A stretch of DNA of 63,995 nt, filler included, from Ionaspis alba (Eukaryota): assembly GCA_964255285.1 (NCBI GenBank). It is 5 parts of 5 records of this genome, joined end to end, with 100 filler letters (N's around TTAATTAATTAA, not from the genome) between each part and the next. Parts side by side here need not be neighbours in the genome. Positions count along the whole stretch, not along the records: positions 13,356 to 26,542 come from CAXUUL010000471.1; 4 more parts are not named here. One strand, written 5' to 3'. This document shows, piece after piece, positions 1 to 63,995 of the stretch (positions within the stretch are counted from its first letter, which is position 1; each line of letters opens with the position of its first letter). The translations under genes were made by a program, and so were the position numbers. Below the pieces are notes generated by a model. That model was not told the origin of the DNA. It saw nothing but the letters and a program-made list of their open reading frames with translations, and ran no database searches.

Positions 1-1774
1 TTGTAACAGATAACAGCGATGCAACCGGCAGAAGAAGTCAGGGCAGCTCCACAGTAACATGCAATCACCCAAACGATGATTCACGGTTGGAGTTGGTTTT
101 GCGCATGTTTACATGCATGAACCATGGTGTGTCCAAAGCCGCCATTCCGCACATGCTGTTAGACACGGTAATGAATTTGGCGCAGTAGGTCGGCTTTGGT
201 CCTCGCTATGTGAGCATTTTTGTAGGTTGACCAAGTAGAGGCTTGGTTGGTGGAATTGAATATACAAAACTCCCCAGAGTTTCGAAATCTAACATGGACG
301 GACGTCCTCCCCCGTACTTTTACTACGTGGCAAGGCATCTCACAACCAGAACCAACAGAGCTGTCACTCCACCAGATGAACCTTTAATTCATTGGACCAT
401 TGATGCACACAACCGCACAAGATGCTCATTCATTCACTTCTTATAGCGGTAATGCCGATTGTTAAGACCAGGATCAATGGGTGGGAAGTTCTCTAGGGTG
501 AGTGAATACTCCCATCGATGAGAGAGGCACAAGATGCCATCAACTGGCTCCCCATGCATGCGTTCAACGTGGAGACTTCCGAGCAGCATTTATCCCATCG
601 TAGTCGATAATCCGAGGGTAAAACATCAAGTCCAAGTCCCCGGTTTCCATCGAGGCCGGGTGATGGTCGAGGTCCTCGCCTCCTCTCACTTTAACGCGAG
701 TCGTCGTCTACGTCTGGCCAGCAACTACGGCGGGCATGGTAAAGGTATGGACGGAGTGCGTATAGGCCAGTGGAGGCCGACGTAAGGGATGGGGAAAGTT
801 CGACGTCCGCTATCCGGCTACTCCCAAGGTCGGCTACTTTGAGGGATATATCGGCAGCAAGGCAAACGAGGCAACATGGTAATGGGATGTCACCCTGAGC
901 ATAAATCATAAATTGGCTTCCGAGCCTCGGGATTTGTCGACTGGGAAAAAGCAAAGACAGCGAAGAACTTCTTGTCAACTCCGTCTTCTTTTCTGTTCTG
1001 GTCCGAAAGCAACCGGGTAGCAAGACACGAGGCAACTCGGAGATAAGAATAAATAAGGACTTGATCCTACCGTGACATATGGTCTCGCAAATCAGCAACC
1101 ACGGCGAGAGCCGGGATTACCAAGGGTTGAGCCTCCATGCAAGCCGAGGGGCTTAAAAGTAGGATGAGGAATTGGGGGACCATTCGAGCTGAGATGGGCG
1201 ATGGTGATTCGTAATTGATGATGAACCGGTGATGGTGCGGGCTTGACAGCCTTGAATCTGCCTTACGACAGGGAACAGATGGTGTGCGTGGAGGTAGTGA
1301 GCAGACAGAAATGCCACAATGATAATGACAGAAAGGGTGGACGGGGGTCTGGCACTGCAAGGTGGGCAGGGTGGTGGGCCGGTCGGTGGTAGTGGGTGGT
1401 GGAGGAGCAGCAAAAAGAAGAACGGTGTCGGCCAGAAAAATAGCATGGGTGAGGTAGCATGCCGAGCGGTCAGAAATCACAAGAATAAGAAGAAATTCAT
1501 GGTATGCAGCCAATCATGGAATGAGAAAAGCGGCATTTCATGCAAGCATCGATCGCCAGCCAATGACAAGTCAGCATTGTAGGAAATGTCCACCGACACA
1601 ATGAATGTTGCACAGCAATGATCAATGGTCGCGAAGCAGACGCCGGCTCAGCCTTGGAAGAAGGCGGAGCCTCTCAACAGCACGCACAACCTGACAACCT
1701 CTCTCCGTCTTTCCCTTTCCTTCCCTTCCTTTTCCCCATGATTGTTGCAACACACATGCAACACCCCCGTCCCT

Positions 1775-1778
<4 letters not shown>

Positions 1779-1808
<30 letters not shown>
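1779..1808. repeat. (CA)15 microsatellite
   Basis: Perfect CA dinucleotide run read directly from the sequence. Confidence 0.97.
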
Positions 1809-1813
<5 letters not shown>

Positions 1814-2869
1814 CGTGATCCCCCATTCTACATCCTTTCCATTTCCCCCAAAAATGTCGGTGGCCATCTTCCACTAACACCGCCCCCGTTCTCGTTACTT
1901 GCAGCACCGGTGACTCTTCCAGCCCTTCATCCAGTCAACTCAACCCTGTCGGACCAATCACATGAAGTCAAATCCTGAAAAACCAGTCATACCCAGTTAT
2001 GCATCCATCATGTGCTTGCAACTAAACCTCTCTTTGGACCCGTTTGACCCATCTCAATTCATCTCAACCCATTCTTCACCCACTTCCACACCGACCCGAT
2101 GAGTTGACGGCGGCCGCTGCACTCGGCAGTCGGACTTGATTGATTCGTGGCCACAAGGGGTGTGGCATGTTCGTCCATGCCTGTGGAGTCAGTGATTGAG
2201 CAATGGATGATGGGTGATCGCATCTTGGAAGCCTACCGAAAGCGTGTGACTGGGAGGATGCCACCCTAGTCCCTTAGGGCAAAACCAGGCATCCGTCGGC
2301 CTCTCATTCGTCATATGCTTCCATCTCGTTTCCATGCACGCTACTACTAAAATGCTCTCTTCCTCCATCTTCTCTTCTTCTTACTTCACTTCATCAAGCA
2401 ACACTCGGTCCATACAACCACCGTCAAACACATAACAACTCCCTCTGTGTGTTGCTCTCTTACTCGAACTCGCGAGTATCACCTCTTCCCCCCTCCGTTT
2501 CCAACAATTCCTCCCGACCAACTCAACCCACCCTTCAAGCGAACCAACACATCAGCCCTACACATACAAACATCCCACTTCTCATATACTACCCCTCCTC
2601 CATATCCTTCTGCCTATATACACCAATCTGTCCACATCTCCTCTTCTTTCTCTTCTTCTTCGCCATCAGAACTTTCTTGGCGTAAGAGCGGGCTCTCGAC
2701 CCTTGTACAGTCTCTTCCTTTCCGTGCATCACCAAGACACAAATCCTTCGACGTCGACGCCGCATCATTGTCGCCACCGACTTCGCCTCCATACACATTC
2801 GAGTCGGGACAATCATCCTGGCGTGACTATCCAAGCTCCAAGCCGACCAAGTCATCGCTGGAAGCCAAA

Positions 2870-3493
2870 ATGCCTTCCTTCAGGCGTCAAGTCGGTTTCG
2901 CGCCCACCCCCGTCTACTCTCGCCTCCCGCGCGACGATGAGGCCTATGTCATGAAGGCCTTCGCTCGTCACGCAGGCCGTTGCCCAACCTGCGTCAATCC
3001 TTATGAAGTCCACCGCCGGGGAGGAACTCTATGTCCCAAGGGTCACCAGCGTGCCTTGGATGTCGCCCAATATGTCTACAACAAGGGCGGCCAGGCGTAC
3101 TCGGCTGTAGATCGCGAAGGCAGCCAAAGGGTTCAGATCGAAATCCCCGTCGGCTGCGAGGCCGTTCGCTCACTCTTGAAAGCCATGGAGCGTGGGCTTC
3201 GACTGATGAAGCGAGCCCCGGTCAGCTACGACGCCAATTACTACGTACCGCCCCGACCTGTCATCCACCACGAGCGGAGTTACGTGCGGAAGCCTAGACT
3301 CGAGACAGCTGAACCACCTGCCTGGGCAGTGAATGGCCGGACCAGCCGGCATCCAAGTTCTGGCGGGAAGGGCAGTCTCTATGAGTCTGAGATGAGGGAG
3401 CGCGAGAGATCCTACAAACCCACCGTCTACTACAAAGTCAAGTCACAATCCGGTCCGCCCGTGCCACCGAAGGACTACTACTACCACCGTTGA
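2870..3493 (+). CDS. Hypothetical protein (207 aa) with Cys/His cluster and Pro/Tyr-rich tail
   Basis: First ATG (GCCAAAATG) of the 2447-3493 ORF, after a CT-rich leader. C-biased codon usage. Motif HAGRCPTC...LCPKGH. Resembles conserved Pezizomycotina hypotheticals (recollection). Confidence 0.8.
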   Translation: MPSFRRQVGFAPTPVYSRLPRDDEAYVMKAFARHAGRCPTCVNPYEVHRRGGTLCPKGHQRALDVAQYVYNKGGQAYSAVDREGSQRVQIEIPVGCEAVRSLLKAMERGLRLMKRAPVSYDANYYVPPRPVIHHERSYVRKPRLETAEPPAWAVNGRTSRHPSSGGKGSLYESEMRERERSYKPTVYYKVKSQSGPPVPPKDYYYHR

Positions 3494-4609
3494 AACAAAG
3501 AACCGGAAGCCTACGAATCAAAGACCACTACCAAGATTACCTGGGAGTCATCATCATCACCAGACTTACCAAAGCCGTCAATCCAGTCCATGCACGTCAC
3601 AAAAGAAGTCAGGAGACTTACGACTTTACGACGCTATGTTCACCAACACCACCCAAACCCAATGGACCAGCCCCGCCAGGCGCGGAGGCATATGCGAGGA
3701 ACGCACGAGTGCGAATCATTTTCTCTGTTTGGAATCACGTATCCATCGAGTCACGTACTTTGCCGCCCTATCTCATCATGACCACGGGTTACATGGAACA
3801 CGGAACAACGGCCACCTGGTGGAACTACTTGACTGGGTGTGCTCCGCTGAAGGAGAGTAAGCGTTGAGCTTGGAGGGAGGAGGAGGGAAAGGAGGGAAAA
3901 TGGTTAATGCAACCTTTTGGTATGACGCTTGAAGATTTACTCGCATGAACGACGAGCTAGTGAGGTGGGCTCGGTCGAGCGAGCGATAATAGAAATAATA
4001 ATCCAATCATTATTATCCGAAATACTCCATTTATCTCATCATCATAGAACCTCTCTTGAGTTACCACAAATACACCGAAAACAGGCCGCTCGCAAAACAT
4101 CCCCGAGTCTCAGTCCCTCAACTCCACCTTTGTCCCCCCTCGGAGCCACCGCAATCCTTCGCCCCCAAAAGTTTCCCTGCCCATTCCAACTCTCTCCAAC
4201 CACATCCACCCCCACGACCATCAACTCCGAAAGTAATCCTGCGTTCCACAGAGCTCGCTCTTTTCAGCGCGCACAACTCGCATATGTCAATCTTTCACAA
4301 CGATTATTCTCAGCCACCATATGTCGAAGTAAGTCGCAGGGAAACCGATCCCACTATTCGGTAGGATCACCTGGGATGACACAGGTGGTGTGTGTGTGGC
4401 GATTGGGGAAGGATTAGGCACCAGCTTCGCTTGATTAGACGAGGGACTTAAGCTGTGGCGAGCCTTTGTGGTGGGTGAGTGAAGGAAGCTGGGCGTGGAA
4501 GGAGGTGTGGAAATGTTGGGTGAGTGGGTGGTGGTGGGGTAGGAAGAGGAGGATTGCATTACAACTTATGTGCTTGTGCTGTATCGCTATGGCGGGCATT
4601 GAAAACGGT

Positions 4610-4709
4610 NNNNNNNNNNNNNNNNNNNNNNNNNNNNNNNNNNNNNNNNNNNNNNNNNNNNNNNNNNNNNNNNNNNNNNNNNNNNNNNNNNNNNNNNNNN
4701 NNNNNNNNN
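4610..4709. other. Assembly gap (100 N); equivalent gaps at 15868-15967, 31534-31633, 38090-38189, 54251-54350, 57140-57239
   Basis: Runs of exactly 100 N, so the true gap sizes are unknown. Confidence 0.99.
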
Positions 4710-7700
4710 AGAATCGGTGGCCGAATAGTCTGCGACAGATAGATGACTGAACCTGATGAACTTGCTCTGCGATTATTTCGTGCGTTCTCATCAGGTCTTC
4801 GCATGAGAACCATGAATGTATCGAGTCAAAATCTGCTCTTGTTCATCGTAGCAATCGCAGCTGAGATGACCACTTCATTCTGTTTTGCACTTGTAGGCAC
4901 ATGTGTAACGTCCGGCCGTTTCCAGAGAGCTCAATCGTTACGCTCTGCGGCAAGGTAGCTTTACATGTCGGAGGATATCGGGAAGGTCGTCTCGGGACAT
5001 TTGCCACAACCTCGTACTCTCGCTCGTGGCATGCAGCCCTGACACGAGTAACGCACACCTTTAAGGGGTGTAGATGGTTGCACATGATTTGCAGGTCATG
5101 GCTGTGTGAGGACTGATCCGCATGAGTCGATCTGTCGGGTCACTGTATTAAGCCATAACTGTTGAGGCATCGAGTGGCCCTGGCTGACGTGTGATATGGC
5201 CCGCAGCCCAGCTATGAAGGCTGGCCGTGAAGGGTGGAAGCGTTGGTCGCGGCCAGGATCGTTGCGGAGGACGATGAACTGCGAGATATCTGTGATTAAC
5301 CCTGTTAGGGACACGGATAAGGATGGATAACTTTTCTAGCCAGACGTTACCGCACAAGAGCAGAAGGTATCAGTGCTTAATAGTAGTGGGTATAGAGAGG
5401 GCAGTATTGGAACAGAACAGCAATAGGGTGACGGGACGGTCAGTGGGATGAGAAGCTGAGTTGAGCGTTGTGGAGGAGAAACAGGATGCCTTTCGACACG
5501 GATTAGACCTGGAACATCCACCGTGTAAGGACAGGCTAATCACGTTCTTGGAACAAAAGTATGATGTTATAAAAGGGTATAAAGGAAACGTGGCTCTTCG
5601 TGTTTCTATGGACAAAGTCCGCAAGATAAGTCGATGAAGCATGTCTCGATATGCCATGACAAAATCTCCTCAACCGTTCTCGATTAAGAAAATGGTTAGG
5701 TACCAGCATCAACAAGAGCGCCATCAACAAGACGGTCGACGATGACGCATCTCATACTCCTAGTCTGCTATCAACAACGATCCTATCGGTCAGTGCTCGT
5801 TCGTTGAGGCTCAAAGTCACGATTTAGCTTCTCTCGGCCGTAAATATGGATTCTCGAACGTAAAGCTTCTGCCAAGAAGTCTGATGCATGATGAAGGGTT
5901 AGGGTATGAGGAGATTATTCCCACTGCCGTGTTGAGTGTCTAATACGGTACAGTATTAGCCCGATCTGATACTCTACCATTAAAGAGCCGAGAAGGTCGC
6001 CTCCGTACTGGTATCAAGCTGAATTATGCTATCGATGTGAGTAACTTTTCTACGGACACTCAATGACATCAAGGCAACAATGATTCGTATAGTCCAGAAA
6101 AATGTTTTAGAAAAAACTAGCACATGGAAGGTGCCAATGACAACGGTCCTTTCCAACCTTGTAGAGACTTCCTGAGCACTTCCACAAGTAGCAGTCTTCT
6201 TCTCTTGCTCATCTTGCCAAGTTCTGCTAAATGCTTCTTAGGAGAACCAACTTACTCCTGCATGAACTCCCAAAAGAGAACTTTGATCATCCTACCTCCG
6301 TACCGATCTCCGGACAAGGCAAAGGATCTCCAGCCCTCTGCCCCTGACCGCGTCCTTTGATTCCAGTTTTGGCTTGATCTTTAGCAGCTGGCGTGGGTCG
6401 ATCAGGAGCCGGTGCCCATTACAAAGTCCCGGGAGATGATGCCAAGCGAACGGCGGGCATCTAGTCGAAGCCCTAATCACATCAACCCCTGGCGGCTATC
6501 GTTGTGGATCGCCAGTGGCTATCGCTGGTGGCAGAGAGCAGGCTGATGGTGTCCGTGGAACCAGCCTTCTTGGCATATCCGTTTTGGGTACAAAATGATT
6601 TGCTACCACTATCTCGCGCGGCTTGTCATATGTACTCCGTACAGAGAGTCCGAGGACGGGAGAACAAAGCAGTACGAGATCGAGATGCCGTTTCCCATTA
6701 TTGTTCTTGTTTGGCCAAGACTGTAATGTTATCGTGGCTATTGCAGCGCTGGCGCGTTGTCAGGCACATCTTGGGCAAACATTACCGCAGAGTAGCACCG
6801 CGGCCGTGCCTGCGACTCATGTTATTTGAAATTCGAGATTGCAGGATGTCTGAGACAGGAAAGCAAAACTACTAATAATAATAATGTAGAGCACAGCTGT
6901 TGCAAGTTCCACTTCTTGAACTTTCCGTGTTTCGCTCCCGGTTGTACTTACTTGCGCGGCAGTATGGTCGGGTTGACTGAGGCAAGAGGCTGACAGCCCG
7001 AGAGCCGGCAAACTCCAGTGTACAGTAGTAGAGGAGGCGCTGGGTGCCAGCTGTCTACAAAGTTTAGTGGAAGACTGCTGAGTGACAGGCTAAAAGCGAC
7101 AGCGGAAGGATCATTGGTCTATCGGTTGAGGCGGAATACTACTTTTCGGGGAATTTTTGATTGATACCCAGGATGCGAATAGAGAAGAGACAGACGGCGT
7201 GCAGTGATAAGCGGTGCATTCATGCACAGCCGTTGGGAGCAAGGCCACGCGGTCATTCGTGGCATTCAGCGAAAGGGGCGTTGGTCGTGGTAGGATACGA
7301 GGAAAGTATTGAGGCTGGAAAGAATACAGACGCCTCCTTTAGCCGAAGAAGCGGGCAGATTAACTGCGTGGGGTAAATGATAAGATAGAAGACAACCATG
7401 TGAGTTTCTGGAAAGGTCGGATATTCCGGGTAGGCTGCAGGGCATGGCATATGCGAGATCCTTGGGTGGACGAAGATCAAGCTTCTGAACTCTCTGCACG
7501 CTGCACGCACCCCATGATAATCATCTGCACGCTTGACATCAGGGAGCTGGGCATTGGTTGCACCACCTCTCTCCGCACCAGGCAAGCTGTCTCTAGACAT
7601 CAAAAACCGCGGACTATCGCAACGATCGTATCCTGATGAGTCTCTCCATATCACCCTGGTACTTGTCGCTCGACTTGGAGGATCCCTTAGGCTGAACATT

Positions 7701-8998
7701 AGACCTGATCGAGGCATGTATGGACTGTACTCTCTCCTTTCCGCGAGGGAACAAGGGTTGACGAACAACAAATCAGAAGGGGCAACCTCCGCGCTCCTGC
7801 GCCCCTCATCTCCTCATTTCGGCGATTTAGTCATCCGCTAGCCAGAGCCTTGCGCTTTAGACTCGGTGTCGGGCCCACGGAGAGACGTTCCAACCTCGAC
7901 CGTGGTCTCAGAAAGAAAAAGAAAAAAACACAAGGCAGAGCCAAAAATACTACTTCTCGTACTACTCGTGCTAGGGATAATGCTAGCACAAGACACGCAG
8001 ACGCTAATAATATTATCACTGTTCATCCAGTACCTACGAAGCGGCCGGCCACACACAGAGGATATGTGCACCCATGCTCGACTCCTATCCGCGCGCACTT
8101 GACACATCCTTGTCTGCCGACACAATGTCTGAGTGTTTTCAGCTCAGCCAGCGGATACTGGAGACAGTCGAGTGGAAGTTTCCCAGTATCATCATGGCCG
8201 CTATGGCGGTGTCCCTCTACCCGTCTTCAATAATCCTTCGACTCCGAAAGGGGCATTCTCAGGGTCCTTGCCATGATAGACGACCATACACAGAGAGGTA
8301 CAATCGCCCAATGGCCGGCTTGGTATAGACGAGCTTGCGGCCATGGACTGGAGGCATTGCTTGAAGGATGGATACCCACGGCTACACTGTGGGCAACTGC
8401 TCCTCATCGCTTCTCCACTTCATCCATGTAGAACAGATCGAGATTATTCTGGAGTTTCGCTTGCTACGGTAGATCTTTGTCCTACCCACAACACGCATGT
8501 GCATCTAGTGTTGTTTTCCCACGGAAGCCAACAGGGCGCAGGGTCCGGCACTTGAACCTCATCCATGGGTAGCCGGTGGTCAAGCAACCAGGAACAGGCA
8601 CCTTCGACGCGTCTTGGCCGTTGATCTAATTTCCTCTTTGGAGTCTGAAAGAAGACGATCGACCCCTCGATGTCCTGGATCAGCCTGAAAGACCTGGTCT
8701 ATCAGCAACAAGCCGGCTAAGACTCCATGGACGAACTCGTGTTCTGGCCGAATCGGGTACCACGCGTGGCGCAGACTATCTTTCTGGTACGAGCACCACG
8801 AGGAAGAATAAGACAGAGAGATATCCTCGATGCTCCAGCATCATTAGGAGGTCTTTGCTTTTATTTTTCTACCTCGTGGATCTTTAATCGGGTGTGTTGT
8901 CCGACCATCGTCTGTCGTTTGAATTAATTCTTCCCTTCTTGGGGCTTTTCGTCCTCTGAAGAACTAACCCAGGTCACACCACACTTCTGCCATTCATC

Positions 8999-11900
8999 AT
9001 GAGGTTCAGCTTCGCTGCCCTCGCCAGCATCTTGCCTTTGCTCGCGAGGGCATTGGCTCCTACCGACACTATCCGAGATGCTGACCAAGGATGCTCTGGA
9101 TATCTCCCCAATCACAACATGGACCCTTCCGTTGTCAACTCAACGGCCTTCGGCATGCTGTGGCGGAATCAATACGACCCTAAAGATAAGTGGTACGGAA
9201 GACCACTGGTGTACACGAGCCCAAACATAAACGGCGGAAAGCAAATCCTGTTCATGGCTTCAAGCACTAACAGCATTCGCACACTCGACGCCAAGACTGG
9301 AGTGGATATCACCAGCCGCACGGTTATGGCCCCTTTCCTGCAGAGCGATATCGGATGCCCTGATATCCCAAACTTCATTGGTATTATCGGAACACCCGTC
9401 ATTGACGCTGCAACCGATACTGTATATTTCTTCGCCAAGGGCTATAGAGGTGGAGCGGCCAGTGGCGGTGTAGCTAATGGCATTTACAAGTGAGTACATT
9501 TCCAAAGCGTAGCAATATTGAAGACGTGCTAAACCCTTTTCGATAGCTTCTATGCTGTCAGCCTTGTTGACCTGAGCGATCGTCCTGGCTTCCCTGTGCT
9601 CATTGACGGCAACTTTGCCGACAACGATAATACGAGATACTTTCTGGGCGGAACGGTCCTACAGAGACCTGCCTTGACCCTCGTCAACAGCGTCGTCTAC
9701 GGTGGCTTTGGTGGCCACTGCGATCTCTTCAACTATACCGGAATGATCGTTGGTGTCAGCACGAAGCCAAATGTTGGTGTGGTCACGATTTACGCCATGG
9801 AAACCTCTCCCTATGCTGCCCCGGTCCAGACTGATATCACGGTCCAGAAGGGAGGTAAGGCTGGTATATGGATGGGTGGCTTCGGATTAGCATCCGACGG
9901 TGGCAGACTTTTCTTCTCCACCGGCAACGGTCAAGGTCATCAAAACCAAGACAATCCTGCCTCGGGTCGTATCCTTTTGTCTACGCTGGACGAATGCGTG
10001 GTCAATCTTGCCATTGCGCCCGACGGCAAATTGTCGCTTTCCGACTACTTCGAGCCTTATGAATACACATCCCTCGACGCCGCTGACCGAGATCTGGGAT
10101 CTGCGGGGGTCGCTCTCCTTGATCCTGCAGTGTTCAAGGGAAATGGTGTTTCGAAAATGGCCGTTTCGCTCGGCAAGAATGGCAAGGCGTATATCCTAAA
10201 CGCCGACAACCTTGGAGGTTTCAAGATGGGTCCAGGCGGAGGGGATGCCATCGTTCAAACCATCACAGCGGCTAACGCTATCTTTGCCGGTGCCGGCAGT
10301 TATCCCGGAGAAGGTGGTTACATCTACTTCACGCCTGTTGGCTTCCCGACAGTCGCATATAAGCTCGGCACGGATGTAAATGGCAATCCCACATTCTCGC
10401 AAGTCGGTACCACATATCGATCATACGGTGCCAACCCAGGCGTTGTCAACTCTGCTGGTCGAGTCGGTCCCGGAATACCCACCATCACCACGAACAAAGG
10501 CCAAGCTGGCTCTGCCTTGCTTTGGAGGACTGATCCCGACGGTGGACTTCAGGTCTTCTCCGCAGTACCTGACTCCAACGGCTACCTCCAACAAATTCCG
10601 ATCGCACCGACTGGTGGTCTGAACAAATTCCTGCGTCCTGTATTTGGTAAGTCCATCATGATATATCGTGCCCTGAATGCAGCTCATACGTTGCACAGGT
10701 GACTCACGTTTGTACGTTACCGACAACAACGGCAATGTTTTGTGTCTTGGCTCGCCCGTTGCTGTACCCCTAGTATGCAATGCTCCTGTCGACTTTGGTG
10801 ATGTCAACCTCGGCAGCAGCAAGACCTTGCAAGTCTCCTGCACCGCACAGATTGCCATCACTTCCCTTGCAGGTCTCAAGACTAGTGATCCTACTTGGGT
10901 CGCCTCCAATGCTTCTCTGCCATCCGGAGCTCTTGCAGCAGGCCAGCAATTCTCGTTCCCAGTCACTTGGAACTTGAACCAATCTACGAGTCAGAATACT
11001 CCAGGAGCTTCTTACGGAACTGTCTCGCCCGGTATTAAGACCGGTGTGGTGACGGTCTACACCAACAATGCCGTTCCCAACTATGTCAACTCTTACCCCA
11101 TCAGTTTGACTGGTAACCAGGTCAGCTCTGCGCCTTTCTTGAAATTGACACCCGGTGAGATCGATTTCGCTGGTCTTGTCCTCGGAAGCGCAAGTTCCTC
11201 CAATGGAGTGCCGTCTCAAATGATCATCGGAAATGCGGGCTCTACTCCCATGACCATTCTTGGGTATGGCTACTCCGCAGACGCAGGTGGACCATTCACA
11301 AACACCACAGAGGGTGTCAATGGTACCATTGTCGGTCCTGTGTTCTACTCTAAAGATCTGCCCAAAGTCAACACAGTTCTGCAACCCGGTCAATCTATCA
11401 CGGTGACGGTGATCTTTTATACCAATACAGTGGGTCAGTATTCGAGCATCTTTACGATTTGGTCGGATGGTGGAAATCAGTATACCTTGATGTCGGCCAG
11501 TGCTACTACCAAACCCATTGGCCAACTTACCGTCGAGACTAGTGAAGGAGGGTGGAGCACCACTCCCGTCATGGATTTCGGAAATGTTCAGGCGGGAAAG
11601 GTCGTCACTCGGCGCATCAGAATCTGCAATAGCGGCGGGTCTGCTCTGACAATTACCAAATCTAAGCCCCCGCTAACGCCTGAACTGAGAGCCGAGAATC
11701 CTACTGGTGATCTTTACGAAGGTCAAATCATTGCTGTCAACACTTGCGTTTATGGTCCTGTCGATGTCGCTGCGAATCCAGAAATGGCCAACGTTCCTGA
11801 TCACTCTGTCACCGCCGACTGGATTTTGAACACTGACGATCCTGATTTTGGGGGAGTCATTGACGTCAAGATCTCTGTCAATATTCAATCCATCCAAGCT

Positions 11901-13255
11901 GGACCGACATATCCCAACGGAACCGCTACCTACCAATATTTAGGATGCTATTACGATGGCTCCGGACGCCAACTTCAGAAGCAATACAATTTTGCCAACA
12001 ACACCAACGGCATGTGTACCTCTTGGTGTCAGCAGAATGGCTACAAATTTGCAGGAACCGAGTACCATACCGAGTGTTGGTGTGGTAATATCGCTCCCTC
12101 AGCCCTCAAGTGGTCAGACCCTGCTCTCAAACAGTGCTCCTTTACTTGCCCAGGCGATCCAGCCCAGATTTGTGGTGGAAATCCTACTGTCGTTGGCATC
12201 TTCTACGATTCCACCAAATACACTCCTGGATGTGACTCTGTTCCATGCTCTTCGACTTCGACTTCTTCCACTGTCTCGTCCACGGCCACTACCAGCACAG
12301 GGACTGCGACTGGAACGGCCACCGGCACTACGACTGCAACTACTACCGGTACTGACACTGCTACCACCGCCACTAGCACCACTACTACCGCAACTGGCAC
12401 CGATACAGCTACTACCGCGACTACAGTAGCTACCACAACCACCACAACTTCTTCGTCAGCCACACCAACTCAGACGGGTCCCATTGTCAACCCTGGCAAC
12501 GCTAACTGGGCTTCCCTCGGCTGCTGGCACGACCCCAACCAGGCTCCAATCACAAAGACCATCTACCCCAACACAAAGATCGCCAATGACAACATGACGG
12601 TCTCATACTGTTTGAACGCCTGTCAAGCCAAAGGATCTGCGTATGCTGGGCTTGAATACGGGCGCGAGTGTTATTGCGGAAATACTATTGCTGTTAATGC
12701 CACCAACAACTGGACCGGCTGCACCATGCTTTGTGCGCTCAACAAGATGGAATACTGTGGTGGTGGAAACTCGATGAACGTGTATAAGTTCAGTAGTGCT
12801 TCGTCGTCCAGCTCTACTACGGCTGCTTCTAGTACTACAGGTACGCTATCATCATCTGATACTGCTTCTGTCTCCAGCACAGTCTCTTCTTCCGGGACTA
12901 CTTCATCGTCTGGGACTGGTTCGGCCACTGGTACTACTAGTACCACTGGAACAACCACGTCTACTGGCACAACTTCTACCTCTAGTACAGCTGCTTCTAC
13001 TTCTACATCCACCACCGCTACACCTACAGACACAGCTACTACTTCTAGTACTGCTGCTTCATCTACCTCCACTTCCAGTACAACCACTCCCACAGAAACA
13101 GCTACAACTTCTACCACTACTACTTCTCCTACTTCCACTTCCACCACGGCTGCAAGCTCTGGTACCACTTCGTCTACTGACACAGGCTCCACTTCAGGCA
13201 CTGGTTCAGCCAGCGGTACTGCCACTGGCTCTACTGCCACGACTGGTACCACCAC
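8999..13255 (+). CDS. Secreted WSC-domain protein: signal peptide, PQQ/quinoprotein-like beta-propeller region, three Ig-like repeats, at least two WSC domains, Ser/Thr linkers; 3' end truncated by scaffold end
   Basis: Exons 8999-9489, 9547-10646, 10699->13255. GT-AG introns 9490-9546 and 10647-10698 join three ORFs in frame. N-terminus MRFSFAALASILPLLARALA. WSC signatures YLGCYYD...C...C...YKFAGTEYHTECWCGN...C...C.G...CGG and SLGCWHD...MTVSYC...C...YAGLEYGRECYCGN...CGG. Confidence 0.9.
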
Positions 13256-13355
13256 NNNNNNNNNNNNNNNNNNNNNNNNNNNNNNNNNNNNNNNNNNNNT
13301 TAATTAATTAANNNNNNNNNNNNNNNNNNNNNNNNNNNNNNNNNNNNNNNNNNNN
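13256..13355. other. Artificial scaffold linker N44-TTAATTAATTAA-N44
   Basis: The 12-mer places stops in all six frames. The same structure occurs four times in the window. Confidence 0.98.
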
Positions 13356-13356
13356 G

Positions 13357-13989
13357 GAGAAGACTGGGGAGGAGGGGAAGGGTGGTGGGGTGTTGTTTGA
13401 TGTCGAGGCTATTAGGAAAGAGGTCGAGAAGGAGTTGGCGAGCGAGCAGATGGAGGTTAGGCAGTTGGAGAGTACGTTGCCGCCCATGAGGTTGGATCTG
13501 GGGGATGGGAAGGGGAGACCGGCGACGGAGAAGATTGCACAGGAGCCGTTTGCGAATTTGAGGGCTACGAAGAGCTTTGATGGGGGAACTTTGCCGGTCG
13601 TTGATCGTGTGGTCGGTGGGAGTGTTTCGACTTCCGATCTCCGGAACGGACGTTCCCACTCTCCTTCCGCTTTTCACGACTCTTTCGAACACCCCCCATC
13701 CTACGGTGACGATGATCCAGATACCGGAGCAGGCTCCATCACTCTTTCCTTCGATACGCCGTTTTCTACCCACTCCCAGCCTCCTGCTTCGGCCATGCTT
13801 GCCTGGCAGGGGCAGACTTTCGACGAGACATCTAATCCTCCAACTCCGCAGAGACCGGAGTTGAAGTCTATAGCTACCATGCCTGTCGTTGGTATAGGAG
13901 GGGGCGCCCATTTGGAACATAATGCGTGGGCAGATGAGGAAGAGGAGGAATGGGGCAAGGAGAGAGAGGTGAAGATGAGTTTTGCTTGA
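13357..13989 (+). CDS. 3' part of a gene; probable C-terminal tail of a DUF726/TMCO4-like (Mil1-like) protein
   Basis: Open frame from the scaffold start to TGA. LFDVEAIR..ELASEQMEVRQLESTLPPMRL and the acidic end resemble fungal DUF726 C-termini (recollection). The domain itself lies outside the scaffold. Confidence 0.5.
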   Translation, partial: EKTGEEGKGGGVLFDVEAIRKEVEKELASEQMEVRQLESTLPPMRLDLGDGKGRPATEKIAQEPFANLRATKSFDGGTLPVVDRVVGGSVSTSDLRNGRSHSPSAFHDSFEHPPSYGDDDPDTGAGSITLSFDTPFSTHSQPPASAMLAWQGQTFDETSNPPTPQRPELKSIATMPVVGIGGGAHLEHNAWADEEEEEWGKEREVKMSFA

Positions 13990-14284
13990 ATGGGAGATTC
14001 TTTGTATTCTGTCGGTTGTGGGGTTGCATGTTTAGCAAGGCGTTTACAATGGTGGTGGCATTTGGTGGCATTTTCCGTGGTGTTTCTAAGAGGTTTGGAG
14101 ATGCGATGTGTAAATAGTGGACTGAGTGAATGTTTTGGCGTAGAGTATGCAGAGGGACTGGGTGTATATGCTGAAACGGGGTGGGTTTGAGTGTTTAAGC
14201 CCGCTACGACCTATGTAACCTTGCGAGTCGAAGGTTTTATACATTTATTCTGCAGCGAGACTCTTTTCTACGGTCTTAAGAAAA

Positions 14285-14642
14285 ATCACAAGATCACTGT
14301 CTAACATACTTTGTCACATCGCCTCAAGGACTGACAATTATGGCGCAGAAACTTTATGGCATTGTTGCGACAGCATACGCTTCAAGTGTCTCGTGGACTT
14401 TCCCTGATAGGGTGGATCACATGATCTTTGTCGAATTTCCACTTTCTCTGTCGCCAGGACCGGATGTACGCCGGGGGAACGCTGGGAATGCGTTAGGTAA
14501 ACTTACGACTTTAGTCGACTAGTTGTAGAGCGGTTTTTAGTGGTATATTAGCCGACTCGATATCTCCCTATAGAGCGATCACATGATCTTTGTTGGGATC
14601 TCATTCCTCTAACGCCAGGACATGCGATACGCCGGGAGAACG
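14285..14642. repeat. Degenerate direct repeats (two clear ~65-bp copies plus one decayed copy) with core GATCACATGATCTTTGT
   Basis: Copies start at 14415 and 14577, both ...atcacatgatctttgt...cgccaggac...tacgccggg..aacg. A weaker copy starts at 14285 (atcacaagatcactgtc...cgcctcaaggac). Confidence 0.75.
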
Positions 14643-15242
14643 TAAGGCGTACGATGGTCCGGCACCGAGCCCTCAAAACGATGATATGAATTAATCATGA
14701 TTGAAGTCTACTCGGCAAACAGGAAGGCCTCCATCACGTCAAATATTTGTGGGTGTCTGCCAAGACTTAGGGCTCGATGTCAAGTGACGTACTTGCTGGC
14801 CATCATTTATTACCTGAAAGGTCGACCAATCAGTTAAATATCTGTTGAAGACAAGTCACACAATGTCCATTCAATGACTGCTTTGTTATCTAAACCAATG
14901 CGTCAATGGCACTTCCATGATAATCACGACAATGGACATATATATTACTAAGGCCGTGTCTGCAACTGTGATACCTCGTGGTAGGATTGCGGCTGCACGT
15001 TACGGAATGTCAGGTCTATAAGTGGTACCAATATCTACAAACAACAACCATGAAATCTTCCAACAGTCTCCAATGGTGTAAACACAAGTCTTACCCAATA
15101 TCGTTATCGAATACCGATATGCCTTACTATCAATTCTGGTAAAATGTGATGCAATATATCAGAGCCAAAAGATCTCTCGATTAGATCGAAGCAGTAATCC
15201 CACCACCCTACCTCCTCATCTGTCCCACTTCACAACCCAGCC

Positions 15243-16971
15243 TCAATCCTCCCCATATCCAATTCCAACATCCTTCTCATCACCGCCTCTTTCCACAAAC
15301 TCATCCTCCTCCTCGCAAAGCAGCCCGCCTATGTCCGCACTCTCCTTCATGATTACTCTCGCCCCATCCTGATCAGTCCCCATATCATCCATCACCAGCC
15401 TCGTCGCCAATTCCGGAACCAAAACACCCTGCACAAAACCCGGTATACCTCCACCAGCAGCGACGAGCTTATCGCTAGTAGCAAGGTCGCGAAGGGCGGG
15501 AGAGAAGTGGGTGATGATATGATCCATCCTGTAGTCACAGTCAGACCAGACCAACCCAAAATGCAGTCAAGACGGAGAGAAGGAACCAGAAACAAGGACG
15601 AAGGAAAGACAAGGAAAACGAACATAGCCCTCGCCCCCCTACTCCCATAATATCCCACATCCCCCGCCCCATCCTCGCCTCGAACAAAACTCTGCTTGAC
15701 AGTCCTTTCTCTCCCCTCCTTACGCACCCTCTCCCTCATCCTCTCCCGATACCAGCTCTCTCCCCTTCCTTCCATGACCTCCTTTAAGAAGTCCCCGTAC
15801 CCTTCCAATCTCTCGCCAAACCTTTCCCATTCAATTACCGGATACCCTTTCTCCTGCCACGTCTCCTNNNNNNNNNNNNNNNNNNNNNNNNNNNNNNNNN
15901 NNNNNNNNNNNNNNNNNNNNNNNNNNNNNNNNNNNNNNNNNNNNNNNNNNNNNNNNNNNNNNNNNNNGAGGGGAGGGAGGAAGGGACAAGGGCCGGTGGG
16001 TCTTTGAAGGAGGGCGTGGGTATGGTTGTCATTTGGGAGAGCTGAGGTGGCACTTTGAAGGCTTTGGGTGGTTCGGATGGAGGAAGGCATTGCGGCGGGG
16101 CGATGAAGCCGGGGAGTTTCTCGGTTGGTTTGGAATTGCTTGGCCGTGGCGAAACGTTGGGAGGCATTCGAAATTGATTCTCGGATGTTTCGTCTGCCTC
16201 ATGGTGTCTGGAGGAGCGGCGAGTGCCTTTCCTGGCAGCGGGCAGCGGATTGCAGATCTGGCTTGGTTTCTTGAATTTGGGTATTGGTTCCGCTATATCT
16301 AAGTCAGCAATGGATGCATAGGACCTTCTCTCGATGGCGTCACCTTTCTCTGGAATTGCTTTGATATCGTATGTTTTGAAACCATTCTGTGCTTTCCTCA
16401 AAACCGCAACCGGCTCTTGCTTCCCCTGTTTCTTCTGCTTCTTCGGAGGCGACGGGATAGCAGCATGGATGTTTCGAGGTTTCCCATACTCGATTTTCAG
16501 TTTAGGCTTGGTGTAGCTGAGCCCAAAGATGGGAGCGTCATCATCGTCCTGGTCCATATCTTCTTGCGACCGCTTCCGTCCCAAGGTATGTATACTAGGG
16601 GCAGATGACCTGCGGTCCGAAGTGAAACTTGAAGCCCCGTTTGCCGTAGTCTTTTGCCCTTTGTCTCCAAGTCTAGCAGCTCCGATTGAAGCTACCCGAA
16701 AGCCAGGACGACTCGTTCTCTTCTCCACTGGCGGCGAAGAATTCCTCGAGCCCCCAGACGAGCCTCCCGGTCTCTTAGATCCGGAGGACTCTTCATCGCT
16801 AGATCCGATGGGAGGAGCATCCCAAACTGGCTCTTTCGGTGTCGACTTCTTCTGTGCATGGGCAGGAGGTTTCTTGTCTGACCTTGGGAGCGACGTCAAC
16901 AGGTGCCCATAAGGAAGCGACTGCCGTGTCTGACCAAGCCGTCTGGTTGGAGGTTTTAGGTTGAGAGCCAT
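15243..16971 (-). CDS. RTC4: RTC4-domain protein (restriction of telomere capping 4-like); internal assembly gap
   Basis: C-terminal GYYGSRG...GFVQGVLVPELATRLVMDDM...ARVIMKESADIG is the RTC4 motif. Intron 15529-15623 (GTTCGT...ACAG) joins the frames. Long disordered N-terminus from ATG 16971. Confidence 0.82.
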
Positions 16972-19038
16972 AGAGGGCAGAGACGAACAGTCGATCCGTG
17001 TTTGAGCAATGGTTAGTTAAATTTAGCACGTTTTACGATGAGCCTTCGACGCGCTCTTGGGTTGTCGGGGAAGACGTGTTCCGCGCGAGCCGAGAGCTTC
17101 CGCGAGAATATATGGAGCGGATAAATTCAGTGATTCGTGTACCTTGAAATCATATGCCCAAACTAGAAGACAATCTGTTACATACATGCTGGCCTTTGTC
17201 AAGGATTCATATCGAAGCTAAGATTAACCAAGGCTAGGCATGTGCAACGACGGTTCTTAAATTCATTCATCCCGTAAGGTGGAGACCTCTAGCTAGACTC
17301 GATCCCTGACTCGAAGAAGGCACCAAGAGAACCAGCAACGTTCTAAGACTCTTGCACCATTTCCAAAGCATGTCATCAGCATCCAGAAGAGCTTTGGCAA
17401 GCCATGCCTGCCTCCACAAACAAGAAGTTAAAGCTCATTTTGCACATCTTCCCGCCCATTTTTGGCCCGTGGTATATTGGCCTAGCCTTCCCAGAGGTAT
17501 GCCTCCTATTCAGACGACCCCAACGTATAAACACCACTTCATCTCACCATCAAGTCCTCAATCCCACAACCAAGCAGCCCATACCGGTCTCCTGCCGTGT
17601 CGCCTCTGCAAGGCCTGTAACCACTGAACCTTTTATCCTGACAAGGCAGTCCACCTCTCCCGCCAAGTTATGTGGACTGATAGGAGATCTCGCACAGAGT
17701 TTCTTTTGCCCATGATCATGCTATCCCAAAGCGTAGCTGGAGTGCTCGAATGCTAGAACTCGACCTCGGGACGGTCACTTTTGCTCGAATAGGAGAAGAG
17801 TGTCCTACACCCCCATACAGAACCTCGTAGACGCGGATAGAGGCCTCAGCGGTAGACATTCCACAGTGGCCATGTTTGTGAGACCAAGATCACAAAAGCA
17901 GATTTGAGTTAATAGCGGTGGAAAGGTTGTGCTCGGCTAGGGAGAGTGGTGACCGTAGGAAGAATGAGATAGCAAGATATCTCTCTATTGAGCAGGGTCG
18001 CTCGCGGCTTGTGGCGGTTTCCTGTTGCATTGCAGATTTATGAATAGGGTGGAGAAGTGGTCTGGAGCTGGGGATAATCGAAGCAGTCTGGCTTGGTGAA
18101 GAAGAGACGGGGAGCCGTGGAGCTGCTGGAACTTTCGAGCGTTGAAAGGCGACAAGCCAGAGGACTTGTAGGAATAGAGCGATGAAGCGCCACAAAACTA
18201 ATGAACGAAACCGCTACACCCTAGGTTCTAAATCGTAGTCAGCAAAGCCTTCTACCTGTTCTTGCATCTCCATCGTCCAGGCAAATAGCCCAAAAATGTT
18301 CTCCTTTAGAAACAACGGGCTTCTAAGCGTGTATCCAAGTCCACAGTGACCAACTGTCTGATGCTCACTCCTCTTTCCAAGTCAACGACCTGCCAGTCCT
18401 CTCCAAGTTAACAAAAAACTCAAAGGAGATCACCTCGCCCCCACAATCGAGCCCAAAAGCAATCACTCAAAATAAATCTTGTATTCAATTTAAAAGGTTC
18501 CCATCCCTTACAATGAGTATCCCTCGCAGCCCGTGGTATATCGCCAATTCCTCCCAATACATAGACACTAGTAGTAGTAGTCAAGAAGGCAAGCAGATAA
18601 GCCTGACCATCCGATTGCCTCGACCGGCTACCACCCCAAACAAGAAGTCTAAAGCACTCCGTCAAGTCTGCCACATTGTCAGATGATACCTCTTCGTCAG
18701 CTTCCAAGACTCCCCACGTCCGTGATCTCTCTCCCCCTTCTCCGCATTACCTGCAAGACGCTGTTTGTGCTTCGACTAGACGAATGATTCGATGATGAGT
18801 TGTGTGATTCGGGAGACGAAGATCGTGATGTTACATATGAAACACAGGGCAGCGCGCCATTAGAGTCCGATGGGGTATCTCAAGAAAGAGCTATTCATAC
18901 ACGGATGGGAGGGCAATTCAGGCAAAATCCGCCGATGGTTATGTACAAGTAAAGAGCAAACACTTTGCACTGAAGGATAGTCCAACCAGAAGAGTCGCTT
19001 CTCGCGCCTTCGAAGAGTGAGTGGAAGGAGTGCGCTCC

Positions 19039-20310
19039 TTAGTAATGCTCGGCGCCTGTGCCGTTGTGGCTGCTTCCGGGTGGGTAGACGTTGCCGTAGG
19101 GATTCGAGACCTGTTCCGTGGTGTCGAGTTGCGCTGCCAGTAAGCTGTTGGAGGTGTCTTCCTGGCCTTGGTATCCTGTTGATGGACCGGTAGCGTTCGA
19201 GACGCCTCCGGGGACGACGCCACCGATGCCTGTTGATGGCACGCCTCCGACTTGCGCACCGCTTGGTGGTTGACCGCCTGGCTGACCGTAGCTACTTGAT
19301 GGTCGATTTGGATTCTGGTTCTCTCCTCTCGCTGATTGCGTCTTGAGTATGGTCAGTAGCGTCTTACGGTTTGTCTCGACACTGGGGCGGAAGCTAAGGG
19401 AGAACAAAAGCAACCTGGGACGATACGGAAGAGATCGGAAAGACTTACTTCTCGATATTTTGCCAAATAGATCTTCAGTGCCTCTGCGTAATTCTCAAAA
19501 CCCAAGGAGGTCATGGCGAAGAGTATATCTTCTCCATTGACGGTCTTTCTTTTCTCTTGCTGACATTTCTCGGAGGCTAGAGAGAAAAGGGGAAAGAAAA
19601 TGAATTAGCAAATCCACGAATTCTGATTGGGGAAATTGGAAGCAATTTTTTCGGGCAGGGGAGTAAGCTTACCTTCACTGGTGATGAAGGAGATGAACTC
19701 GCTCACGCACTCCTGCATGCATTCCTTTGCCTCTTTGGCAATTTTGGCATTCTCGGGCAGAGCGGTCTTCATGATACGGGCGACTGGTGCAAAGTTACGA
19801 ATATTAGCATCGGAGTAAGCATGAGATTCGCTGTCCCTAGAGTGACGCTCAGGTGAAATGGACTGCGGGGAATTTCGGGACATAGTTGCGAGCTCCCACT
19901 GGCGGAGAAGGGAAGAACCATTGAAAGGAGAGAAAACAGACGGATGCTGGTGCAGATCTTCAAATCTCATGGCCGGAGAAAGCCAGTAGCCAAGCGCATT
20001 TGGGGGGAAAGTGTCACCTGGGATGAGATCCCAGAAGCGACACCATACAGAGCACGATCTCCTGATGCAGCAGGGACTTTGGGGGCACGCGGATTTTTGA
20101 TAGGAATGAGTGGATGCACGAGGGGGGAAGGCCAAGGAGGAGGAACCAACCATTTGCTATCGGCAACCATCTATCCTGCTCCTTAACGTCGAACTCGTAG
20201 GCAAGATCTCGCTGTGCAGCCTCTGGGTCGCCTCTATCCATATGCTCCGAGTTGTCAGGAGACGGGTCTCCTTGTTCCACTTCCGTTTCCTTTGGTGGGG
20301 AAGGCGACAT
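19039..20310 (-). CDS. HAP3: CCAAT-binding complex subunit HAP3/HapC (NF-YB histone fold)
   Basis: Exons 20310-20151, 19783-19673, 19576-19449, 19341-19039 give [90 protein letters not shown]. Confidence 0.97.
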
Positions 20311-22968
20311 GATGTATTATGGCTGCTTGCAGCAAAGACTCGGAATGGGGGAGGGGGTGGTGCCAAAATCGCCGGGGGAGGGTAAAATCCTTCCCTCTGA
20401 TAATTCTCGTTGGCTCGTCCTCGAATGCTATACGATTGGACACGTCACGAATGGCTCGGGTCTTACTTTGGACTGCAATGCTGCGTCGATTGTGCGTCAC
20501 ACCACACACCCACAGGGGGAAAGACAGCACCACACGACGAGCACAAGGAAGGACTTTGGCCCCCCTGCGAGCAGCCCAGGATGTGGGGATTTTGCTTGGG
20601 CAGAAAAAAAGCCGTTACAAGCGGGCTACTGATGCGGCCACCGAACAACTAAGCATCTGGCAGAAACGCACGACGAGTATTGAGTTGCGTATGGGTCAGG
20701 ATCAGAAACACGCGAGTCTGACACCACGACTAGCCCCCAAACCTGGTACTCCAAACTCAATTGAGCCTGCTCCGAGGTACGCGCTGACTGGGTATGAGGT
20801 AATCGAGCGGATACAAGCTGCGGCGACGCTACGCCCTCGTTTCCCCTTGGATATAGATCGAGATGAGGGGGTCAGGATGGGGTGTGGGTGGTACAGAATT
20901 GACAGCAAAGCGGCTTAGACCGAATGAGTGGCCTCAGGTGGACGTGGAATCTACTCCGTATAGGCGATTAGTAGGCAACGACCAGGTAGGCATGCGCATG
21001 TGTTCTGCAGCAAGACTGACCGTATTTTGGTAGCGCAAGAGCGAGAGGAGGTCGAGTCGCGCGAGCAAGGCAAGCAGTCTCGAACTCTGCTTTTAGGCGC
21101 AAATGTTTCGAAACACGAAATCCACCTTTAACCACTGTCGAGTCCAAGAAGGGAATGTGGTAGGTCGAGCTGGGGAGACTGGGATGTGTAGTGTTTTTTG
21201 GCTTTCTCCTCGAGGATGCGCGGGCCACGTCAATTGCGCATCTGCGCAAGGTCAATTGGGCAATGCGTCTACGTTGGATGTTGGCTTCGAAGAATGCCTA
21301 AGATAGCGTTAAGCGCGTGTGTGAGTGCCGTGGGGGGCAATTGTAGCTTTTCTGGTTGAGTATGGGCGTGGGAAGTGGAGGAAAATGGTCCAGTTGTTGT
21401 GGTTATTGTTGAAGCTCGCCGTCGGAGCGGGAAGCACACTGGTCGAGTCAGGACCGGCCCCTCGGGCAGCCAAAGAAAGTTTCGACCTAAACCTGACGCG
21501 TTCAAGGTGTGTGCATGCAGTAAGACGGCTTCTCACCGGCCATCCACCGGAAAGCAGATAGGTAATGATGCTGGCTTTGATTCAGGTATTGTTGCGGAAC
21601 GATCTTGGTTGAGCGACGATGCTTTCGCCTCGTCAGTCTTTGTCGCTGTTGCAAGAAGAGACATGTATGCGCATAGTTTGTTTCTGTGCTTCTCGTGCAT
21701 GGTTCGTCGCATCTTGTGGTTGCCATGTGCCGAGTACATCCCTCCCTCGACCACTGAAACCTCAGCCTCACGATCTTGTCATCCCCTGTCAGTTGTCAAT
21801 CAATGAGGCAAAGCATGTTGAGAACTTGCGACAGGAACGCCGATGCAGCAGCGCCAATGCCCTACGCAATATGCAACCTATCCGTCGTACTTGGTGGATG
21901 CAGCGGGAGGTGGGGGGGTCGGAGGTTTATTGCACCATTTACGGCACGTCTAAGGGAGCATGGCCGAGCACGGGGATTGGTCTACTCCAGTTGAGCCTTA
22001 GCAGGTTGGTTCACTCAATGGATATCTCGGTAATGGCGCTCTTCTCCTCGTGACAGACGCAGTGTTTCGTTGCACGGAGATCAGTGCGCGCAGAGTTATG
22101 TGCATGAAGTCGTCCGATGGCACAGCGCTGACGAAAGGACCTGCCATGAGGGTGTGGTGTAGGGGAGAGGAAACACCATTGAGTTTTGGGCACCAGCACC
22201 CAACGGACTCGTAGATAAGCAATCTCTATACCCGCGCACACATGTGGAACTAGATGCGATTACACATAAGATGTTGTGTTACTTGGATGGACCTTTATCA
22301 GTCCATGTCATTGTTTCATTTATCTCGAACCCAAACGAATATTGCTCGCCTCGAGGCCCTTCGAGACTTGACGTTGAAAGGACCACTCAGAGGCATTCCA
22401 TCTCCGGTGGTACCTTACCTGGGCCGCCTTGAGACACATCCTATGAGTGACCTCGCCGTAACCCTGGGCAAAAGACCCCCGCATGTTAGGCGTCGATCCT
22501 ATATCTGTAATGGTCTGGCGAAAGCCGTGCCAACTCATGGCAGCCACACTACCCCATTTGCAGCCTCAGCGTGCCCCGCATATTCAGAGCCTTCTCAATG
22601 GTTCCGCTCCTTTTGGTTGCCCATTTAGACTATTTAGTACCATTCCATATGCGACCACAGCGAATCATGCAGCTCAGATGTAACCAGGTATCCATATCTG
22701 GTAGGAGGGAGTTGTTTGATTCGGAATGTCCCTATCCAATTCCACTCGGGCAGACCTGCAGGTTGAACGATTTCCGAGTTTATTCTGACAGATGTCGCTC
22801 GCCTCGTGCATCGATCCGTTTCCGTAGTCCAGAAATTTTTTTGTGTCCTGTCACGATCGGTGCAGAAGTCAGAGCCCTATATCGAGTGGGTCGGGTCGCC
22901 TTGCGCTTCTGAGGCTTTGACACTAAGCACGCTGCATGCTCTTAGATTCTTGATTGGATCCTTCGAGA

Positions 22969-23566
22969 TTATTGTTGAACGACTTGGACATTGTTCTTTT
23001 TCTGTTGTGTCACGAACGAGGATGTCAGTCTGATGCAATCAAGATAGAAGAGAGACTTTAGGATTGAAGGGCGCTTCGAGGTATAGACGTACCTTCCATT
23101 TCTCCATCTCGTCTTGCTGCTTCTTGTACTGCTTCAGCAGTTCCTCCAAAACTTTCTTCAGCCCATCTGAGTTTGTCTTCAGTGCTGGTATGACGTCCTT
23201 CACCGTCCTTTCCACCAGAACACCATTGATCATCCGGAAACATTTTCGATCTGGAGGTACAGGATCTAGCGTTTCCAGGACCAATCTAAGATGCAAGAAG
23301 CGGTAAGCCAGCATTCTGGCGGTGTGCGTTTGAGCACTGCCGGCTTATATCATGGATTGAGCAAGGAATCAAGGGAGTCTGCCGCACTTGTGCTCTTCGG
23401 TCTCCTGCTCCACATCCCCGATCTTCTGGGCTAGCTGCTGTAAGCTGTTTTTGTAATTGGTGTATTGTAGCTGAAGCTCTATGCGTACGGTCAGTGAAAG
23501 CAGTTAAGCCAAGAGCAGAAGAGTCGTACCTTGCTGCTTCTTTGCTGTGATCTGCTGCTGAGCCAT
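22969..23566 (-). CDS. GIM4: Prefoldin subunit 2
   Basis: Exons 23566-23530, 23478-23388, 23285-23093, 23001-22969. Peptide KIGDVEQETEEHKLVLETL...RKCFRMINGVLVERTVKDVIPAL...WKKKNNVQVVQQ. Confidence 0.95.
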
Positions 23567-23776
23567 CACTCGGAAAGGGCGTTTGGGTGGAGAAAGAGGC
23601 AGTGTGGGGCATAAAACAGCGAAATATGAGCCAAACACGATCGATGGCGGGATATAGTTAATCCGAGTTCTGTAGGGCTGGACTCAAAAGCCGTCATGTT
23701 CAACTTGACCTCAAGCACATTCTGTAATTGAATTGTTTGCAAGAACCACATATTAAGATACTACAAACCCCCGAAT

Positions 23777-24076
23777 ATGCATCCGCACTTGCATACGAAA
23801 GACAATAGAGGTGGGTGGCTGATAGCTTGCCCTTAGAGGACCCTTAAATTCCTAACTGTCGATCTAGGTTGTGAAGAAGTGATGCGAGTCCTCGACGAGT
23901 GCCACGCTCAAGGATTTCTTCACAAGGTCATCGGCAGTTGTAATAAAGCAAAGCAAGATGTCAACATGTGTTTAAGAGCTGAAAGGCTGGAAAGAACAGC
24001 ACGGAACAGGGAACGGGCGAGGAAGGAGAGGGAAAAGATCAAAGAGAAATGGAAGGAGATCGAAATGAATTCTTGA
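23777..24076 (+). CDS. CMC2: Twin CX9C mitochondrial COX assembly protein
   Basis: Exons 23777-23810 and 23868-24076. MHPHLH...CEEVMRVLDECH...GSCNKAKQDVNMCLRAER. Divergent from GIM4 across 210 bp. Confidence 0.92.
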
Positions 24077-24719
24077 AAGATGCAGATCAACCCAGAGCCA
24101 CCTCAATACTGAGAGGCTTACACCTTCGAGGACCTCACTTTCTGCTGTCCTGTCATTCTCCGCAGTCCCTACGCACCGCACTCTACACGTTGTATCCCCG
24201 ACCATCTACCGGATCCCATGTACGCTTCAGTCCTTGCATGAGCTCCTCTACGCCGGAAGTTTCTGCGCCTCACACCCAGAATTGTTGTTGCTCGCCGATG
24301 AATACCAACCTTCATGGAAATCGAACTTTATCGGAGCCATCTATCGTACTCTGGAAGCTACTATTGTCGCTTGCTCTAAGATATCAGCTGTCGTCTTGGT
24401 CTTGTGTAGCACTACCCAAAAGATCTACTCGCAGAGATAAGCTTCCAAGATTAAATGCAATTTCCTTTCACTAATGATATATTGCTTTGTTGAAATGGTT
24501 AAAGATGTCTATCTACCTTTAGATTCCATGTGTCGAGCCGAATGGATCCTGCAACGGAATCATCTCTGAGTTTCTCCTTCAGACTGTACAGGGAGAAAGG
24601 GCATTATTTGTGCTTGAATTTTCCTTGGCAATACCGCAGTACTCCACAGCATCTTCTTATCCATCAAGATTGACCAAGCTCAACGACGGTAAACAATCTG
24701 GAATCCACTACCAGTTACT

Positions 24720-25305
24720 GTTATTTTACACGGGGAGGTCTCCAGAACAATTTCCCAGTTATAAGAGGTCTCGCTATCCGCTTCTTCCCATGAACAAGCC
24801 ATGGTACTTCTGCCTCTCCTTTCAGCACACGGCATCTACCCTCTCCTTGTGAATCATTCCCATCCAGTTGAAGTACCCTACCGCGTGGTATCAGCGAAGC
24901 TCTCAAGAGTCTATTCGACGAATCTGCAAGGAAGCAGGATACATCTTCTAACGCTACAATCACCTCATCATTCATAGCGAGGAGATCATCGCTTTTCTCA
25001 GCAACAGACGGCCACAGATCGGGGAGGAAGTCAGACGCCTGACCGTTCTGCGCAAATCTAGTTGTCGGGATCCCATTTCTTGGGATCTAGTCAGAGGCTA
25101 TTTTAATCTCTCACATCTCGTTATCGACCTTGAAGCTAGTGTTGTGGAGGAACGGACCCTGGATCGTGTGTGTTGGAGCTTGGTATCTACTTGCAGCGTT
25201 CTGCAAAAGCCTCTATCAAAAGGCTCGTTGATCTCCAAGAAAAGCCCTGCGATCTCCTTGATTCTCCATCTTGGGTTCGAACAGCAGCGTGGCTAGGTAC
25301 CAGAG
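24720..25305 (+). pseudogene. Degenerate tandem copy of the downstream F-box-like domain
   Basis: RRICKEAGYIF*RYNHLIIHSEEIIAFLSNRRPQIGEEVRRL...WDLVRGYFNLSHLVIDL...AAWLGTR aligns by eye with RQIYQEAWYLPYRYNEFYLGAENILGFLSLLLPRQRQEIRRL...WHILRACKSLSYFKIDV...AAWLSPR. In-frame TAA at 24949-24951 plus frameshifts. Confidence 0.75.
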
Positions 25306-25452
25306 CAGTTTGAGTTCTCACTGATCACGGCCTTCGTGTCCGATATCGAAAAGTGGAGCTTGGATTCGCCGAAGCCTGGCCTTAGTTCACATCAGCCGAG
25401 TGCGTGGAGAGGAAGCGCCACAGATCGGTCTCTTCCGCTATCACCTACAATC

Positions 25453-26070
25453 ATGTTTCTTACCCACCTGCCTCCCGAAATTCGCTACAGAATCTACCGC
25501 CTTCTCTTGATAAGCCCAACACAAATCACGAATAGACGGTGTCCAATAGACTTCAAAATCCTTCTTGTTTGCCGTCAGATCTATCAGGAGGCGTGGTATC
25601 TGCCTTATCGGTACAACGAATTCTACCTCGGCGCGGAAAATATCCTCGGTTTTCTAAGTCTGCTCCTACCAAGACAACGGCAAGAAATTCGGCGGCTACA
25701 TTTGAATAGGTGGCCCATTTTTCGTGCTCACAACATTTGGCATATCCTTCGGGCTTGCAAAAGTCTGTCATACTTCAAGATCGATGTGGACCTTGGTGCA
25801 AGTTTTATGCCCGGGCTGCCAGGCGAGGACTCTGCGTTTAGGCTGAATGGTTTGTCGGAAGTCTCCATCGAAGGCTACATTCGCGATATGTGCCTATGCC
25901 CACCAAGATACGTTCAAGGAGAGATCCGAACAGAGTATGCCGACAGGCTTCGAGCTGCGTGGTTGAGTCCCAGGACGCCTTGTGACGATGATCTTCTGGT
26001 TCCTCGATCTCAAAACCTCTCTGTTGGAGTCTCTCCACAGCAACATCAGGCTGGGGCGAGCACCGCATGA
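25453..26070 (+). CDS. F-box-like (LPxEIRxxIY...LLVCRQIYxEA) fungal hypothetical protein
   Basis: MFLTHLPPEIRYRIYRLLL...ILLVCRQIYQEAW..PYRYNEF is a common ascomycete accessory-family motif. The start codon is uncertain. Confidence 0.72.
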   Translation: MFLTHLPPEIRYRIYRLLLISPTQITNRRCPIDFKILLVCRQIYQEAWYLPYRYNEFYLGAENILGFLSLLLPRQRQEIRRLHLNRWPIFRAHNIWHILRACKSLSYFKIDVDLGASFMPGLPGEDSAFRLNGLSEVSIEGYIRDMCLCPPRYVQGEIRTEYADRLRAAWLSPRTPCDDDLLVPRSQNLSVGVSPQQHQAGASTA

Positions 26071-26166
26071 TGTTAAGATGGCAGGAAGGAAACCACCCAA
26101 GAGCATAGGACGAGAGAAAATGACAGGTTAAATTGTTTAAGGGTATCTTGATCATGTACAAAATCA

Positions 26167-26542
26167 CTAACTGCCTGCTCCTACATCGCCCAGCTGCTCG
26201 GCCGCAATCTCCCCAGACCCAACTTTATGCTTTCTCTTCCTCTTCCTCTTTTGGCTCATAAAATCCTGGGCACCGTGGCCTCCAGCCTCATCCATACCTC
26301 CGACTTTTAAACCCTCATTATTTCCATTTCTCTCCCTCCTCGTAACCTCCGCTCCACCATCTCCCTTCTCGACCTTCTTCGCCTTCTTAACACTGAGGGG
26401 ATTCGGTTCCTTCGGACCCCTAACCTTCCTCTTCTTCTTCTCTCGATCCTCGTTATTCTCTCCTTTTCCTCCTTCCCCTCCCACCCTATCCTCACCATCC
26501 TCCCTCTTCCTCTTCTCCCCTGCCAAACCCCTCGCCCCTACC
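26167..26542 (-). CDS. UTP23: 3' part of rRNA-processing protein UTP23
   Basis: KKKRKVRGPKEPNPLSVKKAKK and KRKRKRKHK match the Utp23 C-terminal tail. The 5' part is lost at the scaffold end. Confidence 0.85.
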
Positions 26543-26642
26543 NNNNNNNNNNNNNNNNNNNNNNNNNNNNNNNNNNNNNNNNNNNNTTAATTAATTAANN
26601 NNNNNNNNNNNNNNNNNNNNNNNNNNNNNNNNNNNNNNNNNN
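26543..26642. other. Artificial scaffold linker N44-TTAATTAATTAA-N44
   Basis: Same structure as 13256-13355. Confidence 0.98.
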
Positions 26643-26868
26643 TCAAGCTCCTGGGAAGCACGTTAAGGGGAAATTCATCGGCCGGAAATTCTTCCCCCCC
26701 TGCCGCCGTCCGCAAATGCTTGGCGCGATGGACCGTGCCTGATCCCTGCTTCGTCTATCGATAAAATTCTCAGGGCTTGGATGTTATTTACCACAAGCAG
26801 GTACACCATTTACTGAGCTTGCGCATGCTACGGAGTCAACATGGTGATTACAATCCTGCGTTAAAGTC

Positions 26869-29748
26869 ATGAAGACCGATTTTCAGGTATGATACCCTTG
26901 TTCCATCATCACTTTTCGTTCCCAGGCTTACTCTGACCAGTTTTCCAATCTCTTAGGAACTGTCTATTGCAGCGGAAATCTAACTTTCACCCCCGATGGC
27001 ACCTGTCTGCTTTCTCCTGTCGGCAACCGAGTCACAGTCTTTGATCTCATCAAGTACGAGATCGAAATCATTGGTTTCGGACGACTGCTTACATTTTTAG
27101 CAATAAGTCCTACACACTCCCATTTGCGCATCGCAGAAATATAGCACGAATCGCCCTGTCTCCACGCGGGAATCTACTTCTATCCATTGACGATGACGGC
27201 CATGCAATCTTGGCCCATTTCCCTCGTCGAATCGCTCTTCACCACTTTACGTTCAAGGGCTCTGTCTCCGCGCTGAAGTTCTCTCCTTCCGGTCGATATA
27301 TTGCTGTGGGCCTGGGACGAGCTGTTGAAGTATGGCATACGCCCTCGACTCCGGACTCCAGTGAAGAAGGCGAACTCGAGTTTGCGCCTTTCCACAAACA
27401 CCGCGCATACGTGGGACATCATGACACTGTGCAAAGCGTGGAATGGTCAAGCGACTCTCGGTTCTTTCTCAGTGCTGCAAAAGACCTGACAGCTAGGATA
27501 TGGAGTCTGATTCCCGAGGAGGGTTTTATTCCCACAACTCTGGCTGGCCACCGAGAAACTGTTCTAGGCGCATGGTTTTCTCGAGATCAAGAGCTGGTAT
27601 GATGTTATGGAGAGTTGGAGTCATCGAAAGCAAGACTGACACGGCTCCTAGATCTATACGGTGAGTCGGGATGGAGCTCTCTTCCGATGGTCCTACACCA
27701 GAAAAGCTAGTGGGTCCAACAAAGAGCTCGAAGATGGATCGTACGATGACTCGACTCGGTGGCGGATAGTAGAACGACACTACTTCCTGCAAAACAATGC
27801 TAAAGTCAATTGCGCTACTTATCATGCGTCTACGAATCTTCTTGTGGTAGGATTCTCGAATGGTATATTTGGCCTATACGATTTGCCTGATTTCAACATG
27901 ATTCATACTTTGAGGTACACCTCTCTCACGAAGATAGCGTGACCACCACTGATGTCTTATCGCAGCATATCTCAAAATGATATTGATCATGTATCTATCA
28001 ACGAAAGTGGCGAATGGCTGGCATTTGGCGCATCAAAATTGGGCCAGCTCTTAGTCTGGGAATGGCAATCAGAATCGTACATATTAAAACAGCAAGGTCA
28101 TTTCGACTCTACAAATTCTCTAGTATACTCCCCTGATGGCCAACAAATTATTACAACAGCGGACGATGGTAAGATCAAGATTTGGGACGTACGATCTGGC
28201 TTCTGTATTGTCACATTTACCGAACATTCCAGCGCAGTAACTGCCTGTGAATTCTCGAAGAAAGGCAAGGTTCTTTTCACTTCGAGCTTGGATGGATCAG
28301 TGCGGGCGTGGGATCTAATACGATATCGGAACTTCAGGACCTTCACGGCTCCAACACGATTAGCCTTTTCTTCCCTTGCCGTCGACCCAAGCGGCGAAGT
28401 GGTATGTGCCGGCTCGCTGGACTCCTTCGACATACACATATGGTCTGTGCAGACGGGCCAGCTGCTTGATCAATTGGCAGGACATGAAGGTCCCGTGGCT
28501 GCCTTAGCGTTCGCCCCGAACGGAGGAGCGATCGTCAGTGGAAGCTGGGATCACACTGTACGAATATGGAATATATTTGCACGGACTCAGACGAGCGAGC
28601 CATTACAGCTACAAGCAGATGTCCTCGACCTTGCCATACGACCTGACTCTAAGCAAGTAGCCGTCTCTACACTTGATGGCCAGTTGAGTTTCTGGTCGAT
28701 TGCTGAAGCCAGTCAAGAAGCTGGCGTGGATGGCCGGCGTGACATTTCTGGCGGACGAAAACTTACGGATCGGCGGACCGCAGCTAACGCAACAGGCTCA
28801 AAAGCTTTCAACTCAATAGCCTACAGTGTGGATGGATCTTGTGTGCTCGCAGGCGGAAACAGCAAATATATCTGTCTCTACGATGTCCAGTCCGGGACAT
28901 TACTCAAGAAATTTACCATCTCGGTCAACCTTGCACTTGATGGTACACAAGAGTATCTAAATAGCAGGAACTTAACGGAAGCCGGCCCGGCCGGCCTAAT
29001 TGATACTCAGGGTGAAGCATCAGACCTAGAGGACCGCCTCGATCGAACATTACCTGGCGCCAGTCGTGGCGATCAATCTGTGCGGCGTACTCGGCCACAG
29101 ATCCGGGTCTCGGGCGTGGCTTTCTCTCCTACAGCAAGAGCTTTCTGTGCTGCCTCCACGGAAGGCTTGCTGGTTTACTCTCTCGATAGAGTCTTGCAGT
29201 TCGACCCCTTCGATCTCGATATTTCCATTACTCCATCAAGTACATTAGAAACATTAGCAGAGCAGGACTATCTCCGCGCATTGGTTATGGCCTTCCGCCT
29301 GAACGAACGTCCTTTAATTCGCCATGTGTATGAGGGTATACCCATGTCTGACATCACCCTGGTCGTCAAAAATCTGCCTACAGTGTATCTTGCGCGCCTA
29401 TTGAGATTCGTGGCTCAAGCCACCGAGGAGAGCCCTCACCTCGAATTCAATCTTCTTTGGATTGAAGCTCTACTTACTCAGCATGGACGGTATTTGAAGG
29501 ACAATACGGCGAGTTTTGCCGCTGAGCTGAGGACAGTACAGAAAGCCGTGACCAGGATCCAGTCGGACTTAGCGCGGATGGCTGATGATAATGTTTATGC
29601 TCTGGATTATTTACTTTCACAACCTGATTCGCAGGCTGAGAAAAGTGATAGAGACGGAGTGAAGGTGATCACAAATGGCGCTGGCGACTTGATGCATACC
29701 ACAGCAGGAGACACAGATATGGAAGATGAATGGATAGGTTTAGACTAG
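26869..29748 (+). CDS. PWP2: Periodic tryptophan protein 2 (WD40, SSU processome UTP1)
   Basis: Exons 26869-26886, 26941-27053, 27101-27596, 27652-27914, 27966-29748. MKTDFQFSNLLGTVY start, LGQLLVWEWQSESYILKQQGH, RAWDLIRYRNFRTF, FDPFDLD. Confidence 0.97.
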
Positions 29749-29925
29749 AGAGCGTCGAGTGCTTTGACATCATGGCAGGGAAAAAGTCACTCAAGTTTTG
29801 TCAAGCCCTTAGCGATCGTGTACAACGGATTGAAGGGTGCGAAGCACATTATTGAACCGTCATAGCTCCGTAACCAGTACTATGGTATTTGTTTGTGTCT
29901 CCAAAGTTACAGCACGCTTCGGGGG

Positions 29926-31527
29926 CTATCTCTCGTCACCGTCTCCGTCCACTCTAGCCCGTTTCGAAGCCCTCTCTTCCGGTTCCTGGACCCCGTATCG
30001 CTTCGCTCCATTTCCACCAGCACCACCGGTAGCCTCCCTAATCATTTCATCAATATTAAATGGATCCTTCGTATCCCGCTCAAACTGCACCGGCCCCTCT
30101 CGCGCCTATCAACACCAATCCATTAGCATTGCGAAACCCAGAGCATTTCAAAATGAACTCACCTCAGCTTCCGCCGCCCCCTTAAACCCCTTCGCCACCT
30201 TCCCCAGCACCTCAAATCGATTCCCCTTCTGAATCCTATCCATCTCCGCACCTCCATCTCCCTCATCCACATCCTCCTCCATATTCGCCCTTGGCCGATA
30301 TATACTGTTGATAGCATCCTGCGCCGCAAACAACGGCTTATCGTAAGCCTGATCCTCATTGAACCCGGTATCGAATCCACTCGTCTGGTTGAACAACCGC
30401 GAATCAAACATGCCCTCTGCCGACTGCGTCGGTTTCGCTAACCCCAGCGCCACTTTCTCCGAAATATCGCGGTTCTGCTCCCGAGCTAGCATCTGAATCC
30501 GCCTCTCCGTGCCCATGCGTGATTGCCGCAGCTGCTTCTCGTGCTCACGCCGCCTCTCCTGCCGCATGCGTTCCCTCTCCCGCGCTGCTTCTTCGTCTTC
30601 GCTCGAGGAGGCGTCACTGGCTGATGAGGCCGAGCGACTCCGACTACCACTGTACGACCTCGCTCTCGAAGGACGACGACCAGCGCCCGAGCGCTCTTCT
30701 CGTGCTTTCTGAGCCAACATCCGCAGATGGTCTTCCTTCTGCGCCTTCTCCTTCTCGGCGAGCTTCTGCTGCATAAGGGCGCGCTGTTTCACCTCCTCAC
30801 GGGCATGTCGGTCGGCTGTGAAGAGTGCTTCCGCGAATTGGGCGAATTTGTCGTTGATGGTGACGTCCTGGAGGCCGCGGCCATCGGCAGCGAGGCGCTT
30901 GTCAAGGGGAACGGTGTAACCTTTGGGGTTCTTCCAATTCGAGACGGGGGGCGGGATCTTCCAGGCTTCTTGGTCTTCGGCGGTGAGTTTGCGAGGGGGC
31001 GAGTGCATGACTGGTGGAGGAGGGGACGGCGGACCACGGGGGATCTTTTTGTGCTTAAATTTGGGAGGCTCCATGGGATCGACCTGGCGCTCGACGATTT
31101 TCATGATCCGGTCATTCTTTCTTGTTGTGTCGCCCATTTGGTTGGCGGGTGTGTAGCGGACGTAAGTGGGGTCATTGCGCGTTGTGCCCTTCACGTTCTT
31201 GGGTTTCTGAGCGGCCACCGCACCCGATACAAGGGTGGCCAGAGCATTTTTTGTCCTCTCTGTAGACGCTGCTACTTCTTCTTCTGAAGGTCTGTCGAGT
31301 GAAATGTCCCCGACCCCCGCTCGTTGTCGAAGAGGGATTAAGTCCTTGAAGGAGGCGTGTATTATACGAGAGTCACTGTGTCCTCGTCTCGCTATGGCAT
31401 CGTATTTGACTTTCCCTTGATCGTCCACCTGAATTGCTAGTGCATTCGATGTAGACGGTCGCTGGTGTATGGTACTTGTGCGATTTGTGAGGCTCGAAGC
31501 TGGAACAAGAGATGTTGATGGGCCCAT
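29926..31527 (-). CDS. PRP45: Pre-mRNA splicing factor PRP45/SKIP (SNW domain); 5' end probably lost in gap
   Basis: DPMEPPKFKHKKIPRGPPSPPPPVMHSPPRK...WKIPPPVSNWKNPKGYTVPLDKRLAADGRGL. Intron 30106-30162. Last exon AREGPVQFE...ER*. Confidence 0.95.
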
Positions 31528-31792
31528 GGCAGANNNNNNNNNNNNNNNNNNNNNNNNNNNNNNNNNNNNNNNNNNNNNNNNNNNNNNNNNNNNNNNNNNN
31601 NNNNNNNNNNNNNNNNNNNNNNNNNNNNNNNNNTGCGCTCATATTGGCATCCACGCAAATGATCTCGTTGTTACAAGCTTCAAAATGATTCTGACTAAAC
31701 TGATGGTCCTCATCGTCCATAGCCCTATCTCCTGACGCACAGTTCCGTTACACTGTTTGGCATATGACTCAAACCTACTACTAATAAATTAA

Positions 31793-33614
31793 TTAACCTC
31801 GCCATCCTCCCCTCCCTCTTCCCACGCCACCGTACTGCTGTCCACCACGTTGACCGTAGAATGAGGTCCCTTGGTGTCCTCCTCGCCCGTGATTCAACCA
31901 AGTCCCTTGGTTTGAAGTGGAATCGGGTGGAGGCGAGATTCCAAAAGATACTCCCCCGTGATTTTGCATCAATCCAGAGCGTGAAGTAGGGTAAATTTGG
32001 TGTTGACCAGGGAGTTGCAGAGGCGCAGGAGGAGGAATGAACTGGCCGGGAGGTGGAATAGGGGTGCCATTTAGACCAAGAGGTGGTGGAGGTGGCGGCC
32101 AAGGTCCTGTGTAGTTAGGTGGAGGAGGTGGTGGAATCGGCAGACCGTCCGGACCAAGAGGAACCCCATGAGGAAATGGGTTTGGAAAGGGCAAAGGAGG
32201 AGACCCGCTTTGGAACTGATGTTGGTTCTGAAGCGGAGGCGGGGGTAACTGCTGCTGAGGTGGAAATCGCTGAGGTGGCGAGTACGACCTAGATCGTGAA
32301 TGGCCGTCGGGCGACCGAGATCGTACGCTTGACCGGCTTCTTGACCGTGTGCGATTGAATTTCGGCGGTCTTTCGGGTGAGCGCCTTCGGTAAGACGTAT
32401 CACGCGACCGTGATCCGGAACGACTCCTCGTCCGAGTGCTCTGCGACGAGCTATATCTCCTTCGCTTCCGCGGACTTCGACTGCTTTCCGAGCTTCCGCT
32501 TCGTCCACGCAACCTAGTCATATCTGGCCTTCCGTATTTCTTCCTCTTCATGTTCTCGCAGAATGCCTTTGACCATCCATAGTAGCTTCCCACCTCCGCG
32601 GTCTCTCCGGTTGCCTCGTCCCGGTATATCGACTGTCCGAACTCGTCGATGTCTACCAACATGACCTCATCCGCACTGGTTCTATTTCCGTACAGAGAGT
32701 CCACGCTCTTCAAAAAGTCTTTCAAAGCATGGACCAGACTTGCATCAGCAGGGCCTGGTGTGAATTGAAGTGGCTTCACGAACTGGGGATTGATCGGGTC
32801 TGGTAGATTCGGTATGATCTGGGACATTATATTTCCAGCTGGGAGATCATAGTATGGAGCGGAGGGATCACCATGAGATGCTGGCATCATGAATGGGGCT
32901 TCTGCTTTGTCCCTCTTCTCATCTTCAGAAATATGATTGCTGCCGTTGACGCCCTGAAACCCTTTCCCGCCTGTCGATCTATTCCTTCCTGCCCCTTTCA
33001 ACTCATTGTGAAGATTGTGTGTAAAAGACGCCGGATAATAGTCCTGCTTTTCCCAAATCTCAAGTAGCTCGTTCACTCGTCGATGCTGCTTGATGTAGCA
33101 GCTGGGATCATATCCAGCCGCAGCTCGAAATAGATCAATGAGGAAAGGTTCCAGTGGCTTCGACACATCTAGGTGAAGTGAGGAAGTTTTGCTGTGGTAT
33201 TTGGTCTGGTGTAGCAGATCATTCATGAGGTACAGGATGTGTAATTGTTTCCGGCGTATCTGCGTCTCGCCGAGCTTGCCATCATCACTTTTCTCTTGAA
33301 TCCCAGTCTTCGCCATCGATGTTGACAGAGCGACCAAGTATTTCCCGAGTGCTGCAACCTTGGCTGCAGACGAAACAACATTCATTAAAAGCCATGTCTT
33401 GCAGCCCTGTTCTCGTCCGCCGATTTAGTCAAATCGTCGTTTTGAGAGGAGTTTGCCTTCAAACCTGTATGTTCTTCGGTGAACACTGAGTAAGTGCAGC
33501 CTCGAGTAAAGTGTGAAAATGGGCGATATCATTTCGTGGCACTGATGAAGGGTCAGGTCTCATCAAGCTAGCAGATAGCGAAGCCTTCGCTATTGCTAGC
33601 GAGTGAGACGCCAT
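31793..33614 (-). CDS. CID (RNA pol II CTD-interacting)-like domain protein with RS-, Pro- and RGG-rich tail
   Basis: Exons 33614-33465 and 33406-31793. RRKQLHILYLMNDLLH...LLEIWEKQDYY fits a CID helical domain, followed by SR, polyproline and RGG tracts. Confidence 0.82.
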
Positions 33615-34233
33615 TGGTAACGTCCAGCCTGATACTCCGTGGACCTGAGCTGGTATATCGGACGTTTTCGATGCTTCAAGTGGAAGTGGGAAAGAGTGTC
33701 GAGATAATCGTGTAGGTAGTGGAGCGTCTGATAGGTAGGGGATCTAAAGCACGTAGGGTTTAGCGTACTTTGTCGAATTACTTCTCGAGTAGCGGAGCAT
33801 TCACTGGCAGTCATATTCAAGTACACTAATAAGCTAAGCATGAAAGTTAGAGAGCTACAATCATTTCTACAACCACAACTACTCTTGGCCCAATTTCTCT
33901 CTTTGGGAGTAAAGCTTTGAATAAGTATTGGACAAAACTATCACACATGAGGAACGTCGAAACTTCATATGGTAGAACTCCAGTCACATATCCTCCCGGC
34001 ATTCATCCATCCGCCACTTTTCCATTACTGATTTGCCTAATCTGCAGACGTGCTTCCTGGACATTGTCCATCAACACTGAAACAGTTCGCAAAGCTGATA
34101 GTCCTTGCTTAACTGTTGTGCATCCCGGCTTCTTACCACCCAGATTCAACGCCTAAGGTGTCGAGCAGAGTAGCGTTGTAGACGAAGAGTAGCACAATGA
34201 TTTTAGTCGGAACACCTTGCTCTTGGTGCACGA

Positions 34234-34755
34234 CTAGCTGAATCTGTCCCCTTTCTTCGTTCGATATGGTTCACTTGGCTCATATTTGCTCTTCTCTTTC
34301 GGATTCGATCTTCCATTGGCTAGCGGAGGTGGATGATTCGTAGGTGCTGGGTCGTGACTGGCTTCCCCAGCTTCTCCACTAGGGCTGCCGGCGTGGTCTG
34401 ATAACTTCGGATGATCTCTTTTGTGGGAGGTCTGCGCGCTGGAGTTGTACTCGAGAGACTCCGTCAGCCTTCGCCGTCTCATATCCGCTTCATGCCTGGA
34501 CTTCTTGTCCGCATTGATCGATCGTTTCGCAAAGTAGTAGGACCCTCCGCCGGCTACAGATGTAAGCAATGCTGCAAGCCGTGGTTTGACAAAGATACGC
34601 TTACCGACAATGAGAAAGCCCCAGCCATACCTGTCGAGCTGTCACTAAATGCCCATAGAATTTTAATCTGCGCGATAGGAGGGTACCATGTGGAACGAAT
34701 CTGCAAGAGTTAGCGCTAGCGCCACTCGCTGTCTCAAGTATCATACAGTGTTCAT
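34234..34755 (-). CDS. Small membrane protein, DUF4748-like
   Basis: Exons 34755-34747, 34700-34687, 34630-34605, 34553-34234 splice in frame to MNTIRSTWYGWGFLIVAGGGSYYFAKRSINAD...KSKYEPSEPYRTKKGDRFS. Confidence 0.82.
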
Positions 34756-35107
34756 GCTACATGGAGCGAATCCACGACTGGTGTCTACTCTGGTGAAGTT
34801 GATTTTAGGAAGTTCACTGGTGAAGGATGAAGAGAGGAGCTTCGGCTATTCTTTCGGGAGCGAATGCGGCAATTCTTGGCATAATGAGTCACGGGAGAGT
34901 CATCATTTCCCACATCTCCCACGACCTTTCCAACTTCGAGGATCGTCTATCACTCTAGAGGGCTTTTGTTTCTGGAGGCTTCGTGATGGTAAAGAACCAC
35001 AACGCGCAAAGCTCGCCTGGCTAGAACCAATATGTCGGTTTGAACACGGTAGAGACGCTTCGGCAGCCCTGTGGGCTTCGACAGCTCATTCGTGAGAAAC
35101 TGTGAGG

Positions 35108-37681
35108 ATGCCGCCCAAACGGAAAGCGTCCGCCACCGGATCTGCCAGCAGAACTCCCAAAAGAATTGCTTCAGGTGCTGCGACTCCTCAGAGTATCGGT
35201 AGCAGTGATGAGTACTCTCTCGATGGAGAAGAAGCCAGTGAAACGGAGACCGAGAACATCAGTAAAGCTATCAATGCCTTTTCCACGGACTCTTCAAAGA
35301 GTCGGAACAAGGCTCAGAACTATACATCTGATCGTGATATCAAGGTCAACGGGATCACTGACCTCTCATATCTGGACTTAAAACCAGATCATGCCAACCG
35401 TCCCTTATGGATTGATGCTAAGAAAGGACGAATCATTCTTGAGAGCTTTTCACCTCTTGCTGCCTATGCCCAAGATTTCTTGACTACCATCGCAGAGCCT
35501 CTCTCGCGCCCCAATCTCCTCCATGAATATGCATTGACGGTTCATAGTCTCTACGCTGCGGTATCGGTCGGCTTGTCTCCCCAAGAAATCATTCGAGTTC
35601 TTAGTACTCTTCTGAAAACTCCCCTACCCGTCGAAGTCAAGGAGTCTATTTTGAGGAACACTCAAGCCTTTGGGAGAGTCAAACTAGTCCTGAAGCACAA
35701 TCGCTACTTTCTCGAGACTTCTGATGCTAAGGTATTACAAAGATTGATGAAGGACGAAGTCATTGCATCGGAACGGGTAAATAGAGATGAGGGTATCATT
35801 ACAGAAGAAGCTCCGAAATTAGGAGAGGTCGTCATACCAGGTACAAAGGAAGCTGCAGGTGTCAGACAACAGCCTGGCCAAGAGGAAGAAACTCCAATCA
35901 AATCCGCTGAGGATGATGGAGACAAGGGTCTAAAGGAAGACGACATCCTTCAAGCGCTCAGAGCTGAAGATGATGAGGAGGAAGACCAGAAGCTCATCCA
36001 TTCGATCGAGATCCCTGCGGATGGAGTAGAAGCTGTACAGAAGAGATGCCTAGGGCTAGGATATCCGGTCTTAGAGGAATATGAGTTCAAGAATGACCAA
36101 AGAAATGCCAATCTCGAAATTGATCTGAAACCATCCACTCAGATCAGGGATTACCAGGAAAAGGCTCTGAGCAAAATGTTCAGCAACAGTAGAGCGCGAA
36201 GTGGCATCATCGTCCTGCCTTGTGGTGCTGGCAAGACTCTTGTGGGTATTGCTGCTGCATGCACAATCAGGAAAGGAGTGGTGATCTTATGCACAAGCTC
36301 GATGTCGGTAGTCCAATGGAGGAACGAATTTTTGAAGTGGTCTAATATCAGTCCCAACGATATTGCCATTTTCACATCGGACAACAAGGAGAAATTCTCC
36401 AGGAATACGGGAATCATTGTGTCGACATATTCAATGGTGACGCAGACTCGTTCAAGGTCTTACGATGCTCAGAAGATGATGGACTTTATGCAGTCTCGCG
36501 AGTGGGGCTTGATGATACTGGACGAAGTTCACGTCGTTCCCGCGTCTATTTTCAGAAAAGTCACGCATTCGATTGCCACTCATTCCAAGCTTGGGCTCAC
36601 AGCAACACTGCTCCGAGAAGACGACAAGATTACCGATCTCAATTTCCTCATTGGACCGAAACTCTACGAGGCCAATTGGATGGAATTAGCAGATCAAGGA
36701 CATATAGCCAAAGTCCAATGTGCTGAAGTATGGTGTCCGATGACAACGGAATTTTATCAGGAATATCTTCGAGAATCATCGAGGAAGCGAGCACTCCTCT
36801 ACATCATGAACCCGAGGAAATTTCAAGCATGTCAATTCCTGATCGACTATCACGAGAAACGCGGCGACAAGGTCATTGTGTTTTCTGACAATGTGTATGC
36901 CCTGGAGAAATATGCTTTGAAACTGAGCAAGGCCTATATTTTTGGTGGAACCCCTCAAAACGAGCGGCTACGTATTTTGGAAAATTTCCAGCACAACGAG
37001 CAGGTCAATACGATCTTTCTCTCGAAGATCGGCGACACCTCTCTAGATTTACCAGAAGCCACTTGCCTGATACAGATATCCTCACACTATGGTTCCCGCC
37101 GACAGGAAGCCCAAAGACTTGGACGAATCCTCCGGGCCAAGCGGAGAAACGACGAGGGCTTCAACGCCTTCTTCTACTCCTTGGTCTCGAAGGATACACA
37201 GGAGATGTACTACTCCTCAAAGCGACAAGCCTTCCTTGTTGATCAGGGCTACGCCTTCAAAGTGATTACGCATCTACAAGGGATCGAAAACCTCCCTGGA
37301 CTTGCTTACGCCTCTCCCGCAGAACGACGTGAGCTTCTTCAAGGCGTCATGTTGCAGAACGAGACCTCTGCCGATGTGGAGAAAATTGATGACGATCTCT
37401 TCGGAGCTCGGTCAGGTGGACCAAGTGGAAAGAGTGGCATGGGCAGGAAAGGAGCCAAACGCACCGCCGGCATGTTGAGCGATCTGAGCGGTGGTCAGGA
37501 CATGGTGTGTAGTCTCCTCCTTGAGTGTGGTTGAGAATCGACTAATGATGCTGTAATATAGGCCTACATTGAATATAACAAGAGCAGAAATAAGGAGCTA
37601 AAGAGCAAGCATAATCCGCTCTTCAAGAAAATGGCTCGGGAGCAGCAGAAGCGGAAGGCACAACGGGCGGATTTATCATGA
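35108..37681 (+). CDS. SSL2: TFIIH DNA translocase XPB (Ssl2/Rad25)
   Basis: [48 protein letters not shown] motifs. Intron 37505-37561. Last exon ends at TGA 37679-37681. Confidence 0.98.
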
Positions 37682-38189
37682 TGACTTTTGTGTTACGGGA
37701 CAACATGGGTTCTTGGGTTGCATTGGGCGTAGTGCTGGCATAGCGACGGTGTTCCTCAAAGATCCTTTCAGCATCACGTACTTTGAGGAGGCGACATCCG
37801 GGTTTCTGGGGTGCTTTGATGCAGATCCTAGGCTAGAAAGCTGCTATGATAAGCGGGAGCTATATAGACAACAAATCCTGGCTGCAACCATATTCCACAA
37901 TGTGCATCTAGACTCAACTGCATCCCCCTTCGCCGTAAGTTTCAAGCTTGGGGAGTTTCCATGCTTAGTTCCCGTGCTTTGGCTGCTTTGTCAGACAAGT
38001 CGTTCCGCCACCTTCTCCACCTTTTGCGCATGTCAGCAGGTCTTCCTTCCGACGATCCAATTATGTAAGGCTAGTGGTCTAGAAGCCTGNNNNNNNNNNN
38101 NNNNNNNNNNNNNNNNNNNNNNNNNNNNNNNNNNNNNNNNNNNNNNNNNNNNNNNNNNNNNNNNNNNNNNNNNNNNNNNNNNNNNNNNN

Positions 38190-39804
38190 AAGGCATCAGA
38201 GTTGTTGCAGGAGAATCATGAGAAACATCATATCTTCTTCAACCAAGATCAATTCCATAGTAAGGCTCGTCGTCGACTCGCCATGACCAGGTTCTGTTGT
38301 ATTATCATAATTTGGGGTTTCCTCATTACATGCTTATCTTCTAAATAAAGATGCGAATACATGATCCAGTTCAGAATCGTTGCTAAATGCCTGATACAGA
38401 TCACATCGTCCATCACATCCTGACCATCTTCGCCCTTGGTGCTTCTCCGCAGGTTCTCCAGGAGCAGTACGATCGAAATGCATCTTACCAGCGGCCTCCA
38501 GTGCCTCTTGATGACAATATCGTGAATGACCTTAGTGATCCCGCCAAGTATAGAAAATATCTCGGAGATGAGAGGTACTACCGTGACTATCTTCTGTTCT
38601 TCCAGAAAGAAATGGAGAAGAAGGGTTATGAAGAGGTAATCAATGAGTATGTACTCAAGGGGGACGACCGAGCAGATGACTTGTTGGGAAGGATGTATGC
38701 CGGTAAGACCTTTCGTTCCTCAAAACTAGTATAACTGCCTGACTTGCCTGACTGAAGGCTTCCTACACCCTATAATTCATCTCGGTTTCGGGGTCGAGTT
38801 CAAGCAGCCAGCTATCATCGCAGAAGCCTTGGCTCAAGCTGCGGTTCATTCTGATTGGATTGCGGTACTCTTTACAGCATCGGAGGCTGCTGCCAAGAGA
38901 AGCAATGAGAAGGCTTCGAGAAGCATGGTGGAACTGCTTGACGACATTCGTGCTGATGAGAAACTGAGTAACGCCGCCCATTGGAGCGATGGTAACAAGA
39001 TTCGTGATGGCGTTATGGCTCGAGCCAAAGACGAGATGGTTCACTATGCAAGTCAGTGGACAGTGAAAGCTGAAGAATTGAAAGAGAAGACTGCGGAGAT
39101 GACGAATGCTGCCAGTAAGTCAAGTGTACAACATTTGTGGATATGAGGATGGCGGAGATTGACTCATGATAGTATATTTTACCGGCGGTGCCCAGCATCC
39201 TCCCAAGCAAATCAAATTCGACTTCTACTACATGCACTGCGTCAACTGCACAATCTTTTTTTCTGCTTTCCTGAATCAGCCCTGGATCAGCACAGCCAAT
39301 AAGGTTCGGCTTCTAGAGTGGAAAGGCAGACTCGATCTATGCATGTATGCATCGCGCAGATCTCCGAAGCCTCTTCTCGACGTGATCACAAATTATCAGC
39401 CCAAGGAGAAAACCCCGAAAGAGGGTGATGCGTGGAATGCCTTGTTTGACAGAGTCAAGCAACACCCCGATGATGGACATGCCGCAAAGCTCTTGAGAGC
39501 ATTGGCACATGGCCAGCAGGTTTCCAAACCATATGAGGAGAATTCGAAGTTCCGCATCAAGAAGGATATGTGGTTGCAGCTGGGCAATATGGGTAAGTCT
39601 GGACCCTGTGGTATTGCGTGTGGCACATTTGACAATTGTCGTAGCTATTGATTCCGTGGAGGATAGTGGAGCTACTTGGGTTCGGTCCGCAGGGTTTGAT
39701 GAAGCTTGGACTGAGTAAGTGCACATGTAACGTCCTCTTTGCACAGTCTGCTGAGACACCATAACTTGTATAGGTACGAAGATCGTCCTAGGGCACAGCT
39801 TTGA
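38190..39804 (+). CDS. HypA/AflY/questin-oxidase-like oxidoreductase (DUF4243); start hidden in or before the gap
   Basis: Exons 38190-38259, 38400-38702, 38758-39114, 39173-39592, 39645-39714, 39774-39804. Motifs HHIFFN...FHNHIVHH, GFLHPIIHLGFGVEF, KFDFYYMHCVN, DDGHAAKLLRAL, WVRSAGFDEAW. Ends ...RAQL*. Confidence 0.9.
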
Positions 39805-39904
39805 NNNNNNNNNNNNNNNNNNNNNNNNNNNNNNNNNNNNNNNNNNNNTTAATTAATTAANNNNNNNNNNNNNNNNNNNNNNNNNNNNNNNNNNNNNNNN
39901 NNNN
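39805..39904. other. Artificial scaffold linker N44-TTAATTAATTAA-N44
   Basis: Same structure as the other linkers. Confidence 0.98.
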
Positions 39905-40383
39905 AGTATCGGATTGCGTCCGCGCGCTGGATCGGGTGCTTGTACCCTGTGAAGGTTGCTAGAAACCAGGGGTATTCTTTGGCGATGAAGGCGTGGGATT
40001 TGGCATCCGTCCAGAGCTGTTTCCTTATATCAGCCTTGACCTTCTTCTCTCCGCCTTTCTGCTTCGTCGCGCCATTGCAGCATAGATCTGGGCACCAAAC
40101 GCACCATGTATTTGTAATCCGGATGCAGCGCCTGACACGTTCCCCAGGGCTCCTGCCACCGCTCAGGAATGCTGTCGTTGACGTAGGTTTGGTGAATTAT
40201 CTTAGGGATGTATTTGGGGAGGGCGTCGATGAGCGAGGAGTTGATAGGTGGGATGGAGGAAGGCGGGATGAAGTCTGCGGCGCCGGTTTCGAAGAGAAGG
40301 GCGATTAGTGTCGAAACGCTGTTGAGGAGGTAGAGCAGGAGGAGGAGAATTAGGGTTAGGAAGACGACGACACTCCGCCGCAT
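39905..40383 (-). CDS. SUR1: 5' part of GT32 mannosyl phosphorylinositol ceramide synthase (Sur1/Csh1-like)
   Basis: Signal anchor, then IPKIIHQTY...IPERW...LHPDYKYM|LWTD...EYPWFL..F..YKHPIQRADAIRY. Intron 40017-40104. Truncated at the scaffold end. Confidence 0.9.
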
Positions 40384-41701
40384 TGCTCTTGGAGAGAGTG
40401 TGACGATTGACGCGGGCGGGTCAGGGTTGGTATTAGTGTGGTATAGCGCTGGGTATTAGGCATTGGCTGGCATGGTGGAAACGAAGGCGCTGAAAGACTG
40501 AAGGCCGAAAAGAGTGTGTGCTTGTGTAGAATTTCTGCTTTTGTGTAAACGGCACGCGAGCAGAAACTTTTTCTATTAACGCCTGGTAACGGGTGCAGCG
40601 CACTCCAAGCCAAAGTAAGATTCTTTCGAAAGGAGTGACAGAAGCGCAAAAGAACGACAAGAGGAAAAGAAGGACGGAATTCCAAGACAACGCCAGTACC
40701 TTTTCAGGCCTCAGCTGAGGAAGAGAGCGAGGGCAGGATGACAGGAACTAGTTCAGGACGGGGAATTGGTTCGCTATGCGCTCTGCGAAGTGCGAAGCGA
40801 AGGCCGAGGGATCATCTCGGCTACATTATTGGGGTTGTCATTCGAGTAATTGTTGCTGCTGGCTGTCACTTTTCTGCAGCGCTAAGTTGAACTTATGCAG
40901 GGCATCGGATCTGATTGTGATAGGGTTGCATGTTGCTTCCTTGCACTCTGCCGAAAGATAGACGAGTATGTTTCCATGATGGTGTTCAGGTGTTACGAGG
41001 ACGGACTGATTTATGCGTTCACTTCTCATGGAGTCTACTGGATGTTAATGGTGCTATCGTGCAATCCGAGATGTCAATTTGATGGAGACATGCGCGAAAT
41101 TCTCAAGTATAGATTAGTAGGCTACCTGACGAAGCCTGTGTGTGTACTTCTATAACCAAGATATTTGAGTTGGGTCGTCTTAGAAGTCCTGTACATGGTT
41201 CAAGTACATAAAATCCGATAAACGAGACACAGAAACTCAATCTCTACTGGACATACAAGTGTTAGGATCTTGGGAAGACCTCAAACGCGACACACCAAGA
41301 GCATCAGTGGACGCGGCATACTATCAATTGGATGATGAGAAGTCAATTGCATGGTAATAGACAATTTCTTTTCGCCAAACCTTCATCTAAGAAAATGGAG
41401 CAATTCCTAATCTCCCCGTCTCCCACGCAACAACAACACAACAGAGCAGACATGGCAGTTGTTCTTCGCATACGTTCTAATTTGTTTGACCAATCGCTGT
41501 GTTCCCCATTGTCTCATCCTATCATAAAAAAGAGAAACGGGTACTCGTGGGAGTTGCCATTCCGCCTACTCGTCCACACCCACCATCAGCCTCCATTCCC
41601 TCCACCATCAGCCCTTGTCCCTTTGTGTTCGGTCGAAGCTGCATGCTCGATTAGCTCATTGCTGGAGGAATTGAAATGTTCTTGGATATTAAATACACAC
41701 C

Positions 41702-43245
<1,544 letters not shown>

Positions 43246-44279
43246 GGCGGTAGGCTGCAGAGTTAATTAGGAAAATTGAGGTTGGTGACAAAGGTCGTAG
43301 AACAGCTTGTCTACGATGAGGAAGCAGTAGGTAGAGAAACGGGGAGAGTTTGGACGTTGAATGGCGTTGGTCTTCAATACTTGTTATGCACAGGAAGTGA
43401 GAAGTAGGAAGGGTCGTCCGGTGGTTGTTAGAGGAAACTTGTGGGAGTAGCGGCAAGCGAGACTACTCTAATTTAGCTACAGCTGGAGGCAAAAGGTATA
43501 CGACAGCAAAATGGCTTCTAGTACCTAAATACCATAGCTTTCTATGAAGCGGAGAGGCTGGGACGCTTCATTATGGGGTTTCAGTACTGCTTGATGACTT
43601 CTTGGCATCATCCTGTACCCAAAAATCCCCAGGCAACTACAAAATGTACCTTTTCTAACGCGCGTCCATTGTGGCCATTCTTCCAACGCCTTACCTAAGA
43701 TGTTGGATAGGGTGTTGAGAGTAGCAAACACCGGAGGTTTGTTCAGTGATCGTGAAAGGAGAATTGCTATATAGTGTAGAGCATGCAAGGGGATTTGTAG
43801 CCTCCCATTTATTGTGCCGAATGCGGAGTATAGAGTAGAGGATTCCACTTCTGTGGCTGGTGGCAACAGCGTCCTTAACAATGTCATCGACCATGAACGC
43901 GGCAACAGCCGCCTGCCTCCAAGACTCCCTGTGTTGATCAAAGAAATCCCTGAGTCTGTGTTGCTTTACTCGTCTTGAATAAAAGCTTTAATTGGAGTCA
44001 TCGACATGAACTCAACCACTCTGTTATGACATGGTCGCTTCTCGAACATGGAAGAATCTTCGCCAAAATTGATATTCTTCTCTCTTATACAACGGGAGGA
44101 ATGGTCTATTATCTTTACTGTTCTTGATCTGATGAGTTGATTCCCAATATTCTGGTCAAGAACTGACACATGCAACCACGTCTTTCCCATTCCTAAGCCG
44201 TTGCCGTGACAAGAAGTCAGCTTACACGTCAGAAGCCGCATACCTTGCACAACCCATACCTTTCTCACATCATTCAGTT

Positions 44280-44918
44280 ATGGACCCCCAAATGAACAAT
44301 CTTCTAAAGTGGTCCATCGAGGCCTCCTCCACCGATCCTAGCAGCACCCCACGACAACCCTCCCGTCCGATTGATCCCGCCGCCCTTCAAGCTCTCTTCG
44401 GCGGTCCCTCCGATGCCGACCTAATGAAGCAATCCATCACCGTCATCCAAAACCCCGCCTCGAGCATCGAAGCCAAATTAACCGCCTTCGATAACTTCGA
44501 ACAAATGATTGAGTCTATCGACAACGCCAACAACCTCGAGTCGTTGGGATTATGGACGCCACTGATCAAGCTACTCGAGGATGAAGAGCATGAGTTGAGG
44601 AGGATGGCGGCTTGGTGCGTGGGTACGGCGGTGCAGAACAATCCGAAGAGTCAGGAGCGGGCGTTGGTCGTGGGCGCGGTGCCGGCACTAATCGGGCTGG
44701 CGACAGGGCGAGAGGAGGGGGAGGGAGTTAGAAGAAAGGCGACGTATGCGTTGAGCAGTTTGATGAGGAATTTCCAGAGAGGAGTAGATGAGGTCTTGAG
44801 GAATTTGCCGCAGGGTGCGAAAGGAAACGAGAAGGTAGAGGCTGGGGATATGGATGCTGTTGATAAATTAGTGGAGAGGATAAGGAAGGAGGGGGCCAAC
44901 ACGGAGGTGCGTCAGTGA
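44280..44918 (+). CDS. FES1: Hsp70 nucleotide exchange factor Fes1
   Basis: MNNLLKWSIE...AFDNFEQMIESIDNANNL...RMAAWCVGTAVQNNPKSQ...VRRKATYALSS. Confidence 0.95.
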   Translation: MDPQMNNLLKWSIEASSTDPSSTPRQPSRPIDPAALQALFGGPSDADLMKQSITVIQNPASSIEAKLTAFDNFEQMIESIDNANNLESLGLWTPLIKLLEDEEHELRRMAAWCVGTAVQNNPKSQERALVVGAVPALIGLATGREEGEGVRRKATYALSSLMRNFQRGVDEVLRNLPQGAKGNEKVEAGDMDAVDKLVERIRKEGANTEVRQ

Positions 44919-45201
44919 GCGATAGAGAGAGCTTTGTGGGATAGCGATAGATTTTTGATCTTGCAGGAAACGAGGCAGATATCGCTAGACTGTTGTCATC
45001 CTATTCCGCTATGTGAAGCAGCGTTTCATGAAGAAAGATACGCACTTTGATCCTACAACCGTAGTCTTCCATTTCAATCGTGTCGTAACTGCTATGATCC
45101 CAACCACACTATGCTTTCTAAACGCCTCTCTATGCAACAAAAAGTAGACCAAGCCAACATGCTACCCAATGCGATTTCAACAACGCCAACATCACATACT
45201 G

Positions 45202-46074
45202 TCACCGTACCTCCGGCGCGGCAGCAGCAACTATATCATTATCGATCGGCGTCTCATCCGACTCCGCCGGCGGTCCCTCAAAAATCCTGGTCCACCACCT
45301 TGGCGGGTCGAATGGTCGGGAACCGTTGTGCAGCGGTGGATAGACATCGTTGAAGAAGTACCATACTGAAAACGCCCCTTTAATTAGTAAATCTCTCCTA
45401 TATAATGACTTAAGCGTTGGGAAGAACCACATACCATGTCCAACAATAACCCCACAGATCTCATCATTCGGTATCTTGCCATGCAGCACCCAACTGAACG
45501 CCATCAACACCCAAGGCAAATACGGCGCCGTAAAGACCAGCAGCCCCAAGAAGCTCAGTCGCGTGTCCCGATTCCGCCGCGACCAGATGTAGACTAAGCT
45601 ACTGCTGAGCGCCGAGCCAAGGAAATGTATAGATAGAAGCGGCGAAAGACACAACAGAGTCGTAGTCGCATACAACAGCAACCAGGAATAATGCGCCGGC
45701 GACCTCCCCGAAGATTCCTCCAACAACCTCGAGTAGCGCTGCAGGAAGAAGACGTGGAAGAGGAGATCAAGCGACAGAGGGCCGAAATACAAGAACGTCG
45801 TCAACAGCCTCCAATACTAAGCCCATTGTCAGCCATTTCCCCAGCATCAGAGATGTCAGGTGTTTGTGCGCACCTGGTTCTTGACAAACACAACCCTAAA
45901 GCCATAAAATAGTTGAAACGGCGTCACGATCTTGCATTGTACCAGTATGGACGTCGCGACTGTGGCTGTCGTCCACCACCGCGTGCAGACGGGCATTTCG
46001 TAGAACCATTGCTCGAGTGGGAATTGGCCAACGGCACCACCGAGGCCACCGGCGAGCATGTTGTCCATGTCCAT
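45202..46074 (-). CDS. DER1: Derlin (ERAD membrane protein)
   Basis: Exons 46074-45874, 45816-45435, 45365-45202. QYWRLLTTFLYFG, RYSRLLEE, YIWSRRN, APYLPWV, GHVWYFFNDVYP. Confidence 0.95.
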
Positions 46075-46783
46075 TGTGAGGGGAGTTGAGGGAGGGAGGA
46101 CGGTGAGGCCAAGTGGCCAAGTGGCCTGGATGGTGGGGGACGGTGTCGCTGGATTTGGCAGAGTAGTCGGATGGCAATGGGAGGGTGAATTTGACCAGAT
46201 GTTCCTCCCAATACTGCTGTATCTGCCACTAAGGTCAAAGAAATTGTTGATTTGGTTGATGTAGTAGAATTATTGAGGAGCCGCAACCGTTGACCCATGC
46301 GCAATTCAAGATACGGACCCTTGTTTTACCGCTGTTGCCGCCGGGCTTGGCGCTTCATGACAGCATCGTAGTATCTGTCATAACTCCCTCTCATTCTCTA
46401 CAACGAAAAGCAGCCTACAATGGCGGTAGCGCTGGGTTCTCAGAACATTCTCCGTCTTCTATCGGAGAAGGTTGTGTAAAGAGCGCCGTACGGCGTCTAA
46501 ATTGTGGTAGAGGATTTGATGATTTTTTTTGTGACACATTGATATACAACTATAAGGGAACATGATGCACTCAATCTGGCATTGTGCATGTCTGAGCAAG
46601 CCGCTCACTTCTCCTGGTCTTGCGATACTCGGACCTCCTCATACCGTTGAGAATCTGTGGTTGTCCATCACTGTTAGCACGAGATTGGGTTGTTATGAGG
46701 AGATACTATAGTTGAGATTGTATACGATTTTGCTCGCAAACGAACTAACAGAAAAGTGTCGACTCCGATGCAATTCCATCAAA

Positions 46784-48310
46784 TCATTCGAACGAGACAT
46801 AGTCAGGCACAAGTCTTGTCTCAACTACGTGAGATCTATACCGTGGTTTCCCCATTTGGTCAACGAGAGCTTTCATCTGCCGCTCCTCTTCCTTCTTCTT
46901 CTCCCTCAGGGGTTCCACTGCCAGCCTGATATCGTCGATGACTTTCGGGAGCTGTTCTCCCGTGCCCTGGCTTGTTTTTAAGTGCCCCCCACCGATCTCC
47001 GACCCTGCAACCTCAAGGCTGTCCTCGATTCTGTTCAATCCGTCCAGGATTATACGTAAGGTATGTTCTACTGTCCTCCATTCGCCGCCGACACGATCAA
47101 CCAATTCTTCGTCCCTCGACGGCATGTTGACCAGCTTTGCGAAAAACCGCAAAACTCTGTTATTGGGTTCTAAGTGAATCCGCTGCTTTTTGAACAGACG
47201 ATCGACCAATTGAATCGAACTCTCGGTATCCTTGACATGTTGGTGCAGCTTCTCTCCCAAGTCTCGAAGCGTGATTATCTCGTCCTTCAAGTCCTGGAAA
47301 TGTTTCTCAAATACAATGGCGCTTGCTTCAGCAAGATTCCATGTAGGCTTGCTGTGCAGCCCCAAGGGGTATAGCAGGACTTGGTCCCAGGTGTATAGTT
47401 TGTGGTCTTCTTCTTTCTTAATTATCTCCTTCAGCTCGTCCGTTACTCGGTCTATGGCATGAATCATCTGTTGGACCCATTTGCTAACACTGTACATGTA
47501 CTTGGTCAGATCTCTCGAACCGGTTTTGCTGACCTTGCTGATACCCCAAAGCTGCGACGAAAGATCCTTTTTATAAAGGAGATCAGATTCTTCGACAGCC
47601 ACAGCGAGAGAACGAAGACTGCTCCAAGACTCCAGCATGGCATAAGGCATGTTTTCTATCGTCATGACATGTTCCAGTATCAACTGTGTGTTGCGAGTGT
47701 TATATTTGATCTGCTCGTCCGCTGAGACAGAAGTGCCGATCCTCGAGGTAGAGTCAACTCCGCATATAGTGAGGCCGTTGTTGGTAGCATAGCATACTGA
47801 GGCCTTCAATATGTATTGACTGGACACAGCCTCTGAAATCCAATCCCAGCAAGCACCGCCGATGTAAAACAAAAGGTACCAGGTAATGATGATGGCGAAT
47901 GGCGTGCGACAGTAATTGAGCATAAAATGATACAAGACCTTCAAGACTTCTTTGATTAGATAGAACGTCTCTGCTGCTGTGTCTGTGAGGAAAGACAACA
48001 GGGTTTTCAATGCTCCCTCAATGTCAGCCCTCAAAGGAGCAAAAATTGTCTCGATGCGATTGTAAAGAGCGAGTCTTGTTCTTGTAGACCAGCTTGAAAC
48101 CCTTGATGTCGAAGATGATTGTGGTGTAGAACCAAGAAGCTGAGAAGTCTCTGGAAGGTCTATATGACGTGAGCTGTCTGGTGTCGGAATAAACGCGTAG
48201 GTTGACTTAGTCGCATTTCTGGTCGATCGCTTCCGCATGTCTGAATCGATCACTGTCGACTCGAGACGCTGTTTGTCTCCTGACAACAAAGGAGTGTCGG
48301 CGGCAGCCAT
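46784..48310 (-). CDS. Hypothetical single-pass membrane protein with long coiled-coil region (508 aa)
   Basis: Intronless 1.5-kb ORF. Hydrophobic stretch PFAIIITWYLLFYIGGACW followed by heptad-rich helices. Confidence 0.8.
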   Translation of the reverse strand: MAAADTPLLSGDKQRLESTVIDSDMRKRSTRNATKSTYAFIPTPDSSRHIDLPETSQLLGSTPQSSSTSRVSSWSTRTRLALYNRIETIFAPLRADIEGALKTLLSFLTDTAAETFYLIKEVLKVLYHFMLNYCRTPFAIIITWYLLFYIGGACWDWISEAVSSQYILKASVCYATNNGLTICGVDSTSRIGTSVSADEQIKYNTRNTQLILEHVMTIENMPYAMLESWSSLRSLAVAVEESDLLYKKDLSSQLWGISKVSKTGSRDLTKYMYSVSKWVQQMIHAIDRVTDELKEIIKKEEDHKLYTWDQVLLYPLGLHSKPTWNLAEASAIVFEKHFQDLKDEIITLRDLGEKLHQHVKDTESSIQLVDRLFKKQRIHLEPNNRVLRFFAKLVNMPSRDEELVDRVGGEWRTVEHTLRIILDGLNRIEDSLEVAGSEIGGGHLKTSQGTGEQLPKVIDDIRLAVEPLREKKKEEERQMKALVDQMGKPRYRSHVVETRLVPDYVSFE

Positions 48311-49688
48311 CACTTCATGAAATCTACTCGGTCTAGGATTCTGAAATTTGCAAAGATAGATACCGCAGGTGTATTCACTTATGTGCGAACAGATCGGACC
48401 GAACGAGCCAAAAGACTGGGAAAGAAAGTAGAGGAAATTGAGGGGTAGCAGAAGCCTTTATCTTCGGCCGTGTCTGGTTAACTTAATACAAAGACCTGCG
48501 ATAAGACAATTCAGACAAGCCGGTGGGGGAAAACCACTTAGCTACTTCCGGGAAAAGGCGCTATATTGTGAGCCAGCAGAACTTACATACTCACCAGGAT
48601 CTTAGCAACAGATTCATGCCTGTGCGGACATATAATACTTCGATCGGCTACATCCCTTCACTGTGCCGCTAAGAGACTTGGTGGTGAGAATGTGGTGTAT
48701 CACTCTTTCAGCCTCTCGAGCCGGGTGTGACTTAGCGCCCTAGTTCCGGGTTGTCCCGCCCCTTGTCATCTGGAATGAGAGTGAAAGTGCTCAGAGGTGC
48801 CACCGAATTCGTTCCCGGAACCTGTTTGCCAGGATAGTTGGCTAGCAAGAGTCAGTCTTTGGTGGCAGCAAGGGTGGTGAGCTCTGTGGTCGTCACGCGT
48901 GTATGTTCCGGGGACGAGTTTACTACCCCTGCCTCGACTACTAGTTATACGGGAGCTAAGCCCGAGGCGCGGTTGCGATGTTCGCTGCACCGCAAAACTG
49001 ACTAATCGCACTCTCTTCAAAATGTCACCTGTGAAGAAAATCCAGAAAACTGCCAAACTTATCTTTACTTAATTGATTATATCTAGATTCAAACGGAGAT
49101 CGCTTCTGTGATTTATTGAGGGAATTGGAGGATATTTTAATGATATTAATTTATGCTTGGTGCGTGGAGGGCGGGTATTGCGGTGCTCCGAAGATTGCAA
49201 TCGCGCCTCGGCCGTCAAAGCATCATGCTGCATTTTCAAGACATGGTTGTAAGACACACCAAGGGAGGATGATACATGATTATTCCAGTATCAACGCGTC
49301 ACGTGAAGTGGCAGCTTGACCCTCCGATTTTGAACGAGTCTTCGAGTCGCTAGAGTAAATGCAGCGCTTGACAACAGAAATGATACACGAGAGGGTAACG
49401 GCCCGACGATCGTGCATCTTTCGAGAATGTCGGAATGCTGGGTGAATCTAGATGGAATCAGAAGTTCTCGGTGGACTAATTCACTGAACCACCTTCGATG
49501 TTTCCCTTCGTTCTCTCAGGTGTGTGGCCGAAACCCTGAGACTTTAGCAAGTTATTCTTGAGTCAACGATGATCAGAACTCCGCAAGTTGCCGCTGGAAG
49601 GGACAGTGAAAGCTCTCTGCTAGGAATTTCGTGCTCCTGTACGACCCAGTTTACTTTGATATACTGCATATATGCCCAATCCTCAGCA

Positions 49689-50802
49689 CTACTTTGATTT
49701 CCTGTTCTCTCGCAAATTCTGAACCCCCTTCCTTACTCCTTCTTCCAAACTCACTTTTGGCACATACCCAAACCTCTCCCTTGCCTTTTCAATCGAAAAC
49801 GTCTTCTCCGTGGACAAATTGTCCATAGTAGCTGTTGTGAACTTCAATGGTTTTCGCCTACCAAAGCTAATTGCCCAGACAATCTTCTCAGTCACAACCG
49901 CCATCGCTCTTGCCAACCACATTGGGATGACCCACACGCTCTCCAATCTCGTCTCATCCCCCGCTGCCCGCCAGACCAAGCGCACGAAATCCCAGAACAT
50001 CATCGGCTGTCCGTTCGTGATGAAAAAGGCTTCCCCAGCTACCTTTGGCGCGGTACCGCTCTGGTCCTCTGCCTCCCGCACCATGGCCAATGCTAGCTGT
50101 ACGTGCGCATCCGCAACATTGCCTGCATACACGAAGTCAAACTTGGTTTTGTTGGGTCCAATCTCGATGCCTTGAGATCCCTCATCCAGAGTGGCAAGCA
50201 TTGCAGGGAGGATCGTGCTATCACCCTCGCCTACGATACCACAGGGTCGGAGGACAGCGGTTCGTAGTGGATTTGAGCCGTCGGTGGGGTGGGGGTTATT
50301 GCTTGCGAGGACGAGAGCGTCAGCTCGAGCTTTTGCGGCACTGTAGGCATCACTACGGTCGGTTGGGCCGAGAAGATGAGCTTGACCTTCCGTGAGAAGT
50401 GTAAAGGGCGCGCCGCCAATCACTGTTGTTGAGGAACAGTAGATGAGATGACGGACCGAGGGCGTCGAGCTGGCACAGGCGAGGATGTTTTTGGTGCCTA
50501 TGACCGTGGTTGATTCCTGATGGCTGAGATTCGAGACTAAGGGGGAGGCAGTGGTGATGATCATGTGAGGCTTGATGATCTCCAGGATGGTAAGAAGGGC
50601 ACTGTGAGAGCTAATGTCGCAGGCATGATATGTGACATTGGGAAACAGGTTCTGGGTGGGTGTGCGACTGATAACGGCCACTGTAGAGTGAGCTGGGTGA
50701 TCTAGCAAAGCTCGCACAATGTGGTGGCCAACAAAGCCACAACCACCAATCGACCGTGCCAAGGCTTTCGGAGTTTGAAACGGACAGATCTTGGGTTGCC
50801 AT
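49689..50802 (-). pseudogene. ERG26-like 3-beta-hydroxysteroid dehydrogenase/decarboxylase, frameshifted near the start
   Basis: GGCGFVG Rossmann motif, YSAAK catalytic motif, LRPCGIVGEGD, FDFVYAGNVADAH, AGEAFFITNGQP, FSIEKARERFGYVP. The ATG-50802 frame (MATQDLSVSNSESLGTV) is one base out of frame with IGGCG at ~50751. Confidence 0.8.
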
Positions 50803-51205
50803 TTTTGGATTTGGCCGGAGTCCTTTGATAGAAGAGATGTCGAAGCATATTATCTAAGGCGTACTTTTCGATGTGAGGCTACCAATTTGCTGTGCCAACA
50901 AGGCAGTAGTTGCCCAATAGGTTATGCCCCGCGGTAGAGGCTGGTCAGCCGCCGTGCATGCATTTGCATGCAGGCGCCCTTGTGCCTAGTGTACTACTTC
51001 CGTGCATGCTATTCATCAGCTACAAATTGAACACGGAGTGCCCTGGCAATGAGAACCATTAAGTGGTTGTAGGATTCAATTAGGGCAATGGCGGTAACAA
51101 AGCTCGGTATAGGTTTTTCACACCGAGCCTTCAGGGCACTACTTAGACGTTCACTTCTCTGGTATATCAATATGGGCAAGATTAATAGCATCGCATTCCT
51201 CAATC

Positions 51206-52602
51206 ATGACGTTCAGTATGTTTGGCATTGGTTTCATGTCTCAAATTGTTCCGATTGCTTGTGCAATCTGCTTTGCTCTCGTTGGAGTTGCCCTGGCTAT
51301 CCTGCTCTGGCTTGATAGCAAGATATTCGTGCCCTCATATCCTGACTCTCCGGTGTAGGTGTCTACAATTTGTTGAGGATCAGAAATCTCCAAGTTCTCC
51401 GACTAAATATTATTACAGTTTAATCTCGAAATAGAAACGACACGGTCATGGTTTCGTCGCTGGGTCGCGAGCAAGAAATACCTCCTTCAAGGCAGAGCCA
51501 TGGTTCCGGTCTCTTATGTAAGTCATTATAGGATGCTGTTCTAGCGAATTCCACTAGTTTATGTGCTCGAAGATGTCTGGAAAAACCTATATGTTACCTA
51601 TCCTCAGGCAGTATTATGTCTTTGTGTCATCGGACAAGCACATCAAGGAGTACACCACATCGAGGAGTCTTGACTTGCATACGGCATATGACGATGTGAG
51701 TTAAATACTCAATTTGTCCTTTTTCGCTGATCTAACAGCCATATTGATGTTTGCGTTCCGGTACAACAAGCTGTGGTGAGATGGGAAGGGAAAATGTGCT
51801 TGCCAACCACATTCTGTTGTTCCGGGTCATTCGAGGGAGCCTCACAACGAGGCTCCCTGTCTTGTACCGCCATGGACGCGATACTATATCGAATGGATTT
51901 GCGGACTATCTCAAAAAGAACTCGATCTCTATCGAAGGTAAGGAGACGATCAGAACGCACCCATTGGACGGCGGTAGGTTCTATCCACGTTGTCATGCTT
52001 CGTCCGGCCAACCGCTAAGCGCAATGTACAACCCGTAGTATCCACGCGAAGAAAAGCGATACGACCTTTCACATTCTCTGATGGAGGCCCTCATGTTCCT
52101 ATTGGAAATGTGGTTTGCATTCCCTCATACAACGCAATGAATGATTCAGCAAATTATTCCAATCCTAGTGTCTTCGACGGTTTCCGATTTGTCACCAAAT
52201 CCGAGGAAGTTGGGGTTGGATGTCAAGCTGCCACAAAGCAAACCAATAAAGTTTCAGATGTGAGCACAACCTTCCTATTCTGGGGCTATGGTAAAGAAGC
52301 ATGGTCACTCACTGCTAATCCGGAAACGGAACTATCTCGTAATATCCAGACACTGATTATAGCACAGTCCCGGGAGATTCTATGCCACATTCGAGATGAA
52401 GTTGATTCTGGCCCACTTCGTCAGCAAGTATGATTTCCAGCTAGCCAACAAGACGGGCAAGAAGGAATGGCTTTGGCGTAGTTTTGCTCTGCCGCTACAA
52501 GGAGTTGAGATGTGGATGCGGGAGCGGGAGAACCAGCATTGGTACGGGACTCCTTTGAGATCTTCGCGCCTACACGCTTCATGTTTCTGGATAGCTATGT
52601 GA
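51206..52602 (+). pseudogene. Cytochrome P450 remnant with large internal deletion
   Basis: N-terminal membrane anchor (MTFSMFGIG...ALVGVALAILLWL). Early segments YVFVSSDKHIKE and RVIRGSLTTRLPVLY. Late segments RRKAIRPFTFSDG, FDGFRF and heme motif WGYGKEAC|PGRFYA (intron 52304-52367). I-helix and EXXR are absent, and there is a frameshift near 51765. Confidence 0.85.
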
Positions 52603-52786
52603 TTGGGTATCATAACAGTTGTAGTACCAGATTCTCTAAGATCGAGCATCTTGAGGCTCAGCAGCGTAAACATCGTGCAAGACTGCTTCCGTAGGTTTGC
52701 TTGAAGCGAGGACAACATTTCCATGGACTGGAATGATCTATTCGCCAGCTTCTCATAAAACGTCAACCTCCGCTCGAGGCGCATAA

Positions 52787-52945
52787 CCGTGTTTCGTTGC
52801 CGCTACACATTTAGCATAATCCCTAAAGAACAGGGGAGCCTTGGGGAGGGTCCCACCTGGGTTTTTCCACCCCACAACTTCGAATCGGGACCAGGGTGCT
52901 CTCTCCTTAGGATTGTTCTAATTGTTTAGCGGCAACGAAACGTGG
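52787..52945. mobile_element. MITE-like element (~160 bp) with terminal inverted repeats
   Basis: GTTTCGTTGCCGCTA (52791-52805) and TAGCGGCAACGAAAC (52927-52941) are perfect 15-bp inverted repeats that extend imperfectly to ~40 bp. No clear target-site duplication. Confidence 0.6.
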
Positions 52946-53043
52946 ACATACGCCTCGGTCTTCGGCCCAAACTTTTCGCCGAGCCACGGCTTCGTATATC
53001 CACATTAATCGAGATCCAACACCTGCAGGCTGAAAACCCATGC

Positions 53044-53143
53044 NNNNNNNNNNNNNNNNNNNNNNNNNNNNNNNNNNNNNNNNNNNNTTAATTAATTAAN
53101 NNNNNNNNNNNNNNNNNNNNNNNNNNNNNNNNNNNNNNNNNNN
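53044..53143. other. Artificial scaffold linker N44-TTAATTAATTAA-N44
   Basis: Same structure as the other linkers. Confidence 0.98.
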
Positions 53144-53212
53144 GTGTTGAAGGAGGTGGATACGAGGGCGGAGAGGGAAGGGAAGCAGAGTGGAGAAAAG
53201 GTGGGGAAGTGA
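53144..53212 (+). CDS. Possible last codons of a truncated gene (VLKEVDTRAEREGKQSGEKVGK*)
   Basis: Purine-rich open frame from the scaffold start, like other gene 3' ends in this window. Too short to identify. Confidence 0.3.
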   Translation: MLKEVDTRAEREGKQSGEKVGK

Positions 53213-53619
53213 TGGAATGGTCGTTTGGTCAATATGATTGAAAAGTGAGGGAGGCTCCCGAACGATTATCCGCAAATGGTTTTGGGATTGTGATGGAACA
53301 CTCTCCGTGACTTCAAGGGCCAGTCTTGCGGCAGAACATAGAAGGAACAGCGGAAGACTCACAAAGTCGAGTGGAGATCTGATGATCGAGTTCAGGGGCA
53401 GAGAATCTTAAAGACTTCCCTTGAGCTTGATGGTGCTATTCAGAGATAGAACTCGATGACTTGGATGTTGCCAAAGGATAAACGAACGAACAAGCGCCAA
53501 GCATCAACTATCAAGAGCTTCGATGGGAAACCAATAATGTTGGTATGGGCGAGACGCGAATCTCTGGCTCCATGAGGCTGGTTACCCTCAGGCTTTGTCC
53601 ACTGCTTCTGCTCAAGAGC

Positions 53620-53733
53620 AACAATGACATTGTTCTTCGCCAGAAGAACAATCAGCCATGAACCTCTATTGTCTCTCACTGTTGAACAATGCTCATTGTC
53701 TCATCGTCTTCTGGTCCTTTCCCGCCTATAAAT
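53620..53733 (+). promoter_or_regulatory. Putative promoter: palindromic ACAAT motifs and TATA box
   Basis: AACAATG-A-CATTGTT (53620-53634), ACAATG-CT-CATTGT (53686-53699), TATAAAT at ~53727, then a CT/CA-rich leader. Confidence 0.55.
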
Positions 53734-53867
53734 ATCACTCGCTGATCATCCCGTCCTCCTCATCCGTATTCATTCTCAACATCCACTCTCAACAACTCGA
53801 ATCCACTAACGAAGGCCTCAAGCCAAGCAGACCAAGAACCACGCAAGCCTCCAACAATACCACCACC

Positions 53868-54080
53868 ATGTGCAAGTTCATCACTTACCGCGCCCGAATC
53901 TGCAACGACATCTACAAGACGATAGTTGCGACCTGCCCCAAGTCCGACGCCTCAGGCTACGTCTGCAAGGTGATGACTGATGTGACGAAAACCGGTCACA
54001 GGGACTATTGCAATCGGTGTGCACCACCCCAGCCACAGCCACAGACCAACAAGGAGAAGGTAAGCAGAAAGTCATGGTAG
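53868..54080 (+). CDS. Small Cys-rich hypothetical protein (70 aa)
   Basis: Strong context CACCACCATG, upstream TATA, six Cys (MC...C...C...C...CxxC). A possible 39-nt intron at 54060-54098 would change the C-terminus. Confidence 0.68.
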   Translation: MCKFITYRARICNDIYKTIVATCPKSDASGYVCKVMTDVTKTGHRDYCNRCAPPQPQPQTNKEKVSRKSW

Positions 54081-54373
54081 GCATAGACTAACTTCTAGCT
54101 GGAGTCTGGAGTTTGGAATTCGGACCTGATCATGAAGAGTAATGGTAGGTTTTGATAGATTGATAGTTGGAGTTAGGCGTTAGGGTCTGATTAATTGAAA
54201 CTTTGTCCTTGGGAATCACTTGTACGGAATCCGAGAACTGTGACTTCGCCNNNNNNNNNNNNNNNNNNNNNNNNNNNNNNNNNNNNNNNNNNNNNNNNNN
54301 NNNNNNNNNNNNNNNNNNNNNNNNNNNNNNNNNNNNNNNNNNNNNNNNNNAGTTCCTTGGCTTGAAATCTCAC

Positions 54374-55028
54374 GTCTATGAACTTTTCCAAGTCTTTGTC
54401 CAAATTGGCCAAATCATCCTTCCGCTTCTTATTGTCGGCAATGAGCCCTTGCTTCTTCTTCAGCAGACCTTGTCTGGCCTGTTCGAGAGCTTCTCTTTCA
54501 GCATATTCATGGTTGATACGAGCCACCATTAGAGCATTCTCGTCGTCAGCGTTGTGCTCGGGATGTTGTTGAAGGAAATGTTCCACGGGGATGAGAGGGA
54601 GCTGCTGGTATTTATGGCTGTAAATATAGGTCAACAATAATCTGAGAACAAACAAGTATTTCAAAGCCTTACTCGTAGGACTCGCATGCAGAAATCTCTC
54701 CTTGGAGATGCCTTTGCTCGTAGTACAAATTCTGTAGCTGAAGATGTAGGCGATCGATTTCCGATCTCGCCTCTGCAGTCGTGGACTTTGTTTGTCGCAC
54801 AGAAAGTATAGCATTGCGTTTGGAGCCTCTCAATTGAGCGAGGTACGCGTTCATCAACTTCTGTTGTTTCGATAGCTCTAGCTGGATATCGTATGATGGA
54901 TCCTCAGAAGCTCTGACCGCGTTGGCTTCGCCCAGGTCGAGGAGGGCTATGCATTGTTGGCGGGTTTGTGTGGAGATGTCCAGGACGGAGCGCAGGAAAG
55001 GGTCTGTCACGATTTCTTTACTGTTCAT
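54374..55028 (-). CDS. THO complex subunit 5-like (Fms-interacting protein); last exon lost in gap
   Basis: Exons 55028-54673 and 54617-54374. TAEARSEIDRLHLQLQNLYYEQRHLQGEISACESYDHKY..LPLIPVEHF...LMVARINHEYAER. Confidence 0.88.
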
Positions 55029-55528
55029 CGTAGATAGCTTCAATCAATCTTTCAACGATCAACTTCTGAGAGTGGTAAGCTGTGGTACTTCCTTCACATG
55101 TCGAGCAGTGGTGGAAAGAAAACCGGCTGTCTCAAAGGGACCCGATTGGCCGGCTAGTGGTCCGAGCTTTGTGCTAGGGGCGATGCCGAATTCAGGGTTC
55201 TAGATCTTAGGCGCATCGGCGTCATTGTCGCTCTGGGGATTCGTCTGCTCAGCAGCCACTGCTCATTGCACGTGTTGGCCGTTGTTGGTGGCCGAGGTGG
55301 TCAGCAACCATATTGTGGTAAACACTTCTTCTACACCTCTACATCAGTATATCCATACTCGAGATACCTTCCGCGGTGTGCCATTATTCACAGACTTCGG
55401 AGCCGCTCCCGAATTCTATTCCCCGCCACCGACACGCCATACCTATTTTCCCAACAGGACCGTTCTCTCGAATAACAACCCCACTCTTTACCTCCATGCG
55501 ACGACTCCCTCCCTCACCTCTTCACCTC

Positions 55529-57054
55529 ATGGCATGCACGTCCATCATGTCCATTGAGAGCCCTTCTGCCACTACATCTTCAGGACAAAGCACTGGTATT
55601 TCCTCAGATGGACCGCCGACGTTATCTAGGAGGCGGCACTCTTCGTATCATCCATTGCGAAAGCATTCCCACGATTTAGATGCAGATGCAATATTCATCA
55701 AGGTATATCGTTCTTCCATCTCACTACCACCATGATCGTTAACTTCTTTAAGGTTGATCTATTCCTCACCGAACTTGAGCGGCGACTAGACCGACTGGAA
55801 AAATATGGAAATCTACAGCTGGACGCCGGAATAAATCGTGCTTACTCGACGCTGGAAACAGTACGAGAAGCTTGCTCACATGTCTCTGGAGAATTGATAG
55901 ACGCCGGTCGAAGGCGAGCGAGAGTGCTCGTTGATGTTCTGGAAACCCGTTATAACGACGTTATTGCCACACGGGAGACTCTGGAGTCCAAAGCACAAGC
56001 TGGAATGCGTTTAATGGAAGGTTTTCTCTCTGATGTCGAACATCGTGCCCACTCTCTTCGCGGTGGAGGATTCACGGCTGCCATGGACGAAGGGTGGCGA
56101 AGAGCTGAGGAAGGGTTGAAGAGTGCCAAAGAGGCTGTTGATGATACATTCGAGAGAGCGAAAGAAACACTCACTGAAAAAATTGAATACGCGATAGAGA
56201 GGGCGCAGAAGCACGGTCTCATTAGATACGAGGATCTTCCGACTCCATGGCGCGTTAACCCTCATATCCTCAGAGGTTATCGCTTTTCCGAGACCAAAGT
56301 CGATTGTGTCCGCTCAATTTTCACTCTTTCCAACGAATCTTTCAATATATGGTCCCACGCTGTTGGTTTGATAGTTATGCTGTCGATAGCATTCTATTTC
56401 TATCCAACTTCGGTCAATTTCACACTCTCTTCGAAGACCGACGTTTTCTTCGCCGCCATGTTCTTCTTCGCTGCTTGCAAATGCCTTGTCTGCAGCTGCA
56501 TGTGGCATACCATGAACAGCATTGCAAATCAGACTCTGATGGAACGCTTCGCTTGTGTGGACTACACTGGAATATCCTTACTGATCGCCGCCTCGATTAT
56601 GACGACCGAATATACCGCCTTTTATTGCGAACCTATCAGTCGCTGGGCATATATAGTTACAACAGCACTTCTCGGCGTCGGAGGAGTTATCTTACCGTGG
56701 CACCCATTTTTCAATCGTGCGGACATGTCTTGGGCTCGAGTGGCATTTTATGTTACGCTCGGCGCTACCGGCTTCGCTCCGGTGATACAATTGAACCTCA
56801 CGAGAGGTTCCCAATGGTCATATTTCTTTTACGCTCCACTGATGAAGAGTATCGCCGTGTACCTGATTGGCGCAGTCATCTATGCCCTCAAGTTACCAGA
56901 GAAGCTAGTCCCTGGCTGGTTCGACTACTTCGGTGGAAGCCATAACATCTGGCATGCTTCGGTACTCGGTGGCATATTGTTTCACTACTCAGCGATGGAA
57001 ACATTCTTTTCTGGTGCGTTCGAGAGAGCAGAGCAACAGTGTTCATACTATTAG
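55529..57054 (+). CDS. PAQR/HlyIII-family membrane protein, Izh3-like
   Basis: Exons 55529-55702 and 55753-57054. PWRVNPHILRGYRF, NESFNIWSH, SCMWHTM, CVDYTGI, PGWFDYFGGSHNIWH. Confidence 0.93.
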
Positions 57055-58526
57055 AAGCGTACCTAGGGAGGGGCATTGCTTCGTTTGCTTAGAACCATCA
57101 GCGCAAGTGCTGACTGTTGGTATCATGTTTGAGCGTTGCNNNNNNNNNNNNNNNNNNNNNNNNNNNNNNNNNNNNNNNNNNNNNNNNNNNNNNNNNNNNN
57201 NNNNNNNNNNNNNNNNNNNNNNNNNNNNNNNNNNNNNNNGCAGTCGAGCGTATTGACTGGGAGCAAGACTGCCCAACGGCATGCCCAATGCTGGGTAACG
57301 TGAGACTTCTAAGAGCCCTTAGTCCATGTGTTTTGCGAGGATCGACAGTCCTAATTTCCACATCAGTGCTCTGATGGCAAGCTCTGTCATTGCGTCCCGT
57401 CAACATCGGGGCATGGGATAACCTGGCACATTGGGTTCTGATCTACATAATTTTCAGAAGCTTCTCGCAGCTTTGCTTGTCCGAAGTGGCTCTCTTGCTG
57501 CGCATAGGAAGCATCTTTCCCATGTTGGCCCACGAACGCTGACGACAATTATATGCCAAAAGTCTTGGCATGTGACCGCATTCTATCCCCCCACCGCCAA
57601 TGCGGATGCCGCGTGGAGAGCGATTGTATGGACAGATCATGCCAGCCATACTGCCTACCGTACATACATTATTCCTTGGAGAGAAGTTGACACTGTCCCC
57701 TACCCTCCTTGATGACGCCCTGAAATAACGGGGCGACACACGGTACCTAGTCGGTAAATTGAGATACGACTAACATTGTCCATTCGGGCTTACCCGTCCA
57801 TTGTGCATTTCTTGATCCTGCTCCAATGACGAAGGAGCCTTCTCAGAGAGCGTGCCTCCCCACGGATCTTTTGATGCCGATTCAATCGTGCTATCCGTGA
57901 ACTTCTACTGCACTTGACCGACCCATACCAAGCTGCCTCCATGGATGAAGTGGTTCCAATCACCGTCCATATCAGTGCTCGGTATGAAGCGGTTCCACTT
58001 CATTGGCTTGTCATGCGTCACAAGGTTTCTATCGAAGTCGACCGCCGCGGGCATTGCTTTTGGGAAAACCCTGGTCACTCATGCAGTCATTGGTACGCCC
58101 CGTTCCTGAAGTCTTGGACTCGCGGCTTTGCAGGTATCAGCCGCTGGTGGACGGTTTGTCTCTTGCCCCGCCGACGTACTTGCGTCTCTCACCATCTAGG
58201 GATCGTCCAAAGCCAATTCCCACCAGCCTCCTATGATCGTCCTAAATCATTTCTATACTCGGTGCTTATGATGTCTTGTGATCCGTGAGACCCGTGTGGT
58301 CGGGCGTCAAGATCTCCTTCCAACATGGCTGAGTACACGAATACCAGCTTTCTGGAACCCTTCACTCCTTTCCAACTTTCAATCGTATTTTGGCAACAAG
58401 AACATCGGGCGGCCTTCTTCTCTTCTCTCGCGTTATGCTGTTACACATTTTCCTTCGCACTCTATATATCGAGCAGATTTTTCAACCTTCTTCATGACTC
58501 TCTATCTACTTCCCTGCTCTCCAATC

Positions 58527-59791
58527 ATGTCTCACCCAGGGGACTACCCGTCAGGCCACGGGACCAGAGAACGGTCATCTTTCATACCAACCAGTGGCTC
58601 AGAGGCCCGGAGCTTCCCTCGAAGGTTGCCACTTCTCGTCCATGTGATGCGTCGCCATGAGCGACCGTGTTTCTGCGGCTACTGATGTTGGTACAGTTCA
58701 GCTCATCCGGATGATATGCCTGTCATGCTTGGACCATCTAGAGACACTCAACCAGAACGATATCCCGTGATGCCGAGGTGTGCATCCCATGATTCAGCTG
58801 ATCGTGCGAGCACTCACTAATCACATTCAGTCCTTTTCAACCACCAGCCAATCCACGTCGTGGGGAGATTACCGGTCCTTTCAATCCTCCTACATATGAC
58901 CCTCGATCCAATTATCCCTCCCAGGGAATGACGAATCCCTACGACCCTAGAGCCCGTCAACAAGACCGTCCTATCAATGCTTTCCGACCGCCATCTAACC
59001 AGATGGCTGGTTCCAGCACTATGAGCCTTCCAGGGCTCGGATCATTTCGAGCCCCTGCTTTGGACAAAAGCCAAATGGATAATGAACCCAGAGTGCGCTC
59101 GTCTCCTGAGAGTTACGTATGGGAAGACGATTCTCCGATCCCATGGGCCGAAGGCGACCACCTTGGTGAGAACCAATCTCCGGGGTCGAGCAGTGGACCA
59201 CGAGTCCATGGTAGGGTCCACTCTCAGAGGCGCCCGTCCAACCGAGACGAGTTCGATGGACCCCACCAATTCCTGGACAGACCAACCATGGAAACCATTG
59301 CTGCCCAGGAGAAGGAACTCCCTCACTTGCCAACAAACTTATACGTCAATGAACAAGATGAGATCTTGTCACTTGTGAATGATCGTCTTTCTAAATGCGC
59401 TTTTGATTTCATTGCTAAATATCAATTTCCTATCCCCTTGGAGTCCGATAAACGGCCGGTCAGGATTCCAGCGGACCGCGAGTGGACCGAGTGGGTCTAC
59501 CTGCTGAAGAGATTGGCAACCAAGAGACGAGTTCCCGCTCGTGTTCTATATAATGGGCAGATCAAGCAGTTCGTCACCGTCTTGGAAAACTCCTTGGAAA
59601 TGCGTCATGCTGCCAAGCACCAGTCAAGGCCACTCAAGGATGATCGTAATGTTCTCCAGTTGATATCTGCCGGGCTACAAGTGGCGCGAATCCTCAAAGA
59701 TGCTTCCGCAATGGAGTTTCTGGATCATCTATACGTCCAAACGGAGAGGAAAATTCAGTCCAGGCAAGGCAGTTCCGGCCTTCGCGTTTGA
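58527..59791 (+). CDS. Conserved fungal hypothetical protein
   Basis: Exons 58527-58624, 58697-58777, 58831-59791 splice in frame. Ordered C-terminal block VNDRLSKCAFDFIAKYQFPIP...DREWTEWVYLLKRLATKRRVPARVLYNGQIKQ. Confidence 0.85.
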
Positions 59792-62293
59792 TGCTTGTCC
59801 AACGTCCAAACTAAGAATGACATCCGTGGCAAAGATACGATACATGGACTTTACAGGATCCAGCACACCAGGAAGGTCTCTGAGAGGTGTTATTGCCACG
59901 GGTTATGGACCACTTCTTCCCGGTGCGCAATGCCGTTAGAGGCCGAGGCTTTGTTTATCCACACCCACTACATTCCTTATGTTCAATAGCAAACTCATGA
60001 CAGAGAGGATCGAGAAAGTTCTCTTCCTGTCACCAGGTGGATTTCACAAGCTAAGGGCAAGTTTGTTATTGGGGAAGTAGCGCTGGATAAGGCAACATTT
60101 GACCGTCTTTCACGATTTTCAGGATATCTACTTCCTTTCTCCTTGGACCCTTGTACTGCCAATCCATTGTTCCAAGCAACGATACACTCAAGTAAGGAAT
60201 AGCTCAAAACTATTGACATGTGTCGTGTTCTGAATGGAAGGATAGTGGAGGCTCAAAGTAAGATCGGATCCAGCTAGTTGTGACATCCACACTCTGCCAA
60301 GCCATTTATACAAAGCGCACGGATTGGTTGAAGTCGTCGGCTCAGCGGCTCACATTTGTCGGATTTCCCATCTGACTACGAATCTCTATTATCAGCCCGC
60401 GGCTTTCTATCTTAAGCTCCAAGGCTGTACTCAGACTCTAAGCTTTGCGTTTCGACCGAGAGAGGAGGTCAACGAGGTTTAGGGCAAGGTGTGCCAAGGC
60501 TGAGACGCCCGACCGCTTTGCGTCGGAAGGCGGAGGTGTGTGCGAAATGCACGTTCATGTACGCCCAGTGTACTCATACGCTCAACGGGAAAAGCATAAG
60601 ATATTATACGCGACCTGCATACAAGTAACTGTTAGATTGAAAACAGCGAAACGTCGATGATTGGGCTGAGCGGCTCTGAAGGCTACTATAAAGAGTCTCG
60701 AATTCTGGGTGACGCGTATATCAAGCTTGGCTTGGATTGAAGGGCGATATTTTCGGGCAACCTTGTACATCTCTAATCAATCATGTCTTTGCATTTTTCA
60801 GTGTGGAGGAAGGAACAAAAACAAGACTTACCTTGTGCACTAAGAGTCAGCGTATCGTCGTCGGGGTCCTTGTATAGCAACATGGCTGAAGCAGGCTGAC
60901 CATTCGCCATCTGCTCTCGCACGTTGGCACAAGCATCACAAAGCCCAGTAATATTTGCGGTCTAGTCAGACCGGAGAACGACGGGAATAGGTTCTCATAT
61001 TGCCCGGAAAGTACATGTATAAAACCGTTCGCGCCGGATACAGATTTATGGAATCCTTAGCCAATCCCACCATGCTATCTAGCTGAAGGATGCTACAAGG
61101 GAGCAGAATTCCAGCACAGTGGGCGCTAGAAGGAGGGGAAACATGGATGGGATGAGTCGACAAGAGAGACTCAGCCGCAATCGTGGTCCAGTAAAAGAAA
61201 GATCAAAACGTAGAGGGCAGGCAAAGCACTATATTTGCCTAAGTCGCGCGAGAAATGGAGCGAAAATGCGGAGCAATCTACACCCTCTTTTTCCAATCCG
61301 TCTACTGCTGGCGGCTGGGTATTTTGTTTCCTGGAGCATATAAACCGTCGTGATCTGTGCCTCCAGCAGCAAGCATTCTTCGCAACAGCATCAGATCCTT
61401 CTAAATCGTACCTGAATCGTATCTCCGGCTCTTCAATAGCTTCAGCTCCAACTACCGACGTCCTCCTGCCCCTTTGTCCACTGTTTCAAAACAAGGTCGG
61501 TGGCCATGCTGCTTCTTTCGCCGTGCCTTAGACCGTAGGAGCGAGTGATACTGACAGCATTAGGTTCCTCCGGGAAGCTTGTCCTCGTTCAGGCCACAGG
61601 TCGAATCAGCGGCCACGGACAAGGGACGATCTTGTGGTGAATCGTCTGCAAGGTGGAGGCACCAAATCATTGGCTGCTACAGACTTCTTGGTTGCAGCGC
61701 AGACCACCTCCTTGTCCCCTTCCTCCCACCTGATCGCCGACTGTCAGCCAGTCAAAAGCCACCCAAAGATCCCTGTTCGCAGTTGGTCTTTTTCCCTCGT
61801 GGCTCCCTTTCATCTTTTCCCACCTTCGGGTCATCATCCTTGCCCACCTTATTCCTGTCCCAGCCCCAGTCAGGCATAACGCGTCCGCTGCTCTTGCCGC
61901 CGTTAAGAGAACAGCTCTAAGGATCTTTTTGCGTTTGAGAAAGTGTCGTCTCAGCGACTCGTGTGCTGTCCAGGCGGGACACACTTCTCACCTACGCGCC
62001 GGGCGGGTGTATACCTTACATAGCTGCTTGCAGGCTTAGGCTAACACGCTGAGCTGGTCTCATAGCGAGTAATCTTCTCAGGTATGCGCCCTCGCTCCTC
62101 CTTCCCTTCCTCGACCTTGGCTCTTACCCTCTTCCCCATATAAGCACTTACGCTCCCTTCCGTCCATCTCCCTTTTGGTCGTCGCTGCCCTCAGGCTGAT
62201 CCTCCGCCCGTAGGTCTCGCCCTTCGAGTCGTTCATTTGGCATCAATAGTCTTTCGTTTGGGAGGTCCATCTATCAATCTCAAGTCCGCAGCC

Positions 62294-62956
62294 ATGCCTT
62301 CAGCATCTCCCACCGCGAGGCCGACCTTACCTACGCTAATAACACCTCATTCAGCCGGGCCTATCCTACCCTCAGAGCTCCCTCGAAGCCCTATTCCTGG
62401 GTGGATGGACCTGATCAAACAGGAAGACGACATGAAGACTCCCATCACTCCTCCAACGGCCTATACGGACTTCCTCAAAGCCCTGTCACCCGCCATCTCG
62501 ACCCCTTCCTCCAGTACCACAGCCAGCTTCTCTGACAAGTCCGGCAAACTGACACCAATCTCGCAACCCTCAAGCGCGGGCAGCCACTGCTCCTGCAAAT
62601 GTGACTCTCGAAAGAACTCCGCAGTCTCTGCTCCTCTGGTCCCTCCTTCGCCTTTCGTTCGTCCTCAGCTTACTCGCAACCCCTCTGCTCGCACTCCTAC
62701 ATCCCTGAGGAGACTACGAATCCCGCAATCGCCATCGTGGTCTCCGGCGACCGACTCTCCGAAGAGCAGCGCCATCCGATCTCCATTTTCTCCTGCCGAC
62801 TGGGTTCTCGAGGGCAAGACCCGTTACTTCGAACCACCTCGATCAGGCGCTCACCGTGCGGCGGTGAGTGTTCGTCAAGTCGTTACGAGGACTGTCACAT
62901 ATACGCGCACACCGCTCGAGCCAGCACCGAAGGGGAAGAGGAGAAAGATAGAGTGA
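62294..62956 (+). CDS. Ser/Thr-Pro-rich hypothetical protein (220 aa) with C-terminal NLS-like KGKRRK
   Basis: GCAGCCATG start. MKTPITPPTAYTDFLKALSP and SVRQVVTRTVTY..TPLEPAPKGKRRK blocks recalled from conserved Pezizomycotina hypotheticals. Confidence 0.8.
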   Translation: MPSASPTARPTLPTLITPHSAGPILPSELPRSPIPGWMDLIKQEDDMKTPITPPTAYTDFLKALSPAISTPSSSTTASFSDKSGKLTPISQPSSAGSHCSCKCDSRKNSAVSAPLVPPSPFVRPQLTRNPSARTPTSLRRLRIPQSPSWSPATDSPKSSAIRSPFSPADWVLEGKTRYFEPPRSGAHRAAVSVRQVVTRTVTYTRTPLEPAPKGKRRKIE

Positions 62957-63995
62957 TCTACCAACAACCTTTGGAAATCGAGGTTCTATCTTACCGGAAC
63001 ATACACTCGAATATATTCTCTACACATACTTGTCTCATCTCCAATTGTCCATCTTGGATGTCACACTCCCTTAAACCACGCTCGATCTTTACACACCACC
63101 AGTCTCGCCATCCTCAAATCACCTTTTTCTCGAGGTGAAATGGGCTTGCTCGGCAATCATGTCAGCGTAAGCAGGAACTAATGACCGTCACGATCCTTTT
63201 TCCCCGGGTAGAAAGCAAGAAGTCGAATTTACAGGCGTCAGGAAAGGGCAGGGAGAGGGATAGGGGAAAGCCCCGTCAGCAAGTCGGGAACCTTTGTTTT
63301 CAGGATATCAAACCACTCGCGCTATCTATGTTTTTGTTGTCTTTTTTCGCAGGAGCTGGGTGTTCGGGCAACGACTCAGTGAGGAGAACTTTACGACTGG
63401 AAGGGAAGCGATGATCGCAGTTGGTTTTGCTTTCCTGGTATGGATCGTGCTCTTGAGAGGGATATACCACTGTGTCGCGTAGCGTTTAACAACGTCTATA
63501 GCAGGCGAATCGTTCACCAAGCCATCATTATCCGCCGTTGCTGTGTAGACAAGTTCCAAAATCCTTCCCCAACCCAAATCCTGCTCCTCTGGCTCCAGCA
63601 CCCACGAAGCCGGTCCGCCAGCCAGCGGGCCAGCAAGCAAACGTAAACAAGACCGCATTAACGACCGCCGCACAGCACACACACAACGTGCGTTGGACAA
63701 TCCCTCCGCCCCCAACATAAAAGCAGCGAGCAACAAGGCACAACCAGGCCAAAGGTCACCCAGTCCTCTGGGAAAAGTAAGCGCCCTGAAACCAAGCACA
63801 AGGGCATTTCGATGCTTGCAATCCCTTACCCTAGACCCCCAGAATAGCAACGGCTAATGTAAGCGCCGGCCTACTGAGCCAATAATCGTCTCTCGGTGGG
63901 TTGGATCTCTTGCGTGCATGAATTCATGCACACCGGATGAGCATGGGGGGACGGGCGTGAAGATTCGCCCTTGTTTCGGCGCTTAGAGCCCCCCC

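Follow-up and report, generated by a model that had tools for sequence, protein, structure and literature searches.

Two probable first coding exons in hapC: a conserved coding stretch at the end of intron 1 points to a second form of HapC in filamentous ascomycetes

The hapC gene of Ionaspis alba most likely makes a second form of HapC with another N-terminus, because a coding stretch at the end of its first intron, together with a start codon, is conserved in at least four classes of filamentous ascomycetes. I consider it quite probable that the gene possesses two mutually exclusive first coding exons, here called 1a and 1b. The case was built from the window, the whole stretch of 63,995 nucleotides (filler included) from Ionaspis alba, assembly GCA_964255285.1, that was analysed, in which hapC lies on the minus strand with the following features.

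20151..20310, minus strand: exon 1a, the canonical first coding exon as read by translation, with its ATG at 20310 and its 3' end on the first base (G) of a Val codon
19784..20150, minus strand: intron 1 of the canonical transcript, 367 nt, GT...AG
20145..20150, minus strand: donor of intron 1, GTTGGT, non-consensus with a pyrimidine at +3
19914..20040, minus strand: part of intron 1 that precedes the exon 1b ATG, with three conserved nucleotide blocks; candidate for an internal promoter or 5' UTR
19785..19883, minus strand: proposed alternative first coding exon 1b, 33 codons, ATG at 19883-19881, contiguous with exon 2
19811-19785, minus strand: DANIRNFAP, the end of exon 1b, running directly into VARIMK of exon 2
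19803..19808, minus strand: branch-point-like GCTAAT of intron 1, within the Ala-Asn codons of DANIRNFAP
19784..19786, minus strand: acceptor CAG of intron 1, overlapping the Pro codon CCA and giving the G of the Val codon if unspliced
19673..19783, minus strand: exon 2 (VARIMK...FITSE plus one base), common to both forms, completing the V of VARIMK
19577..19672, minus strand: intron 2, 96 nt, GTAAGC...TAG
19449..19576, minus strand: exon 3, ending ...KYRE, from the reading of the window and gene models
19342..19448, minus strand: intron 3, 107 nt, GTAAGT...AAG, its boundary placed from the frame and models P0011, P0012 and P0014
19039..19341, minus strand: exon 4, from TQSARGENQ... to the stop TAA at 19041-19039, within ORF 19039..19494

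The canonical transcript joins exon 1a (20310-20151) to exon 2 and gives the known HapC/NF-YB, in which LPIAN leads into VARIMK. The alternative would use the last 99 nt of intron 1 as exon 1b, with translation from the conserved AUG at 19883, and in its product a short N-terminus, basic and rich in Ser and Pro, with DANIRNFAP at its end, would replace the canonical tail and the LPIAN segment, leaving the remainder of the histone fold unchanged. Exon 1b abuts exon 2 directly and would therefore need no splice, and since the same nucleotides supply the putative branch point (GCTAAY across loci) and the acceptor (CCAG) of intron 1, removal of that intron would destroy exon 1b; its use would require a transcript left unspliced at intron 1. 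GCTAAT is taken as the probable branch point from its match to the consensus and its distance of about 20 nt from the acceptor; the ATG at 19883 stands some 75 nt farther upstream.

A preliminary description of this DNA had reported intron 1 as 367 nt long with a weak GTTGGT donor, without a stop in the frame of exon 2 and with in-frame ATGs at 20153, 19970 and 19883, and all of this is found in the window: the intron runs from 20150 to 19784 and ends in CCAG, the frame is open from stop to stop over 19605-20156 (183 aa), and the three ATGs are present, the last of them in the context GCAACTATG. Reading on from exon 1 into the intron also shifts the frame and ends at 20014, just as had been claimed (stop at 20014-20016, ORF 20014..20316). 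By itself, the open frame is only mildly unusual: of 20,000 mononucleotide shuffles of this pyrimidine-rich intron, 2.2% have no stop in the exon 2 frame, and 6.5% have at least one frame free of stops. It goes beyond chance because of the comparison with other loci, and this holds only for the last 33 codons (19883-19785). The open frame upstream of 19883 and the ATGs at 20153 and 19970 are unconserved and lineage-specific among the related loci, where between 36 and 196 codons are open ahead of VARIMK and a stop frequently stands 3-9 codons before the conserved ATG. The original proposal that this open frame could supply another N-terminus is supported, with the limit that of its some 122 codons only the last 33 are conserved.

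The related loci come from metagenomes and are the best 80 of 331 by their rank against a query in which exon 1b was included, and in 80 of these 80 the DANIRNFAP block, with at most one substitution, lies in frame ahead of VARIMK. The end of exon 1a is found 273-511 nt upstream of VARIMK in 74 of the same 80 (best 80 of 331), the remaining 6 contigs being truncated. Across 52 distinct sequences of the block, the first two codon positions hardly vary and the third varies freely: Ile is written ATT, ATA or ATC, Arg both as CGN and as AGR, and Ala with all four GCN codons. Because synonymous changes occur in the codons for Ile, Arg, Asn, Phe and Ala, conservation extends beyond the branch point and the acceptor, to which it would have been confined had splicing been its only cause. 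Only two third positions are fixed, and these are the ones in the branch point (GCTAAY) and the acceptor (CCAG): the first Ala codon is always NCT and the codon after it AAC or AAT, with a single GAT, so that 51 of the 52 sequences read CTAAY, and the Pro codon at the acceptor is CCA in 52 of 52, while third positions of the other codon families vary.

Estimates of dN/dS by the Nei-Gojobori method, from 25 disjoint pairs for the exons and 26 pairs for the upstream intron read in the same frame, give 0.063 for the last 10 codons of exon 1b (binomial p 1e-20 against neutrality) and 0.36 for its N part (p 1e-14), compared with 0.85 for the intron 1 sequence upstream, 0.015 for the last 14 codons of exon 1a and 0.009 for exon 2. 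Between the window and a single relative (L001), pN is 0.026 and pS 0.526 in exon 1b, and the corresponding values in the upstream intron are 0.275 and 0.255. In the last 10 codons of exon 1b, pS is 0.286 against about 0.5 in exons 1a and 2, and splice signals account for part of the nucleotide conservation there; the fast-evolving N part behaves as would a disordered tail. The contig of one relative can be aligned with the window over exon 1b and a further 76 nt upstream (to 19959), beyond which the rest of the intron is replaced, and over 19815-19851 in this contig 7 of 8 substitutions, among those listed, fall at third codon positions. It had been predicted that the 3' end of intron 1 would keep its frame in relatives with dN/dS below 1, and so it does (0.06 and 0.36 versus 0.85 upstream), and 0 of 51 distinct sequences have an in-frame stop in the final 31 codons. 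Judged from these codon comparisons, exon 1b is shown to be under purifying selection at the protein level; that its start codon is conserved and that it occurs in four classes is likewise established.

The start codon is an in-frame ATG 31-45 codons ahead of the Val in nearly all complete loci, the outliers being one locus at 63 codons and one with an ATG only at 11. It lies in a good initiation context: of 49 loci, 38 have A and 45 a purine at -3, and 36 have C at -1. Farther upstream, an alignment of 11 Lecanoromycete loci and a motif map give the blocks TCGCTTC (20040-20034), GATCTGCACCAGCAT (19958-19944) and TTTCAATGGTTC (19925-19914), which could fit a promoter or 5' UTR and could equally be splicing regulators. 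A CCAAT-like box is also present in intron 1 of 26 of 49 loci; I do not count these boxes as evidence because their number exceeds a rough estimate of chance only modestly and the loci share ancestry.

With a profile made from 50 exon 1b-type N-termini as query, 543 predicted proteins match at E<=0.01 and, among cluster representatives, 234 at E<=0.001. The named gene models that begin in this way belong, among the classes checked, to Lecanoromycetes, Leotiomycetes, Sordariomycetes and Dothideomycetes. Such alternative-start models include the HapC of Cadophora and the NF-YB of Lachnellula, as well as proteins of Biscogniauxia, Diaporthe, Lambiella, Icmadophila and a Dothideales sp., and these protein matches bear out the earlier suggestion that DANIRNFAP occurs in other Pezizomycotina HapC models. 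Apodospora and Cercophora, which are related to Neurospora and Podospora, carry the exon as well. Among the named models found there was no Eurotiomycete (Aspergillus) model with the exon 1b N-terminus. The gene models may be ab initio calls and so are no proof of expression. Divergent alternative-start proteins include groups with M, S or N after VARIMK, and the P0045 cluster was set aside as evidence, being mixed and including prefoldin subunit 2 proteins. The search with the window itself was made with its contiguous stretch, so that its matches lie on exon 1b plus exon 2 only. The closest full-length model (P0011) is 96% identical to the window over these two exons and carries PF00808 (CBFD_NFYB_HMF) at E 8e-26, and the same family is annotated, as a precomputed assignment, on all matches of the protein searches with exon 1b-type sequences.

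The alternative transcript would most likely start at a promoter within intron 1, the other route being retention of intron 1 through its conserved weak donor. Two contigs have the look of RNA. L080, a metagenome contig of 1156 nt, is without introns 2 and 3 and keeps the exon 1b ATG with 117 nt upstream. From position 36 onward this upstream stretch is colinear with intron 1 of L044, the locus most closely related to L080. Intron 2 is present in L044, as in 79 of the 80 related loci (best 80 of 331), and missing from L080. The source of P0077, a 1575-nt Logan contig, has the same structure, with exon 1b kept and introns 2 and 3 missing. Both contigs are from organisms other than Ionaspis alba, and their missing introns suggest that they may be cDNA, with intron loss in the lineage as the alternative. 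Among the runs found to contain this part of the window there was no RNA run, which speaks neither for nor against expression. The contigs aligned to the window gave a relative's sequence and no transcript structure; one low-depth contig join skips 19811-20218 with a 33-letter side that is only 80% alike, and nothing is read from it.

Retention could also be the whole story, such that the same isoform is made from intron 1-retaining transcripts only, with no internal promoter, the exon 1a frame serving as a uORF that is followed by re-initiation or scanning to AUG 19883; I regard this as rather unlikely. All 51 distinct orthologous introns start with GT and finish with AG at lengths of 273-511 nt, and the donor of intron 1 is conserved as non-consensus: of 60 loci, 52 have a pyrimidine at +3 (GTTGGT 27, GTTAGT 22, GTCAGT 3), compared with 2 of 60 at intron 3 and 17 of 65 at intron 2. 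This fits regulated, inefficient splicing. The exon 1a frame also ends early, one codon into intron 1 in the 22 loci with GTTAGT and at 20014 in the window, upstream of AUG 19883. However, re-initiation following a uORF of about 55-100 codons is usually inefficient, exon 1a is absent from L080, in which 117 nt precede the AUG (the end of that contig is no mapped transcript start), and the conserved blocks upstream of the AUG fit a promoter or 5' UTR, though they would suit splicing regulation equally well.

Whichever route supplies the transcript, the exon 1b isoform would be expected to retain pairing with HapE, since its helices alpha1 to alphaC are untouched, and it should differ in whatever the LPIAN segment does at the start of alpha1, for example in contacts with DNA or HapB. 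A seven-residue DNA-binding stretch has been placed in Hap3 (Xing et al., 1993, via the accessible part of PMC6652802, where the residues are unnamed). An AlphaFold2 prediction, made from 19 aligned sequences for the closest full-length model with the alternative start, has a mean pLDDT of 50.8 and values below 50 at residues 5-31, and a defined role of the new N-terminus is therefore without structural support. The variable and probably disordered N part (dN/dS 0.36, low pLDDT) would also be compatible with an internal ORF that is translated for a regulatory role, tuning hapC output on unspliced transcripts or yielding an unstable protein, rather than making a working subunit. This seems improbable to me, in that the nine residues next to the histone fold, which are invariant across four classes, bear the strongest constraint (dN/dS 0.063), as expected if they act as part of a folded protein.

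Still less probable is that the stretch is an internal coding insert, joined in frame to exon 1a by an alternative acceptor upstream of the ATG to give a longer HapC with both LPIAN and DANIRNFAP. Of 262 motif-bearing predicted proteins inspected, 29 are drawn in this way (e.g., Hyaloscypha, Daldinia, Xylaria, Botrytis and Apodospora), but the linker from LPIAN to the Met is unlike in length and sequence in every fused model, and in 21 of 52 distinct loci no AG in the right phase follows the last in-frame stop ahead of the ATG, which makes the join to exon 1a impossible. Of 51 introns, none can be read straight through from exon 1a in frame and without a stop, and their lengths modulo 3 are spread as 20, 15 and 16 over remainders 0, 1 and 2. 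An insert would also, from what is known of the NF-YB fold, split the start of helix alpha1. That nothing here is coding, with a chance open frame in a pyrimidine-rich intron and 3' conservation owed to the branch point, polypyrimidine tract and acceptor, is barely credible: stop-free shuffles do occur at the rates given above, and GCTAAY and CCAG do lie inside the conserved block where synonymous divergence is lower, but third positions vary with the amino acids fixed, including switches of Arg between CGN and AGR, dN/dS is 0.06-0.36 versus 0.85 in the adjoining intron, the ATG is conserved in a good context, and the frame is kept over lengths of 31-63 codons with stops in 0 of 51 sequences.

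Returning to two alternative first exons, a more speculative reading, to be held only tentatively and as a whole, makes them a binary switch on the CCAAT-binding complex. Because exon 1b holds the branch point and acceptor of intron 1, each pre-mRNA or promoter choice would give one form. The exon 1b form would join HapE with a remodelled alpha1 start and a phosphorylatable Ser/Pro-rich tail, altering the binding of DNA, HapB or partners, and the resulting complex would be a competitor or would act on other targets. The switch would have persisted in leotiomyceta over hundreds of millions of years and might be subject to feedback via the CCAAT-like boxes in the intron.

To my knowledge, structural and genetic work all handles HapC as one protein. 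If the second form is true, hapC deletions take out two proteins together, constructs beginning at EQDRW cover just one of two forms, and many hapC models in the databases are wrong, being fused or having a single start. What would be new is a second HapC form, conserved in four classes, that swaps residues at the edge of the histone fold, and exon 1b would offer a clean case of joint protein-coding and splice-signal constraint on one sequence. The complex concerned is a master regulator in filamentous fungi, with roles in iron homeostasis together with HapX, sterol synthesis, azole tolerance, redox response and secondary metabolism, as set out in the accessible parts of the cited articles (PMC7266990, PMC4954732, PMC2831313). 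In the part of the literature on HapC and the CCAAT-binding complex that was accessible, no description of a form with an exon 1b-type N-terminus was found.

Compared with known systems, the protein encoded from VARIMK on is near-identical to the HapC core crystallised in the A. nidulans complex (e.g., 4g91/4g92), and the window stretch from FAP-VARIMK to FITSE matches 4g91_B, the HapC chain of A. nidulans, at E 1.5e-17, with human NF-YB following at E 1.9e-14. HapC/HAP3/NF-YB is the H2B-like histone-fold subunit of the CCAAT-binding complex, and the exon 1a form has its canonical junction, with the LPIAN edge before VARIMK. The exon 1b form is without this segment, and its Pfam match begins only at profile position 6 of 65, the HMMER alignment setting FAP against IAN ahead of VARIMK. 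The sole PDB matches that start inside exon 1b (query residue 24) are CHRAC-14/Dpb4-type proteins and Plasmodium ORP1; these are weak (E 1.7e-4 and 2.6e-8) and fold-driven, and no membership in those groups is claimed for hapC. In mammals, the short and long forms of NF-YA and the variants of NF-YC change activation domains outside the conserved core; they likewise diversify one trimeric factor, whereas exon 1b of hapC would instead alter the histone-fold edge of the B subunit. Alternative first exons and transcription start sites that alter the protein N-terminus are widespread in animals and reported in fungi, and hapC resembles them in having two 5' coding exons, a common body and a second start inside the first intron. 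Unlike the usual case, however, exon 1b appears to be the branch point and acceptor of the very intron whose splicing removes it, such that a single splice decision would make the two forms mutually exclusive, and the two-exon arrangement of hapC is conserved across four classes.

The hapC/HAP3/NF-YB gene lies on the minus strand of the window in four exons, and 33 codons at the 3' end of its first intron (exon 1b, closing with the nine residues DANIRNFAP in frame with the VARIMK of exon 2) appear to encode an N-terminus alternative to the canonical one, which ends at LPIAN and is supplied by exon 1a. The features are as follows:

20310-20151, minus strand: exon 1a, whose last base is a single G after the canonical peptide end
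20150-19784, minus strand: intron 1, 367 nt, GTTGGT...CCAG
19883-19785, minus strand: exon 1b, within intron 1
19783-19673, minus strand: exon 2, VARIMK...FITSE
19672-19577, minus strand: intron 2, 96 nt
19576-19449, minus strand: exon 3
19448-19342, minus strand: intron 3, 107 nt
19341-19039, minus strand: exon 4, with the stop codon within

The preliminary description had read intron 1 as a hidden open frame, and its sequence-level statements on hapC all hold: the intron is stop-free in the exon 2 frame (stop-to-stop ORF 19605-20156), ATGs stand in that frame at 20153, 19970 and 19883, and reading through from exon 1a changes the frame and meets a stop at 20014. Taken by itself, the open frame is weak evidence of coding, since the intron is pyrimidine-rich (63%) and 2.2% of 20,000 shuffles also lack a stop in the exon 2 frame. 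As a separate matter, the contigs of one run span 19400-20227 and 20360-20500, leaving 20228-20359 uncovered; this stretch includes the start codon and the 5' part of exon 1a, and its absence is probably due to assembly or filtering.

The stronger evidence is comparative. A metagenome contig scan returned 331 stretches encoding relatives; the nine-residue block stands in frame immediately before VARIMK in 80 of the best 80 of these 331, a biased sample in that the ranking favours query-like loci, exon 1b included. Variants of the block (DSN, DTN, DAD, IGN, IQN) carry at most one substitution each, and the canonical exon 1a end is found 273-511 nt upstream of VARIMK in 74 of the 80 loci, the remaining six contigs being truncated. 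Across 52 distinct 54-nt sequences around the exon 1b/exon 2 junction, the codons of D-A-N-I-R-N-F-A-P are nearly invariant at positions 1 and 2 and variable at position 3, with Asp as GAT or GAC, Asn as AAT or AAC, Phe as TTT or TTC, Ile as ATT, ATA or ATC, Arg as CGT, CGC, CGA, CGG, AGA or AGG, and the second Ala as all four GCN. Only two third positions are invariant. One is the T ending the first Ala codon, within GCTAAY, which matches the branch-point consensus and sits some 20 nt from the 3' splice site; the other is the final A of the Pro codon, within the CCAG acceptor of intron 1. Third positions that are free except at these two signals indicate that the 3' segment of exon 1b is doubly constrained, as protein and as splice signal.

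Substitution rates come from Nei-Gojobori counts pooled across disjoint pairs of distinct loci, each locus being paired with a nearest neighbour; there were either 26 pairs or the same set minus one whose contig was too short upstream. The expectation that the frame would be preserved with dN/dS below 1 is borne out: all 51 distinct sequences are free of stops over the last 31 codons of exon 1b, and dN/dS is 0.063 in its last ten codons and 0.36 in its N part (25 pairs; binomial p against neutrality 1e-20 and 1e-14), versus 0.85 for intron 1 upstream of the ATG read in the same frame (26 pairs). The whole of exon 1b gives 0.30, with differences at codon positions 1/2/3 numbering 135/106/250 (26 pairs), the last 14 codons of exon 1a 0.015 (25 pairs) and exon 2 0.009 (25 and 26 pairs). 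Between the window and its closest locus (L001), pN is 0.026 and pS 0.526 in exon 1b, and 0.275 and 0.255 in the intron upstream of it. Low dN/dS in both first exons, together with the absence of stops, indicates that selection maintains both N-termini.

The start codon of exon 1b is also conserved. An in-frame ATG lies 31-45 codons ahead of the Val in nearly all of 59 distinct loci (the exceptions have it at 63 codons, only at 11 in L065, or are truncated, as in L048), and stops are frequent just before it, in several groups at a distance of 3-9 codons. Of 49 distinct upstream regions, 38 have A at -3 of the ATG, 45 have a purine there and 36 have C at -1; in 46 the next codon is TCN (Ser). 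The peptides are alike in pattern and not in sequence, with a Met-Ser start, Ser/Pro-rich stretches containing SP motifs and basic residues, and the invariant block at the end.

Such peptides are already present in public gene models. When the intron translation only (open-frame residues 1-124) was searched against the protein collection, 14 predicted proteins were returned, nine of them beginning precisely at the Met equivalent to 19883 and 93-97% identical to the window across 70 residues, as far as exon 2 extends; the Lambiella, Ptychographa and Icmadophila models at NCBI are among these nine, and models from two Xylographa species place the exon 1b peptide after exon 1a. A relative's contig matches the window from exon 2 into the intron as far as 19959, then again over exon 1a, with 184 window letters in between swapped for 144 others; among the eight substitutions listed for 19815-19851, seven change the third base of a codon in the exon 2 frame. 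Scoring 8000 candidates with a profile of 50 exon 1b-type N-termini gave 543 predicted proteins at E<=0.01, and in a library of 1.84 billion proteins the profile reached E<=0.001 for 234 cluster representatives (clusters at 50% identity), including 173 at E 1e-10 or better. Named models beginning at the exon 1b Met include a Cadophora "transcription factor HapC", a Lachnellula "Nuclear transcription factor Y subunit beta" and a Dothideales "transcriptional activator hap3", with others from Tricladium, Pseudogymnoascus, Biscogniauxia, a Xylariomycetidae species, Diaporthe and Lecanoromycetes. The named models thus come from Leotiomycetes, Sordariomycetes, Lecanoromycetes and Dothideomycetes; no Eurotiomycete was seen among them, and ten divergent proteins carried no taxon names.

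How exon 1b would be expressed is a question on which two features of intron 1 point in different ways. Its donor is non-consensus yet conserved (GTTGGT in 27, GTTAGT in 22 and GTCAGT in 3 of 60 loci): 52 of the 60 have a pyrimidine at position +3, as only 2 of 60 intron 3 donors do. This is consistent with slow or regulated splicing; retention of intron 1 nevertheless seems to me the less likely route. (The window donor occupies 20145-20150 on the minus strand, and the corresponding site was compared in L001-L079; in GTTAGT loci the exon 1a frame terminates one codon inside the intron.) On the other side are nucleotide blocks conserved in order across groups upstream of the exon 1b ATG (window 19914-20040, minus strand; L002-L078): CTGATTTGYGCG soon after the donor, TCGCTTC in most groups at a distance of 105-127 nt ahead of the ATG (20040-20034, minus strand, 157 nt before it in the window), ACACGCGCA 88-107 nt before it, and TCGTCGAATCAGAG in another group. 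Of 49 such upstream regions, 26 contain CCAAT or ATTGG. The blocks could be promoter, 5' UTR or splicing elements, and would fit a promoter or 5' UTR inside intron 1. An internal start within the intron is the route I favour, with some reserve. Intron 2 is present in the window and in 79 of 80 loci, the exception being L080, a complete 1156-nt metagenome contig without introns 2 and 3, in which the exon 1b ATG at position 118 is preceded by 117 nt without exon 1a (this 5' part contains TCGTCGAATCAGAG) and the stop at 652-654 is followed by about 500 nt of 3' sequence with no poly(A) run. Between positions 36 and 352 it runs colinear with intron 1 (3' part) and exon 2 of its nearest locus, L044, which, unlike L080, has intron 2. 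A 1575-nt Logan contig (P0077) likewise has the alternative start and lacks introns 2 and 3; Logan-source ORFs run straight through introns where these are present, as in P0071. Both contigs, from other organisms, look like mature mRNAs with exon 1b, for which I infer an RNA origin.

A longer HapC carrying both N-termini, with exon 1a joined to exon 1b through a short linker, is drawn in 29 of 262 motif-bearing proteins, but the linker differs in every model, 21 of 52 distinct loci lack any in-phase AG in the interval from the last stop to the ATG, intron 1 length modulo 3 is distributed 20/15/16, and straight read-through from exon 1a is in frame and open in none of 51 introns. The variable linker, the missing AG and the closed read-through argue that the internal ATG must be where the conserved product begins. 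Fused public models (P0072, P0084, P0095, P0110, P0145, P0154 and P0158 among the predicted proteins) probably arose as annotation artefacts because the gene offers two first exons that look coding.

For the internally started form, consequences can be proposed from structures of the canonical complex. The crystallised HapC core begins at residue 42, a few residues ahead of LPIAN (10.1101/2021.07.15.452465; PMC7266990). Together with HapE, HapC contacts the DNA backbone in histone-like fashion, and the docking surface for HapX is formed by HapC alphaC and HapE alphaN and does not involve the HapC N-terminus. In yeast Hap3, according to a review that leaves the residues unnamed, a seven-residue stretch is required for DNA binding and for association with Hap2 and Hap4 (PMC6652802). 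HMMER aligns the FAP of exon 1b with the IAN ahead of VARIMK, and the Pfam match to the exon 1b form begins only at profile position 6 of 65. Helices alpha1 to alphaC would be retained, so pairing with HapE should persist; the first helical turn and the residues before it would differ from the canonical form and, being strictly conserved, presumably engage in a specific contact peculiar to this form. AlphaFold2 did not yield a usable model of the exon 1b N-terminal part. The sole solved chains matching from inside exon 1b are PDB 9rif_A (Plasmodium ORP1) and 2byk_B (Drosophila CHRAC-14), both from residue 24 of the query (19674-19883, minus strand), a lead on where the exon 1b edge might resemble other H2B-like folds.

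The neighbourhood of the gene may also be shared. An open frame at 23039-23344, on the same strand and about 2.7 kb upstream, reads like prefoldin subunit 2, and Parmeliaceae prefoldin subunit 2 proteins share a 90% cluster with a hapC model, which suggests that the two genes adjoin there too. Full-text searches of openly accessible papers yielded no account of another form of HapC/HAP3, of a start site inside hapC intron 1 or of the DANIRNFAP motif. I would rate exon 1b as an additional, alternative first exon in the gene of a well-known factor, and its unusual feature is that its coding sequence doubles as the branch point and acceptor of the very intron that deletes it.
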